DNA of 64,000 nucleotides, taken from contig OZ241833.1 of NCBI GenBank assembly GCA_965202585.1, forward strand, positions 27,962,001 through 28,026,000. The letters are read 5' to 3'. Within the stretch, counting starts at the first letter, position 1. Each line of letters opens with the position of its first letter. Positions 1-64,000 of the stretch are shown in pieces. The notes below the pieces were generated by a model. That model worked only from the letters and a program-made list of their open reading frames with translations. It did no database searches and was not told the DNA's origin. Made by a program: the position numbers and the translations under genes. Source of the stretch: Thalia democratica (taxonomy: Eukaryota).

Positions 1-68
1 TTTACACTTCTTATTAACAGTTTTACGACAAATTTATCAATGAAGTTTTTATTGAAATTTTTCCCAAG

Positions 69-173
69 GTGGAAAGCAAAATAAAGAAGCTAGAGGACGA
101 CTACCGGGCCAACATAGAGAAGCACAAGAAACACCGAATCAACTACGAATCGAAGATGACCCACAGTTGCGAT
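69..173 (+). CDS. FCHO: FCHo exon, F-BAR (VESKIKKLEDDYRANIEK...THSCD)
   Basis: cccaag|gtg ... gat|gttagt; phase 0/0. An in-frame upstream acceptor at 20/21 is possible. Confidence 0.8.
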
Positions 174-3100
174 GTTAGTATGAGTTTTAATAAGTTTGCA
201 TTTATTGTGATGAATATGTCTGTAAGTTTGTAAACTGGTGTCAATGATGACTCACAACAGTCGTTCAAGCTTGCAAAGTTGCTTTAGTATTTTTACAATA
301 ATTTTAGTAAAGCTCTTTTTTTTTGTGTGTATGTCTGCTGTTTATAACCACGAAAAATTGCAGAAATTTCAAGAAGTCGAAGAGTTCCACTTGGAAAAGA
401 TGAAGAAAATTTTAGACAAGTACGTTCTGTCCTTTGAAAATGCCAGCATCTTAATAAGCCAAGTAGGTTTAGTTTACAGCTAAATTTGTTGTCTTTTTTT
501 GGTTAATGTATCAGTTGCCATAATTAGTTATTCCTTTTTTATCTACCGTCCAAAAAGTAATAAAGTTAGTGCTAAGAAAAATACATTTTTATATATTATA
601 ACATTTTAAAGATTTTGATTTGTAAGTATTTTACATAATTTGTTTTTAAGCTTTGAATTAAAATCTTTCTTGGGTCTTGATTTTGTTATGTACTTTAAAG
701 TTTACAACAACAAAAGATCTTTGAAATATTATCAACTAGCTTTGGTTTTTAAAGCTTTCAGTTTTTTTAAGACTAATGATACATATTCTTTCGGCATAAG
801 TAGCTCAAAACAAATTATGAGTTTAAAAAACTCTTTAGTTTGAACTTATTAGTTTAGTACAAGATCATAACATTTGTGTTCTCAGGTTCACAGAGAAATT
901 CGCAGTAAAGTTGAGGAGAATAGCACTGCTGAGTTGATCAACAAGTACTGCAAATCAAAAGCCACCGGAATAAAGAGACCTCGTAAGTTTGTGTTATTAA
1001 TTCAATCATATTAAAAAAGTCTCGATTACCGAGTAAAATGCTTTGAAAATAAATAACAACTCTCGTAGTAGTTATTTGATAATAGGTTATTAATTACAGC
1101 AATGAATTGTGAATTTTTTGTTTGATATGTAGTTTTAATTTTAGCTAATAAAGAAAAACTTAGTTAGCACATTTTGAAACATCGGTGATGTTTGACAAAT
1201 GTGACAAAGGACATGAATAACTTTCATTTGCTATAAAATGTTTTAAAACTTAAGTTTTGTTAGCTTTTAAAATCCTTGCATTAATACAAAGCTATGTTAT
1301 TTTTAATTGTTGTGCTAACGTAGAAAGTCTAAATACTTCATTTGTGAAAGGCTATTTTAAAAAATAGTGATGCACTTTGATAATAAAATAGTATAAATCA
1401 CGATAAAGTTTAAAAAAGTAGTTTGTTTTATAAACTCTAGTTAATTTATGTTAGTTTAATGGAAGTATAGCTGTTGTCAAATAAGCTGTTGCTTAAATCA
1501 AAAGTAATTATAAAAATATGATGATCAAAATATTTATACAACGTCTTTTTCTACTGGCAATATTAAAAGTTAATAACTTAAAGCTAGTTGTATAACTAAA
1601 AATCTTAAACGTAAAAACTTAAGATTTTAATAAAAAAAAGAGTTTATGTACAGCACAAATTATGTAGATTATATAAAATTATCCACCCATATAATCTTTT
1701 TTTTTACAATTTTTAAATATTAAACCTACAAACCAATGAGTAGCTTAAATGTATATATTTTAAACAAAAAAAAAAGCGTAAGACTTATAAATAAAACCCA
1801 GGAATTAAAAAAAAAGATAATTTATTATAATAGAAAACATAATAAAAATAACAACACTAAGTTAATAGAAAAAATAACTTATCACAATAAATTTTTTTAT
1901 AGATTAAAAAAAAAATCTTTAAATAAAATCCAATAAACGTAAGTCAAGTTAATCAAACACATAAAAAATTTCTATTTAAACCAAACAAAAAAAAAACAGA
2001 AAGTACTAGAAACAGTTTTATATACTATTTTAATAAACAAAAATTATATTACTTGACAAAAAAAAAAATAAATTCTCTTATTTCAGCATGATTGTAATTA
2101 TTAAACCAATAGTTTTTTTGTCATGACTTAATAATGCGACTTTTTTGCTCATTTTTTTTCAAAAGCGTTCGACGAAAGTCTAGCGCCTTTTTTTACCCAA
2201 TTTTTTTAATAAAAGTAAATACCAATATATTTATCTATGATAATTTAATTAAAACATTTCAGCGCCGCTTCTCTTTGAGGACTACAAACCAAAAAGGGCG
2301 ACACCTAACGGCAGCAACCCGGCCAACACCCTGGCCACCAGCATACTCGTTCCCATAGAAACCGCCCCTTCGGCCGCCCAGCAACAGAACGGGCACCAGT
2401 CGCAGGGTGGCGGCAGCAAGCTGGGGTTGGGGAGCAGGCTGCCGTTCATCAGGGCGAAGAAGGAGAAGGGGAGCAAGGGACGGGGAAGCACCAGCAGCAA
2501 AACTTCGCAGAACGACCACAAGGAAGCCGTTTCGGGGTGAGAAAAAAATATCAGTTTGAAAGTTTTGTTTATATTTCTTTTAATTAAAAACCATTATCAA
2601 AAAGAAATATTTAGAAATTTTCTTAAACATTTGTTTGAGTTTGTTGAAGGCTAAGTTGTATGTACGTTTCGGGATGAGAAAATTGTTTGAGTGAAATTTC
2701 ACTTTTACCTTTGAAAATTTAGCAAGACGAGAGTTGTGGTGTTAAGAAATTAATGTTTTTCGTCAACTGCTTTTGAGATATTTTTAAAATTGAAGTATAA
2801 GTTTAATGTTCAGCTTGAGAATTTTACAAGTATTTAAATAAATTTATTGTTATAAATTTAATATTAAGAAGTTATCTTTCTAATTAAGATACTTTTATTT
2901 GTCTGTAGAGACTAAAGAAGTTTTTTTAATATGTTAACTGCTTTGAGAGTTTCTAAATTTTAAATTTGATAAAACTATAATATTGTATCATTTTTTTTTA
3001 CTTTTCAATTTAAAGAGGTAGGCTTTTCTAATGATCTATAAAATTTTTTAAGAGTTATAATTTTGATACCATTTTTTATGTATCTAAAAAGAGAGTTCTT

Positions 3101-6100
3101 TTATTATTATTTATAAACACTAACTTATACAAATATGCTACTAAAAAGCTTGCAATTTAAATTGTTTACAAAAAGTTTCATGGTTTCTAAAAACAAAAGT
3201 ATATAACTTAGTGTAACTTATTTTTAATGTAAAAAGTTTAGGCTGAGATGCTTCAATAGTTTTGTTAAATTGTTTTTAAGACATGAAAGAGAAAATGTTT
3301 TAACAACCTGAGTTGTAATTTTACTTAGCCAAACAGAAAAAACTGAATTCATATAATAAGCTTATTTGTAGTACTAGAAATTTAGATAAGTTTGGTGTGA
3401 ATAAAAATAATTAATGAACAATCAGTGAAAAATCATGTTGACAAATCAGATATATTCGATTTTTTATTTTACACTTTAATTATTTTATTAACTATTACGT
3501 ACGTTTTTTTTTATACTGATAATTTTTTACACAGTGGTTCTCCTGAAAAAGATGCCCAAAGCTTGGTTAGTGGTTTTTATTTTTCTAACAAACATGTTAA
3601 ATAATTTAAATATTTTTTTGTGTAAATTGTAAAACTATCTTGTATTTGTACATTGCGTTAAAGTCCAAATCTTCACATTTATATTTAAAAAATGTTACTT
3701 AATTAATAAAAATATTTTTTCTAGAATGTCGACGAAGAAGGGTACACTATCAGACCAGATCTAAAAGTAGTTTTTTTTTACAATTAAGTTTCGTAATTCT
3801 TGAATTTTAAGATTTTTTAACTCATATAAATGACCCATTAATATCTTTAACAATACTGAATGCGTGTTAAGTTTGAATATGTTATTTGTACAACACGATT
3901 TTCATTTCGGTAGACAAGTTGCGTTTTATTTTTGGACAATTATGACTAATTGCACAACAAGTATGACACATTTACAGTAATAACTTATGACATTTTTTGT
4001 TTAAACATTTTTTTGTCTACAAAACTCATAACTTTAGAAATTTTACGTTTTTGGTTATATTGTGTTTTTGTATATTGTATCTTCAAGCGTTTATTATTTA
4101 TTTTACGGCGTTTATTTACAAGCTAAACTAAAAAGTAAAAATAAAATGTAGAAAAATTATATTTTGTACTTGTTCACGCACATTTAACAGTTAACCTACT
4201 TAACCTTTTCCGCCCAAGTGTTTCAGTAACTATTAACTCGACAATTTACAAATTCGCGATTCACAACATTCGCGCTTACAACAGAGCGATCAGGCCAAGG
4301 CGGCTTCCGAGAAATCTTGGAAGTACGAAAGCTCCGACGACTCTTCGGATTCCGATGATGACGTCATAAGCAGGAAGATACACGTCAAAATTCGCCCGAA
4401 AGACGAGGTTATAATAGTTCATGTTTAAAGTTCAGATAAAACTTAACTAAAATAGTTTTGTGAATTTACGATGAGTAAAATGCTAGATAGCTTCAATCTT
4501 CTTTACATAAAAAGTTTGTGCACAGGTAAACAATAAGAAAGTGAAATTGTTTAAAAACTACATTTAAATAAACAGATAAATAAACAATGTTTTGATAGTT
4601 TAGTTGTATTAGGTAAGCAATAGTTGAATGTTACTTATCAAACCAGTTTTATTATTTTTTATAAGTCTAATTAATTAAAGTTAATTAGTCCAAATTTTGG
4701 CTTTGCTGTTTGCTATTTTTAGATTTTAAAGCTAAAATAACATTGAAAGCTATAGTTTTTGAGTTTGGTAGGTATTAAAAAACAGAAGAAAATTAAGGGC
4801 ATAGGGGGGTTAACACATTTTTTTTGAGATTTGATCTTATTTTACATAGGTTTTACTAAGCTACAAGATGCTTTTTACAGATTTTAAAAATTCAAAATAT
4901 TTTTTGAGATACAGCCGGTCAAAGTCAGAGGCAACAATAGGCTCCTTATAGGAAGCGCAAACTAAAACGGCAAAAATAGACTTTTTCACTAAAAATCTAC
5001 CTTCTCCTACGTTTTTTGAGATAACTACCTCAAACTTTCAGGAAGTATTTCTTGCAATATTTAGAAAATTCTGTCGGAACAAAATTTAAAAAAATTAAAA
5101 AATAAAAACTTTATAACAAAAAAAAACAAAAAGAACTGTTTTTTTTTGTTTATTTTTAATATAAAATTTTAATTCTTTCTGACAGAATTTTCTAAATATT
5201 GCAAGAAATACTTCCTGAAAGTTTGAGGTAGTTATCTCAAAAAACGTAGGAGAAGGTAGATTTTTAGTGAAATAGTCTATTTTTGCCGTTTAGTTTGCGC
5301 TTCCTATAAGGAACCTATTGTTGCCTCTGACTTTGACCGCCTATATCTCAAAAAATATTTTTAACTTTTTAAATCTGTAAAAAGCATTTTGTAGCTTAGT
5401 AAAAATCATATAAACTAAGATTAAATTTAAAAAAAAGGTGTTTACCCCCCTCCCCCCTATGCCCTTAAATTAACATCATTAAAGAGCAGTACTTAGAATT
5501 TTGACAGGTTAAAAAAAAATATTAAATTAATGCCTTGAGTCTCAAACTTTTAGTATTGTTTAGTGAAAAAACTTAGTTGTAGATGCAAAATTCAAATTCA
5601 AAACTTTGTATTGTAAATTGTGTTAAATATTGAACACAAAGTTAAATAAAAATTTAATTAAATCAAGTTTTTATTTTATTTATAAGAATAATGTATGCAT
5701 TTAAAGTTAAAGCTAATTTTTTTTAAACTTTAAAGCTCTTTTTATTAGATTAACTAAAACTATTTGTTCTCACACAAATGTGAGACAAACTTTCTAGCAG
5801 TATTTATAATTGAAATAACACAAATTTTAAGTTTTTTTGTATAAGCAATTTAAACTGTACTGAATTTTTTTCTAGTTAATATACTAATACAACGTATTTT
5901 TATCTTAAACTATTTTTGTTATTTTTACTAAATAGTTTACTTGTTTAAGAAAACTTACTATCTAAAAATTTATTTTAACAAACAGATAAAGTTTAGGCTT
6001 ACTTTAACTTAATCTAGTGCATAGTTTTAACTACGTGTATGTAAAACGGCTACTAACCTTGCAGAAAATCTTTTTTTTTGCCCATTTAAATTGAAAATTA

Positions 6101-9100
6101 ATTGCTTCTCTAACACGCAATAAACAGTTTAAACAGAACGTTTTTTAAAGTGCAATTTTTTTTATTGAACTTCAATGGTGCGAAATGCTCAACAGTTGAA
6201 TAGTTATATCAAATTTTTAAACAATTATTTTGAGATATATCTACTGCATATACAGTAAGTGGTTTTTTATTGTGCTGTGAATGAATAGAGGTTTACAACC
6301 CGTGACGCGTGTATAAATTTATTGACTAGATAAATGTTTTTTTGAGTTATATATTGCTTTATAGCTATTTAAGTATTCTTCTATTTTTCAAAACACCTAG
6401 AAAAACTGTTATCATAGTGTTTAAGACGGAATCTCATCATTGAAAAAATTTTCACTTGGTGCATCGGATTTATATTTACAATAAATTTTTAACTATCTAT
6501 AATTTCAAAAGATGCTTAGTTAAAATGTATACTTATCGATAATACACTCTAACTACTTATAAAAAGTATACAAAATTAATTTTCATGTTTTACTTCTAAT
6601 TAAATTTTTTTTTTTTGTAAAGGCAATACAAGCTGAATAAATTAATTTTCTTTCTATTCAGTATTTATTAAAGTTAATCAAGTATTTTTTTATACATTTC
6701 AGGCAATTCCAACCGACAACAATTTGGACGCATTGAATTCAATTAAAAACAAATTGACTCTATTGCCCGCTCCCAACCCATCTGTAAGTTGATATCAAAA
6801 TATTTTAATTATAAGTATTAATAGTTAACATGGAAAGTATGCCTTATTGCAGTTTCAAATAATAAGTATCTACATAACAAGAACATGTTTTTATTGTCGA
6901 CAATCTTTTTTTTAACTTGATTTTTTAAAGCTACCAGCTGAAGCACCCGTGATCAAATTGAATTAAAGTATACTTTTTTTTAATAAATTTTGCGTTTAAA
7001 AAGTATGTTTTCGTATTTGAATCATTCAGAAATTATTGTTTACAAATACTTTATTTTTTATTTTAAACCACATGAGTCGTTTTGCGTAAGCAAGTGTCAT
7101 GTGTAGCTGATTTAATACATCAAAAAGATTTAAAATATATTAAAATTAATGGAATAGACAATAAACTAGATTCGGTGGAAATTTTTTCAATTGTATTAAT
7201 TTTACCGCTTAAAAAGTTTTACTTGATCGTTTTTTACTGTTTTTTATTAATATTTTCAATATAAGTGTAAAGTAACTTTTTGTGCCTTTTATTTTTAACA
7301 AATAATCTGCATACACTTTAGTTAGTTTATATCTACACATTTTTTGAACCTCACTAGCTTAAGCCTTATTTAGTATGACTTTTTAGCAGTTTAAATTTTG
7401 TGCATAGTTTTAAAAACATTTTTTTCTGAGAACGGAGGTTTTATAATTTGAAAATATTTACTTTTAATGCATCAATTCAAATTATGTGGACAATTTAGAA
7501 AACTCTAGTTGTTCTGTATAGCCTACCGGTGAGATTCTATCTATTATCAGTGTTGTATTTGTGTGGTAACATGTAATTTTATATTAGCTGTGTTTTTTAC
7601 CGAATCAAAGTTAACTTTTCAAACTAAATTTTGACTTAGTTTTTATAATTTAAAAACTATTTTACTAAATTTTTTTTAATCAGTTTGTGTTTTTAAAACA
7701 AGTTGCATGAGTTTTTAATGTTTAACTGCTGATCAACTAAAAAATTGATTGACACATATTTGATTTAAACTTTTTAATTGCACAGCATATGATTGTGTTA
7801 AATGACTTACATAAACTTATTTACTATTGTTTTATTACTAAAAGTTTACGTATTAAAAACTTAATTTTTTTACACAGAACACGAAAAAATCACGTGAGTT
7901 TTGTTTTTTAGTATGTTAAAGTTATTTTTTAAATTTCAATATTTTTTTCAAGAACTTTAAGAAAAATTTATTAATAAAAATAAGTATATTGAGGCTTTTA
8001 AAGTAAAGTACAATATGAGTTTAATTTTAAATACCCAAAACAGACATTTATTTAATTTTTCAATAACATTTTTAACTGTACATCACGGTCAGAAATCCAC
8101 TCACAATACCGACAACCAGTGAAGTCATAAAAATAAAACACACTGTTCTCGCAAGGTTGAAATTGGCGCGAAATCATGTGTTTAACTTTCAAATAAAAAG
8201 TAAACGTAAGGTTTACAAGTGACTACTCAAATACGATCTCAGCATTCTTGCGGGTTGATAAAAAAATATTGCAGCTTATTTGCATGTTACAACATGTTAA
8301 AGCTGTTATTTTTCGGGCGAACTGCATCATTACGTCACAACGGCCAAATGTTGCAGACAGGGTTTCACCTACACATCGAAATAATAAATGAGTATAAAAT
8401 GCTTCAGTGGAATGTTGTTGTTTGTAGTGCAGCAACTTTCTGTGCGCGAGCTTCCAATTTCTCATTACGTGTTGTGCAAACACACTAGGGAGTTTTTGTT
8501 CAGTTTTTTGTTTGTTTTTTTTTTGGGAGCCTTTGCGAAAAATTAATGACGCCTTTTTTCTTCGTTGTTAAAACTTAACGTCGGAAAAAGTAAACCATGT
8601 ATTTATAACTTATTATAACATAAGCATTTTTACATATACAACTAATAAATATTTTTTTCGGCAAAGTTAGCTTAGTTTATCAAGTTCTTAAATCTTAATA
8701 TTGTAAAATATTATTAAACTTGTACACTATATTTTCATGCTATTTATACATATTAAAAAATAAATATTATCACTAAATGTATTTTTATACCGAAACGTTT
8801 TGTTAATTTTAAATCTGAATTTTTTTTTTGTGGAAAGTACAATAAACAAAATGTAGCAAAAGTACATCATAGTTTGCAAAACAATATGCTATTATTGTAA
8901 TAAAAAAACACCTGTAAAATTGCATTTTCTATCGATCAGTAACAGCTCACCAAGTTATAGATCATATTTTTATATATTTATTTAGAGTAAAACATTCATG
9001 TCATTCATTCAACATTTCAATGCATCTCAGTCGCACAAATGCTTTCTTTTTCACCAAACCATAAAAATTCAACGTTTGTGTTCAATTAGCAAATTTTACT

Positions 9101-12100
9101 CGGCCCGATCGCTAAACTTAATTTTCTCATTTTGTTTGTTTGACAATTTGCACGCAAAATAATTCGCAAAGTCATTATCGGAACTTCGTTGTTTTTTGAA
9201 CTTGAGAAACAACAGGTAACTTAATTAAGTATGCTTTTTATAAATACAGCAGTTCCTACGCTAAGAATAAACTTTCCTTAAAGAGAAACATTAAAATGAG
9301 ATTTGTGGTAGTTAAGCTTTTAAGGGTGTAGAAGGTATTATTGCGGCCCGAGTTAATTCTGATTGTTTGCCTGCATTTATTTTAATGATAATACTTATAA
9401 ATGTTGATTTTTGCCTTTCAACACGATGGTTCATTAACACTCACTGTAATAAGTCATATAAAGTAAAACTGTAAGCGTACCTTACACAAGAAGTAGATGC
9501 TAACAAAAACTAGACGTGCTAAAAAACGCACAAATTATAAAACGGTAAGATAAGTTAAAGATAACTAACAGCATACTTTTTTTCCCTAAAAATGTCTCGA
9601 TGCTTACACTTTTGACAATAAAACTGGTTTTCAAACTGTTCCGGTTACAACTGAGAGCTTTTATAAATTTGTGCTTTCCAAAAGTTAATGTCTATTTTAA
9701 ACAGAAGTAAAAGTATTACTCCTTTTTGGGTACAGACTTGTTTGTTGTTTTAATGATAAGTTAAAGGCGTTTATTTTTGCATATAAAGTTTTACAACAAA
9801 AAGTAAACTATATTTTAAAAGAATCTTTTTATTTACCTTTTCGTAAACCTTTTTAATTGTTAATAAAATATAATACTTTATTACAACGTGCTTCCTGCAC
9901 TACATGTTCAATTTCATTTTGGTTAAAATAAAAGCTGTCGTTTTATACATTAATTTAATTTATCACAAGTTCGTTGCTATTTTGTAGTTTTACTAAAGAA
10001 ACTAATTTGGTTATATTAATGTACTGCGTAGAATCATCAATAGCTTACACATATCTAAGTTGTAGTTTTATGATCCGACTTAAAGTTAAAAAATCAGTTT
10101 ACCGTTGTTTTATTTAAAAGTTTTTTTATAATGTGTAAAGTTTTAGTTCGTTAAACTAATTCCTTAGAATATATATTCATAATATTTATTTTTGAATTTA
10201 TATTACTAAATTACATTAAATACATATAAATATTTTAGCAAAACTTATGTACTATTTCATTAACAAAAAATTCTTATAACTGTAGAAGGTAGAAAAATCG
10301 TTCATGTTTTGCCACTAGTTTCTATTTTAATTTCCTAAGTTCAAATAAACCCTAACTAAAATTAGCTAAGCACTAGAATAAGCACGTGATTTGTTTTTTA
10401 TCATATACCAATTAGCTTCAGACACGTTTATTTTAATTAATTCAGTACATCTTTAATTTTGTTTACAATTTATTGTTAAATCAAAGCAAGCAACTTCGCC
10501 AAAAACTCCCCGACAATATCTAATTCCTCGCCAAAACACTACGATTTTCCGTCGCTCGAAGCAGAATTCCCCGAAACTCTCAAAAATTCCCCGAGTCCCG
10601 CCGGTTGGGACGAGCCGTGGTCTTCTCCGATTAAGGAGCCCGAAAATTCCCCTAAGCAGCAACAAGCGGGTTTCGACAACTCGTTCGTCACCGAGGCGGA
10701 TAATCAGGCCGGTAAACCGAGGCAGGGAAGCAGCAGCTCTCTGAGGCGAAGCAACGCGTTCCTCTTAAGCCGGAGGCGGCGCAAAAAGCTCTCCAACTCG
10801 ACGTCGCTCCCCGAAAGTATTGAAAGCGGGGGATCCCCTCAGCGAGAAGAACAAAAAGCCCCGGAGGCGAAACCGAGGAGGTCGCTGAAGCGGAGGCCGA
10901 GTTCTTTGCAGGTGTCGAGGGCCAGAAGTCAGTTGAAAATATCAGGAATGCTGAAATACTTGATCTGAAAAATCACCATGATCACGTGACTTGATAAGTG
11001 TGTGGTGTGTAGATTAACTGCCAGCCTGATTAGTTTTGATTGGATGAAAACTTTTTTTTCTTTCCGGTAGCTGTCACCTCTGACCGGTTAAGGCGCTTTT
11101 TGTGAGCGCCTTACATCGGAAGGAGGTTTTAGCTGAATAAGTTTTTGAGGCTCCTGTGTAGTTCTAATCAGATCTTTTATTTTTTCTGATCAGTATAACA
11201 CGTTTTAAATAATTTTTTTTTTCAATACTGACTAAATGGGAATTTTGTTTTATATTATACTGTACGTAGTTGTATGAAAGCATGGTATAAAGTTTTTTAA
11301 TTGTTTTTTCAAATGTAATTGATCAGTTTATTAATAAAAATTTTTGTACTAAAACGTTATATTAAAATAAAGTTTTTTTTTTAAACTCACCATGTTTGGT
11401 AAAATTTTTATTTCAGTATTAATATAACAATTTTTTGGTGCACATTATGTTTTCTAGTAAAGTGTTTTTGTTTTTAGAAGCATGTAACCTAAACATTTTT
11501 GTTTTATAACTTCTTCCTGAATTAAATAAAATATTTAAATTAAATAAAGCGGCCCATCATAACGTATCAATGTCATCACCGTGCGTTTTCTTATTGTTTT
11601 TTAATTTTTTTCTGTATAGTTGGCCTTATTGGGTTGTAGTTACTCATTACTGTGTTAACTTAGTCATCTCAATTACCAGTACTTAGGAAGTGTTTTTAAA
11701 GTAAATCATATATTATAAAACATAAACTTTGATCAAGTTAATCAAAAAAATATATGTACATTTTTTTATAGATATTTTTTTCTTAGTTTGGTTGTAACTT
11801 TTCCAGCTAATATTATACAAGTTTTATTTTTATAATTCCAATGTTTAAACAACTATTGGTTACTTCTCGATGTAATTAGCAAAAGTTTAATTACTAATCG
11901 TTATATAAAATGTATACTGATTTTCTATAATGAATTGTATATATTAAACCAGTGGTGGAGTTTTCATTGCTCGATTCGTCCATTTTCACATTCATTTGTA
12001 AATTTTAAGTTTTATACTGAATTATATTCACAACACTTCAGTTTTTGTACTTTTAAGTAACAGCAAAATATCGTAAGTTTGCGTTTGACTCAATAACTTG

Positions 12101-15100
12101 TTGAGAGTGTTTGTTTTTTTTTTAATTTTAAATTTCAACCAAAAATGTTTATAATACATAATAGAAACACAAACTTTGTGGTTTTTTGCTGACAAATGAA
12201 TATGTTTTTTTCGCATTTGCAAATTGAAATAACATTGGTCCATGAACTGTTTGAGTTTTCGCACAAAGATACTGAAGGTTTTAGTTGTCTGCTAACACAA
12301 GATTTCATAAAGTTATTAAATGTAAAGGATATAATAAATTTCACATTTTTTCAATTTATTTACGTAGTATTAAACTTTAATTTCACCCTCTAAGATAACA
12401 AAAGTTGTTTTGGTATAATTTTAAGTTTTTGTTTAAAAACTAGAATTGTAAAGAGAAATAAAGTGGATACAACCAAATTATTTTCTATCAGTCCCTACTG
12501 TACTTGAAAATATTTAGTTTGCTTAAGCTAAAGATTTATGTTGTTGTTTTTTTCTAGAAAGTGATAGATAACTTTCCATATTGTATATTGAATTGTTCTT
12601 ATTTTAGCATTTTGATGTATGCAGTAGCTTGAGGGTCTTTGAGCTATCTTTAAAAAATATTTTTTTTTTGTATGTTTCTATGAGATTTAAATGTTTTATA
12701 TTTGCTTGGTAAACAACTTTTTTTCTACAAATAAAATATTTTCTATAGTCGTTCACTAAAATACTAGTGGCTTAAATTTTATACAAACGAGACTGAAATG
12801 CTATGCTTGAGAGTAAAACTTAAGCGAGCTAAAATGATCATCTAGCTTTTTAGTTGCACAGAAGACATGCATAGTACTTGTCATGTTGACTTGCCATAGT
12901 TTGAAGAACAAGGTTCTTTTGTTGATAATTAAAATTAAGTTTGGTAATTTTTTTTACAAACAAAAAGTTTGTTTGTGCATGTTGTTATAGTGTAGCTAAA
13001 TGTATATATTCTCAATGCTTTTATCAAAAATGTAACCACTATATATATTTTTTCTTTCGTTTACTTCTAACAAATTATAACTGATTAAGTTTTAAACTAC
13101 TTTTTTCTCATAGGTTTAGCTGTCTTTATTTATTATCATATTATTTTGTTCGTAGTATTTTCTTTAAAATTTCAAAATGTATATTAAAGTGTTTTTTAAA
13201 TTTTAGCAGTTAGCTCTTAACAATTTAATTAACTACAAAATTTTTAAATATCAAAAAAATAAACTGTGTTATTTTTTCAATTTGAATAAGATAAGTACGG
13301 ATTGTTATTTTTAAATTAGCAAGCTAAACACGTTGATTTTTGTTACAAAAAATAATTGTTTGCTTTTTATTTCGTACAGCTTCCAGTGGGGCGATCAGGC
13401 AGCTTTCCTCCAAAAACCAATCAGCAGAGTGAGTGAATATTTTTTTTGTAATTTAACACATACAAAAAGTTTTAGTGTTTAAATGCTTGTTTCAGCTGGT
13501 CATGTTTGGTATTTTTAAAACTTTCTGGTTTGCATAAGTGTTTTTTTAGTTGCTTTATAAGTTTTGTAAGTGTTGTAAGTAGTTATTTAATTAATGATTT
13601 ACTCATGAGGTACTGTTTTTTATTATAAACAGTTAAATACATCAGGGTTGACATATTTGTATAACATTTTTAATTTGTACTTGTTTACAAATGTGTTTTG
13701 TTTTTTAAATTTATTTTAAAGAAAAAGCTTTTCATTTTAAATTCTTTGATTTTAGTCATTTTTGTTGTAACAGCGATTGTTAGTTTTAACTAGTGATGTA
13801 CCGGACCCACAATTTCGGGTCCGGCCGGACCCGGATCCAGACTTTTTTTTAAAATTAGAATCCGGCCGGAACCGGATCCGGACTTTTTTTTCAAATTAGA
13901 ATCCGGCCGAAACCGGACCCGGACTTTTTTTTCAAATTAGAGTCCGGCCGGAACCGGATCCGGACTTTTTTTTTCAAATTAGAATCCGGCCGGATCCGGA
14001 TATCAGACAAAAATGGCAATATCCGGCCGGACCCGGATAGTGAATCCGGTACATCACTAGAATAAACTAGCCTGAGTCAGAATGAGGTTTTTAAAAACTG
14101 AAAAAAAAGAACTTTAATCTAATAATAAGTAGAAAAGCTAGCCACAAGGTTTACAAATTTAGGTGTTATTTACAATTAAAAATCTGAAATCAAGTTCTTG
14201 AACAAAATACTTTAGAAAATTACAAAATATTGAACACTGGATCAGCTCAAACTCCTTCAAAATTTAAAAGAAAACTGTCTGAGTTTATATATAAATTAAA
14301 CTAGCCTGAGGCAGTCCAAAATTTTCTAAAATTCCCAAAAATTTTCAAACTAGCAGGGTTTCCACTGTTTAAGTCAATAAAACTAGCTAGAGTAAGTATA
14401 AACAAGCCTGAGTCAGAATGAGGTTTTTAAAAACTGAAAAAATTACTTTAATCTAATAATCAGTAGAACAGCTAGCAAAGGTTGACAATTTGGTAGTAAA
14501 GTTGTTGTACACTTAACTTATTAGTACTACCCATCATAATTAAATCCTACCTTATTTAATTAATATCTAACAAATACTAAATTCTAACTAAGACGATTTT
14601 CTATAATCAGACACGACAGTTTTGAGTGATGAATCTTTTATATAAAACACACCAAGAAATACTAGCATATACAAAATTATTAATTACTTTGGTAACACTT
14701 TAAAAACTGGAAGCTATTTAAATCTATATCAAAAGACTTAAAACAAAAAACTAAAAATTAAATAAAACTTTTAGTAAACAACAAACTGTAAAATTTTTAT
14801 AAACTATTAAACTATAAACCTGGATTAAATTTTTAAACAATTAAACACCTGTTGAAATATTCTTTTTTAAACAAAACACTACTTACAATAAGCATTCACA
14901 AAAACGTTCAAGATATTTTGTTGCTTCAAGCTACACACCAAATTAACTAACTGCTTACATATAAACTGCCTGCCATGTTTTGATGTTTTGTTGCATCAGT
15001 ATTTAGTTTGAAACATTTTGTCATATGATTCTCATTGGCTCGTACATTCAACCGTTTTAATTCTAAATATTCTCTGAGCTCAACTTTAAACAATAAATAA

Positions 15101-18100
15101 TGCAAGTATTCATTCCAAAGTTTTCAATTTTACAACATATGTAAAGAGTTTTATTTCATGAAATGTTTTTTTCATAGTTTAAATGTAAACAAATGTAAAT
15201 TAGTCACGTGTTTAAAATGAGCCGATCACAGTAGGTGTTTAATTTTAACTGACGAAAATGACTCTTATCAATTTACACAGGGTTTGTTTTTGAAAAAATA
15301 CTTTTCAGTATGTTCTTTTTTACTAACTAGATCCGGGTTCGGCCGGATCTCTGTTAGGATCCGGCCGGACCCGGATCCGGACTTTTTTTTCAAATTAGAA
15401 TCCGGCCGGAACCGGACCCGGACTTTTTTTTCAAATTAGAGTCCGGCCGGAACCGGATCCGGACTTTTTTTTAAAATTAGAATCCGGCCGGATCCGGATA
15501 TCAGACAAAAATGGCAATATCCGGCCGGACCCGGACCCGGATAGTGAGTCCGGTACATCACTAGTTTTAACAAATTTTATATAAAATTTAGACGCCTTTT
15601 AGGGAGAATAAATTGTAAATAAATTTTTGTATAACACTTTACATATGAAAATAAAATATAAGTAAAATAATTGAACTAGTTTAAGCTCTCTATATATTTC
15701 TCTTCTTTTATCATGAATATTAAAAATACATAGTAGTCTAATAGTTTATAAATAAGTTGGAATACCAACACAGGTGATTAAATATAATTAACTAATTTTT
15801 CATCTACGATGTAACTGCATATTAGTTATCAGAATTTAAAATTCATTTTAATCTGTTTCTTTTTATTACCAATATTTTTATTAATAAATTTCTAGTAAGC
15901 ATAGAAATAATCAATTTAGTTTAAGAAAAACACATTTTGAGCAACATATTCAACATTTTTTTTTTCAGCAACAAAATGTTTTCATTCAGATCAACTCCGC
16001 AGCACGTGACAGATTTTTTCAGCAACTCCTCCACGGCAACCCCGTCGCCTAGCAACCAACCGAAAGGGGACTTCCCTCATCAGGAGGACCTGTTTGCCGC
16101 TGCCCCGCCCCCAATAAAGCCCGCAGGTTGGCCCAGCTGCTAAATTTGTCAAGTTTTGTAATTTGCTTGTATAAAAATCATTTGTCTCTTTCAGCACATG
16201 GTACTTACTTTACGGTTTAAGTTGAGAGTGGCTTATTTTATGCACTTGTATCTGTGAAAGTTTTTCAAAAGCTTCTCAAGCCACACTTTAAATCAGAATT
16301 TTGTTTACTAATGTTCATAATCATATAATTGCGAAAAACTTTAAAATAATCGCCCTAGTTTATTAGATATCAACTTTTCACTAAATAGTTTCCTGTATAA
16401 ATGTTTATTTTCTTGCTATTTATTGCCTCCTGGTAACCAAACTTGCCCCCAATACATAAGGTATTAGGAAAAACTGTTTTGATTACTCAAGTTTTTAGAC
16501 TCTTGCTATTGGGTATTCTGAAAAAAAAACTAAATTTATAAATCTTTTTTGATTTTATTTCTTAAAACAAGACTTTGTACCACTAACATTTTGTTGAAGA
16601 CAGTTTTAAAATATAAATAATACAGAAATGTAGCTTTCAAAAAAACATCATTAAAGTTTGTCGTTAAAACTTAACAAAAAAGCCTTGCATCAAACTGTCA
16701 ACATGGGTTACATGACAATTCAAATTCGGAAAACTCAAATTCCGACAATTCAAATTCTTAAATAAAAATTTAAAAGACTATTTCTCAAAAAGTAATATAA
16801 ACTAAAAAATGATAAAAAATATATATGTAGATCTTATTAAAATCTACAAGCCACTTTTTCTTTTTTGAAAAATCTTAAATATTTATAAGCTATTTTAAAA
16901 TTACTAAAAATAACTATGTTTTTTACTTTATTTAAGCCATATCTCAAAAAATATTTAATATTTTGCACAAAGAAAAAAATGGCAAATATATATCAATAGG
17001 AACTACATATGTATTTTTTATATTTGACAAATATACACTACTTTTTTAGTTGAGGCCCTTTCATTTTTTTTTTAAGAATTTGTATTGTCGTAATTTAAAT
17101 TGTCCGAATTTGAACAGTCGTGCACCCGTCAACATGGTCTCTTTTTTTTTTTGCAAAAAAAAAACTTTAAACGTAGGTACATAAAAATGTTTAAAAAAAT
17201 TATTAAAAAAGTTTATAAAATAGTTCATGCGTACAACTAATAATTAATGACCAAAAAAATTGAAAATTGAACCAATGACAAAAGTCTTAACCCTTGTAAT
17301 TGGTTTAAGCTGGCGGAAAAACATTCTAGTCATCAAAAAGCTAACTTTTCTTTTTCTTTGCTGCAAACATTTAACAAAGTAACAAAACTGTTTTACTCAT
17401 TATCAGGCGATTTGTTGCGGGCGTCCATGAAGTCGGCCCCTCCCACTTCGAGCAACATGATGTCCGGCATGAACGACAGGAAGGCTTCGATCTCGTCGAT
17501 CAACTTCTTCCCTTCGCTTCCCACGGTTCCCGGCACCACCGGTTCGTGCAATATTGTTTGAATGTATTTACGAGAGTTAAAAGACAATGGCAAGAAAAAA
17601 AGTTTTAGTCTATTAATGTGTCACATTTAAAATAAGTTTAATAGAATTTGATTTAGCAGATACATCTTTGGCCATTGATAACTTTTAAAATATATTTTTT
17701 TAGCCTTACATGGCAAGCTTAAGTAAAATTATATTTTACCCGATAGTTAGATTATTTGAAATGAAATTGAATTTACAGGCCGTCCAAGGAACAGGTCGTC
17801 TCTGAGAGGTTCGGCTGATAAGAACGGGCTGACTAAAGAAAGTGATAAAAACGCTTCGTCGGATGAAGTTAACAGTAAACGTTAGTTGGTTATTTGAGTT
17901 GCTATAAACTTTAGGTAAACGTAAGTTAATTATAGTTTAGTGTATTTAGTTAAGAGCAAGAGTTGAATTCAGATTGAAAACTATTTTTTGATCATCTCAC
18001 AACGTTTTTATATAACTAATGTCCTATTTGGACTTTTAATTGAATGTCTAAAAAAAAAGTTTATTTTAATTTGTCTTTCAACAATTTAAACAAAAATAAA

Positions 18101-21100
18101 ATTTTTGTAACAGATATATCTTAGATATATTGATAAAATCGGTTTTAAATATTCAAATTAGTTTGATTCATTACTTTCGTTGATAAATAGTTCAACTAAG
18201 TTAGTATCCAAGTAATACATTTATTCATCTAAAACAGAGTTTCCCAAAGTGGGCCATCTCAGAAATTTAAAAGGCCCTAAGCTGTAAAGGGGCCATGATG
18301 CCAAAATTTGAAATTAACACAAAATATTCTGAAACTTATAATGAAAAAAAAAAGTTTTAGGTGTACAAGGGTAGTTTTGAAACTTATACTAGATATTACG
18401 GGAAAAGTTCAGAAATTTAGGGGGCCACAAAGACATAGTTTAAAATTTACACTAAATTTTCTGGAGTTGATGATGATGAAAAGCAAAAACGGTCTTATGC
18501 GTATTTAAGAGTAGTTTCTGTGGAATCTTGTAAGAGGGGTCACAGCTTTTTAAATTTCTTTAAAAGGGATTTTATGAATAAATACTGTGAAGCCCTGATC
18601 TAGAATCTAAGGAAAATAATTTAAAAACAAATCTACTAAAAATAGTTAAAAAAAAATTGACTATTTATGAACTTTTTGAAAATTTATACACCCAAAACTT
18701 TTTTAGAACAATCCTTTATTTCTTATGAGAACTTTTTTTAAAACAAAAAAAACCTTTTATTTAAGAAAAACAAGAAATTTGACAGTAAATGATTTTATTT
18801 GCAATTAGCAAGCATAAATTAATTTGCAAGCAAAAAATCCCCTTTTACGAAAAACAGAAGCGCCGCTGGCGTCGTCAGAGTCGTGGGACTCGATTTCGTC
18901 CGTTCGCAGCTGCAACACGCCCTCCGCGGACTTTCCCGCCACCAGGGGTCCGTCGCACTCGAGAGGGGGAAGCCCCCTGACCGTTTACAGCCACGGGGAC
19001 CAGGTTCCGTTCGCGGTCAACTTCAAAGAGGTCGTCGACGCCACCATGAAGCCCCACGACGGAATGTTTGTTTGTTACTGATAATTGAATTGCTCATGTC
19101 GGTGATTGTTTAAAACATAACAGAACTTAAACATTAATTGTGTTAGTTTTTACTAATAGAATTGACAACTTTGATAAGTTCAGTTTGAATTTGTTGCATA
19201 TATAAGATATTGAAATAAATTTGGTGATATATTTTTTCATAATATAATTATTAATCATTGTTTTGTTAGTCATGTTTTTTTTTTGATTAGAAACATTTAT
19301 TGAGTTGAAATAATTCTAAATAAAGTATTATGAGATAAAAATTATAACTTAAAGTATTTTTTTTATTCAAATAATTCTAAGCTGACTAAAATTTTATCAC
19401 AAAAACTTAAACAATAAATGTTTTTTTTTAAATTTACTATATTTACCAGATATGTAGCAAAAGTGAGAGGGGAGGTCCACCTTTCATTTTTTAAGGGCGT
19501 CGTAAAAACTTTATTGGCCAATCAGAGCGCTCCGTTGTCGGCACTCTCCTTTGAAATCACCCAGGTCCCGGTTGCCATGGAGATAGTGCCCAACAAATAC
19601 CTGCTCAAAATGTTTGTTAAGTTATTTATTAGTTAATTATTTTAAAGCGCTTGTTCAACTAATAAACTGGTTGTTGGTTTTTTTATAATTGATTATTGTT
19701 CAATTTTGTAAACTATTGCTTTTAATATTTTTTATTTGATACAAATAAAATTGTTTTTTAAAAATAATCTCAATAACCTCCAAGTAACAACACTGAGCAA
19801 CATTAAACAAAATGTATCGATGACCAAAATACCTCATTATTAGTAAATAATAATTGTGATGATTATGACGTCACAGGGAGTCGTTGAAGGACGGGGTGGC
19901 ATTGTTCAGTTTCAACATGGCGGAGTTGATGAAATATTTTCACAAGGTTCAAGGAGACAAGAAAAGCTCGTACGTGGTCTTCACTGCCATCAAGTACATG
20001 GTAGTAGATTTTATTTAAATATTGATTAAGACTGAACATGTCTAATAGATTGAAACATTTTACAGGATTATTTAAGATAAACAATTAGTTTTTATTTATT
20101 TTATCTGAATTTGCAGTTGAATTTTTTGTTCAAATTCGGCCTTTTCTTGGCAGGAAACGTTTCAGTCTGTGGATTAAAAAATACATTTAATTGCGAAAAT
20201 ACCGTTAAATCTTGAATCACTTTTTTTCTGCTATTTTGAAACTTAAAAGTCGATTTGTTGGAGTGTTTTTTAAACCTATAACACTTTAAATTTCTTAAGT
20301 CCGCAGGAACTGGTACTCCACTCTCTGCAAGACCGGTTAAGTCTGAATCACTTTAAATAGGCTTATTTTTTAGTCTTAAACTCATTTTAGGAAATTTAAA
20401 AACTTTACTACTGTATGATAATTGAGCAACTTAAATAACAACTGATAAAACAACAAAAAACGTTAAATATTCGAAGTTCAATCAAAAGTTAGTAGCAAAA
20501 TACGTATTAAAATTAAAAAACTGTATAAAAATAAAAGTTTGAAGAGATAATTTATTCTGAAAATTATTACTTTTTTTTTCAAAATACAAAGGTAAGTAAT
20601 ATAACTAATAACAGTCAACTGCTATCTGATCAAAGCTGGAGTTCTCAAGGAAATAAAATATTTTATGTTGTTTGTTCTTTTTTGAATCTCAAACCTTCAA
20701 ATTAAAAGTTGCAGTTAATTCAATTGCATAGAAATATTTTTCAATTTAATCAAAAGCTCTGGGGTTTTGTTTTACGAAAATGATTAAAAAAAAACAAGCA
20801 ATTTTTTTCAGTACAATCCAGAGCCGAGTAAGTGCAAAGACATACTTCCTGTGGATTTCAGTTGCAAGTGGAGTAATAATGGCAGCAACTCAAATCATGT
20901 AAAATTAGAATACAGGTTATTGAGCGTTTTATTTTTAATTTGAAAAGTTAAGAAATATTTGAATATACTTGTAATGAACTAAATATATTAGCTTAAGAAA
21001 ACTACAAAATTAATTGCTTTTTAAGTACTTTGGTAATAGCTTAAAATTTATTTTTTGAAAGTTTAAAATAGGTTAACTTAAAAAAAAAACCATTATTATG

Positions 21101-22438
21101 GATATATGAATTATGTTTTTTTACTGTGTTGATAAATTGCAAAAACATAAAAAAACATTTGTTAGTTATGTATTATAAGTTAAGTTAAATGTGATTATTC
21201 ATATATACATGGTTTAAATTACTTGGGGTATTTTAATATGAAAACAATAAAATGAATCAGCATGAAACTAATTAACAGTTACAACAAAGAGATGAGCTTG
21301 ATGTCGAGCTTGGAATTCATTTTGCCCGTTGACAAGGAAATCACCAAAGTTGAAACTTCACCGCTTCCAGCTACGTGGTTTGTATGGAGTTATTTTTGTT
21401 TTAGATCTTTAAAAACTTGATCAATGTTTATTGGGAAGGATTCTTGTACACTATTTTGTTTTAAAGTATAAACGTTACAATAAATAACGGACGATGATTG
21501 AAAACAGTGGGGTATCAATTATTTATTATCCTTTATAAAAAAGAGTAATGGATAAGTATTTTTTACCTATAATTTTTTTTTAACTCAAATAATGGCAAGC
21601 CCTGCTGTAAGTACTGTCTTAAGTTGATTGGCTTCAATATTAAGCAAAGACACATACAAAGAATTTTTATTTTCCTATACAAAACAAAATAATAAATACA
21701 TTTATTTACCTTCCAAACCACTTTGTTATTCATACTTTACTTTTCATTATTCACACTTTCACAGGAAACCGTTTGAAAAGCGTCTCTGCTGGAAGAGTGG
21801 CGGCTCTTTCGCGCCACCGAGCGGCAGAAGCGTGGTTACGGAGGGCGAAGTGGTGACTTGCGAGGCGTGCCAGTCGCCATCTAGCGGAAATCAGATTGCC
21901 GCCATTTTCGCGTCGCCGAACGAAGTGGTGAGCGGGGTGGGGTTCCGGGTGAACTGCCCGGGGTACAAGGCCACCGTCGTCAAGAAATCCTTCAAAACAG
22001 GTTTTTTTTTAAATTTATTTGCACACATTCATTTCTTAATACAAAGTGTTTTTGTTTATGATGATAGATACAATTTTTCCGTTTGTCTTAATTGTTTTTA
22101 GATAACTTTGTTCACATGCGTTTGTTTATACAAAGTTTCCGTGTATGCAGTGCTAATTATTTTTTTTATGTTTCTGTTTCGGTGTTCCAGCATTAGTTTG
22201 ATTTCTGTTTAGAGAATCAAAATGTGAAGAAATTTTTAATGTGATGGGTGTAAAATAGTGTGAAATGTTTGAGAAATCTTGCTGTCGAAGTTGTTTTAAA
22301 CATTGTAAAAGTAATTTATATATTTAGTTAAGATTTAAATTTACTTTTTTAAAACCTGAAAAATTTTATTTTGTTAGTTTCACATCTAATTTTAAGTTTT
22401 TTTTTTCAGGAAAGTATTTTTCTACGCTCAGCACGTAG
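69..22438 (+). CDS. FCHO: FCHo1/2-like F-BAR + mu-homology endocytic adaptor, 5'-partial multi-exon gene (21 exons in window, 2499 nt, 832 aa + stop)
   Basis: Hand-spliced exons chain in phase from 69 to the stop at 22438. Peptides match FCHO2 hallmarks: KFQEVEEFHL (KFQDIEETHL), KSKATGIKRP (ESKGTGKERP), VDEEGYTIRP, SSDDSSDSDDD..KIHVKIRP, RGGSPLT..DQVPFAVNFKEVVDA, and C-terminal GYKATVVKKSFKTGKY (GYRFSLIKKRFAAGKY). Confidence 0.95.
364..462 (+). CDS. FCHO: FCHo exon, F-BAR (KFQEVEEFHLEKMKK...ISQ)
   Basis: ttgcag|aaa ... caa|gtaggt; 99 nt, phase 0/0. Confidence 0.92.
886..982 (+). CDS. FCHO: FCHo exon, F-BAR end (VHREIRSK...KATGIKRP)
   Basis: ctcag|gtt ... ctc|gtaagt; phase 0/1. Confidence 0.92.
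2263..2536 (+). CDS. FCHO: FCHo exon (PLLFEDYKPK...EAVSG)
   Basis: tttcag|cg ... gg|gtgaga; GC-rich island; phase 1/2. Confidence 0.88.
3535..3565 (+). CDS. FCHO: FCHo 31-nt micro-exon (GSPEKDAQSL)
   Basis: acacag|t ... ttg|gttagt; phase 2/0 bridges both neighbours. Confidence 0.8.
3725..3766 (+). CDS. FCHO: FCHo 42-nt exon (NVDEEGYTIRPDLK)
   Basis: ttctag|aat ... aaa|gtagtt; conserved VDEEGY motif. Confidence 0.85.
4285..4407 (+). CDS. FCHO: FCHo exon (…SSDDSSDSDDDVISRKIHVKIRPKDE)
   Basis: caacag|agc ... gag|gttata; acidic Ser tract plus IxIxP motif as in FCHo/SGIP1. Confidence 0.88.
4797..5464. mobile_element. Palindromic non-autonomous DNA transposon (TTAA TSD, GG…CC ends; Kolobok-type MITE)
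   Basis: ttaa|gggcatagggggg … cccccctatgccc|ttaa; the two ~330-bp arms are near-perfect inverted repeats. Confidence 0.85.
6703..6783 (+). CDS. FCHO: FCHo exon (AIPTDNNLDALNSIKNKLTLLPAPNPS)
   Basis: tttcag|gca ... tct|gtaagt; resembles FCHO2 SLDELKVSIGNITLSP. Confidence 0.88.
7878..7893 (+). CDS. FCHO: FCHo 16-nt micro-exon (NTKKS)
   Basis: tacacag|aac ... cac|gtgagt; supplies the phase 0 to 1 shift needed for the next exon. Confidence 0.75.
10487..10711 (+). CDS. FCHO: FCHo linker exon (…HYDFPSLEAEF…AGWDEPW…AGFDNSF…)
   Basis: tcaaag|ca ... g|gtaaac; phase 1/1; GC-rich. Confidence 0.8.
10712..10968 (+). CDS. FCHO: In-frame extension of FCHo exon to a stop; probable alternative terminal exon
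   Basis: The frame stays open and GC-rich past the donor for ~85 codons (GKPRQGSSSSLRRSNAF…MLKYLI*). A GC-richer tail and an AATAAA near 11333 follow. Confidence 0.6.
13380..13428 (+). CDS. FCHO: FCHo 49-nt exon (ASSGAIRQLSSKNQSA)
   Basis: gtacag|c ... ga|gtgagt; phase 1/2 fits both neighbours. Confidence 0.75.
13791..15563 (+). mobile_element. Composite non-autonomous hAT-type element, copy 1
   Basis: TIR TAGTGATGTACCGGAC at both ends; 8-bp TSD gttttaac (13783-13790, 15564-15571); ~40-bp subterminal repeats; an extra internal TIR ends at 14059. Confidence 0.9.
15969..16126 (+). CDS. FCHO: FCHo linker exon (…QEDLFAAAPPPIKPA)
   Basis: tttcag|c ... g|gttggc. Same-phase alternative acceptors at 15990 and 16023 make the start uncertain. 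Confidence 0.75.
16706..17127. mobile_element. Mutator-like MITE with 15-bp subterminal repeats
   Basis: 9-bp TSD gtcaacatg (16697-16705, 17128-17136); ends ggttacatgac / gtcgtgcaccc. Confidence 0.85.
17407..17541 (+). CDS. FCHO: FCHo linker exon (GDLLRASMKSAPP…PGTT)
   Basis: tatcag|gc ... g|gttcgt; phase 1/1. Confidence 0.82.
17779..17880 (+). CDS. FCHO: FCHo linker exon (GRPRNRSSLRGS…)
   Basis: ttacag|gc; donor gttagt at 17881, or same-phase gtaaac at 17875. Confidence 0.78.
18235..18597. mobile_element. hAT-type MITE (CAG-A/G-G TIR)
   Basis: cagagtttccc … gaagccctg; flanks atctaaaa / atctagaa. Confidence 0.7.
18858..19065 (+). CDS. FCHO: FCHo exon, start of mu-homology domain
   Basis: aaacag|aa ... 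at|gtttgt; RGGSPLTVYSHGDQVPFAVNFKEVVDA. Confidence 0.92.
19450..19611 (+). CDS. FCHO: FCHo muHD exon (YVAKVRGEVHLSF…VPNKYLLK)
   Basis: taccag|a ... at|gtttgt; matches IVKITGEMVLSF…LPNPQLL. Confidence 0.92.
19877..20000 (+). CDS. FCHO: FCHo muHD exon (…FSFNMAELMKYF…IKYM)
   Basis: tcacag|g ... atg|gtagta; matches FWVNMPNLM…LKYQ. Confidence 0.9.
20812..20915 (+). CDS. FCHO: FCHo muHD exon (YNPEP…LPVDFSCKW…KLEY)
   Basis: tttcag|tac ... ag|gttatt; phase 0/2. Confidence 0.88.
21279..21377 (+). CDS. FCHO: FCHo muHD exon (YNKEM…LEFILPVDKEITKV…PATW)
   Basis: taacag|t ... tg|gtttgt; matches VQFLVPIDGGVTKL…PAVW. Confidence 0.9.
21765..22000 (+). CDS. FCHO: FCHo muHD exon (KPFEKRLCWK…PGYKATVVKKSFKT)
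   Basis: tcacag|g ... g|gttttt; phase 2/1. Confidence 0.9.
22410..22438 (+). CDS. FCHO: FCHo last coding exon (GKYFSTLST*)
   Basis: tttcag|ga; G-K-Y terminal motif followed by TAG. Confidence 0.88.
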
Positions 22439-22479
22439 TGCTTTCAATTCTCCCCCGATCCAACATATCCTGGTGCTAT

Positions 22480-22609
22480 ATTCATGTGAGGGAACTTCCC
22501 TTTGTTAAAATTCATGTAAGAGATTTTTCCCTTTGTTGAAATTCACGTGAGGAAACTTCTCTTGTTCAAATTCATGTGAGGGAATTACCCTTTGTTGAAA
22601 ATCGTGTGA
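22480..22609 (+). repeat. ~30-bp tandem repeat (4 units + partial) in FCHo 3' UTR
   Basis: Unit attcatgtgagggaacttccctttgttnaa. Confidence 0.9.
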
Positions 22610-25379
22610 TGCTGCTGCCCGAATCACTCTCTTTGATTTTTTTTTTATAATTTCTGTTGACGACTTTTTTGAAAATTGTTGTGCGATGTACTAAAGTGCA
22701 ATAATAGCAAAAACTTGTTTTTTTTTTTAATTCTTTTCTCCGCGCAGTGTTCATATAATTTTGATATTTTCTACTAAAAAGCAGTCTTTCCGCAAGAGCT
22801 TGGTGTAATATGCTTTAACTTTTATATTTAAAACAATTTTTACACTAAAAGTTAAAAGTAGTTGACTTGACATTAAGTTGTTTAAGCTTCATTTTGTCTA
22901 TTATTAGTTTTAGAAGCTATTAAGTATAGTTACACTAAATTAAGATCATTCTAAAGCACTTGCTTATTTCAAACAAAATTATGCTTGATTTTTATGGTTT
23001 TATTTCAACTTTTGTTAGTTGGAAAAATGTTTTAATGTTCAACTTAAAAAGCTTAAAGTTTAAGAATTGTAAATAGATAAATTTATTTCTATTTTTTCAC
23101 ATAAATAGTTTGTACTTAAGATTTTTTTAGTTATCTTAAAGCTGTAGAAAAATTGAAATGTAAAAAAAAATATTTTTAGTAAACACAAGTTCAAATACAA
23201 AGTTTTAATTTAAGAAAACTTATTTATTTATACTAATAACTGTAATATTTAAATTCAAACAATTTTTAAGCATACTTTCCTTTTTTTTTCTTGTTTTGTG
23301 GGATATAATTTTTTTGTAGACGCTTTTAATAAGTTAATTAAATTCAAATCAGTTTTTTTAAATTATATTTTAGTAATTTTTGTTTTAGATAAATCTATTA
23401 CTGTACTAGCAAAAAAATAGGTACACATTTAAGTTCTGTAAATTATAATAATCTGGATTTAAAAATAAATTACAATTAAGAATATACTTATTTTATATTT
23501 TAGAAACTTATTTAAAAAGAATCAAAACCATATTTTGCCTCACCAATTAATATTTTATTTGAGGTAGTTTTAGAATATGCGTTTACAAGCTATCATTTAA
23601 GCTTGTTAAGCTTTTTAAAACAAGAACCTTGAAATGTACTCTTAGTTTACCTTTCAGAACACTTAAGTGCTTAGCGAATAAAAATTTAAGCATAATTTCC
23701 TTCAATATCTTGAAGAACAAACTTAGGTTTAATTATCAGTTTGCAACAAATTTAAATAATTCAATCAAGATGTGATATTACAAGGCAGCAGGTTTTTTGA
23801 CGAATAAAAGCGCGCGAAACCAACTGCATAAACAGACTGCAATCCGGAGATTTACGGGCGAAGTGGAACTACAGCTCTCCAAGTGGTTGGAATGCTAGAG
23901 CTGCTGTTCCACCTAGTCAAAAAGAAGGATAAGGAAAATTTATGAACCACTTCAGTTTTCTACTTATTTCATTTTTTTTTTTTTTAATTGTTTTTTTACA
24001 ACTTTATTCGACCTTCAAACATTTGATAAGTCGGAGCTAACTCATAAAAACATAAAAGTCGGAGCTAACATAAAACTCAGTTAAATAAGAATATTGGTAA
24101 TCAAAATAATTTGAAATATGTTATATTGTTGCAGTAAAACCATGATAAATTTGAATACTTTGGAAAATTTTATTTGGGGATATTCAAAGAAAACTTTAAA
24201 GGAAAAAAAAAATTCCATCATTATAAAGTTAGTTTAAAAAGTAATTTTAAAAAAATCGTATTTTAATTTTTAAGAAAAACTAAAATAGACAAAAAAAAAC
24301 GTTAAATTTTTAAAGGGGCCCCACTACTAAATTCAAATTTCAATCCAATGGATTTTTTAAATTAAAGGCAAAAGAGCGTTCTCTAAAAAAATCTAATTTA
24401 GCTATAAAGACAAGGAAAATAATTGGATCTAAAGTAGTTTTTGAAATTTTTTCAAAACTGCAGTGCAGATAATGCTAATCGAGCCAAAGTAACCCTCAAG
24501 TTATTTAGAGGATAAAACTGTGGTTTTATTTTAAGACATGTTTCATTTTGAATACCGAATACTTTGAATTATTCAGTCCAGTCTGGGTATTTATGTTAGT
24601 AAGCTTTGAAAAGATGTGTGTAACAAAGATTGGTTATCCATGTAACTTAATTCATGGTAGTTTAAAAATTTTTTAGTTTATCATATGTATTGTGAGTAAA
24701 ATATCGTACTAAGTTAATGCATATTTTAGTTTAGCTCTTAATATAAAAATAACTATTATTTATTGGTAAATATATTTTCTGAGCTTTATTTCATTAATTT
24801 TTAAATTCAAAGTAGTTTTATAGCTCATAAATTTTATGGTTTTTAAATGCATGACACTTCACAAAAATAACTAGGTTATCTAAGTTCACATTTCCGTGGT
24901 TGGTTATAAAATAAGAAGATGTATAAAATAATTTGAAAAAATAATTAAGCTATAATGCTTTTACTAATTTTTAATCATAATAATATAAAATCATAAAAAT
25001 AATAAACATAAATCATAAATAACACAAATAACTTTTTAAATATTGAAAAAATACTTGTACTTTTTCACTTAGTAATTTTATAAAAATATATTTTTGTAAA
25101 TAGATGAAAAATATAAGATCATGTCAAAACATAGAAATGATCAGTGTTTAAAATAAGTAACATGTAAAGTTTTGAAGCGCTCTTTTTCATGTTTTTAACT
25201 TGTAACGCCTTTTGAACTAAAAACTTTTCAAAGGTTAATTGTTTTGTTTTCACCATAGGGTGTTGCATATAACAGCTTTATTTTATATTATTTATATAAA
25301 AAAATTATAAGCTAAAAAAATCTGACCTTAACTTTGATTTTAAACTGCTATAATAAAAATATAACATCGACATGTAGAT

Positions 25380-25656
25380 CAGGTTTTTCTTAAACTTTTT
25401 TTTTTCAAATGTCCGCTTTTAAACAAAAAAAATTATGACCTCCTCCAACAAAGTTTCTCAAAAAACTACGGTTAAAAATGCTTAAAGACTTTTTATTAAT
25501 TTTAATTTTGCTCTTCCTCATCAACTACAGAATATCTACGTCTTAAATTTTAAACTATGACCTCATTGCACCCTTTGGCCCCGTTGCAGCTTATAGCCCT
25601 TTAAATTTCTTTAAGGGCCCTTACAAGGGACAATTAGCCCATTTTGGAAAACCCTG
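25380..25656. mobile_element. hAT-type MITE, same family as 18235
   Basis: caggtttttc … ggaaaaccctg; interior similar to the reverse complement of the 18235 element. Confidence 0.65.
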
Positions 25657-26241
25657 ATCTACATCTTATTTTTTGTTGTTTGAATTTTAAGGATTTTGTT
25701 TACCTTCTTGAATACAAAACCTTGATTCAAATACCTTTATTTGAGTTATGCTAAATTGAAATCAAAACAAAAGAGCAAGAAGTTTTAAAAACTTCAATTT
25801 CTTAATGTTTATTAACTTTATATGTTTTGTTTAATGTTGAAATAATTAAAAAGTATTGCATAACATTTTAATGTTTGGGCAACTATTTTACAATAATATT
25901 TTTATAGGGTTGTTTAAAGATGAAGACAGAGTTTGGTGGGACTTAATCATGATTATCTTTTGGACCCTTTTACATCTGTACATCTTTTGCAAGGTTTGGA
26001 ATCTGGTAGAAAAGATGGTGAAAAAAACAAAAGGTTCAGATTGTTTTGTTCATTATTTGTGTACTGAATTACAATAGCTTTTAGGCGATGCTTTTTTATA
26101 GTATCATTTAGAAACAAGATGACAAATGTTACTATATGAAACATAATAAGTAAACATTATTTATTAAATAGTTTTATGAGTGAATAATACCTTTGTAAGT
26201 GAAATTAAAAAAAAATGTTTTATAATTTAAATAAATAGCAA

Positions 26242-26953
26242 GGCCATAGGGGGGGTAGGCCATGTTTTTTACAAGTTGATCTTATTTTATAGAGTTTTTA
26301 CTAAGCTTCAAGTTGCTTTTTACCGTTTTTAAAAATTCGAATTAGTTTTTGAGATATGACCGGCCAAAGTCGGGCCGCATAACAGGTTCCTTATGGGGAA
26401 GGAAAAACTAAAACGGCGAAAAAAGACTAATGCATTCAAAATCTATCTCCTCCTTCATTTTTTAAGCAATCTTCTTCAAACTTTTACAGTCTATTTTTTA
26501 TACAATAAAAAAAAAAACATTATTTGTGACTTTAAAAAATTTCAAGTAAAAATACCTTTTTTTTGAAAAAAAAAAAAATTTTGATAAAAAATCACTTTTT
26601 TTTTTTTTTTTTGTCATAAAATTTTTATTTTTTGAAATTATTAAAATTCACAAATAGCGTTTTTTTCTCATAATGTAAGGAACATTTCCTAAAAATTTGA
26701 AGAAGATTGCTTGTAAAATGAAGGAGAAGATAGATTTTAAAGCCCGTTTTTTAAAACTCGAAAAAAACGGCTTTAAAGTTACCCCTTATATACCCTTTAT
26801 AAAGACAACCCTTTATATAGCCGGTCATAAAAAAAAAGTTACTTAATATTTTTAAAATCTAAAAAAAGCATCTAAAAGATTATGAAATTTACTATAATAT
26901 AAGTCTATATGTTATTTTTGGTCAAAAAATGGCTTCTACCCCCCCCTTTGGCT
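26242..26953. mobile_element. Degenerate relative of the 4797 palindromic MITE
   Basis: ggccatagggggg … ccccccctttggc; shares gatcttattttat…actaagct and aaaactaaaacggc blocks. Confidence 0.65.
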
Positions 26954-28969
26954 TTTCATTTTAAACTTAAGTTGAAAATTACAAAATATTTGTTTAAGAA
27001 CGTAGTTTAAGTTTTAAAGTTCATTAGAAACGTTATTTGTAACCGAGTTTTATTATAAAAAGTTTGTGCAAACTTAGTCAATACTACACGATGGGGGTTA
27101 AGTCGTAACTAAATATTTTATTTATCAGATAATAATAAAAATAAAAGTAGAATTTTGAGTCACATTTATACAAAGCTGTGTAAAGCTGAGATAAGTTGTT
27201 TATAAAAATATTTTTTTAAGTAAGTTAAAAGTTATTTAAGGTTAAAAACCGTCAGCATTTCAATTTTTAGCTCAATATGAACTAAAAAATTTCTTAAGTA
27301 TTTTCATAAAATTACTTGCAAGCACTACAAAAAGAAACTAAATTTCTTACAACTTGCTTTTTTTTTTCAATTTTTCTTTGTAATGACATAGTGTTTATAA
27401 AAAGCATGAAGACTTTATAAAAAAAAATTATTTTTTAATTTCAGACACCTTCTAAAAAACATAAGATCCATTAAAAAATTGAGTTACAATAAAAGCTTAA
27501 AGCCTAAAACTCAAAACTTCTAAAAATTTTTTTTGTAGCTTTTCCATTATATATACCCCATCAAAAGAGAAAAATTAAGTTAAATCTCCTTAAAGTTTCT
27601 TGATTTATATGACCTTCATTTTCGGTTTTTATGCCTTTTAACACTAATGAGTTAAAAAAAAGCACATTTTAGAACAAAAATGATACCAATAGTTTAAAAC
27701 TTTTGAATAATTAATACTATTTCGAATGAGAACTATAACATAATAAATAAAAAATGTTAAAAAAAAAAGTACATTAGGTATAGTTGTGGCAACTTTTAGT
27801 TTTGTTGTAAAGTAAATGTTATATTTTTGCATAAATTTAACAAAAGCTAGCAGCATAAAACATTACACACTCTTTAAAAAAACCTAAGCAGAAAGAAGAA
27901 TAATAAGTTTTAAAAGGAGGAGACCATGTTATATTGAAAATGTATGCCTTTCAATTTAATTTTATAGTCAACAAAAAGAAAATTAAGGCTTGCCATTGTT
28001 TAGTATACTAACTTGTAAACTTTATTAAGATACTTTTATAAAAAGCATTGACTTTTTTTTCTAATGTTAAATAATTCTTTTAAAAGCATTATTGTCGATG
28101 CAAGGTATAAGAGTTTGAGTATAGATTTGTAAACTAATCACATTATTAAGTTACTATATATAAGTTTCAAATGAACTTAGAAAATAAGCTAAAAAGGGTG
28201 AGAACATGAAGTTATAAACATGAATTTTAATAATAAGTTTAACTTGAAAGTATTCAGTATACTACAGATTAAAAATGAGACTAAGTGTTTCTCTTAATAA
28301 TGTAAAAAATAACTTATCACAAATATTTAAACAAGCAATAATTTTCCAGGAACAAAAGCACATGAACCAAACAAAAAAGATGAATAGATTTTTAGAAGAT
28401 TGTTTATGATACTCTGAAGACTATGAAGTTTTTGAAACAACTTTTTTAGAATTAAAAAATAGCTGTAAATAAAACTTTGTTTTAATAAACAAATTTTCAA
28501 TTACTTATTCTTACTTGCTTAGTTTTATTGTCCTATTTTCATGTTCTATTTTATATATTAGATACTAAATCACTGCTGTTATATTAACTAAATTCCATAT
28601 ACATGAAAAGTTTATAGTATGCTTTAACAATATGATTGGTTTTAAATGAAAAAAAGTGAATTTAAGTAACTGTGTTTTTTTTCGGCTGGCCATATTAACA
28701 GGAAAAATTTCTTTAAGGGCCATAAAATTTTTGGAAGTTTTACTTTATTAAATAAATTTGCATGTAACAACAAGTATGAAATAAAATATAACTTAACTAG
28801 GCAGCACAATTTGTTCACTACCAGAAAAGAGCATATAAATTAAAAATATTTTTTATTTAGGGTGCACAGGTTTTGATAGTTTAAAGCCACTGCTCTATAC
28901 AAATTAAAACTTGGTATATTTTTAAACTAGTATACTATTAATCACAACCAAATAAGTTATCATCTAAGC

Positions 28970-29819
28970 CAGGGTTTCCCAAAATTTTTTTCAAAAGGCT
29001 CCCTACAACAAGATTTCTCAAAAATCTGCCATTAAAACTGCCGGGTGCACGACAATTCAAATTCTTAAAAAAACTGAAAGGGCCAAAACTAAAAAAGTAA
29101 AGTATATTTGTCAAATATAAAAAATACATGTGTAGGTCATGTAAGTATCTAAAAGCAATTTTTTTCTTATTGCAGAACTTTAAATATTTTTTGAAATATG
29201 GCTTAAATAAAGTAAAAAACATGATTATTTTTAGTAATTTTTAAATGTCTTTGAAATATTTAAGATTTTGCGTAAAAAGAAAAAAGTAGTTAGTAGATGT
29301 TAATAAGATCAAAATTACAATACTTATTTAGATGAGTCTTTTAAATATTTTTAAAAATTTGAGTTGTAAAAATTTGAACTGTCATGTAACCAAAACTGCC
29401 TAAGAAATTTTTTGCTTTTTCTCATCAACTCCAGAATATCTAGTTTAAGTTTCAAATTGTGGCCTTTTGACTTCCACTTTTACGGCTTTTGGCCCCCTAA
29501 ACTTCCTAAAACATTTTGAATATCTATTAAAACAATAGTTTATTAAACGAAAAAAAAACGGTCAAAATACTTGGTTTTAAGACCTGAAGCACAAAGAAGC
29601 TTTCAATTATCAAGTCGTACACTACGGATACCTTTTATCGTCTTGTCAAGGAAAGTTTCAAAACCACCATTAAAAACTCCTATAACCTTTTTTTTGCTTT
29701 TCATCATCAACTCCAGAATAACTAAAGTACGTTTCAATTTATGACCTCGTGCCCACCCTGTGGCTTCTTTACTGCTCATGACCCTCTAAATTTCTGTAAT
29801 GGCTCCCAAAAGTGGAGCG
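28970..29819. mobile_element. hAT-type MITE, host of a nested Mutator-like MITE
   Basis: cagggtttccc left end; 8-bp direct repeat atctaagc at 28962-28969 and 29820-29827; right TIR decayed. Confidence 0.6.
29043..29391. mobile_element. Mutator-like MITE (same family as 16706, opposite orientation)
   Basis: Perfect 9-bp TSD aaaactgcc; ends gggtgcacgac / gtcatgtaacc. Confidence 0.88.
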
Positions 29820-31329
29820 ATCTAAGCGGTTCTTAAGCTGATAAACCATAGTTTAAATTAACTTTCATCTAAACTATTACTCGCCCGTTTAATTTAAGTA
29901 CAAATCCAATTTAGTTCGATCAGATGCAATCTGACAGTTTTTTAGCGTACATATATTTTAGATAAGTTTTATCTTCATTAAAAAAAATTTTTTTTAAAGC
30001 CCAAACATGGCAGCTAAAGTTTTGTATTAAATTCAACACAAAGGATTAGATGATTATAGTGAGCAAACACTATAGACCTTAATTTCAATCTTTGTTTTTA
30101 AAACAACGCTTTGTTTTTAAATGTTAAGTTAATTAAATTAGACAGTAGTTATAAAAAAAAACTTAAATTATTATTTTTTGTGATTATATGTTTTATTTGT
30201 ACTATTTAAGTACAACAATTGATCGTACGCTTTTTGGTGCTTAAAGCTGTAACTAGTTCTGTTTTATAAAAAGTTTTACCAGAATATATTCAGCCTATAT
30301 TGTGTTTTTGCCGTTTAAAACTTTGATTTGGAATTTCACAATACTTATAACCAATTTTAGCTGCATTACTACTACTTTTATACCAGTATACCACTAGTCT
30401 ATGAAAAAATTTAGAAACTGTTTTACCGAGAAAATTTAAATTTAGTTAATTTTGGTTATTTAGGCGCTTAAAAAATGCATTTTATGCTTAGTGAAACAAA
30501 AAAAATTTTTGTGTTAACAACGTTTGTGAAAGCTAAGTTTCTAATTCGAAAAAAAAAGATCTCAAGAATGTTCCGCACCGAGTAAACATAAGTTTCACTA
30601 CTTAATAATTTTAAAAGTGCTTATTCTTAAAATGTTATTTATCTGTTATTGTTATTTTTCTATTGTCACTTATAAATTCTGATGTACTCTCATTAAATGA
30701 GACACTCTCAAATTCGTGACTTGTTGTCGAATGACATTTAACTGTACGAGCTGTCCTGAGTTACTCAGAGCACTATACTTCATATAGTTTTAAATAATCC
30801 CTATATTTTTTACATGTTTAAATCATTAATAGTCATGCTTGATGTCCAACTTTAACTATAATAAGTAAATAAGTAGTACTGTAAATAAGTAGTACAATAC
30901 ATTGGTAAATTAACATATTAACTGATGTTGTTACAATTATAAAGAATTGAGTTTTTTTCGCGCCTGTATCAATTTTTGTTTAATTTAAAATTTCCGTTTA
31001 TTACTTTATTACTTTAGTTCTTTATTGTTTTTTTTCTATCAACAAAATAAATTCATGCATTAAACACATTAATAATTACTCGAACGGCCCAAAAAGGGTA
31101 TACTAAAAATTTCCACCTGCGTACAATTCCCACCCAAAGTAATTATTTATCTTTTTACTTATTCATTTTTATTTATTTTAATTTTTTGGTTCATTTATTT
31201 TTTATTTAATTTTTTACTATCAGTGTTACACTCCAACCTTTACCCTTGGTCGGTTAGCGGTTTTCGGAATTGATGGAGTGGGAATTGTGCGCGGGTTGGA
31301 ACTGAGCGGTTCCCTTAAAATATATAATA

Positions 31330-31880
31330 CACCATCAAATATTAAAGAAAGCCTTAAAGGCTCAGCAGCAAAGTACAACCAGCATTAAACAACTATAATT
31401 TTTAACTCAAACTTAACAGTCCAAATGACCAAGACAATTAAGGTAAAAAAGCAACAAAAACGATTAAGAATAATAGCTTGTTTTAGTCCACCTTGCTGCC
31501 AGTCAGTTAATACCAATATCGGTATAAGGTATTTAAGAACTCATAAACGCTTATCTACACAGGATCGAAAGTTAAACACAAGGGTAAAAGAAAACGTTTT
31601 CTAAGAATAAGAAAAGTGAATGAAATTTATTGAAAAAACTATTTTAAGGACACAGCTGTAAATGTTTTAATATCAAAAGCGATAGAGAAAGCAAAATACT
31701 TTGTGACTGTCGAATAAACAAATGCCACCTCAATAACAAATGCTAGGTCTAAAACGTCAAATGTAAAGTAACAATTAGCTCGGCAAACGACTAATAAGAA
31801 TATTTGAGTTAACAAGTTGAGTTTTAAAAAAGATTGTATAATCATAACGATGACTTCAAAACTATAAGTATGCAAATTTA
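31330..31880 (+). mobile_element. Highly degenerate Penelope-like element fragment (RT thumb-linker-GIY-YIG)
   Basis: Broken translations RIIACFSPPCCQSVNTNIG, CDCRINKCHLNNKC and KRLYNHNDDF match the PLE pattern WFNPP..V.TNIG / CNCR..CPL.GKC / FK.R.YNH. Confidence 0.6.
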
Positions 31881-31918
31881 ACGTTCTTTTGGTTATTTCA
31901 ATTCTAAACTCTTTAGCT

Positions 31919-32268
31919 CAGGGGTCGGCAAACTGCGGCCCGCGGGCCAAATGCGGCCCTTTAAGCCAAAACCTGCGGCCCGCGAGCTCCTTTTCAGCAA
32001 AAAATATACATTTTAAAAACAAAAAAAAAACAATATTTTTGTGATAAAAACTTACATTTAGGCTCTTAATTCAACAAATACTCATTATTAATGGTCTAAT
32101 ATTACTTAGTTTGTTATATTTTTGATCTTAAATAATATTCTCTACTGATTACTAGAATTTTTTAAGATAAATGCGGCCCTCAAAGGTTTTTTTTCTAAAT
32201 AGTGCGGCCCGCGAGCAAATTTTTCTAAGAAAAATGGCCCGCGAGTCACATAAGGCTGCCGACCCCTG
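31919..32268. mobile_element. hAT (Charlie/SPIN-like) MITE
   Basis: TIR CAGGGGTCGGCA; gcggcccgcg subterminal motifs; perfect 8-bp TSD ctttagct. Confidence 0.92.
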
Positions 32269-32516
32269 CTTTAGCTCTTAGTTCTTGTATCAAACTTGTA
32301 ACTTACTTGATTACTTAAAAGACATCCGAGCATACAGTAAGCTAGTAAAAATTACTATATTTTAATTTTTTTTCAGAAAATAACTTGTTTAAGCAATTTA
32401 AACAAGTAAAAGTATATTTATTTGATAAACTATTTGTAAAAAAATACACAAATATAAACGCGGTGTTGTTTTTATTTTTTCAGCTACACGCTTTACTTTT
32501 TCTTTCTGACTTTCCT

Positions 32517-33498
32517 CTACCGATTTTTCGTGATACATTTTATCTTTTTCGAATTGCACAGACAGTCCATGTTTGTGAAATACCCTTTTCCGTACCATAT
32601 GAAGAGCTGCTCGTCCGTTTTAATGGCTTGCTTGCTGACGACAAAGTTCCGCGGGCATATTCCCACCTCCACGTACAGGGTCCTGCAGTTCAGTTTATCC
32701 CCGCAATCGTGGTTGATGAACCTGGTGTGGTTGCCCATCGCGCCCGCGTCTATCTTCATGGTCGAGTAGGTGCAAAAGTTGTAGTTGAGGAGTCCTTTCT
32801 TTTTCATTTGTATCGACCGTTCGTCGCACTCTTCTTCCGTGATGAGCTCTCCAGTGTACTCTCCGATTACTGTGTCTGAAAATAACCGGTTTTTTTAGTC
32901 ACTGTAAATTTAAAAAACAAAATTTGAACTATAACATAAAAAAGGTTGTAAATTGGAAAAAATAATTAAAACATTCAAACTAACTAGCTGGTATTGCATG
33001 CCTGGCAAACAGTCCGTAACCCATTTTTTCGCCGAGTGGCTGCAAATAAAAATGATTTTCAGGATCGTCGAGACAGCTCAGATTGTACTTCTTCAACTCT
33101 TTCAAGGTGATACAGTTGTTCGCGTCACGGTTCGTGTTGTCCAACTGAGTGCCTCTTCTGACCACGAGGTGGTCCGTCCAAACGTGGTGCCTGTGCGGGT
33201 TGGATTTGTAGTAAGGAGCATAAATGCTGCCCGGCCCTCCCTCAAACCTCCTTTCAACCTCGAACTTTCCCTCGTTTGCAACTCTCAACCATTTTTCCAT
33301 TCTTGCTGGTTGCACGTTGGTGGTCCTGAGCGGAGCGAACTTTTTCAACTCGTGCCTGATCGGATTACTTTTTCTGGGGCTCTTTCTCCCTGTGCGCTTG
33401 TTGGAACTTTTTCTTGGTTGCTTAAGCGGACTTTTCCTTGCCGATTTCTTACGTTGCCGATTTCTTTTCTTCCTCGATACCACCTCGGACCAACTCAT
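32517..33498 (-). CDS. Stand-alone SET-domain (putative lysine methyltransferase) protein, 290 aa; exons 33498-32985 and 32875-32517
   Basis: Phase-1 GT(gttagt)-AG intron joins MGYGLFARHAIPA to NTVIGEYTGELITEEEC…IDAGAMGNHTRFINHDC…EQLFIWYG…CLCNSKKIKC; no stops or frameshifts. Confidence 0.92.
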
Positions 33499-33586
33499 TG
33501 TTTTGCTTCAACAACTATAACGGCTTCGATAAATTTTGAAGCGGCTTTTTGCTTCAATAAAAATTAAGGTTTAAGTTTGAACAGAG

Positions 33587-33594
33587 TTTATATA
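33587..33594 (-). promoter_or_regulatory. TATA box of the SET gene
   Basis: TATATAAA on the minus strand ~90 nt upstream of the ATG (context aaacaATGa). Confidence 0.55.
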
Positions 33595-34320
33595 CCCATT
33601 TCTTGAAAATTTTTACTACGTCATAGTAAACTTAACATTACTTAAATTTTGTAGAAAAAATAAACTTACCAAAAATATGCCTATATTAAAACAATTTTGT
33701 GGCGTTTAATTTCCTTTAATAAATTCTTCCATGTTTTGTTTAACTTTTATTTTTCAGATTTAAATTGTAGCTGAAGATCCTTTAAAGGGTGAAACTTAGT
33801 TTTACAAATAAAATTTGATTAAATAATGTTGTATATTTAAATTGATGTATATTGTATGTCATACACGTCATACGTATGTTTTGCCTTACTAATTATGCAA
33901 TTTGTACTAAAAAGCACCTAAAAAAGATAACAAAATAAGTTACCTAGAGTATTTTTTGCTGTTATAAATTTAAATGTTTTTAAATTATATCCCACAATAG
34001 GCCAGCAAAAGGAAATAGCAAAAAAAAAAATAAAAAATTTTCTAAGAAAGTCTGTGAGTAGAAAAGCCAAGGTTCTAGCACATTTAGTGCTTCAAACTAA
34101 ATTAAAAATATCCATCTATAACTTTAGCACAGTGGCTCACTTTAGCACGAAGGGTCACTTTCAAATTATGATGTCAGTCTATCAAACTAAACTATTATAA
34201 GATAAACATTTTAATTTATAGTTTCATAAAAAAATTCAAAAAGGTACCAACTGATCAAAAATCTATAAATAAATATTCTAACCGACAAATATTTTAAACA
34301 AGTTATCAATAATCACGTAG

Positions 34321-35612
34321 ATATGTATCAAAAGTGAGAGGGAAGGTCCATCTTCAATTTTTCAAAGGTGTTGTAAAAGCTCTTTTTTGAAATCACCCAG
34401 GTTCCGGTTGCCATGGAGATAGTTCCCGTCAAATACCTGCTCAAATGTTGGTTTGATAGTTTGTTTTGTAATAACTTTTTAAGTGCTTGTACAACTAGTA
34501 AGTTGATTTTTATTGTTTTAAGATTGCTGTTTATTAAAGTTTAGAAAACTCCATGTTGGTTTTCACTTATTTTTGCTAATGATAATTTAATTATTGAATA
34601 CAAACGATTAGCAACAGTACTCTCAATAGCCTCCAAACAACAACAATGAGCAAAATTGAAAAAATTTCAGAAACAAGTTTGTTTATTAATTGTTTTCGGA
34701 ATAAACTTGCACACATTTACTTAACTTTGATGTTTCGGTATTCCAGCGTTAAATTTAAATCTGTTTAGAACGAAAAATATTCTGAAGAAAATTTTAAACT
34801 TATAGTTGTTTAATCTTTAAAAACAGGTTAATTATACAAAGTTTTTGTGTATATATGCTAGGTAAAAAATTTTTAGCGTTTTTCTTTCGATATTCCAGCA
34901 TTAATTTGAGTTCTATTAAGCAAACAAAAATCTGAAAAAAGCTTTGATGTAGTAGGTATTTAATAGTGTACAATGTTTGAGATAACTTGGTGTCGCCGTT
35001 GTTTTAAATATAGAATAAACAGATTTTTTTTAATTAATCAAGCTTTTTTGAGGTGCATAAAAACTTCGTTTTTTGTTTTATTTTTAATTTTATCTGAATT
35101 TTCATTATAGAATGTTTGTTAAGTTATAGTAATAAGTAATAATTTCTAATATATAACATCAAACGTTTCTTAACTTTAATCATAAGCGAAATATTATTTT
35201 TTATTAGTCATTAAATTCTTAAATTTTGTTTTGACTTAGTTGCTATAAACTTTTTTTCACAAGTTTTTAATCAAGCTCTAACTTTGTCTGATAGTTGCTG
35301 AAAAAGTTAAATATATATAAGTTGCTGCTTTTATATCAATTTTAGTTATAGAATTAATCTAGCACTTAAATGTGTTGAAAAAAAGATACCCGTTTAAATA
35401 ATTGAAATAGTTAATTTTGTTAGTTTAACAGCTAAGTTTAAGTTTTTTTTTCAGGAAAGTATTTTTCTACGCTCAGCACGTAGTGCTTTCACTTCTCCGA
35501 CGATCCAACATATCCTGGTGCTATATTCATGTGAGGGAACTTCCCTTGTTCAAATTCATGTGAGGGAATTACCCTTTGTTGAAATTCATAAGAGGCAATT
35601 TTCCCTTTGATG
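34321..35612 (+). pseudogene. Decayed genomic duplicate of FCHo 3' end (copy of exon 19450 at 34321-34446; copy of last exon and 3' UTR from 35455)
   Basis: Exon copy has an internal deletion giving a premature TGA. Adjacent intron sequence is homologous. The four intervening muHD exons are not recognisable. Confidence 0.9.
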
Positions 35613-36399
35613 AGATAGTATAACAAATATTAGTTAAGACAACTATAAAAGTATAAAAACCATAAAAGTATTAGTTATTTAAAAAATATTTTATAACAAA
35701 AATTCAAGTACCTTCTACTTATTAAAGATGTTTGATAAAAGACTTAAAAACTCCTTTTTTCATTTTTTGTTTTTTTATTTGTATTTGTTTTACTATTATA
35801 AGAGTGTCTACTTTAGTCTTTTAGAACAACTATTGTACGAAAGAAATGGTCTTTGTTATTTTTCTCTTTGTTATTATAAATTTATTGTCTTTTATTTTAA
35901 CCAGTTTTTAGAAGTGTATAAAAAAAAAAAATATTTACATAAAAGGTTTTATAATGGAGAAATCTCTATTAATAAGATATTTTAACTCGTTTACAAAAGA
36001 TTAAGAGTTTAAAAGATAAAGCATATATGTTTTTTAATTAACGTAGTAAAATACTCAAAATCAACAAATAATTGTGATGTTTTTATATGTTTAAAATAGT
36101 AGCTACAAGTTTTAGACACAATTTAGTACTTTTGTAATGATTAATGGAGTTTTGATCAGTGTTAGTGTTTGAAAAGTCAAAGCTAGCGAAGTTAACAAGC
36201 GGTTTTAAGCTAGAAATAATGTAGTAGAGTAAGTTTATTATTTTTCAAAGTTCATGCTTTAAAATGAAAGCAAATATAGCTGTCTACTTGTAGATGTGAT
36301 ACTTATTAATTTTTATTCTATATATATATATAAATATAATAAAACACTACGTTTTACAAATACAATTGTTTCACTGTACTGTAAGACAGAAAAGCTTTT

Positions 36400-37805
36400 C
36401 AGTTTGTTTATTTAACTAATATTTTGAAACATAAAACAAAGTGTACTAGAAATTAGGCAAAAAACTAAAAGGGTCGTTATGTCACTAAGTAATTCATTAA
36501 AATATATAAGACTAACTAAGTTTGTAAAATAAAAGCTTGAAAAATGTTTACAGTTCTTAAAAAGTTCATTTCGTTTATTTAAAGCTAGATTTGAGTTTAA
36601 TTTTGAGATATCGTGTTTTTCCATACTGCAAAGAGTGCAGCCATATTTTAAATTGAATTTGTTTTTTGTTCGTGCTAAAATTTCCCAGTTAATGCTAAAA
36701 TTGTTATTTTTCAAACCTCAAAAATATATTTCGAAAGCGTAGTTTTTAGTCTGTATTTACTGTTGTTAAAAGAACATTTATGTCGTGTGTACCTATTTTT
36801 AAACGATAAACCTGATGAGCCAACATACTGCTTATTTTCTCTGATGTTATTATTGTCGCTCTATAGATAACATTTGTTAATTATAAATTGCCATCAACTT
36901 TGCATTTATCTCTGCAGTTGCATTGCTTTCGTTCCTCTGCCTTATTTTATAAAATTTTGCGATTATAAGACATTATCTGGCTCTTCATGTTTAACATGCA
37001 AGAGTACAAAATTTTTAACAGAAAATTTTATGGTACGGGTGCGTTGGTTTCGGCTAACAATTTCCAGGAACCGTTTACCGATTTTTTTCTCTACCGACAA
37101 AGAAAATAGTTGCGTGAAATACAGGATATTTTCCTTTTGGTCATTTTATCGATACCAGCGTTATATATCAAATCGTGCTCTTGACCTCCTTTAACTAACG
37201 CTTCCTGGTAGTACTGTTTCGCTCTATTAAAGGGCTTTCATTCTTAGATTTAGTTGTCAACCTTTTGTTGATGGATGTAGGTACTTGGTTGACAACATAT
37301 CAAAGGTGGTTTGATTGGACATTTACATATGTCGCTTGGAACTTTAGTTTTCTGTATGGTGCATAAGTGTCATTGCAAATGTCTAGCTCTACACCCAAAA
37401 AACCGATTCTTACACGATTGAAATCTGTATTTACTTTTAAGTCGAATCTTTTGAACACCTTACTGATTAACTTTCAAATTGCTTAATTATTGGGCCTGAC
37501 TTACTTTCTACGATCGCTTAGCCATCGTCTCTATAAATTACGAACTTGTTCTGCTCAAAGATATTTTCGTTCTCAAAATCATAAAGTATAAGCAACCTTA
37601 CTAATTAGTATACTTCTGCAGCATGAAAACTTCCCTGCGGTATATCAAAACCATCACCCATATCCTTCTTCCACCACGCTTGTTGTAAATAAATACTGAT
37701 TCACAGCAGTTAACTACAGTGTTTCGACTTCGTCCTTACTAATAGCGCGACAGTTTTTAGCTAATGCTAGTGCTTCTAGCAGCCTATTGCTAGAAATACT
37801 AGGGT
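36400..37805 (-). mobile_element. 5'-truncated degenerate Penelope-like retroelement (RT + C-terminal GIY-YIG)
   Basis: Minus-strand peptides WWKKDMGDGFDIPQGSFHAAEV, IYRDDG*, FLGVELD…YVNVQSNH, YSCMLNM, CNCRDKC, NVIYRAT…QYVGS…FKNRY and WEIL…CTLCSMEK…LNKRNEL…CKH, with stops and frameshifts. Confidence 0.9.
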
Positions 37806-39447
37806 TTATATATACATATATATATATTTCGTAACGTAATATTTAAATGAGTTATGATCAAAATACGTTAAACTATTGAAAAGTTTTTGCGAATTGTCTT
37901 GTTTAAACTGTTCTTTTATTAACTGTTAGTATAACTTTAAAATAAGTTAATTTAGTTATAAGTAGACTTTTAATTATTATTTTTTTGCTTTTATGTTGCT
38001 ATACTTAAAATTAGCTTTTACTTTTTATAAATGTTATTAATTTTCTTTTTTTGTAGCACGTTTTATTACCATTTTAAACTATAACTGAAAAAAATATATA
38101 TGAATCTACTATGTTTCTTTTTATAGTTAAATTTTTACTGTGTTTTTGAAGATAAACTTAAAGTAAGTCAGATGAATACATATATTTAGACAGTTTTAAC
38201 AAAAATTATTAAAATTAAAAAATAGAAAAATTTTCGTAAAAATGGTGTGTTTTTACAGAAATTTTATTTACCAAAAACTATAGACAAATTAAAAAAAATA
38301 TTCAAAAATATAAATTTAAGCGTTTGTTAACAAAAGATCCTATCGAAACAAGTTCATTGGAATATATAATAATAACAAATTATACAGTATCCTTTCTTTA
38401 TTACAAGAAAACATGTTTCTGTGTGTTAACGGATTAACACACTTCAACGGAGCTCTGTAAAGAAATAAATATTGTAAGGAAAGAATAGAAGCTCAATAAA
38501 GTAGATATATACATGTGTCCATTAAAAATAAACTAATTGCTGTAGGTTTTAATAGAGTAATTGTTAATAACAGATAAAATACGTTATGTTAAATCCGACT
38601 GTTATAAAACTATACAATACTTGTAATTATTAAATAAATTAAAGTAAAAATTCAAAATAAAATAACAAATCATAATATAAACTACTTACATGAAATCAAG
38701 AAAGTACTAATTTTAAATATTTACTGGTTACTAATCTTTCAAAAAAATATCTAGTATTTACGTCAAGATATTTAGCTCTTATATAAAAACATTTAATACA
38801 AATTAAAATATTTTATTTCAGGTTTTTTTACGATGAAACAATAATACTAAACTTCAAAGCTATTTAAATTATTATTCTATATTAAAATAACGATACAAAA
38901 TCTCATCAAAAACTTTATGTTTTTAATTGCACATTAAGTTAAATTAAATAATAAGCTATGACATAAAATTCTAACGAAATTTTAAGTCATTATTTGGAAT
39001 AAATGCTATAAGTCAAATATATTCAATGTACTTACAATCATAGCTGTGATAGATAGCTTAACATTTTTATAATTATTGTACATTTGTTTGTATAGTTAAA
39101 GCATTATATAAACCAGAAATCAACACGAAAGGCAAGATACTATTAAGTACTGTAATAATAATAATAATAAAGCGTTTACGTTTAGTTTCATTTATTGGAT
39201 TTAAGCTTTAAAAATTATCAAATAAATTAAAGCAGTTTAATACTATACACATTTATGTTTTTTTTTTGTTTTTAGATAGGTTGTAGATAAAATAACAATA
39301 TGTTTCAAATTGAAAATGTTCTTTAAAAAAACAACAAAAAAATTTATACTTTTTATTTTGAAAACATTGTTTAGTAACATTTAATAAAAAAAATTTAGCT
39401 TTTAAGCTCTAAGCTTTCAGATATGCTAACGATTTTTGAAATAAGTT

Positions 39448-42141
39448 TCAAAAAATATTGTTTTCATGTTCCCACTTTTTGTACAGCTCTGTTTCCCAAG
39501 TATTTGTAATTCTTTCCTCGAGGTTCGAACTTTCTTTTTTCCTGACTTCATTCTCGAAGCTTATGATGGACGATCGGACACCAAACCGAAAATGCTTTGT
39601 TTTTTCTGAAATTCCATAACTTTTTGAAAGCAACTTGCCTATGGCTTCCTTCATTTGGTCGTTGTGGTATTTAGTCATACTAGCTCTTTGATTTTCTCTT
39701 TCGCTGGACCAGCCTAAAGAGAAAAATCGTTTAACCTTTTTGTGTTCAAAACTTTTAATTTTTTTGTTCATTGCACTTTCGTAATGTGTGTGTAAACCAC
39801 CTAACTGATCTGAGTAGAACAGTCTGATTTCGCATTCAACTTTTTCGCATTCAACCAACTCAAGGTTTATTTGTATTTCATAAGCTAAATGTTTATTTTC
39901 AATTATTACAAACAATCGAGATTTTCGCTCTGTTTCGTACTTTTTGTATTCCTCTATTAAATTCTCTGAACAATCACCAAAAACTTTCAAATTCGAATAA
40001 AACTTTTGGTTCAGCTTTGCAAAGTATTCAAGAACTTCACCTTTTTCAAACTTACTAGCTTCTTCGAGCTCTTCTTTAGTGCTTATAGATTTAAACCGTC
40101 CGGTCATTTTTTGCTGGTACTCTTTGACTGACATTTCGACATTGTTGTCATACGCTGACTGTACTTGGAATATTTGTCTGTACTTTTGCTTATTTTTGTT
40201 TGTCTTGTTTTTAAAATAAGCACAGTGTTGATCGATGTCACTGTTTAGTTTTATCTCTACTTTTGCTATTGTACTTTTTATGTTTATCTTTGAAACTTTA
40301 AATACAAAGTTTGGAACTTCAATCAAATCATTTTTTGTTTCCTCTTGAAACTCAGATACAATCTGTTTTTTGAACTCGTTTAGTACTTTGTCGTCAATTT
40401 GTTTATCGTTTTCTGCTTTATCATCCACTATTTCATAGATTTTCGACTTGTACTTAGATAAAAACAGCTCCGCTCTTTCTCTACATCGTTTTTCTGCTTT
40501 TGTTTTGATAACTTCCCTCTGAGCTTCTTCTACTATGAACGTATACAGAAAATGTTTTTCATTGTCTACTATTTTTGTTGTTAGCTTGTTAATGCAATTT
40601 CTTTTCGTTTCATCAATATAGCCATCCCTGACTTTGAATGTATAGACGCTTTCATCAAGCAGTATTTCTTGTAAAAAGCTGTTCAGCGTGGCTAATGCCT
40701 TTGCTTTGAGAACCAGTTGAAAATCTGTTAATAAAGTTATGTTATCTACGTAAAGTTTACACTTTTCTTCTAAATCATTTTTGTACTCAGACATAATCGT
40801 TTTTTCTTGAGCATAATACTTTTTTTCAGCTTCATATTTCTTAATATCTTGATCAATTTTCTCCGCCTTTAACTTTTCTTGCAACGATTTAATTTTTTTA
40901 TCTATCAAACTGTTTAAAGTTTTTTTTATTCTTATTTTGTATTTTTCGTTCAGGTTTTTTGTCTTCTTAAATTCGTCACATGCAAGTTTTTTAGCGTCAT
41001 TATGAACTTTTAGCAGCTTGTCTGTAGAATCTATAAATTTTTTACACTGGCTGCTCAACATATTTTTGTAAATTTCAAAGCTCTTGTCAACATTATTACG
41101 GTAATAAAACTCAGCAAAGGCCTGAGCGGGCCTTTTCGAGTCTGGGATATCTTTATCATTGTATGCATTAACGTACAAACCAACTAAACTGACAAAACTT
41201 TCACAGTTTATTTCAGCGCCACCCGCAGATTTGATTTTGATGTTTGCCGGAGTGAGCATGGACGAAATCAGCTCTTTAAGCTTCTCCCTGAAAGAAGCAT
41301 CTATGTTCCCCAATGATCCACGATAGTCGGTGCTCCTGCTAAGAGAGCTTCCGGGGTGAAGTAGCAGAAAACAGCTGAGTTTTTCAAAGCAAGACTTCAG
41401 CGTCTCTCTCAGCTCTCTTAGCTCGCTATCATTCGTTCTGCTCGTTTCTCCGAGCAATTTGTCGTTTAAGTACTTGTTTCCTCCGTCGTACCCGTGCTTG
41501 TAAGCTTCCGGCCACGGCCAGTCGCGCACCAAGTACGTGATGTCCTGAAACGGCTTATCCTCGAACGCTTCCAAGTGGAGCATGGCGAAAGAGGTGAACA
41601 TGTCCAGGTGTTCCAGGTCGTTTTTTTGTATCTGCTTGCTCAGGTTGTAGATCTGCATGCTGCTGAGAAGCGTGCAGAGGGAAAAGAAGGTGATGCTCTC
41701 CTTGTTCGTCGATTCCGAGTCGAACACCCCCTGGCAGTCCATCAGCAGGACGGCGACTTCTTTCTCCTTCGACACCTTGATCCTGAACACCTTGTTCCAC
41801 ACGAGCACCCCGGAGGTCTCCTTGTTGCACCCGCCCCTCCAGCGGAACCCTTCCAAGTTGAAATCGTCGCCCTCCTCTCCCAGCCAGTCTTCGGAGCACT
41901 GGCCGCTGAGCCACCTGACGAAGCAACTGAGCAGAAAGGACTTGCCCAGGCGGAAAGGACCGCACACCGAGATGACGACCGCGGGTAAATCTTGCGCTCC
42001 GTTCTCTCGTATTATGGACTCGAAGGCCTCTTTGTCGTAAAAGAACTCGTCGACCCGAGATCTGTAGCTGATGATGGTTTTCGCTTCGGCTCGGGCGTTT
42101 TGGCTCATTGTAAGTGTATGCTTAAAAATTATTGCTGTCAA
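39448..42141 (-). CDS. Intronless atlastin/GBP-family large GTPase with extended helical tail; likely ATG at 42108 (885 aa)
   Basis: G1 GPFRLGKSFL, GFRWRGG..ETSG..VW, G3 LLMDCQG, KPFQ..TYLVRDW (G4 RD) are all atlastin-specific contexts; 2.7-kb uninterrupted ORF. Confidence 0.93.
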   Translation of the reverse strand: MTAIIFKHTLTMSQNARAEAKTIISYRSRVDEFFYDKEAFESIIRENGAQDLPAVVISVCGPFRLGKSFLLSCFVRWLSGQCSEDWLGEEGDDFNLEGFRWRGGCNKETSGVLVWNKVFRIKVSKEKEVAVLLMDCQGVFDSESTNKESITFFSLCTLLSSMQIYNLSKQIQKNDLEHLDMFTSFAMLHLEAFEDKPFQDITYLVRDWPWPEAYKHGYDGGNKYLNDKLLGETSRTNDSELRELRETLKSCFEKLSCFLLLHPGSSLSRSTDYRGSLGNIDASFREKLKELISSMLTPANIKIKSAGGAEINCESFVSLVGLYVNAYNDKDIPDSKRPAQAFAEFYYRNNVDKSFEIYKNMLSSQCKKFIDSTDKLLKVHNDAKKLACDEFKKTKNLNEKYKIRIKKTLNSLIDKKIKSLQEKLKAEKIDQDIKKYEAEKKYYAQEKTIMSEYKNDLEEKCKLYVDNITLLTDFQLVLKAKALATLNSFLQEILLDESVYTFKVRDGYIDETKRNCINKLTTKIVDNEKHFLYTFIVEEAQREVIKTKAEKRCRERAELFLSKYKSKIYEIVDDKAENDKQIDDKVLNEFKKQIVSEFQEETKNDLIEVPNFVFKVSKINIKSTIAKVEIKLNSDIDQHCAYFKNKTNKNKQKYRQIFQVQSAYDNNVEMSVKEYQQKMTGRFKSISTKEELEEASKFEKGEVLEYFAKLNQKFYSNLKVFGDCSENLIEEYKKYETERKSRLFVIIENKHLAYEIQINLELVECEKVECEIRLFYSDQLGGLHTHYESAMNKKIKSFEHKKVKRFFSLGWSSERENQRASMTKYHNDQMKEAIGKLLSKSYGISEKTKHFRFGVRSSIISFENEVRKKESSNLEERITNTWETELYKKWEHENNIF

Positions 42142-42352
42142 AACAGTGTTGAAGTAAACTGTATCATAATAAGTAAAAACAACAACTATAGTAGTTAAAT
42201 TTTAAACTAAGTTTACAACTAGAAGCTTTTGGTTAACTTTTTTTTCAAATCAGTAATCAACTAAGCCAGGGCTTCTTAAAGTGGGTGATATCGCCCCTTT
42301 TGACAATTTGAAGCTATTTAGGCTTTCAATAACAAGTAGCTAGTGAAAGTAT

Positions 42353-43040
42353 GGGAACGGGTCAAAATTGCGCGAGGGGACTAAATAGCACGAAGACAAA
42401 ATTGCACGAGGGGGAAAGATGGCACGAAGACAATTTTGAACCAAGGGTCAACTTTGTACAAGTTACAATTTTGCACGAGATTAAAAAACAGAAATATAAA
42501 TAGATACAAAAATGTAAAATATAAATTAATAAAAGAACAGAAAGAAAAAAAGGTTACTGACCGAAGGTAAGGGTCAGGGGTAACAGTGATAGTAAAAATA
42601 GAAATAAAGAAATAACTAATAAAAATTATTGAAAAAAATAAAAATATAAGAATATTAAATTAATAAAAAAAAAAAGCTACCGATCGAGGGTAAAGGTTAA
42701 GGGTAACAGCAATAGTAAAAAAACAAAAAAAATCAATAATTGGTTAAAAAAGTAGTTACTGATTGAGGGTAAGGGTTAGAGGTAGCAGTGATAGTAAAAA
42801 AAAAATAAAAAAAGTTATTAAAATAATATTTAAAAAAATTAAAATTTTGAAAATTAAAAACAATAAACATATAAATAAGAAAAACTAAAATAAAATAAAA
42901 ATTTCAAATGAAAAACAAAATAAAAATTAAACCCGTGAAAAAATGTCTACGTCAAAATTGTCTGCTCGTGCATAATTATCTTTGTGTAGTTTTGTGCCTT
43001 CGTGCAATTTTTTCCCCTCGTGCAAATTTGACAGGTACTC
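42353..43040. mobile_element. Mutator-like MITE with TTGCACGA subterminal repeats
   Basis: TIR gggaacgggtcaaaattgc / gcaaatttgacaggtactc; 9-bp flanks tgaaagtat / taaaagtat. Confidence 0.85.
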
Positions 43041-43189
43041 TAAAAGTATAAACGGGTGTATAAACTAGTAAAGCGACATAATTTAATATCAGGGACGGTT
43101 TTTTTTTCTGCGTAATAAGTGATTATGAAAATAAATTTAGGAAATTCTGATTAGAGCTTTAGAATTTTTGTGAAGTAGTTGTAAAAATT

Positions 43190-46100
43190 GGAAGCCAATC
43201 GTTTCAATTCGTGATCAGTTTAAACTCGATTGTTTTAACTGCGATATATTCAAACTCAATAATTTTAAACTTGATCATTAGAAACTTTAAGTTTTCAAAT
43301 TTAATCATTTTAAACACTTAATTGTTCGACAATACCGTACAATATAATACAACTATCAATAAAAAAATAACTGTATAAAAACAAATCAACAAGCTTTGTA
43401 ATACTAGTTGCCTTTAAAATCTGACTGAAGACGTTTTTGTTTGGTTCGCCAAAAACATTTGAACTTGTATAATACAATTACAAAGTTATATTGATAAACT
43501 ATAAAAAGTTTAATTTTTTTCATTCTCTCTCAAATAACCAAAATAATACTGCATGCAACTTTTTAAAAGGCGTTGTAATTTTTGATGCGTTTTGATTTGA
43601 AAAGTGAAATAATTTCATTCTTCAATAAATTACTTTTAACAGATTGAATATTTGTACTTGTATATATGCACAACTGTTTTTCAATAAGTTTTAGTATAAT
43701 TAGTTTTTGAAATGTTTGTTCATGTATTTCCTGGTTTTACTAGCTAGTTTAAATAAAAGTATATACTAAAAATGACAAATATTAGTTTTTTAATTCTAAT
43801 CAATTAAAAAAAAAATCTATAGAAATTTACTTTAAGAAGAAAATAACAAGTTTCGCTACATATTTATTAGTAATAAACTAATCGCAAAATTAAGCACAAT
43901 TCATAAACAAAAGAGAAATAAACTTCAAATGGAAGTAATAATTATAAGCTGTGAACAAATTACTACAAAACCACAAAAACTATAAGTTGTAAAAAAAGTC
44001 GTAAAGCAAAATTTGATTTTTGTTTCATGTTTTTAACAGAAAGTTTCTTTTGCTGCTTAATAATTTTGTTGTTGTTTTAATTTAAGCAACGTAAAAAATA
44101 GGTAATGATATTACTTTTCAATAATGCATACACTAAATAAAAAGTGGGACTTTTTTAATGTCTAATTTTGATAATCACGTCATTTTATATCGTTTATTTA
44201 AACCGGCATGATTTAAAAAATAACAGCTATGGGCGATCTCATCTCCTTTAAAATATTCAAGTTTAATAAAACGGTTTCTATTATCATATTTATTAAAAGT
44301 CAGGTAAATAATGCTTTAAATACGGTCTTTTATTATCTTAAAACTTAATAGTAACTTTTTTGTTAGAAAAGTTATTAAAGTCGAAAAACTTTTGACACCG
44401 ATAAAAGACTAAACTTTGAAAACACATTACCACATGCTTATTTAAAGTTGCACTAATTTGATAACTCAAAATCATTAAAGCTATGTAAAGTAGATTGTTA
44501 CAAAATTTATTGTTAGTCAAACTTTTCTGAGCAAAAATAATTACAAAATGTACTTATGTTTTTTTCTAAATATCAACTCAAATTTAAAATAGCTGTTAAT
44601 AACTAAATATTTTTTTTTAGTTATGCTACATAATCATTTATTTAGATGATGGTGTAAAACAAAAAAGTAATTATTGTATTAGTAATTTTAAAACATACTT
44701 AAAAAAAACGTTTTTTTTTTGCAATTATCTATGGCAAGATAACTTTAAGATACTTTAGTACCTGTGTTGTTAATTTTAACTAATATTGATAAGGTTTTAG
44801 TTAACATAAATTAAATGCTTATCTCTTTTGTTGTATAGATTTGTATACCATGCAATATAATACAACTATCACACAGCTCAAAAAGTAACCAAGTACCTTA
44901 CGTATTTAATGTTTAATCATGAAATAACTGTACCTACTAATAAAAACACTTCAAAACAACGTAGTTTCTACTTTAAATAACATAAAACTGTCAATACCTT
45001 CAAATGTTTTAACAAAATATAAAACCTGCAATATTTTTCCATTCTATGAAAGTTTTACCCTGAGATTTCAGTTTGGAAAGTTTAACACTGTTTGTTCGTT
45101 ATGGGGAAATTATAAAGGTTCTAAGGAAATAGGAGGTTTTTAAGGGGGTTTTCAATTTGGAAAGTTTTACACTGGTTGTTTTTATGGGGAAGTTCTAAAG
45201 GTTTTCTAAGGAGAGTTTTACCCAGAGTTTTTTCATTTGGAAAGTTTTACACTAATTGTTTTTTATATATAAATTCTAAATGTATTCAATAATGAAAGTT
45301 TCACCCGGGGTTTTCAAATTGGAATTTCTTTCTACTGGTTGTTTTTTTATGGGGAAACATTTTAATGTTTTCTAAAGAAAGTTTTGTATCTTTTTTATCA
45401 AAGGTTAAGTTAATTATACTCATTTATAAACCACAAGTATACTAAGTTATTTGAAAAATGTTTATAAACTTCAAATAACTCTATACTCTACTCACAACTA
45501 AACTTATCATAAAAGATAATACTTTTATTATTTCGTAACATGTGCATTTAATCTTTAGTCATCTTATCCAAAATTGTAAATCTAAATCTAATTATTTATG
45601 TTAATCTAAAGTAAACTAGGTTAAAAAATTGGAAACAGTTCTAAATTGCACGAGGTTACTAAATTGCAAGAGAAAAAATTGCACGAGTGGACAAAATTGC
45701 ACGGAGCCAACTTTTCACGAGTTACATTTTTGCACGGCAGTAAAACAAACGTAGTAAAAAATAAAAAAAGAAAAAAAGAAAAAGATAATTAAAAAAAAAT
45801 ATTGACCGAGGGTAAGGGTTAGGGGTAACAGTGATAGTAAAAAAAATAAAAAATATATAAATTGAAATAAATAAAATAAATAAAAAAAAACAAAAAACAC
45901 TTAAAAAGAAAAATAACTTATAAACCGAGGGTAAGGGTTAGGGGTAACAATGATAGTAAAAAAGTATAATTAAGAAAATACAACCCATGCAAAAATTTCT
46001 CCGTCCAATTTTATCTTCGTGCAATTTTATTCCCTTGTGCAAAAGTGTCTTCGCGAAAAAGTGTCTTCGTGCTAAAGTATATTCGTGCAATTTTGTGCAC

Positions 46101-47968
46101 TCGTGCAAGTTTGTCCCCTCGTGCAATTTTGTACGCTCGTGCAAATTTGACAGCTGTCCTAAAAAATATATATGCACATATACTTGATATTTAAATAATC
46201 CTTTTATATCTAAATAAAACAATGAATTTATGTTTCTCTAATATAAAGCTTTTTTTATTAAGATGAGCAAATTAGTATAATCTGAATATTATAAAGGTTA
46301 ATACATTAATTGTTGCAACAATAAAACATTTTCACAATTATTAAAATTAACTTAATGGCAATTTTGTATTAGTTTATATTCTTCGTAAAAGTTTTGCATA
46401 TGTTACAAATGTTTGAAAATAAAACACTATTCTAACTGCAAGTATTCACCTTTATATAAATCGACAATAGAAATTTTAAAGTTTTGTTTTAATTTTTTGT
46501 TAAGTTTCTTTTATAAATAACAATAAAACCAATCTTCGTATTTGAAATAAATAAATGCTAAGCTTATTTACTGCTAAATTTACATAAACCTGTTAACAAC
46601 ATTGTACAACTGAACAACATTACAAGTAAAACGGTGTGCAAACATTCTTATGACGATGTTTAAAAAGTCAAAACTCAACTCTTTATGTACCGAGACACTT
46701 AGCAAACATAAGCGCCCAAGTATAGCTTTTTTCAATTACCAAATAATTACAGTTTTTACAGTTAACTGATTTAGTTGAGATTCTATAGGCTATCTAACGT
46801 ATGATTATACGCATAGTTTAAGAGAAGGGATTTTTTTAATTAACTGATTTGAAGAAATAAACTGATTTTGCACCAAAAAATTTATTATAAAATACTTTAA
46901 GCTACTTCAAATAAGACAATTTTACTCATACTACTATTTAATTGTTACAATGGTGAAAAGTTTTTACTAGAAATTTTGTAGTGCTTAATTGTGTTAATAT
47001 TTAGCCATTAGTAGATTAGTAATTGTAATTACTTTTGATAATAAAACGTTTTACCTCAAATGTATAAACACAAGTGCTTGTTTAAGTAAAAAAAATTTAA
47101 GAAGTTTTTTTTTTTTATTTAGTGTGTACAAAAAATCTTCATGAAAAAACTGTGCAGACTATTATTGTTTTGATAAATCTTAAATTGTAAAACTTGAGTT
47201 TTATTGGCATTTTTGTTATCAATAGTTTCTAAACTATTAACATGTGGCGTTTGTTTTAACTATTAGTATGTTTTCAAATTGTCAATTAATTTATCTTCAA
47301 ATTAAACAATGAAATACTCAAAACTAATACACATGTAAGAACACAAAAATGAGCTTGAATTCAGTTCCAATAAAATTTAATAAGCATATTAATAAGATAA
47401 AATAACTTCACTGCGAATATTACCTTTATATAAATCGACAATAGAAATTTTAAAGTTGTGTTTGATTATTTACTAAGTTTCTTTTATAAATAACAATACA
47501 ACCAATCCTCGTACTTGAAATAAGTAAGTACAACGCTTGTTTACTACAAATTAACATTAACCTGTTATCAACATTATACACTTGTTAAGACGAACACAAA
47601 ATGAGAAAAAAATCTTTATATTTTAACAAGACAGTTTTTCTCCCGGTAATGCCTGTTTGTTAACTAAAAAATACTTTTCAATTTTTGTCTTAATTAGTTA
47701 AAAAGAAAATGTAAACTGTATTTAATTTTTTATTAATTATTATATTTAATTAATTTTTTTTAATTTTAAATAAAGTAAATATAAAATAAACATACGTTAT
47801 AATGAGTATCAATCGATATTAAATTAAGAGTTTTTGAAGATTATATTTGAATGGTAATTTCTCTAATGGTCGAAGTTAAACTGGTCAATTTAAAATGGTT
47901 AACTTTGAACTGATTGAATTTAAAACGACCGAGTTTGAATGATCGAGAGTGATAAATTATAGTGAACC
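43190..47968 (-). mobile_element. Old foldback-type element with decayed inverted 15-bp arrays (43200-43330 and 47800-47960)
   Basis: Ends ggaagccaatc and atagtgaacc match the two ends of the 59291 element in reverse orientation; no TSD recognisable. Confidence 0.55.
43368..47350 (+). repeat. ~4-kb non-coding unit, copy 1 of 3
   Basis: Colinear with 49933-53905 and 56165-64000; same embedded MITE (45631-46159, 9-bp flanks taaaaaatt / taaaaaata). Confidence 0.9.
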
Positions 47969-48031
47969 GAATTCGGTCTACTAAAAACTATGTAGAAATT
48001 GCTTGTTTAAACTTTAGTGCTTGGTTTATTC

Positions 48032-49829
48032 TAGTGATGTACCGGACTCACTATCCGGGTCCGGGTCCGGCCGGATATTGCCATTTTTGTCTGGTATCCG
48101 GATCCGGCCGGACTCTAATTTGAAAAAATAGTTCGGATCCGGTTCCGGCCGGATTCTAATTTGAAAAAAAAGTCCGGGTCCGGTTCCGGCCGGATTCTAA
48201 TTTGAAAAAAAAAATCCGGATCCGGGTCCGGCCGGATCCTAACAGAGATCCGGCCGGACCCGGATCTAGTTAGTAAAAAAGAGCATACTGAAAAGTATTT
48301 TTTCAAAAACAAACCCTGTGTAAATTAATAAGAGTCATTTTCGTCAGTTAAAATTAGACACCTACCGTGATTGGCTCATTTTGTACACGTGACTAATTTA
48401 CATTTGTTTACATTTAAACTATGAAATAAACATTTTAGAAATGCAACTCTTCACATATGTTGTAAAATTGAAAACTTTGGAATGAATACTTGCATTATTT
48501 ATTGTTTAAAGTTGAGCTCAGAGAATATTTAGAGTTAATATGGTTGAATGTACGAGTCAATGAGAATCATATGACGAAATGTTTAAAACTAAATACTGAT
48601 GCAACAAAACATCAGAACATGACAGGCAGTTTATATGTAAGCAGTTAGTTAGTTTGGTGGGCAGCTTGAAGCAACAAAATATCTTGAACTTTTTTGTAAA
48701 TGCTTTTTGTAAGTAGTGTTTTGTTTTAAAAGTGAATATTTCAACTAGTGTTTAATTGTTTAAATATTTAAGCCAGGTTTATAGTTTAATAGTTTATTAA
48801 AAATTTTACAGTTTCTACTTTACTAAAAGTTTTATTTAATTTTTAGTTTATTGTTTTAAGTCATTTGATATAGATTTAAATAGCTTCCAGTTTTTAAAGT
48901 GTTACCAAAGTAATCAATAATTTTGTATATGCTAGTATTTCTTGTTGTGTTTTATATATAAGATTCATCACTCAAAACTGTCGTGTCTGATTATAGAAAG
49001 TAGTCTCAGTTAGGATTTAGTATTTGTTAGATATTATTTAAATAAGGTAGGGTTTAATTATGATGGGTAGTACTAATAAGTTAAGTGTACCACAATCAGT
49101 CAACAACTTTACTACCAAATTGTCAACCTTTGCTAGCTGTTCTACTGATTATTAGATTAAAGTAATTTTTTTTCAGTTTTTAAAAACCTCATTCTGACTC
49201 AGGCTTGTTTATACTCACTCTTGCTAGTTTTATTGACTTAAACGGTGGCAACCCTGCTAGTTTGAAAATTTTTGGGAATTTTAGAAAATCTTGGACTGCC
49301 TCAGGCTAGTTTAGTTTTTTACAAAAACTCAGGCTAGTTTTCTTTTAAATTTTGAATGAGTTTGAGCTGATCCAGTTTTCAATATTTGGTAATTTTCTAG
49401 TGTATTTTGTTCAAGAACTTAATTTCATATTTTTAAGTGTAAATAACACATAAATTTGTAAACTTTGTGGCTAGCTGTTCTATTTATTATTAGATTAAAG
49501 TTCTTTTTTTTTTTTTTTTTATAAAAACCTCATTCTGACTCAGGCTAGTTTATACTAATGATGTAGCGGACTCACTATCCGGGTCCGGGTCCGGCCGGAT
49601 ATTGCCATTTTTGTCTTATATCCGGATCCGGCCGGATTCTAATTTGAAAAAAAAGTCCGGATCCGGATCCGGCCGGATTCTAATTTGAAAAAAAAGTCCG
49701 GATCCGGTTCCGGCCGGATTCTAATTTTTTAAAAAAGTCCGGGTCCGGTTCCGGCCGGATTCTAACTTGAAAAAAAAGTCCGGATCCGGGTCCGGCCGGA
49801 CCCAAAATTGTGGGTCCGGTACATCACTA
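48032..49829 (-). mobile_element. Composite hAT-type element, copy 2 (inverted relative to 13791-15563)
   Basis: Same TIRs and interior in reverse complement; flanks gtttattc / gttttattc. Confidence 0.9.
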
Positions 49830-49932
49830 GTTTATTCTTAGATATAACATTGTACGTAATAAAACTGCATATAGTTTTTCACATACCTTTTTTTAAACAC
49901 TTATGTACAGCTAAATGTGACTAACAAAAAGA

Positions 49933-52900
49933 ACTGTATAAAAACAAATCTACAAGTTTTGTAATACTAGTTGCCTTCGAAACCTGACTGAAGACGTTTT
50001 TTTTTTGGTTCACCAAAAACACTTGAACTTGTGGAATACAATTACAAAGTCATATTGATAGGCAATAATTTTTTTTTCGTTCTCTCTTTAATAACCAAAA
50101 TAATACTGAATGCAACTATTTTAAAAGGCGTTGTAACTTTTGATGTGTTTTGCCTTAAATAGTTACAAAAGTTTCAAACTTCAATAAATTCTTTTAACAG
50201 ATTGAAGATTTATACTTCTTTGTATGCATAAATATTTTTTAATAAATTCTAGTAGAATTGATTTTTAAAGTGCTTGTTTACGTATTTCCTGGTTTTACTA
50301 GCTAGTTAAACAAAAATTATATGCTAATAATGACAAATATTATTTTTTTAAATTCAAATTAAATAGAAAAAAAAAATTATAGAAATTTACTTTGAGAAGA
50401 AAATAAGAAGTTCGGCAACATATTTTTTAGTAATAAACTAATCGCAAAATTAAGCACAGGTCATAAACAATAGAGAGATAAACTTCAAACGAAAGTTTTA
50501 GTTATAAGCGGTGAACAAATTACTACAATACCACAAAAACTATAAGTTGTGAAAAAAGTGGTAAAGCAAAGTTTTGGTTTTTGTTTCATTTTTGATAGAA
50601 AATTTCTTGTGCTGCGTAACAATTTTGTTGTTGTTTTATTTAAGCAATGTAAAAAAATAGGTAAATGATATAACTATTAAATTGTAAGTTGATGGTGGAA
50701 ATTTTTTTAATGTCTAACTTTGATAATCACATAATTTTATTTCGTTTATGTAAACCCGCACGATTTCAAAAACTAACAGCTATGGGTGATCTCATCTCCT
50801 TTAAAATACTCAAGTCTAATAAAACGGTTTCTATCATCATATTTATTCAAAGTCAGGTAAATAATGCTTTAAATACGGTCTTTCATTATCTTAAAACTTA
50901 ATAGTAATTTTTTGTTAAAAAATTAATTAAAATTGACAAATTTTTGACACCGAAAAAATCTAAACTTTAAAAATGCTTATTTAAAGTTGCACTTATTTGA
51001 TGACTCAAAATTATTAAAGCAATGTGAAGTAGATTATTAAAAAAAATTTTGCTTGTCAAACTTTTCTAAGCAAAAATAATTACATAATGTACTTATGTTT
51101 TTTCTAAATATCAACTTCAATTTAAAATAACTGTTAATATCTAAATAATTTTTTTTTATAGTTATGCTAGATAATCGTTTATATTATTTAGTGATGGTGT
51201 AAAACAAAAATGTTTTTTTTTTAAACTTGAGTATTAGTAATTTAAAAACATACTTTGAAAACGTTTACTTGATAATTTTGTATGGCAAGATAACTTTCAG
51301 ATACTTTAGTATCGGTGTTGTTAGTTTTAATTAATGTTGATAGTGTTTTAGTTCACATAAATTAAATGCTTATGTTTTTTTTTGTTTATATCTGTATACC
51401 GTACAATATAATACAACTATCCTACAGCTCAAAAAAAAACTAAGTACCTTACTATTTAATGTTTAAACATGAAACAACTGTATCTACTAATAAAAACACT
51501 TCAAAACAACGTAGTTTCTACTTTAAAAAACATAAAACTGTTAATACCTTCAAATGTTTCAACAAAATATAAAAACTGCAATATTGATTTTATTCTATGA
51601 AAGTTTTAACCTGAGATTTCAATTTGAAAAATTTTCACTGGTTTTTTTTATGGGGAAATTTTAAAGGTTTTTCTAGGGAAAGTTTTCTCCAAGGTTTTTC
51701 ATTTGGAAAGTTTTACACTAGTTGTTTTTTATTGAAAAATTCTAAATGTCTTTAATAGGGAAAGTTTCACCCGGGATTTTGAATTTGAAATTTCCTTCTA
51801 CTGGTTGTTTTTTAATAGGGAAACATTTTAATTTTTTCTAAAGAAAGTTTTATATCTTTTTTATCTAAGGTTAAGTTAATTATACTCATTTATAAACCAC
51901 AAGTATACTAAGTTATTTGAAAAATGTTTCTAAACTTTAAATAACTCTATACTCTACTCACAACTCAGCTTATCATAAAAGATAATACTTTTATTATTTC
52001 GTAACATGTGCAATTAACCTTTAGTCAGCTTATCCAAAATTGTATATCTAAATCTAATTATTTATGTTAATCTAAAGTAAACTAGGTTAAAAAAACGGAA
52101 ACAGTTCTAAATTGCACGAAGACTAAATTTCACGAAGTTACTAAATTGCACGAAGGGATTAAATTGCACGAGAAAAAAGTTGCACGAGTGCACAAAATTG
52201 CACGGAGCCAAGTTTGCACGAGTTTAAATTTTGCACAGAAGTTAAAAAATACATTAAAAAAATAAAAATAAAAAGTATAAAATAATTTAAAAAATTGAAA
52301 AAAAATATTGACCGAAGGTAAGGGTTAAGGGTAACAGTGATAGTAAAAATAAATTTAAAAAAACTGTTAAAAATTGAAAAAAAAGAAAATTGATTAAAAA
52401 AAAATTATTAAAAAAAAAATCTATTAACCGAGGGTAAGGGTTAGGGATAACAGTGAATGTAAAAAAAAAAAATACAAATAGAAATAAATAAAACAAATGA
52501 GTATAAAACAAAAAAAAAATCTTAAAAAGAAAAATAACTTATAAACCGAGGGTGTAAGGGTTAGGAGTAACAATGATAGTAAAAAAGATAATTGAAAAAA
52601 TATAACCCATGCAAAAATTTCTCCGTGCAATTTTATCTTCGTGCAATTTTGTGCCCTCGTGCAAATTTGACAGCTATCCTAAAAATTTATATATACATTA
52701 CTTGATTTTTAAATAACCTTTTTATATCTAAATCAAACAATGAATTTATGTTTCTCTAATATAAAGCTTTCTTTTATTAATATGATCACACTAGTATAAT
52801 CTTAACATTATAAAGGTTAATACATTAATTGTTGCAACAACAAAATACTTTCACTATTATGCAAAATAATTTAATGGCAATTTTGTATTAGTTTATATTC

Positions 52901-53905
52901 TTCGTAAAAGTTTTGCATATATTACAGATGTTTAAAAAAAAACACTATTTTAACTGCAAGTATTCACCTTTATATAAATCGACAATAGAAATTTTAAAGT
53001 TGTGTTTCAATTTTTTGCTAAGTTTCTTTTATAAATAACAATACAACCAATCTTCGTATTTGAAATAAATAAATGCTAAACTTGTTTACGGCTAAATTAA
53101 CATAAACCTGTTAACAACACTATACAACTGAACAACATTACAAGTAAAAAACGGTGTGCAAACGTCCTTTATGACGATGTTTAAAACAGTCAAAACTCAA
53201 CTCTTTATGTACGGAGAAACTTAGCAAACATAAACGCCCAAGTATAATATTTTTTCAATTACCAAATAATTACAGAGTTCAATAGTTTTAAAAAAATTTT
53301 AACAGTAAACTGATTTAGTTTAGATTCTATAGGCTATCTAACGTATGATTGTACGCATAGATTAAGAGAAGGGATACTTTTAATTAACTGATTTGAAGAA
53401 ATAAACTGATATCGCACCAAAAGTTTTATTATAAAATACTACATGCTACTACAAATAAGACAATTTTACTTATATTTTTATGTAATTGTTACACTCGTGA
53501 AAAGTTTTTACTACAAATTTTGTGATGCTTTTTCGTGTTGATATTTAGCCATTAGTAGATTAGTAATTGTGATTACTTTTTACTTATTAATAATAAAAAC
53601 TTTTTACCTCAAATGTATAAACACACGTGCTTATTTAAGTGAAAAAAAAAAAAAGTTTTTTTATCTATTTAATGTATGTATACAAAAAACTTTCATAAAA
53701 ACTGTGCAGACTATCGTTTTGATAAATCTTAAATTGTAAAACTTGAGTTTTATTTGGCATTTTTGTTATCAATAGTTGCTGAACTACAAACATGTGGCGT
53801 TTGTATGAATTACTAATATGTTGACAAATTGTTAAACATAGTTTAATAATTATCTTCAAAACAATGAAAAGCTCGAAACTTGTAAACTTAATAGAACACA
53901 AAAAT
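49933..53905 (+). repeat. ~4-kb unit, copy 2
   Basis: Colinear with copy 1; embedded MITE at 52097-52679. Confidence 0.9.
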
Positions 53906-54160
53906 GAATTCTGTTTCTATACAAACTTATAATCTGTAGAAAATCTAGCGTGAAGCATTGTGTTATTTTAACAATCTGTTTAAAAAAAATCTTGAAGAGT
54001 TGTATTTATTAGTGAAATACAATATAAAAAAAAGTGTTTACTAAAACTATGTTTAATTTTAAAACAAGCTAAATTTTTAAGCTATAAAGTTTTAATGAGC
54101 TATTTATTTCAAGGTTTAATTTACGTAATAATCGGTCGTTAAATTTTTACTTTTATGCTG

Positions 54161-54329
54161 TTTAAACCGTTTTTATGTACGACATGACCCATGCACGTTT
54201 TTTTTTTTAATTATCATTATTTAAACATAAAATCCCTCATATATCTTTTTTATGAGGGAGTTCATGTACAAACAATGATAATTTTAGTAAAATGTCCATG
54301 GGTCATGTCTTACATAAAAACAGTTTAGA
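54161..54329. repeat. Small inverted-repeat element (possible mini-MITE)
   Basis: tttttatgtacgacatgacccatg … catgggtcatgtcttacataaaaa; about 24-33 bp inverted repeat. Confidence 0.5.
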
Positions 54330-56164
54330 TAAAAAAGCAAGCCATTTAAAATAGTCATAATTTGATGTATTAAAAAAAGTTTTTTTTTTGCTTCAGTAAC
54401 CGTTGGAAAACTGGGGTTTTTGTATTTATATTTATTTATATATTTATATATATTGTTGAAAACTATGAGTTTGAAAAAAAAAACACCGACCGTTGAAAAC
54501 ACAGCAAAGTAGGAATATTAAAAAAATAATAATAATATATTTAGGCTAAGATATCGGTTGGAGTAAAAACATCCAAAAAAAGCATTTTTTCTAAGGAGCT
54601 CACTCAAAAAGTCAAACCCCAAGACAATGAATTTTTTTTTAGTAAAGGCAAAGGAGCGTTCTTAAGAATAAAAAAAATCTTAGTTAGCGATAAGGATAAT
54701 AATTGGATCTAAAGTTTGGTCTTTTTTTTTAATTTTAAAAACATTTATTCGAGCTAAGTTAACGCTCGTAACTGTTGTATGTTAAATTTAATATTAGTAG
54801 TATATTTTTTACTAGTATTTAAAGTTTGATTGACTAACTAGAACTTTTTTTTGTAAACATTTTTTTAATTATTTTTTTTTTTATAATTTTAAAAAGTACT
54901 TTAAATGCTACGTTCAGTTTTTTAATATTATTTATTTAAAAACATTTAATAAACATAAAAAAAAATATATGACTTCCAGACCTACACTTTATCTAAAACA
55001 ATTTGTGATGCAAGACTTAATTCAAACTTTTTTTTGTCATATCTTACTTTTTACTCAACTCACAAAACTAGTTTACCGAAGAGTTTTTATAATTTATCAA
55101 AACGGTACAATATATTTTAATTTTATAACACAGAATACAGTTTTCAAGGTTTTAGTTTTCTTTGGTTTGTTTTAATAACTCTTATGATGCAAACAATCTT
55201 ACGTATAAATGCACTTATCTTTATTAATAAGTTGTTTGAGGTTTTTTCAAACATGGTTACTATACAGCCGCATTCAACAATAGTTCTATCTTAACACTAT
55301 CAAAAGCAGACTTAAATTGTGTTGCTACAATAGTTTTTGCTTTTAGAGTATTTGAATTTATTTATAACTACATGAGATTGCACTTAAAATATTTGTATTT
55401 AGCGCAATACTGACCAAGCATTGTTACTTTAATTTATAACGTTTAACTATAAACTCATTAGATTCACATAGACCGTCTTGTTTATTTAAGTTAAAAAATA
55501 ATAGCAAATTATATTTTCTATTGTTTAAAATAACTAATAATTTCTTTACACTCCAACGGTTTTTATTATAAAATTGTTCTTAGTATATGAATAAGTTTTA
55601 TATTTAAATAAGATTTATTTAAGCACTTACGAGGTTTTTGACCTAAACTTAGTTCGTGAAATAAAATCTTGAAGAATAAATTCATAAGTTTGTTCTTAAT
55701 GATTAGGTTATATTAACATTCGGCTTTACTTTTCAGTTACATGTTATAATTTAAATGTAGCATAATGGTCGTGAAAGCTGATATTCAAAAACTAGTTCTT
55801 TTTAATTCGTCAGTTAGAAAAAAGCAGAACGCTCAAAGCCTTTACAAAAAAAATTACCTTTAAGCAAATACATTTCGTAAAAAATACATGCTTTTTAAAA
55901 CTAATTTATTCAACACTTACTATAAATCGAAGCATTGAATTTTCGTAACAAATTTTAAACTTATTTTCACTCAGTTTAGAGACGCATCATCAAAAAAATT
56001 ATTTACCGAAAACTTCCCTATTTTGGAACGAAATAATTTCTACAAGTTTACTTCATTTTTCGTTGCAAGAATCAACATGTGACTTTTTTTTCAATTTTTC
56101 AAACTAATAAAAAAGTAAGCTACAGTACAGAAATATTTGTAAGTAAGCTATTATTAAGTAAGTT

Positions 56165-59100
56165 ACTTTTCAATGAGTTCTAGTAGAATTGATTTTTAAA
56201 GTGCTTGTTTACGTATTTCCTGGTTTTACTAGCTAGTTAAACAAAAAGTATATGCTAATAATGACAAATATTAATTTTCAATTCCGATCGATTAGAATAA
56301 AAAATCTATAAAAATTTACTTTTAGAAAAATAAGAATTTTCGCTACATATTTATTAGTAATAAGCTAATCACAAAATTAAGCACAATTCATAAACAAAAG
56401 AGAGAAAAAATTTTAATGGAAGTAATAGTTATAAGCGGTAAACAAATTAATACAATACCACAAAAACTTTAAGTTGTAAAAAAAGTGGTAAAGCAAAATT
56501 TTGTTTTTTGTTTCATTTTTTGATAGAAAATTTCTTGTGCTGCGTAACAATTTTGTTGTTGTTTTATTTAAGCAACGTAAAAAAAAAGGTAATTGATATT
56601 ACTAGTAAAATGTAAATTGATGGTGGGAATTTTTTTAATGTCTAACTTTGATAATCACATAATTTTATTTCGTTTATGTAAACCCGCACGATTTCAAAAA
56701 CTAACAGCTATGGGTGATCTCATCTCCTTCAAAACACTCAAGTCAAATAAAAAGGTTTCTATCATCATATTTATTCAAAGTCAGGTAAACAATGCTTTAA
56801 ATACGGTCTTTCATTATCTTAAAACTTAATAGTAATTTTTTGTTAAAAATTTGATTGAAATTGACAAATTTTTGACACCGAAAAAATCTAAACTTTAAAA
56901 ACACATTACCACATGCTTATTTAAAGTTGCACTTATTTGATGACTCAAAATTATTAAAGCAATGTGAAGTAGATTATTAAAAAAAATTTTGCTTGTCAAA
57001 CTTTTCTAAGCAAAAATAATTACATAATGTACTTATGTTTTTTCTAAATATCAACTTTAATTTAAAATAACTGTTAATATCTAAATAACTTTTTTTTATA
57101 GTTATGCTAGATAATCGTTTATATTATTTGGTGATAGTGTAAAACAAAAATGTTTTTGATTTAAACTTGAGTATTAGTAATTTAAAAACATACTTTGAAA
57201 ACGTTTACTTGATAATTTTGTATGGCAAGATAACTTTCAAATACTTTAGTATCGGTGTTGTTAGTTTTAATTAATTTTGATAGTGTTTTAGTTCACATAA
57301 ATTAAATGCTTATAATTTTTTTTGTTTATATCTGTATACCGTACAATATAATACAACTATCCTACAGTTAAAAAAAAACTAAGTACCTTACTTTTTAATG
57401 TTTAAACATGAAATAACTGTATCTACTAATAAAAACACTTCAAAACAACGTAGTTTCTACTTTAAATAACATAAAACTGTTAATACCTTCAAATGTTTCA
57501 ACAAAATATAAAAACTGCAATATTGATTTTATTCTATGAAAGTTTTAACCTGAGATTTCAATTTGAAAAATTTTTCACTGGTTTTTTTATGGGGAAATTT
57601 TAAAGGTTTTTCTAGGGAAAGTTTTCTCCAAGGTTTTTCATTTGGAAAGTTTTACACTAGTTGTTTTTTATTGGAAAATTCTAAATGTCCTTAATAGGGA
57701 AAGTTTCACCCGGGATTTTGAATTTGAAATTTTCTTCTACTGGTTGTTTTTTAATAGGGAAACATTTTAATTTTTTCTAAAGAAAGTTTTATATCTTTTT
57801 TATCTAAGGTTAAGTTAATTATACTCATTTATAAACCACAAGTATACTAAGTTATTTGAAAAATGTTTCTAAACTTTAAATAACTCTATACTCTACTCAC
57901 AACTAAACTTATCATAAAAGATAATACTCTTATTATTTCGTAACATGTGCAATTAACCTTTAGTCATCTTATCCAAAATTGTAAATCTAAATCTAATTAT
58001 TTATGTTAATCTAAAGTGAACTAGGTTGAAAAAAATGGAAACAGTTCTAAATTGCACGAAGACTAAATTTCACGAAGTTACTAAATTGCACGAAGGGATT
58101 AAATTGCACGAGTGCACAAAATTGCACGGAGCCAAGTTTGCACGAGTTACATTTTTGCACGGAAGTAAAAAATACATTAAAAAAAAATAAAAATAAAAAG
58201 TATAAGATAATTTAAAAATTAAAAAAAAATATTGACCGAAGGTAAGGGTTAAGGGTAACAGTGATAGTAAAAATAAATTTAAAAAAACTGTTAAAAATTG
58301 AAAAAAAAGGAAATTGATTAAAAAAAAATCAATTAAAAAAAAAGCTATCAACCGAGGGTAAGGTTTAGGGATAACAGTGAATGTAAGAAAAAAAAATTAA
58401 AAATAGAAATAAATAAAACGAATGAATATAAAACAAAAAAAAAATCTTAAAAAGATAAATAACTTATAAACCGAGGGTGTAAGGGTTTGGAGTAACAATC
58501 ATAGTAAAAAAGATAATTGAAAAAATATAACCTATGCAAAAATTACTCCGTGCAATTTTATCTTCGTGCAATTTTGTGCCCTAGTGCAAATTTGACAGCT
58601 ATCCTAAAAATTTATATACACATTACTTGATTTTTAAATAACCTTTTTATATCTAAATCAAACAATGAATTTATGTTTCTCTAATATAAAGCTTTCTTTT
58701 ATTAATATGAGCACACTAGTATAATCTTAACATTATAAAGGTTAATACATTAATTGTTGCAACAACAAAATACTTTCACTATTATGAAAAATAATTTAAT
58801 GGCAATTTTGTATTAGTTTATATTCTTCGTAAAAGTTTTGCATATGTTACAGATGTTTAAAAAAAAAACACTATTTTAACTGCAAGAATTCACCTTTATA
58901 TAAATCGACAATAGAAACTTTAAAGTTGTGTTTCAATTTTTTGCTAAGTTTCTTTTATAAATAACAATACAACCAATTTTCGTATTTGAAATAAATAAAT
59001 GCTAAGCTTGTTTACGGCTAAATTAACATAAACCTGTTAACAACACTATACAACTGAACAACATTACAAGTAAAACGGTGTGCAAACGTCCTTTATGACG

Positions 59101-62100
59101 ATGTTTAAAACAGTCAAAACTCAACTCTTTATGTACGGAGAAACTTAGCAAACATAAACGCCCAAGTATAAAATTTTTTCAATTACCAAATAATTACAGA
59201 GTTCAATAGTTTTAAAAAAATTTTAACAGTAAACTGATTTATTTTAGATTCTATGGGCTATCTAAAGTATGATTGTACGCATAGTTTAAGGGTTTACTAT
59301 CATTTCTAACTTGCTATCATTTCTAACCCGATCATTTCTAACCCGATCACTTCTAACCCGATCACTTCTAACCCGATCATTTCTAACCCGATCATTTCTA
59401 ACCTGATCATTTCTAACCCGATCATTTCTAACCCGATCACTTCTAACCCGATCACTTCTAACTCGATTACTTCTAACCCGATCATTTCTAACCCGATCAC
59501 TTCTAACCCGATCACTTCTAACCCGATCACTTCTAACTAGATTACTTCTAACCCGATCACTTCTAACCCGATCACTTCTAACCCTTTCACTTCTAACCCG
59601 ATCATTTCTAACCCTATCACTTCTAACCCGATCATTTCTAACCCGATCACTTCTAACCCGATCACTTCTAACCCGATCATTTCTAAAAAGATCATTTCTA
59701 ACCCGATCACTTCTAACCCGATTTAACCCAATCATTTCTAACCCGATCATTTCTAACCCGATCATTTCTAACCTGATCATTTCTAACCTGATCATATCTA
59801 ACCCGATCTTTTCTAACCCGACAATTATTAAACCGATCTGTATTAATATATTTGTTTATTATTGTTCTAAAATAAGGATTTGTTTTAAAAACAAATTAGT
59901 CTCGACAAAGTTGTTTTTTTGATGAAATTTATTTAGTTTTGTTTAAAATAAAACTTAATGTTCAGATAGCTTTGTTAGAATTTAATTTTTAATTTTCTTT
60001 GCTATTGGAAGTTTGTTATCCTACGCTAGACCCAGGCATCATAATCTGGGCCAGTTAAACTGAATGCCACTTAACGAAGAGACGCAAATTTATATACCTT
60101 AAAATCAAAGACTATAGTTTTTTCTAATATTTATAGATTAACAGCAAAAGAATTTAACACTTTTGTATAATACTAATTGACTTATTTATGATTTAAAGAA
60201 AAGGTTTTTAACAAATTTGGTTTTAACTTCTGAATAAGCAAGTTTAACATCAATTCTTTCATCGATCAGTTAGTTCCAATAAAACCAAACATAGCTGCAC
60301 AATCTTTCAATTTAGAATTAACTTCCACTTTCTTTCCAACAAAAAACCTTCACTTAAAAATTCAGCAACACATATTGAGACGATTTAGTAAATTATTTCA
60401 ATGATTTTAGTGCAACAATCAGCAAAACAGTCTCAATTACGCACTTTTTCATTAAAAGAAGGTTCATGGTTTTTTTTATAAAATTCTTTTAGAACATACT
60501 AAAATGTCAGAATTTAAACAAACTACATAAGTTCATGAATAAAATTTATTTTTGTTCAAAAATCAACCGGATATACACATGCTGACTTTTAGAGTTAGGT
60601 TCTGTACATTTGTACAACCGTTTTGTATTTCATTGTTTTCTTATCAATTATTTTTGTCGCTTTGCCAAAGCATAATCGATACAATTAAAATAAACATTAT
60701 TGGAATTAAGGTACAGACTATTGTAAAAAAAAAAAAAAATTTAAGTGCATTGACTGACCACTAAATTTAAAGTCCAAAGCACATTAGGAACACAGATAAA
60801 AAAAATATCTATCAAAAATATTGAAAAACCTTGTACTTCTACAGAGGAAAGGCGCTGCTAACAAAATCAAACTATAGAGTTACCCAAGTTCTACATATTA
60901 ATTAATGGTTTATATTGGTTTATTTTCGTTAAGTTTATAAATAAATGGTTTATTTTCGTGGTAATTAATTATTTAAATAAAGTTAAAATGGATTAATTAT
61001 TAACTGTAGTTAATTAGTTTTAAAAAGCATTACGAAAATTTTAAGTCTTTTGTCTTCTAAAGATTAAGTATGAAGTTTTGATAGTCGTCAATGTAAGAAA
61101 TATAATGAGTTTTGCAGTCGTTAAAGACTACTCCGTACTTTTTCTTTGAGGGATTTTATATGGTTAATATACATTTTTTAATTATGGAGACCAGATTGGC
61201 AAGTTGCATTCAAATTTAAGGCGAATTTATATAAAATACAACTTTTTAAGAATATTAATATCAGTATATATGAAACTCGAGATAATACAGTTAATAAAAT
61301 TTATTAATCGTAATTAGTATAGTGGTTTCATTAAAATTATCATTGTTAGATTCTAAGTTCTTAAAACGAAAGTGTATACTGTTTAAATAGTCAAAAGTAG
61401 AGGTAGACGTTTTTCAATATTTAGAACCCGTCATTTACTAGAACTTAAATTTAATTTTCTTTCTTTTAGCAAATGGTAATTTATATTTAAAGATTTAATA
61501 AGATATATTACATAATAAACTTAACTTTAAAAGTTAAGTGTCGAAAACTTATTATTTTGGTTTTTTTGTTTCAAAATATGATGTATATAAAGAAAAACAA
61601 ATTTACATTTATCTTGAAAACTTAAAAGTTTTCAAAATTTAAAATTGCAAAAAAAGCTTCTAACGATTAATAGTAGAAACTTCTTTAAAAAATTTCTTGA
61701 TATCTTTTAAAAGTTATTGTATTACAGGTTTCCAAAAACACAAGAACTTAAAATAATTCACCGAAAATTAAATATGAAATATGAGTATAAGTTACTTGAT
61801 TAATTTTTATAATTTTAAAATTTATAATAGAATAATAAAATTTGTTTGTATTGTGAAACTCTAATATAGGTTTCTAGAAAATTAGAGGTGCAAAAATCGT
61901 TTTAAGAAATTTAGAGGTGCAAAAAAAAACACCGTGAATAAAGTCAATAGATTTCAAGCTGGCTTTACTGTAATGAATAAAAAGTAAATAAGTTGCGTGT
62001 AATAATCGTCTGAAAAAATAGTTGATTAAAGGAAACAAAAAACTTGAGGTAGTTTTTATAAACATTTGCTTCTAGTTATACTTAATGTAACTATAATTAA

Positions 62101-64000
62101 TTTATTACTCTATTTCAAAATGTATTTCAGTACTTATTTCGTTTATACTTACGTTATTTCAACTGTTCATAATGAAGTAAATTTTAAAGAATTTTTGTCT
62201 ACTAAAGTCCTAATTTAAGTCATAATTAAAACATTTTGTATGTTATATAGATTTAAGTGAAGGTTTTAAAGAAGATTACCTGGTCGAGATTTGATTAAAC
62301 TCGGACTTGTTATACAAATAAACATGTCTGTTTAATTTTTAGTGACTTTTTTTGCTTTAGGACTAAGTAGGAATTTATTAATGATGTGAAATCAAGACGC
62401 TCAATCGACGTAATATACTTTTGCAGTTTGTTATACGACATAATTGTTTTAATATCTACGTTATACCTAAAGTTCAGGCTTTAACACTTAATATAACAAA
62501 ATTATTTAATTTCTACTAGTGTTTGTTTAAATTCCATTATCTTAATAGGCCTATGTAAGTTGTATAACAATTTGTAAAAGTTATTAAAATGAAACTTAAA
62601 AATAACCTACTATAAATCGCTAGTACATTAGTAAGCAATAATACAACATTTACAACAGACTTACATTGTAGTTTTTGGACCGCAAGATAAAGGTTTTTGT
62701 ATCTGAATATTACAATTGTCAAGGTTTACTTTTTAAAATTTGCTTATGTTAAAATTATTATAGTCACGTTAATTATTATAAGATTCAACTTAAGTATAGT
62801 TATAAGTGCTTACTTTAAAATCCTACAAAGAATAGTTTAAAATATTGTAAAGTAACCAATTTAGTGAATTGTATATTATTAACGAAAAACGGCTGTTAAA
62901 GTAGATTTAAAAAGCAAAAAAATATGAAAAAAAAAAAAAAAAAGAAATTATGTGTAGGATGAAATATTAAAAAATAAGGTGATAAAAGTGAGTGAAACTT
63001 ATGTTTAGTTAATACTAAGTTAAAGTTCATACTAACGATGTTTTTTACGTAACACATTAAAATCATAATGTTTTAAAGAAACTAAAAAAAATACTTTAAT
63101 AATTCTATAAGACTAGTTAGTTTTTGAAGCAATCTATATCAAAATTAAGAAATAAAATAAACAAGTAGAATGGGTTAGAAATGATCAGGTTAGAAGTGAT
63201 CGGGTTAGAAGTGATCGGGTTAGAAATGATCGGGTTAGAAATGATTGGGTTGTATCGGGTTAGAAGTAATCGGGTTAGAAATGATCTTGTTTGAAATGAT
63301 CGAGTTAGAAATGATCGGGTTAGAAGTGATCGGGTTAGAAGTAATCGAGTTAGAAGTGATCGGGTTAGAAGTGATCAGGTTAAAAGTGATCGGGTTAGAA
63401 ATGATCGGGTTAGAAGTGATCGGGTTAGAAGTGATCGGGTTAGAAATGATCGGGTTAGAAGTGATCGGGTTAGAAATGATCGGGTTAGAAGTGAACTGGT
63501 TAGAAATGATAGCAGGTTAGAAATGATCGGCTCCCAGTTTAAGAGAAGGGATATTTTCAATTAACTGATTTGAAGAAATAAACTGATATCGCACCAAAAG
63601 TTTTATTATAAAATACTACTTGCTACTACAAATAAGACAATTTTACTTATATTTTTATGTAATTGTTACAGTCAAGAAAAGTTTTTACTACAAATTTTGT
63701 GATGCTTTTTCGTGTTAATATTTAGCCATTAGTAGATTAGTAATTGTAATCACTTTTAATAATAAATACTTTTTACCTCAAATGTGTAAAAAAAATAAGA
63801 AGTTTTTTATTTTGTGTATACAAAAAACTTTCATGAAAAAACTGTGCAGACTATTATTGTTTTGATAAATTATAAATTGTAAAACTTGAGTTTTATTTGG
63901 CATCTTTGTTATCAATAGTTGCTAAACTATAAACATGTGGCGTTTGTTTAAATTACTAATATGTTGACAAATTGTTAAACATAGTTTAGTGAAATTTCAA
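56165..64000 (+). repeat. ~4-kb unit, copy 3, split by the 59291-63535 insertion and running off the window end
   Basis: Colinear with copy 2; embedded MITE at 58037-58604; resumes at 63536. Confidence 0.9.
59291..63535 (+). mobile_element. Foldback-type non-autonomous DNA transposon with inverted arrays of 15-bp repeat (GATCAYTTCTAACCC)
   Basis: 8-bp TSD agtttaag (59283-59290, 63536-63543), present once at the empty site in copy 1; GG…CC termini; arrays at ~59300-59820 and ~63170-63530. Confidence 0.92.

Follow-up and report, generated by a model that had tools for sequence, protein, structure and literature searches.

SET methyltransferases normally find their targets via added reader or DNA-binding domains or via partner subunits. 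The gene described here encodes a SET protein of 290 residues that opens with a basic tail, raising the question of whether it is a gene in its own right and what the tail might do for the enzyme. It lies on the minus strand of the window, which is the whole stretch of 64,000 nucleotides of Thalia democratica DNA that was analysed, and it consists of two exons with a coding sequence of 873 nt and an ATG at position 33498. The initial annotation, made from the sequence alone, had described an intact gene with a TATA box, encoding a minimal NSD-like protein with an H1/protamine-like tail, which was proposed either to target DNA or to carry histone-mimic automethylation sites. The features of the gene and its product are listed in Table 1.

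Table 1. Features of the SET gene and the encoded protein, with positions in the window.
Feature	Position	Strand	Evidence or remark
TATA box TATATAAA	33587..33594	-	about 22 nt upstream of the cDNA 5' end
5' UTR, 74 nt	33499..33572	-	blastn of cDNA L001 against the window
Exon 1, coding part: residues 1-171 and first base of codon 172	32985..33498	-	
Intron, 109 nt, GT..AG, phase 1, 21% GC	32876..32984	-	position conserved in paralogues
Exon 2, coding part: rest of codon 172 to residue 290, and stop (32517-32519)	32517..32875	-	
3' UTR, 62 nt	32455..32516	-	AATAAA at 32476-32471; poly(A) site at about 32455
H3-tail look-alike, residues 17-53, aligned with H3 residues 4-37	33340..33450	-	alignments, shuffles
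Family-specific N-flank, residues 54-150	33049..33339	-	motifs FAPL, YYKSNP..HHVWTDHLV, DDPENHFYL
SET domain, residues 160-267, split by the intron	32589..33021	-	Pfam PF00856, motifs, fold matches
Post-SET cysteine motif C276-L-C278-x6-C285	32535..32564	-	overlooked in the initial annotation

A polyadenylated cDNA contig of 1059 nt (L001, protein P0001), originating from a marine metatranscriptome, aligns to 33572-32985 and 32875-32455 at 97 to 98% identity, with a splice identical to that of the gene model. The contig opens with ACATGGG and its genome match begins at 33572, placing the transcript start near this position. Because the TATA box and the AATAAA signal are accompanied by a matching spliced and polyadenylated cDNA, the gene stands alone and is no part of a larger one. 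The initial annotation had raised the prospects that the exons belong to a larger multidomain gene or that the gene is never expressed. Neither is the case, with the transcript measuring about 1.05 kb (genomic 33572-32455, intron removed) and RNA of the gene being present in marine metatranscriptomes of several studies, that is, in whole-plankton RNA. The small SET gene is real and expressed, with a TATA promoter to itself and a polyadenylated transcript from which one intron is removed, and the earlier description of an intact 290-residue gene with a TATA box is borne out by the gene model and the cDNA with the same junction.

The gene is also under purifying selection, tail included. It differs from the cDNA L001 by 10 synonymous and no non-synonymous changes, and the comparison with the related protein P0002 yields a dN/dS of 0.11, and of 0.13 for the tail taken separately. 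No gene of this genome encodes P0002, whose best matches here are the two C9 copies with 84 to 89% identity, indicating that it is an orthologue from a related species. Between paralogues the tail evolves faster, with a dN/dS of 0.5 to 0.7 versus 0.13 to 0.29 for the core. The coding sequence has 48% GC and a GC3 of 63%, the highest among the family members measured, within DNA of 25% GC. A horizontal or viral origin, a possibility prompted by this contrast, is unsupported: the AT-rich spliceosomal intron is common to the paralogues, other genes here also have a GC3 of 35 to 54%, and the family is found on several chromosomes.

The conserved motifs and the fold model point to a SET/post-SET protein lysine methyltransferase, which is probably active. 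SET is the sole domain that Pfam finds (PF00856, 76.8 bits against a cutoff of 22.4, 2e-21, profile positions 1 to 105), the weak matches to Bles03, Phospholipase A2, and PRDM2_PR all lying below their cutoffs. AWS, pre-SET, PHD, and PWWP give no Pfam match in the 290-residue protein, as had been read from the sequence before. The catalytic and cofactor motifs (G160-Y-G162, Y178, N226-H227, and Y266) are intact and kept across the family, and the core motifs quoted in the initial annotation, EYTGELITEEEC and IDAGAMGNHTRFINH, are both present. The post-SET cysteines are spaced CxCx6C in this copy and in the canonical CxCx4C manner in most relatives; the fourth zinc ligand is likely C229, which follows the NH motif.

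The tail and the SET domain are connected by the N-flank, a region of about 100 residues for which Pfam gives no match and the ESM-Atlas feature search returns chance-level scores of 0.77 to 0.81. The N-flank is cysteine-poor, with only two Cys in residues 54 to 150 and no cysteine cluster. In the full-length AlphaFold2 model (mean pLDDT 85, pTM 0.80), residues 1 to 35 are disordered and the rest is confident, including the N-flank with a pLDDT of 77 to 97, whereas the region folded alone (residues 44 to 158, 33 relatives) reaches a pLDDT of 53 and a pTM of 0.28. Since it is modelled with confidence only together with SET, the modelling suggests that the N-flank is not an autonomous domain but is packed on SET; it wraps the SET and post-SET regions and stands in for AWS/pre-SET. 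In structural alignments, whose model ranges start at residues 43 to 48, the conserved LKKFAP motif coincides with the flank that precedes SET in other structures, so its lysines probably have a structural role and do not act as pseudo-substrates, as had been considered for K52 in the active site.

In sequence comparisons, the SET core is about equally distant from EZH2, NSD, G9a, and SETD2, with the matches being EZH2 (6e-12), NSD3 (1.7e-11), NSD2 (3e-11), EHMT2 (4e-10), and SETD2 (1e-9). The predicted fold matches many solved SET domains with Z values of 13 to 16 and a Foldseek E value of about 1e-11, the top values belonging to SETD2 (15.8), ATXR5 (15.6), NSD2 (15.3), Set2 (14.9), and EZH2 (14.8). 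The ESM Atlas and AFDB lists are led by SET2, NSD2, and ASHH1, where rows 1 to 4 of the Atlas list are SET2, NSD2, ASHH1, and AWS/SET clusters, and among named sequences outside the family, the plant ASHH3/4 comes nearest. The fold searches thus lean weakly towards the SET2/NSD class, within about 1 Z unit of ATXR5 and EZH2. The NSD resemblance proposed earlier is real as a broad SET2/NSD likeness, weakly favoured by the fold searches and by ASHH3/4, but it is not NSD-specific by sequence, and no known short SET family was found of which the protein would be a plain orthologue.

The SET2/NSD/ASH1 class (SETD2, NSD1-3, and ASHH1/3/4) shares the SET and post-SET core with the 290-residue protein and provides its best or tied-best structural neighbours. 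Unlike this class, the protein comes without AWS, PWWP, PHD, SRI, and CW, and the family-specific N-flank replaces AWS; the NSD subfamily proper has PWWP and PHD reader domains, both of which are missing here according to Pfam. ATXR5, the tied top fold match, has a PHD finger and reads H3.1 A31. The chlorella-virus vSET, which was absent from our search results, is likewise small and free of reader domains but has neither an N-flank nor a post-SET region. Neither ATXR5 nor vSET has a histone-like tail.

The tail of the 290-residue protein appears to follow the order and spacing of histone H3 residues 4 to 37, and not those of H1 or a protamine. With the H3 gene of the same genome (L038) as the reference, the correspondences are K4, ARKS 7-10, K14, PR 16-17, K23, RKS 26-28, P30, and KK 36-37. 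The repeated motifs for which the N-terminus had been described as K/R/S-rich are all found, with RKS at residues 21, 29, 38, and 42, SPLK at 23, and SPRK at 40, and ARKS, the sequence context of H3 K9 and K27, stands at 20. Residues 17 to 53 include 18 lysines and arginines in a mixed K/R/S composition, with the lysines spaced as in H3. The first ARKS is lost in the orthologue P0002, whose protein begins at the position of residue 21. We give a probability of roughly 55% to the reading that the gene encodes a probably active stand-alone SET/post-SET lysine methyltransferase whose tail, we infer, is a histone H3 mimic. Of the two roles first proposed for the tail, the histone mimic seems to be the better one, as judged from the colinear alignment.

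The gene belongs to a family with at least 50 copies in the genome (152 exon-level matches), a tandem amplification that was unmentioned in the initial annotation. Arrays are found on C7, C5, C9, and others; their copies are nearly identical and recur at intervals of some 22 kb and 10 kb, and many copies are broken. The copy described here is part of a two-copy segmental duplication and no array, and the two copies, both on C9, form a separate subclade. It has all family hallmarks, namely LKxFAP, YYxxN..HHVWTD, DDPExHFY, and the phase-1 intron after ..HAIPA. In the family tree, three subclades of clade I keep H3-like tails with up to 12/34 identities without gaps, clade II tails are acidic or unrelated, and repeat tails of an unrelated kind occur in part of clade I, showing that the H3 mimic is not essential to the family's catalytic module. 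The KQTARK paralogues with H3 tails, located in the 22-kb arrays, have the motifs, the phase-1 intron, and the H3-like tail in common with this copy, which differs from them by a 16-residue N-terminal extension and by ARKS and RKS-x-P in place of KQTARK. The N-terminal region is common to only about 30 of 1.84 billion cluster representatives, and the 12 that were looked up all come from marine metatranscriptomes, which agrees with the earlier proposal of a lineage-specific protein. To date, the family has appeared in a single group of marine animals.

The first alternative to weigh is that the tail is a mere basic low-complexity NLS or linker, its H3 likeness being a by-product of composition and RKS repeats, on an ordinary SET enzyme with possibly non-histone substrates. 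A chance likeness to any basic tail is favoured by the repetitive RKS units and the richness in lysine and arginine; the segment SRKKRNRQRKK resembles a classical NLS, and the predicted disorder and the fast evolution between paralogues would fit as well. The H3 likeness of this single copy is moderate: in the fixed ungapped register it has 7/34 identities (p 0.036), and the significance in such a register is only p 0.018 to 0.036. However, composition-preserving shuffles rarely reach the Smith-Waterman score observed against the H3 tail of the same genome (z 3.6 to 3.8, p 0.001 to 0.003), identity scoring gives p 2e-4, and the register anchored at LKKFAP is the best of all ungapped registers, with 9 identities and 6 matched lysines. 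All four lysines between H3 residues 14 and 34 are in register (p 1.6e-4, for a sub-window picked after seeing the data). The paralogues start at H3 residue 1 and show 11 to 12 identities over the 34 H3 positions before K36 in the same ungapped register (p<2e-4). The retention of H3-like tails in three subclades and the purifying selection on the tail across species further argue against a mere NLS or linker, which we consider unlikely.

The second alternative was favoured in the initial annotation and takes the tail as an H1/protamine-like DNA-binding arm of the SPKK type, which would bind the minor groove under CDK regulation and bring the enzyme to AT-rich DNA, in chromatin that may be that of the germline or of sperm. 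The tail does contain two SPxK motifs and many lysines and arginines, and the genome is very AT-rich, with 24 to 30% GC around the gene. The tandem amplification of the family would also be in line with a germline role, as such amplification is common for germline-expressed chromatin genes. Against this, Pfam finds no H1 globular domain in the 290-residue protein, the composition is not arginine-dominated as in protamines, and the tail aligns with H3 residues 4 to 37 better than its shuffles do, the paralogues even more strongly. The comparison to H1 or protamine gives way to a colinear alignment with H3 that has every major modifiable lysine in place. Furthermore, the tails of the family range from basic to acidic, so generic DNA binding cannot be its common mode. 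We regard a dedicated DNA-binding arm as improbable.

A genetic-conflict or decoy system, in which free H3 tails titrate or misdirect the histone-tail machinery of the cell or of a parasite and an arms race (involving drive or the defence against transposons or viruses) has shaped the arrays, could draw on the near-identical arrays with their broken copies, the rapid tail diversification on a conserved core, and the apparent restriction to one lineage, but it is very unlikely given that this copy sits in a two-copy duplication instead of an array, that it is under strong purifying selection including its tail, and that no association with mobile elements or viruses turned up.

If the tail is an H3 mimic on an active methyltransferase, its residues may receive methyl or phosphate groups, either from the enzyme or from the H3-tail writers of the cell. 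It may also serve as a ligand of H3-tail readers or keep nucleosomal H3 out of the active site by competition. Through each of these roles, the tail would control the activity or the location of an enzyme that itself lacks a reader domain. Being positively charged, the tail would also add unspecific affinity for DNA and nucleosomes and probably support nuclear import. A lysine of histone H3 is the probable substrate, with the fold neighbours of the model leaning towards H3K36-class enzymes. Co-folding of tail residues 1 to 45 with the core (residues 46 to 289) and SAM (score 0.03, mark 0.34) is neutral on binding.

The regulation of G9a, SETDB1, and PRC2 by automethylation of short histone-like motifs is a recent theme. 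G9a has an ARKT mimic motif that is automethylated (PMC2175347), PRC2 has the EZH2 automethylation loop (PMC6771386, PMC6771381), and SETDB1 has H3K9-like motifs (bioRxiv 10.1101/2025.01.21.634156, 10.1101/2025.10.22.683908). In these known mimics, the automethylated motif then recruits chromodomain proteins or relieves autoinhibition (same five references). The 290-residue protein is like G9a, SETDB1, and EZH2 in having an H3-like ARKS or RKS inside the methyltransferase itself, within a disordered region. Those enzymes are large and multidomain, and each known mimic is one short motif. Here the enzyme is minimal, about 37 residues of its N-terminal part match the H3 tail in the same order from K4 through K37, and the H3-like feature recurs across an amplified family.

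A whole family of minimal enzymes thus has a near-entire H3-like tail where the reader domain would be, and in this copy the tail is conserved across species; our literature search found no description of the family. Should the tail prove to be written and read in the manner of H3, the protein would combine, in a compact natural form, a writer with its own substrate or reader handle, and could be used to study the regulation of methyltransferases by histone mimicry. The family would then represent a lineage-specific chromatin innovation of a marine animal, brought about by gene amplification. Should the tail be only an NLS or a DNA anchor, the family is an ordinary lineage-specific SET expansion.

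As to how the family arose, we offer a speculative scenario that we hold to be doubtful, namely that a complete H3 tail, from residue 1 to K36-K37, became joined to a minimal SET enzyme, either through the formation of a chimera or through precise convergence. This "portable H3 tail" would be written and read like the nucleosomal tail, coupling the activity or location of the enzyme to the local histone code without a reader domain. Lineage-specific chromatin regulation or genetic conflict would, in this scenario, lie behind the amplification and the diversification of tails into H3-like, repeat, and acidic forms, with the C9 copy being a conserved version rich in K9/K27 contexts.

The SET gene is neighboured by an atlastin-like open reading frame, which has about 38 to 40% identity to mollusc and vertebrate atlastins alike.

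The subject gene, a small SET-domain gene on C9, lies on the minus strand at window positions 32517-33594, an interval bounded by its stop codon and its TATA box. Sequence reading and the ORF listing show two open segments, which together give a CDS of 873 nt encoding 290 residues. The GC content of the CDS is 48% (GC3 63%) vs 24-30% in the surrounding DNA. A protein search with exon 1 found a 289-residue product with 99% identity (P0001), encoded by a 1059-nt marine metatranscriptome contig. This contig aligns to window positions 33572-32985 and 32875-32455 at 97-98% identity, with the splice exactly as predicted, and closes with a poly(A) run 16 nt past AATAAA. It opens with ACATGGG, which is absent from the genome and looks like a remnant of a cDNA-synthesis adaptor, so that the cap site probably lies not far from the cDNA 5' end at about 33572; the TATA box TATATAAA lies about 22 nt upstream of this end. 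The sequencing-run index places the same stretch in marine metatranscriptomes from several studies. Since the cDNA has its own ends and splice and the RNA recurs between studies, the gene is a stand-alone transcribed unit of about 1.05 kb. The intact 290-residue gene with a TATA box proposed in the initial annotation is thereby matched by a spliced, polyadenylated cDNA, and its two reservations, that the exons might belong to a larger multidomain gene or never be expressed, are answered by the self-contained transcript and by the metatranscriptomic RNA. In the AT-rich DNA just downstream, a cluster of three GTGCGGCCCGCGAGC-like GC-rich motifs (0 expected by chance) may belong to a small repeat element.

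Coordinates of the subject gene, its family, and associated features (W, window positions; others, assembly positions)
Feature	Location	Strand	Remarks
Exon 1	W 33498-32985	minus	ORF listing and cDNA alignment
Intron	W 32984-32876	minus	109 nt, GT..AG, 21% GC; joins both ORFs, same splice in cDNA
Exon 2	W 32875-32517	minus	ORF listing and cDNA alignment
GTGCGGCCCGCGAGC-like motif cluster	W 31933-32250	plus	three copies
Second copy (L003)	C9:28080183-28081159		85.6 kb away
Family array	C7 41.57-42.08 Mb		partly identical 22-kb units
Family array	C7 9.4-9.6 Mb		
Family array	C5 14.12-14.19 Mb (14119493-14188714)		about 8 copies, about 10-kb period
Repeat-tailed copy (L028)	C7:41610400-41613400		
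H3 variant (L032)	C8:39616067-39619441		
Histone-fold arrays (examples)	C10:25.64-25.96, C7:14.67-14.91, C8:46.19-46.31, C8:54.37-54.45 Mb		periods 7-10 kb

The gene differs from the cDNA by 10 synonymous changes, 0 non-synonymous ones, and one in-frame codon deletion. A further protein, P0002, is 86% identical to the subject protein and is not encoded in this genome, where its best matches are the two C9 copies at 84-89%; P0002 thus represents an orthologue in a related species. The comparison with P0002 yields a dS of 0.90 and a dN/dS of 0.11, with all parts constrained (tail, 0.13; N-terminal flank, residues 54-150, 0.14; SET part, 0.08). The second C9 copy is intact, with 98% protein identity and a dN/dS of 0.23, and lies inside a segmental duplication whose flanks, less similar than the CDS, match window positions 31135-34814 at 86-94% identity.

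The Pfam search gives a full-length SET domain (76.8 bits) as the sole match above the cut-off, confirming that AWS, pre-SET, PHD, and PWWP domains are absent, as the initial annotation had stated. The cofactor and catalytic motifs G160-x-G162, Y178, N226-H227, and Y266 are intact and precede the post-SET motif C276-x-C278-x6-C285, which most relatives have as CxCx4C. What is shown is a minimal SET/post-SET gene that is transcribed, under selection, and equipped with intact catalytic motifs. The resemblance of the core to NSD1 is correct and not diagnostic, the distances to EZH2 (6e-12), NSD3/2/1 (2e-11 to 2e-10), G9a (4e-10), SETD2 (1e-9), and MLL (1e-8) being about equal. The AlphaFold2 model, for which 74 relatives were aligned, is confident (pLDDT 85, pTM 0.80) from about residue 40 onward, with residues 1-35 disordered. 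The best matches in an exhaustive structural alignment are SETD2 (Z 15.8), ATXR5 (15.6), NSD2 (15.3), Set2 (14.9), and EZH2 (14.8), all within one Z unit. Foldseek searches of the AFDB clusters and the ESM Atlas return mainly SET2, NSD2, ASHH1, and ASH1L entries at the top; among named sequences beyond the family, plant ASHH3/4 comes closest. These neighbours suggest a slight leaning towards the SET2/NSD/ASH1 class, but the protein falls outside it for lack of the defining AWS module. A plain orthologue among the known short SET families, which would have spoken against the initial annotation, was not found.

The N-terminal flank holds the strongly conserved family motifs FAPL, YY.xN...HHVWTD.LV, and DDPE.HFYL and yields no Pfam match and no convincing ESM Atlas match. 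Folded alone it reaches a pLDDT of 53 vs 77-97 inside the full-length model, and so behaves as a segment packed against the SET domain, at the place that AWS or pre-SET occupies in other enzymes.

The basic tail carries four RKS, two SPxK, and one ARKS motifs, in agreement with the initial annotation, which had likened it to histone H1 or protamines. Instead, in a local alignment to the H3 encoded by this genome (L038), tail residues 17-53 are colinear with H3 residues 4-37, matching at K4, A7-R8-K9-S10, K14, P16-R17, K23, R26-K27-S28, P30, and K36-K37. The score lies 3.6-3.8 SD above composition-preserving shuffles at every gap penalty (p 0.001-0.003; p 2e-4 by identity scoring). An ungapped register anchored on the family-wide LKKFAP motif, with LKK against V35-K36-K37, is the best of all possible ungapped ones (9 identities, 6 matched lysines; p 0.018-0.036 over all 34 positions), and in the sub-window of H3 residues 14-34, picked after seeing the data, 4/4 lysines find a counterpart (p 1.6e-4). 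Several paralogues begin level with H3 residue 1 and reach 11-12/34 identities ungapped (p<2e-4), which is clearer than in the subject gene. This colinearity beyond the shuffles, stronger in paralogues and conserved across species, identifies the tail at sequence level as an H3-tail look-alike, a likeness tempered by the tail's internal repetitiveness and by the missing first ARKS in P0002. The H3 colinearity argues against an arm of the H1 or protamine type and makes the rival reading as an H1-like DNA anchor less probable; DNA affinity and control by CDKs may still come in part from the SPxK motifs and the charge. A second rival, in which the basic, disordered segment serves only as an NLS or linker, is likewise less probable in view of its H3 register and its constraint. 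Structural alignments to other SET enzymes start already at model residues 43-48, so the LKKFAP lysines probably belong to the fold rather than acting as pseudo-substrates.

We infer that the H3-like tail works by histone mimicry. It could enter the enzyme's own active site as substrate or competitor, be modified by further H3 writers (K9/K27 methyltransferases, mitotic kinases acting on RKS, CDKs acting on SPxK), or offer H3 readers a handle. The fold neighbours hint at a possible H3K36-type activity. Histone mimicry has been described in G9a (PMC2175347), PRC2 (PMC6771386, PMC6771381), and SETDB1 (bioRxiv 10.1101/2025.01.21.634156; 10.1101/2025.10.22.683908), where the mimics are single short motifs in large enzymes, whereas here an H3-colinear tail sits on a minimal enzyme. 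A known type of regulation would here go unusually far, in a SET methyltransferase whose minimal architecture is itself unusual. No description of the family was found in the literature searched, and our analysis adds the C9 subclade, the transcript proof, the finding that the tail is constrained between species, its colinearity with H3 from K4 to K37, and the structure-based view of the N-terminal flank.

The subject gene belongs to an amplified, apparently lineage-restricted family, with at least 152 exon-level matches in the whole 802-Mb assembly and about 50 exon-2 matches at E<1e-20. Besides the arrays on C7 and C5, matches are found on small contigs, and more divergent multi-exon relatives on C1, C2, and C6. 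The 18 gene models from fetched loci have in common a phase-1 intron after ..HAIPA. In a maximum-likelihood tree the family splits into clade I, to which the subject gene belongs and in which three subclades have H3-like tails, and clade II, whose tails are acidic or unrelated. Paralogue comparisons give a dN/dS of 0.5-0.7 for the tail vs 0.13-0.29 for the SET part, so the tail changes faster. The weakest rival, a decoy or conflict system, would suit this amplification and fast-changing tail; against it stand the cross-species constraint of the subject gene, tail included, and its place in a two-copy segmental duplication outside the arrays.

The N-terminal flank is common to only about 30 proteins among 1.84 billion cluster representatives, the remainder of the 3391 search hits matching the SET core only, and all family clusters looked up (12/12) come from marine metatranscriptome assemblies, without names. 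By eye, P0008 closely matches the L028 model and P0004 the L013-type copies of this genome, while P0005, like P0002, is not encoded in the assembly searched. The family thus spans several marine species that are related to one another and, within the databases searched, is found nowhere else, which upholds the initial label of lineage-specific. The genome that carries the subject gene is that of an animal.

Several family members differ in their architecture. Most copies of the C5 array have an open exon 2 and 1-2 in-frame TGA codons in exon 1, and may be decaying or use a different first exon. The clade II member P0006 (802 residues; 2487-nt metatranscriptome contig) is a tandem fusion with two complete flank-SET modules in one protein. 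In L028/P0008 and P0009, tandem repeats of about 8-9 residues (ALNRPARQI-type and VRNQP-type, respectively) replace the H3-like tail, a pattern indicating rapid tail turnover.

Histone-fold genes are themselves very many in this genome (150/150 scored matched, out of 960 candidates) and form regular tandem arrays; 6/6 translated loci encode H3. The locus L032 encodes an H3 variant with ARTKQAAKKS in place of ARTKQTARKS, in the K9 context, and a changed C-terminus; it is the one translated among further histone-fold matches near C8:39.62-39.65 Mb.

Follow-up and report, generated by a model that had tools for sequence, protein, structure and literature searches.

A predicted anchorless, atlastin-derived GTPase with about five tandem three-helix-bundle-like units, encoded by an intronless gene of Thalia democratica

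Gene structure, conservation and expression

We describe here an open reading frame lying on the minus strand at positions 39448-42141 of a 64,000-nucleotide stretch of Thalia democratica DNA, hereafter the window. As listed, the frame comprises 897 aa and starts at a TTG; the true initiator Met is its residue 12 (window position 42108), which yields a protein of 886 aa, equal in length to two orthologues. The complete coding sequence (CDS; 39448..42108, minus strand, TGA stop at 39448-39450) was defined from the list of open reading frames, the translation, and the start and stop common to the 886-aa orthologues P0001 and P0003. The gene is intronless, as a preliminary description had claimed: the frame is unbroken, it begins and ends where the orthologues do, and the related contig L003 aligns colinearly over 2457 nt, continuing past the stop into 3' flanking sequence. 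The 3' flank of the gene is AT-rich and contains AATAAA-like signals. Other genes of the window look intron-rich, and long open reading frames are rare in this genome.

The 2.66-kb frame is kept open in DNA of 26% GC. Its 5' third (41209..42108, minus strand) is GC3-rich: computed by codon block, GC3 is 0.68-0.90 over codons 1-200, about 0.55 over codons 201-300 and about 0.3 thereafter, and the GC3-rich tract is missing from distant orthologues. Marine metatranscriptome reads cover the frame at a depth of 450-1300, the flanks being at 55-80 and 0, and among the best-supported joints listed from the read layout none falls within or beside it. No other copy of the gene was found, and the window contains no tandem paralogue; the ten largest neighbouring open reading frames gave no recognisable domain in a Pfam scan.

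Two marine metagenome contigs carry full-length, colinear orthologues of 886 aa, 43-45% identical to the T. democratica protein. Lineages as diverged as this agree in length and unit architecture, and three independent contigs keep the stop position together with the C-terminal residues. In pairwise comparisons dN/dS is 0.10-0.19 for the head and 0.23-0.36 for the tail, with values of up to 0.58 for unit 5; no segment reaches 1, and the tail evolves faster than the GTPase head. The gene is functional, conserved and expressed. Tail-only phmmer matches among 1.84 billion representatives were confined to the protein's own small clade, and a scan of metagenome contigs with the family alignment gave no further loci; since word-indexed and exhaustive tail searches yielded near relatives only, a deeper alignment was not obtainable.

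The GTPase head

Residues 20-325 (41134..42051, minus strand) form an atlastin-type GTPase domain (Pfam PF02263, E 8.7e-55), and the region of residues ~20-417, corresponding to the GTPase plus the first three-helix bundle (3HB), aligns with the solved structures of atlastin-1 and atlastin-3 at E 1e-78 to 1e-82. The best phmmer matches are to ATL3 (5vgr, E 7e-82) and ATL1 (about 1e-78), followed at a distance by RNF112 (1e-25) and the GBPs (about 1e-11). All the atlastin GTPase motifs noted in the preliminary description, including the G1 arginine, could be recognized: by motif reading, the P-loop GPFRLGKS carries the arginine typical of atlastins and GBPs (41938..41961, minus strand), and it is accompanied by the switch-1 Thr (T98), G3 DCQG, G4 RD (R195-D196) and the HPG guanine cap. 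Among 206 columns near-invariant in canonical atlastins, 102 are retained, and these include every nucleotide-binding motif. In a phylogenetic tree the clade is nested among canonical metazoan atlastins, on a long branch of 2.3 substitutions per site. Both the phmmer ranking and the tree support the derivation of the protein from an atlastin.

Absence of a membrane anchor

A Kyte-Doolittle scan of the whole protein (19-residue windows) revealed no transmembrane (TM) hairpin after the 3HB. The highest value, 1.36, falls in the P-loop strand, and orthologues do not exceed 1.39; 16 of the 17 canonical atlastin-type controls reach 1.9-2.9 at their TM hairpin, the remaining one, metagenome row P0006, being at 1.73. 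The lack of any hydrophobic segment in the tail, already remarked on the letters alone, is therefore upheld, and when the protein is aligned with canonical atlastins, its helix simply continues where TM1 should start. The protein is accordingly predicted from its sequence to be TM-less and cytosolic. We also considered, and found no support for, a C-terminal membrane helix of strongly amphipathic character: the Trp-rich C-terminal helix has a hydrophobic moment of only 0.3-0.4, which is moderate and makes membrane binding speculative, and a negative mean hydrophobicity.

Tail units and their origin

The tail may be divided into five units, all on the minus strand. Unit 1 (residues 326-430; 40819..41133) is the canonical atlastin 3HB: alignments to the PDB entries reach residue ~417, Foldseek superposes it on 5vgr with an rmsd of 2.0 A over 92 residues, and it scores 28.2 in hhalign against the canonical ATL 3HB profile. 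Unit 2 (residues 431-541; 40486..40818) is a 3HB copy, aligned with unit 1 in register over 79 columns (hhalign 34.1, P 1.3e-5), which retains the canonical Y-x3-L-x3-C signature and is modelled at pLDDT 82-92. Unit 3 (residues 542-652; 40153..40485), modelled with the A-B-C helix pattern, is a 3HB-like copy aligned in register with unit 2 above all nulls (20.8), and has the B-C loop motif x-F-x-F-K-V in common with it. Unit 4 (residues 653-764; 39817..40152) is a further 3HB-like copy, in register with unit 1 (28.9, P 1.4e-4), YDNNVEMSVKEYQQKM being the counterpart of YRNNVDKSFEIYKNML in unit 1; no part of the tail is more conserved than its helix A, with invariant columns densely clustered at 650-667, and its pLDDT (45-77) is the lowest of the model. 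The terminal, 3HB-like unit 5 (residues 765-886; 39451..39816) features a RFFSLGWSS loop and the Trp-rich C-terminal helix, with F795, G799, S801, S802, W871 and W879 among its invariant residues; its hhalign scores are marginal (18.4 to unit 1, 18.3 to ATL), at a consistent offset of about +16 (+15 to +17).

The five tyrosine motifs that first drew attention to a repeat, YKNML, YKNDL, YKSKI, YQQKM and YESAM, do occur where they had been placed, at residues 358, 453, 564, 675 and 787 of the listed frame. Support for serial duplication of the 3HB, as proposed at the outset, comes from comparison of family-profile units and from the tail model with its five A-B-C units. The scores for units 1-2 and 1-4 equal the positive control, unit 1 against ATL, and are about twice those of reversed profiles (at most 15.3, n=30); column shuffles gave at most 15.6-18.9 (n=40 each). 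Of the 10 best alignments among units 1 to 4 and ATL, nine are in register. The motif can be extended to Y-x10-Y-x3-[LIMV]-x3-[CVFILM], a form chosen post hoc, after the data had been seen, which occurs 4 times, a number that no shuffle out of 20,000 attained. Units 3 and 5 are weakly tied to the others by sequence. Smith-Waterman comparison of single-sequence segments, significant for R1-R2 only (z 3.5), is too weak a method to decide on the repeat; a first set of unit boundaries was likewise too weak. The CDS contains no tandem repeat at the DNA level. Taken at the profile level, the data support a tail of about five tandem 3HB-like units arisen by internal duplication.

A full-length AlphaFold model, built on a 4-sequence alignment, was unusable (pLDDT 41), and the tail was modelled alone. 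The tail-only model (pLDDT 75.8) consists of five A-B-C helix units, each helix C being continuous with the next helix A. Its alignment comprises 5 sequences only and its pTM is 0.40; confidence is low in unit 4 and in the loops, and the bundle orientations are unreliable. Its helices span model residues 3-31, 38-57, 64-128, 133-157, 173-240, 249-268, 287-314, 319-349, 354-383, 391-461, 478-504 and 520-560. Within each unit of the model, helix A continues for 8-11 residues beyond the Tyr of the Y-motif, which thus does not mark a helix start, as had been thought.

Structural comparison by VIA relates unit 2 to the RNF112 3HB (9jju; Z 10.7, rmsd 1.9 A over 89 residues), unit 5 to the ATL1 3HB (3qnu 344-434; Z 9.1, rmsd 3.5 A over 90 residues), and the rod to the Sey1p stalk (model residues 1-428 against Sey1p 313-687; Z 9.7), to the two 3HBs of GBP1 (316-479; Z 9.4) and, over two to four units, to spectrin repeats (Z 7.4-8.2), with the tool's own caution that a Z of 9-11 between helical bundles may mean a common arrangement rather than kinship. 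The elongated rod had no significant match in a global Foldseek search of the PDB or in an ESM Atlas shape search. When a protein language model was searched with only the tail as query, the named matches that ranked highest were clusters of the Sey1 3HB and of the GBP C-terminal region.

Discussion

Compared with canonical atlastins (ATL1-3, Drosophila Atl), the protein shares GTPase motifs, linker and first 3HB, with 38-40% identity over residues 20-420, but lacks the TM hairpin and, probably, the post-TM amphipathic tail, carries four extra 3HB-derived units of ~111 aa, which add about 460 aa, and is encoded by an intronless gene. Tandem 3HBs joined by continuous helices, as predicted in our model, are also found in the Sey1p/RHD3 stalk, made of four such bundles in Sey1p (PMC4576867); here the units are five, TM segments are absent, and the head is atlastin-type, with no Pfam match to the RHD3-type GTPase (PF05879). 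That the units were copied from the protein's own 3HB suggests an independent origin of the stalk, convergent with that of Sey1p/RHD3.

Anchorless atlastin paralogues are already known, and the five-unit 3HB stalk is a new variation on them. Silkworm BmAtlastin-n is a TM-less, cytoplasmic paralogue of 770 aa with a "coiled-coil middle domain", for which 3HB repeats were not reported (PMC4926086). Judged by its published description only, it resembles the present protein in its atlastin-clade head, long helical middle and C-terminal region and lack of TM segments, and differs in length (770 versus 886 aa). The architecture put forward in the preliminary description is in part already in the literature, as TM-less long-tailed atlastins (BmAtlastin-n, PMC4926086) and as the multi-3HB stalks of Sey1p (PMC4576867), while this particular tail has no homologue outside its own clade; for the latter reason the loss of the anchor was probably independent of that in the TM-less insect proteins.

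The GBPs (GBP1-7) are similarly soluble, with a GTPase head of the same superfamily, and the GBP1 stalk starts with two 3HBs (PMC4576867). In sequence, however, they are much more distant than atlastins (E about 1e-11 versus 1e-82). Pfam gave no match to GBP_C (PF02841) at E up to 1, a CaaX box is absent, the C-termini (NNIF, NQFF, NQFL, GVLW) containing no Cys, and the long back-folding alpha12/13 helix of GBPs is not evident in the model.

The reading we favour, with a probability of roughly 0.6, is that the locus is an intronless gene for a TM-less, atlastin-derived GTPase of the dynamin-like kind, in which four old 3HB copies of ~111 aa replace the anchor, and which would act as a nucleotide-gated long-range tether or scaffold and not as a fusogen. 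GTP binding would dimerise the heads via the surface that faces the nucleotide, which is how all GTPases of the atlastin/GBP group pair, and the P-loop arginine would assist catalysis; unit 1 might then dock or cross over in atlastin fashion, so that the long rods would be paired or swung. The distal tip is expected to bear the two conserved elements of unit 5 that are richest in aromatic residues, namely the RFFSLGWSS loop and the C-terminal helix with its W-x7-W pattern; since the predicted topology sets one beside the other, the tip would most likely engage a partner or, peripherally, a membrane surface. Polymerising or tethering behaviour, given the biology of the family, is plausible.

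An immune role had been raised at the outset. A GBP-like, cell-autonomous effector, polymerising on pathogens or their compartments and convergent with vertebrate GBPs or BmAtlastin-n, would agree with the lack of TM segments, the long helical stalk and the faster evolution of the tail, and a TM-less silkworm atlastin paralogue does restrict baculovirus and microsporidia (PMC4926086, PMC9005921), an antiviral function having been shown for the silkworm protein alone. We do not favour this reading and regard it as unlikely: dN/dS is below 1 in all segments, length and unit architecture are frozen at 43-45% identity, unlike those of birth-and-death immune families, CaaX box and GBP_C match are both absent, the 64-kb window contains no tandem paralogue, and the tail shows no detectable kinship with other proteins in the set of 1.84 billion representatives. 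A bolder combination would have an ER fusogen remodelled independently, in a marine-invertebrate lineage, into a soluble GTPase rod of five bundles in the manner of Sey1p; this atlastin-derived analogue of GBPs would serve cell-autonomous defence as a tether or coat gated by nucleotide, and its aromatic tip, itself a novelty, would bind membrane or pathogen. Such a combination seems to us decidedly unlikely.

Turning to the tail itself, it is very unlikely to be a generic K/E-rich coiled coil whose ~111-aa periodicity reflects chance or composition. Such a view could appeal to the single significant Smith-Waterman pair, to the absence of a DNA-level repeat or Pfam repeat family and to the non-significant global Foldseek matches; yet units 1-2 and 1-4 score as high as the unit 1-ATL control and twofold over reversed nulls that preserve periodicity, 9 of 10 best alignments are in register, the offset of unit 5 is consistent (+15 to +17), and the model shows turn-separated A-B-C bundles rather than one long coil. 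Canonical atlastins require TM segments, and these could be imagined to come, in a membrane-anchored ER fusogen, from an unrecognised downstream exon, the other genes of the window looking intron-rich, or from a partner subunit. This is highly improbable, given the stop and C-terminal residues conserved in three independent contigs, the colinearity of L003 past the stop, the absence of joints within or next to the frame among the best-supported ones listed, and the helix continuing where TM1 is expected. An intronless gene, in a genome where long open reading frames are rare, might finally suggest a decaying, functionless retrocopy of an atlastin mRNA. Purifying selection (dN/dS 0.1-0.36, 0.58 in unit 5) effectively refutes this, and the 2.66-kb frame open in 26% GC DNA, the orthologues of equal length and the metatranscriptome coverage also speak against it.

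An atlastin stalk lengthened fivefold by copying its own 3HB, with the anchor removed at once, amounts to a natural experiment, and offers a clean system to learn what a dimerising atlastin head does on a rod that is long and unattached, and by what route stalks of several 3HBs evolve. Sey1p fusion activity depends on stalk length (PMC4576867), and the evidence points to convergence with both Sey1p/RHD3 and GBP1. Following the silkworm paralogues, it would also be the second instance, and an independent one, in which an atlastin has left the membrane, and it touches on the question of whether invertebrates use derivatives of atlastin in place of GBPs (PMC9005921). Its practical importance will stay modest as long as no cellular role has been demonstrated.

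Spectrin-repeat rods (spectrin, alpha-actinin, plakins) are also built of three-helix units of ~106-111 aa joined by continuous helices, but have no GTPase head; as neither a Pfam match to the spectrin repeat nor a sequence relationship was found, the resemblance is one of analogy only. Among the AFDB matches are KASH, kalirin and GAR-domain proteins. The molecule name of PDB entry 9jju, LOC432253, led to no literature; the entry proved to be RNF112 (ZNF179). Besides a RING at its N-terminus and TM segments at its C-terminus, RNF112, an atlastin-like GTPase, possesses a single 3HB, which can be superposed on unit 2, against the five units described here.

The GTPase head and the missing anchor

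By its head and first three-helix bundle (3HB), the product of the minus-strand gene at window 39448-42108 is an atlastin derivative. Residues 32-301 match the Pfam GBP/atlastin N-terminal GTPase domain (E 8.7e-55), and phmmer against PDB sequences retrieves atlastin-3 (5vgr, E 7e-82), atlastin-1 (E ~1e-78) and Drosophila atlastin (E 1e-71), in alignments spanning residues ~31 to ~417, that is, the G domain and the entire 3HB; GBPs reach only ~1e-11 to 1e-9. Identity to canonical vertebrate and mollusc atlastins is 38-40% in a region-restricted database search. The GTPase motifs are intact, as the preliminary description had it: the P-loop GPFRLGKS with its arginine, the switch-1 Thr, DCQG (DCEG in distant orthologues), RD and the HPG guanine cap. 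In a quick maximum-likelihood tree, the protein and two orthologues form a long-branched clade (SH-aLRT 100) inside canonical metazoan atlastins, whose exact sister group is, because of the long branch, not reliable.

The protein is not a canonical atlastin, since the transmembrane (TM) hairpin which defines that family is missing. Kyte-Doolittle means over 19 residues peak at 1.36, within the buried P-loop strand, and at no more than 1.39 in the orthologues, versus 1.9-2.9 for the TM hairpin in 16 of 17 canonical atlastin-type sequences (1.73 in the remaining one, the metagenome row P0006); the lack of any TM segment, noted earlier, is thus borne out. In a joint alignment, the protein runs on as a charged helix where canonical atlastins enter TM1. 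Two marine metagenome proteins, P0007 (638 aa) and P0010 (604 aa), are also TM-less and atlastin-like, with unrelated helical tails.

Identity as a GBP was rejected, there being no GBP_C domain, no CaaX and only a distant head; a Sey1p/RHD3 identity was likewise discarded, the head being different. The predicted stalk may nevertheless work like those of Sey1p/RHD3 and GBPs.

The tail as an internal repeat

The tail can be divided into five units, at residues 326-430, 431-541, 542-652, 653-764 and 765-886. The five Y-x-x-x-hydrophobic motifs lie where they had been placed, at residues 358, 453, 564, 675 and 787 of the open reading frame (11 more than when counting from Met). The segments around the Tyr read yyrnnvdksfeiYKNMLSSQC, kyyaqektimseYKNDLEEKC, rcreraelflskYKSKIYEIV, aydnnvemsvkeYQQKMTGRF and fysdqlgglhthYESAMNKKI in units 1 to 5, and nnlaavaskdiYNKSMEEAC in canonical atlastin; the Y-x3-hydrophobic-x3-Cys pattern, near-invariant in canonical atlastins, is kept in unit 2. 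An extended motif, defined post hoc, occurs 4 times; 20,000 shuffles never yielded as many. Units 2 and 3 share an aromatic-x-F-K-V loop motif at equal offset, and unit 5 has F-x-F-G-V ~17 residues later.

As Smith-Waterman comparison of single-sequence segments reached significance for the first pair only (z 3.5), units were compared by hhalign as family profiles of 4-5 sequences each, cut 12 residues before each Tyr. Units 1 and 2 align in register over 79 columns with a score of 34.1 (P 1.3e-5), units 1 and 4 in register with 28.9 (P 1.4e-4), figures which compare with 28.2 (P 9.7e-5, in register) for the positive control, unit 1 against 17 canonical atlastin 3HBs, and with null peaks of 15.3 for reversed profiles retaining composition and helical periodicity (n=30) and 15.6-18.9 for column shuffles (n=40 per pair): the tail is an internal repeat, as had been proposed. 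Units 2 and 3 score 20.8 (P 0.0064), again in register, and 9 of the 10 best alignments among units 1-4 and the atlastin profile are in register. Unit 5 scores 18.4 against unit 1 and 18.3 against atlastin (P 0.016 and 0.014), at an offset of +15 to +17 which is constant against units 1, 2, 3 and the atlastin profile. Unit 4 is closer to unit 1 of the same protein than to canonical atlastin sequence, as expected under internal duplication. No periodicity was found in the CDS at the DNA level, and all five units are colinear in orthologues of just 43-45% identity: the duplications are therefore old.

Structure prediction reached a pLDDT of 41 at full length; a model of the tail alone (residues 325-886, 5-sequence alignment) has a mean pLDDT of 75.8 and a pTM of 0.40, confidence being highest in units 1, 2 and 5 and lowest in unit 4 (pLDDT 45-77). 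It features five units, each made of helix A, a turn, helix B, a loop and helix C, and helices of 65-71 residues (model 64-128, 173-240, 391-461) span two units, acting as helix C in the first and as helix A in the one that follows. In every unit, the Tyr falls 8-11 residues ahead of the end of helix A, so that these residues hold equivalent positions, but are not the helix starts for which they had been taken.

Unit 1 superposes on atlastin-3 with an rmsd of 2.0 A over 92 residues (Foldseek). VIA-align matches unit 2 to the RNF112 3HB (Z 10.7, 1.9 A) and to ribosome-recycling-factor three-helix bundles (Z 10-11), unit 5 to the atlastin-1 3HB (Z 9.1, 3.5 A over 90 residues), and multi-unit stretches to the Sey1p stalk (Z 9.7), the two GBP1 3HBs (Z 9.4) and spectrin/plakin repeat pairs (Z 7.4-8.2), values which for helical bundles, as the tool cautions, indicate a common arrangement, not kinship. 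When the tail alone was used for a language-model feature search, the best named matches were Sey1 3HB and GBP C-terminal clusters. AlphaFold DB cluster matches are weak, and over-represented among them are spectrin-repeat proteins and the tails of proteins annotated as GBP, atlastin or RHD3; in one cluster, A0A6A4VLA4 (881 aa, annotated 'Atlastin-2'), residues 579-879 align structurally with units 1-3 (probability 0.99), hence long-tailed atlastin-annotated proteins may occur in other animals.

Gene, transcription and selection

The minus-strand open reading frame at 39448-42141 is real, but shorter as a protein than described: its listed start is a TTG, and the first Met, ORF residue 12 (window 42108), gives 886 aa. 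Two full-length marine metagenome orthologues are exactly 886 aa long, with a Met-Ser start and a C-terminal end at the equal aligned position. The surrounding DNA has a GC content of 24-30%, with flanks as low as 16%, and, being stop-rich, makes an open frame of 2.66 kb strong evidence for a gene; the 64 kb contain no more than six other ORFs with 150 aa or more, two of them within the GC-rich 5' part of the gene. AT-rich DNA with poly(A)-signal-like hexamers follows the stop.

The absence of introns was confirmed: L003, a related contig of a JGI sample with 86% nucleotide identity, stays colinear with the window across 2457 nt, passing through the stop, and none of the joints listed in a marine metatranscriptome is inside the ORF, all being in an upstream repeat. 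Summed metatranscriptome contig depth stands at 450-1300 over the ORF, and falls to 55-80 in the 3' flank and to 0 over the 167 nt immediately upstream. Most of these contigs are 90-97% identical to the gene, and thus derive from close relatives or from divergent alleles. L003 carries one frameshift (837-892, near protein residues 350-378): the contig may be misassembled there, or represent an allele or a broken paralogue. Beside near-identical contigs, unlabelled sequencing runs of this organism yielded one of 913 nt that carries 35 differences (~96% identity) in the G-domain/unit-1 portion (window 40901-41812), which points to a divergent haplotype or close paralogue.

Pairwise Nei-Gojobori dN/dS, as ranges over two pairs, is 0.10-0.19 for the head, 0.23-0.36 for the whole tail and highest, 0.36-0.58, in unit 5: purifying selection acts over the entire length, more weakly toward the C-terminus. 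With the tail alone as query, exhaustive phmmer over 1.84 billion cluster representatives matched only two clusters, both of this same family; the tail is therefore lineage-restricted. A Macrostomum lignano protein, P0014 (1384 aa), scores E 3e-169 at just 34% identity, a combination suggesting two or more atlastin-type G domains in a single chain.

Proposed function and novelty

Judged by its motifs, the head would have all requisites of GTP-dependent head-to-head dimerisation and arginine-assisted hydrolysis. As these motifs are complete and unit 1 looks like a normal atlastin 3HB, nucleotide-driven docking or crossover is likely retained. A rod of about five bundles would take the place of the membrane hairpin. 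The unit 5 A-B loop and the C-terminus are both at the distal tip of the modelled topology and bear two dense invariant clusters with aromatics (R794, F795, G799, S801, S802; W871, W879), through which the tip may bind a partner or, peripherally, a membrane. Conservation within the tail is densest in unit 4 helix A (residues 650-667), which may serve as an interface within the molecule or within a dimer. Such a protein would act not as a fusogen but as a long, nucleotide-gated tether or scaffold.

The published Sey1p stalk has four 3HBs joined through continuous helices, and GBP1 starts with two 3HBs (PMC4576867). Soluble atlastin paralogues such as silkworm BmAtlastin-n have been published (PMC4926086; reviewed in PMC9005921), two additional TM-less ones being mentioned in silkworm (PMC4926086). 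What is new is the construction, by serial duplication of the atlastin 3HB, of a Sey1p-like rod of five bundles which is fixed throughout a marine lineage; a literature search found no description of such a serial-3HB construction. The earlier idea of an immune effector has published precedent and no support from the locus, and is speculation.

Base composition and flanking repeats

GC3 declines 5' to 3' in the gene (rich part, window 41209-42108), from 0.68-0.90 in codons 1-200 to ~0.55 up to codon 300 and ~0.3 thereafter, in a genome of 26% GC; orthologues of 43-45% identity lack the gradient (GC3 0.30-0.38). Further short GC-rich islands at 2201-2600, 10451-11050, 18801-19150, 21701-22050 and 32551-33500 suggest a genome-wide trait of 5' exons, such as GC-biased conversion near promoters.

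A MITE-like element lies at 42363-43030, 250-900 nt upstream of the start codon, with 36-nt terminal inverted repeats (42397-42432 and 42995-43030) enclosing ~92-nt direct repeats. In three 2025 runs resembling genomic DNA its summed contig depth reaches ~90,000-490,000, against ~150 for the gene, and it must therefore be a very high-copy family. A second very high-copy repeat, reaching ~470,000 in the same three runs, is located downstream of the gene, at 38300-38800.
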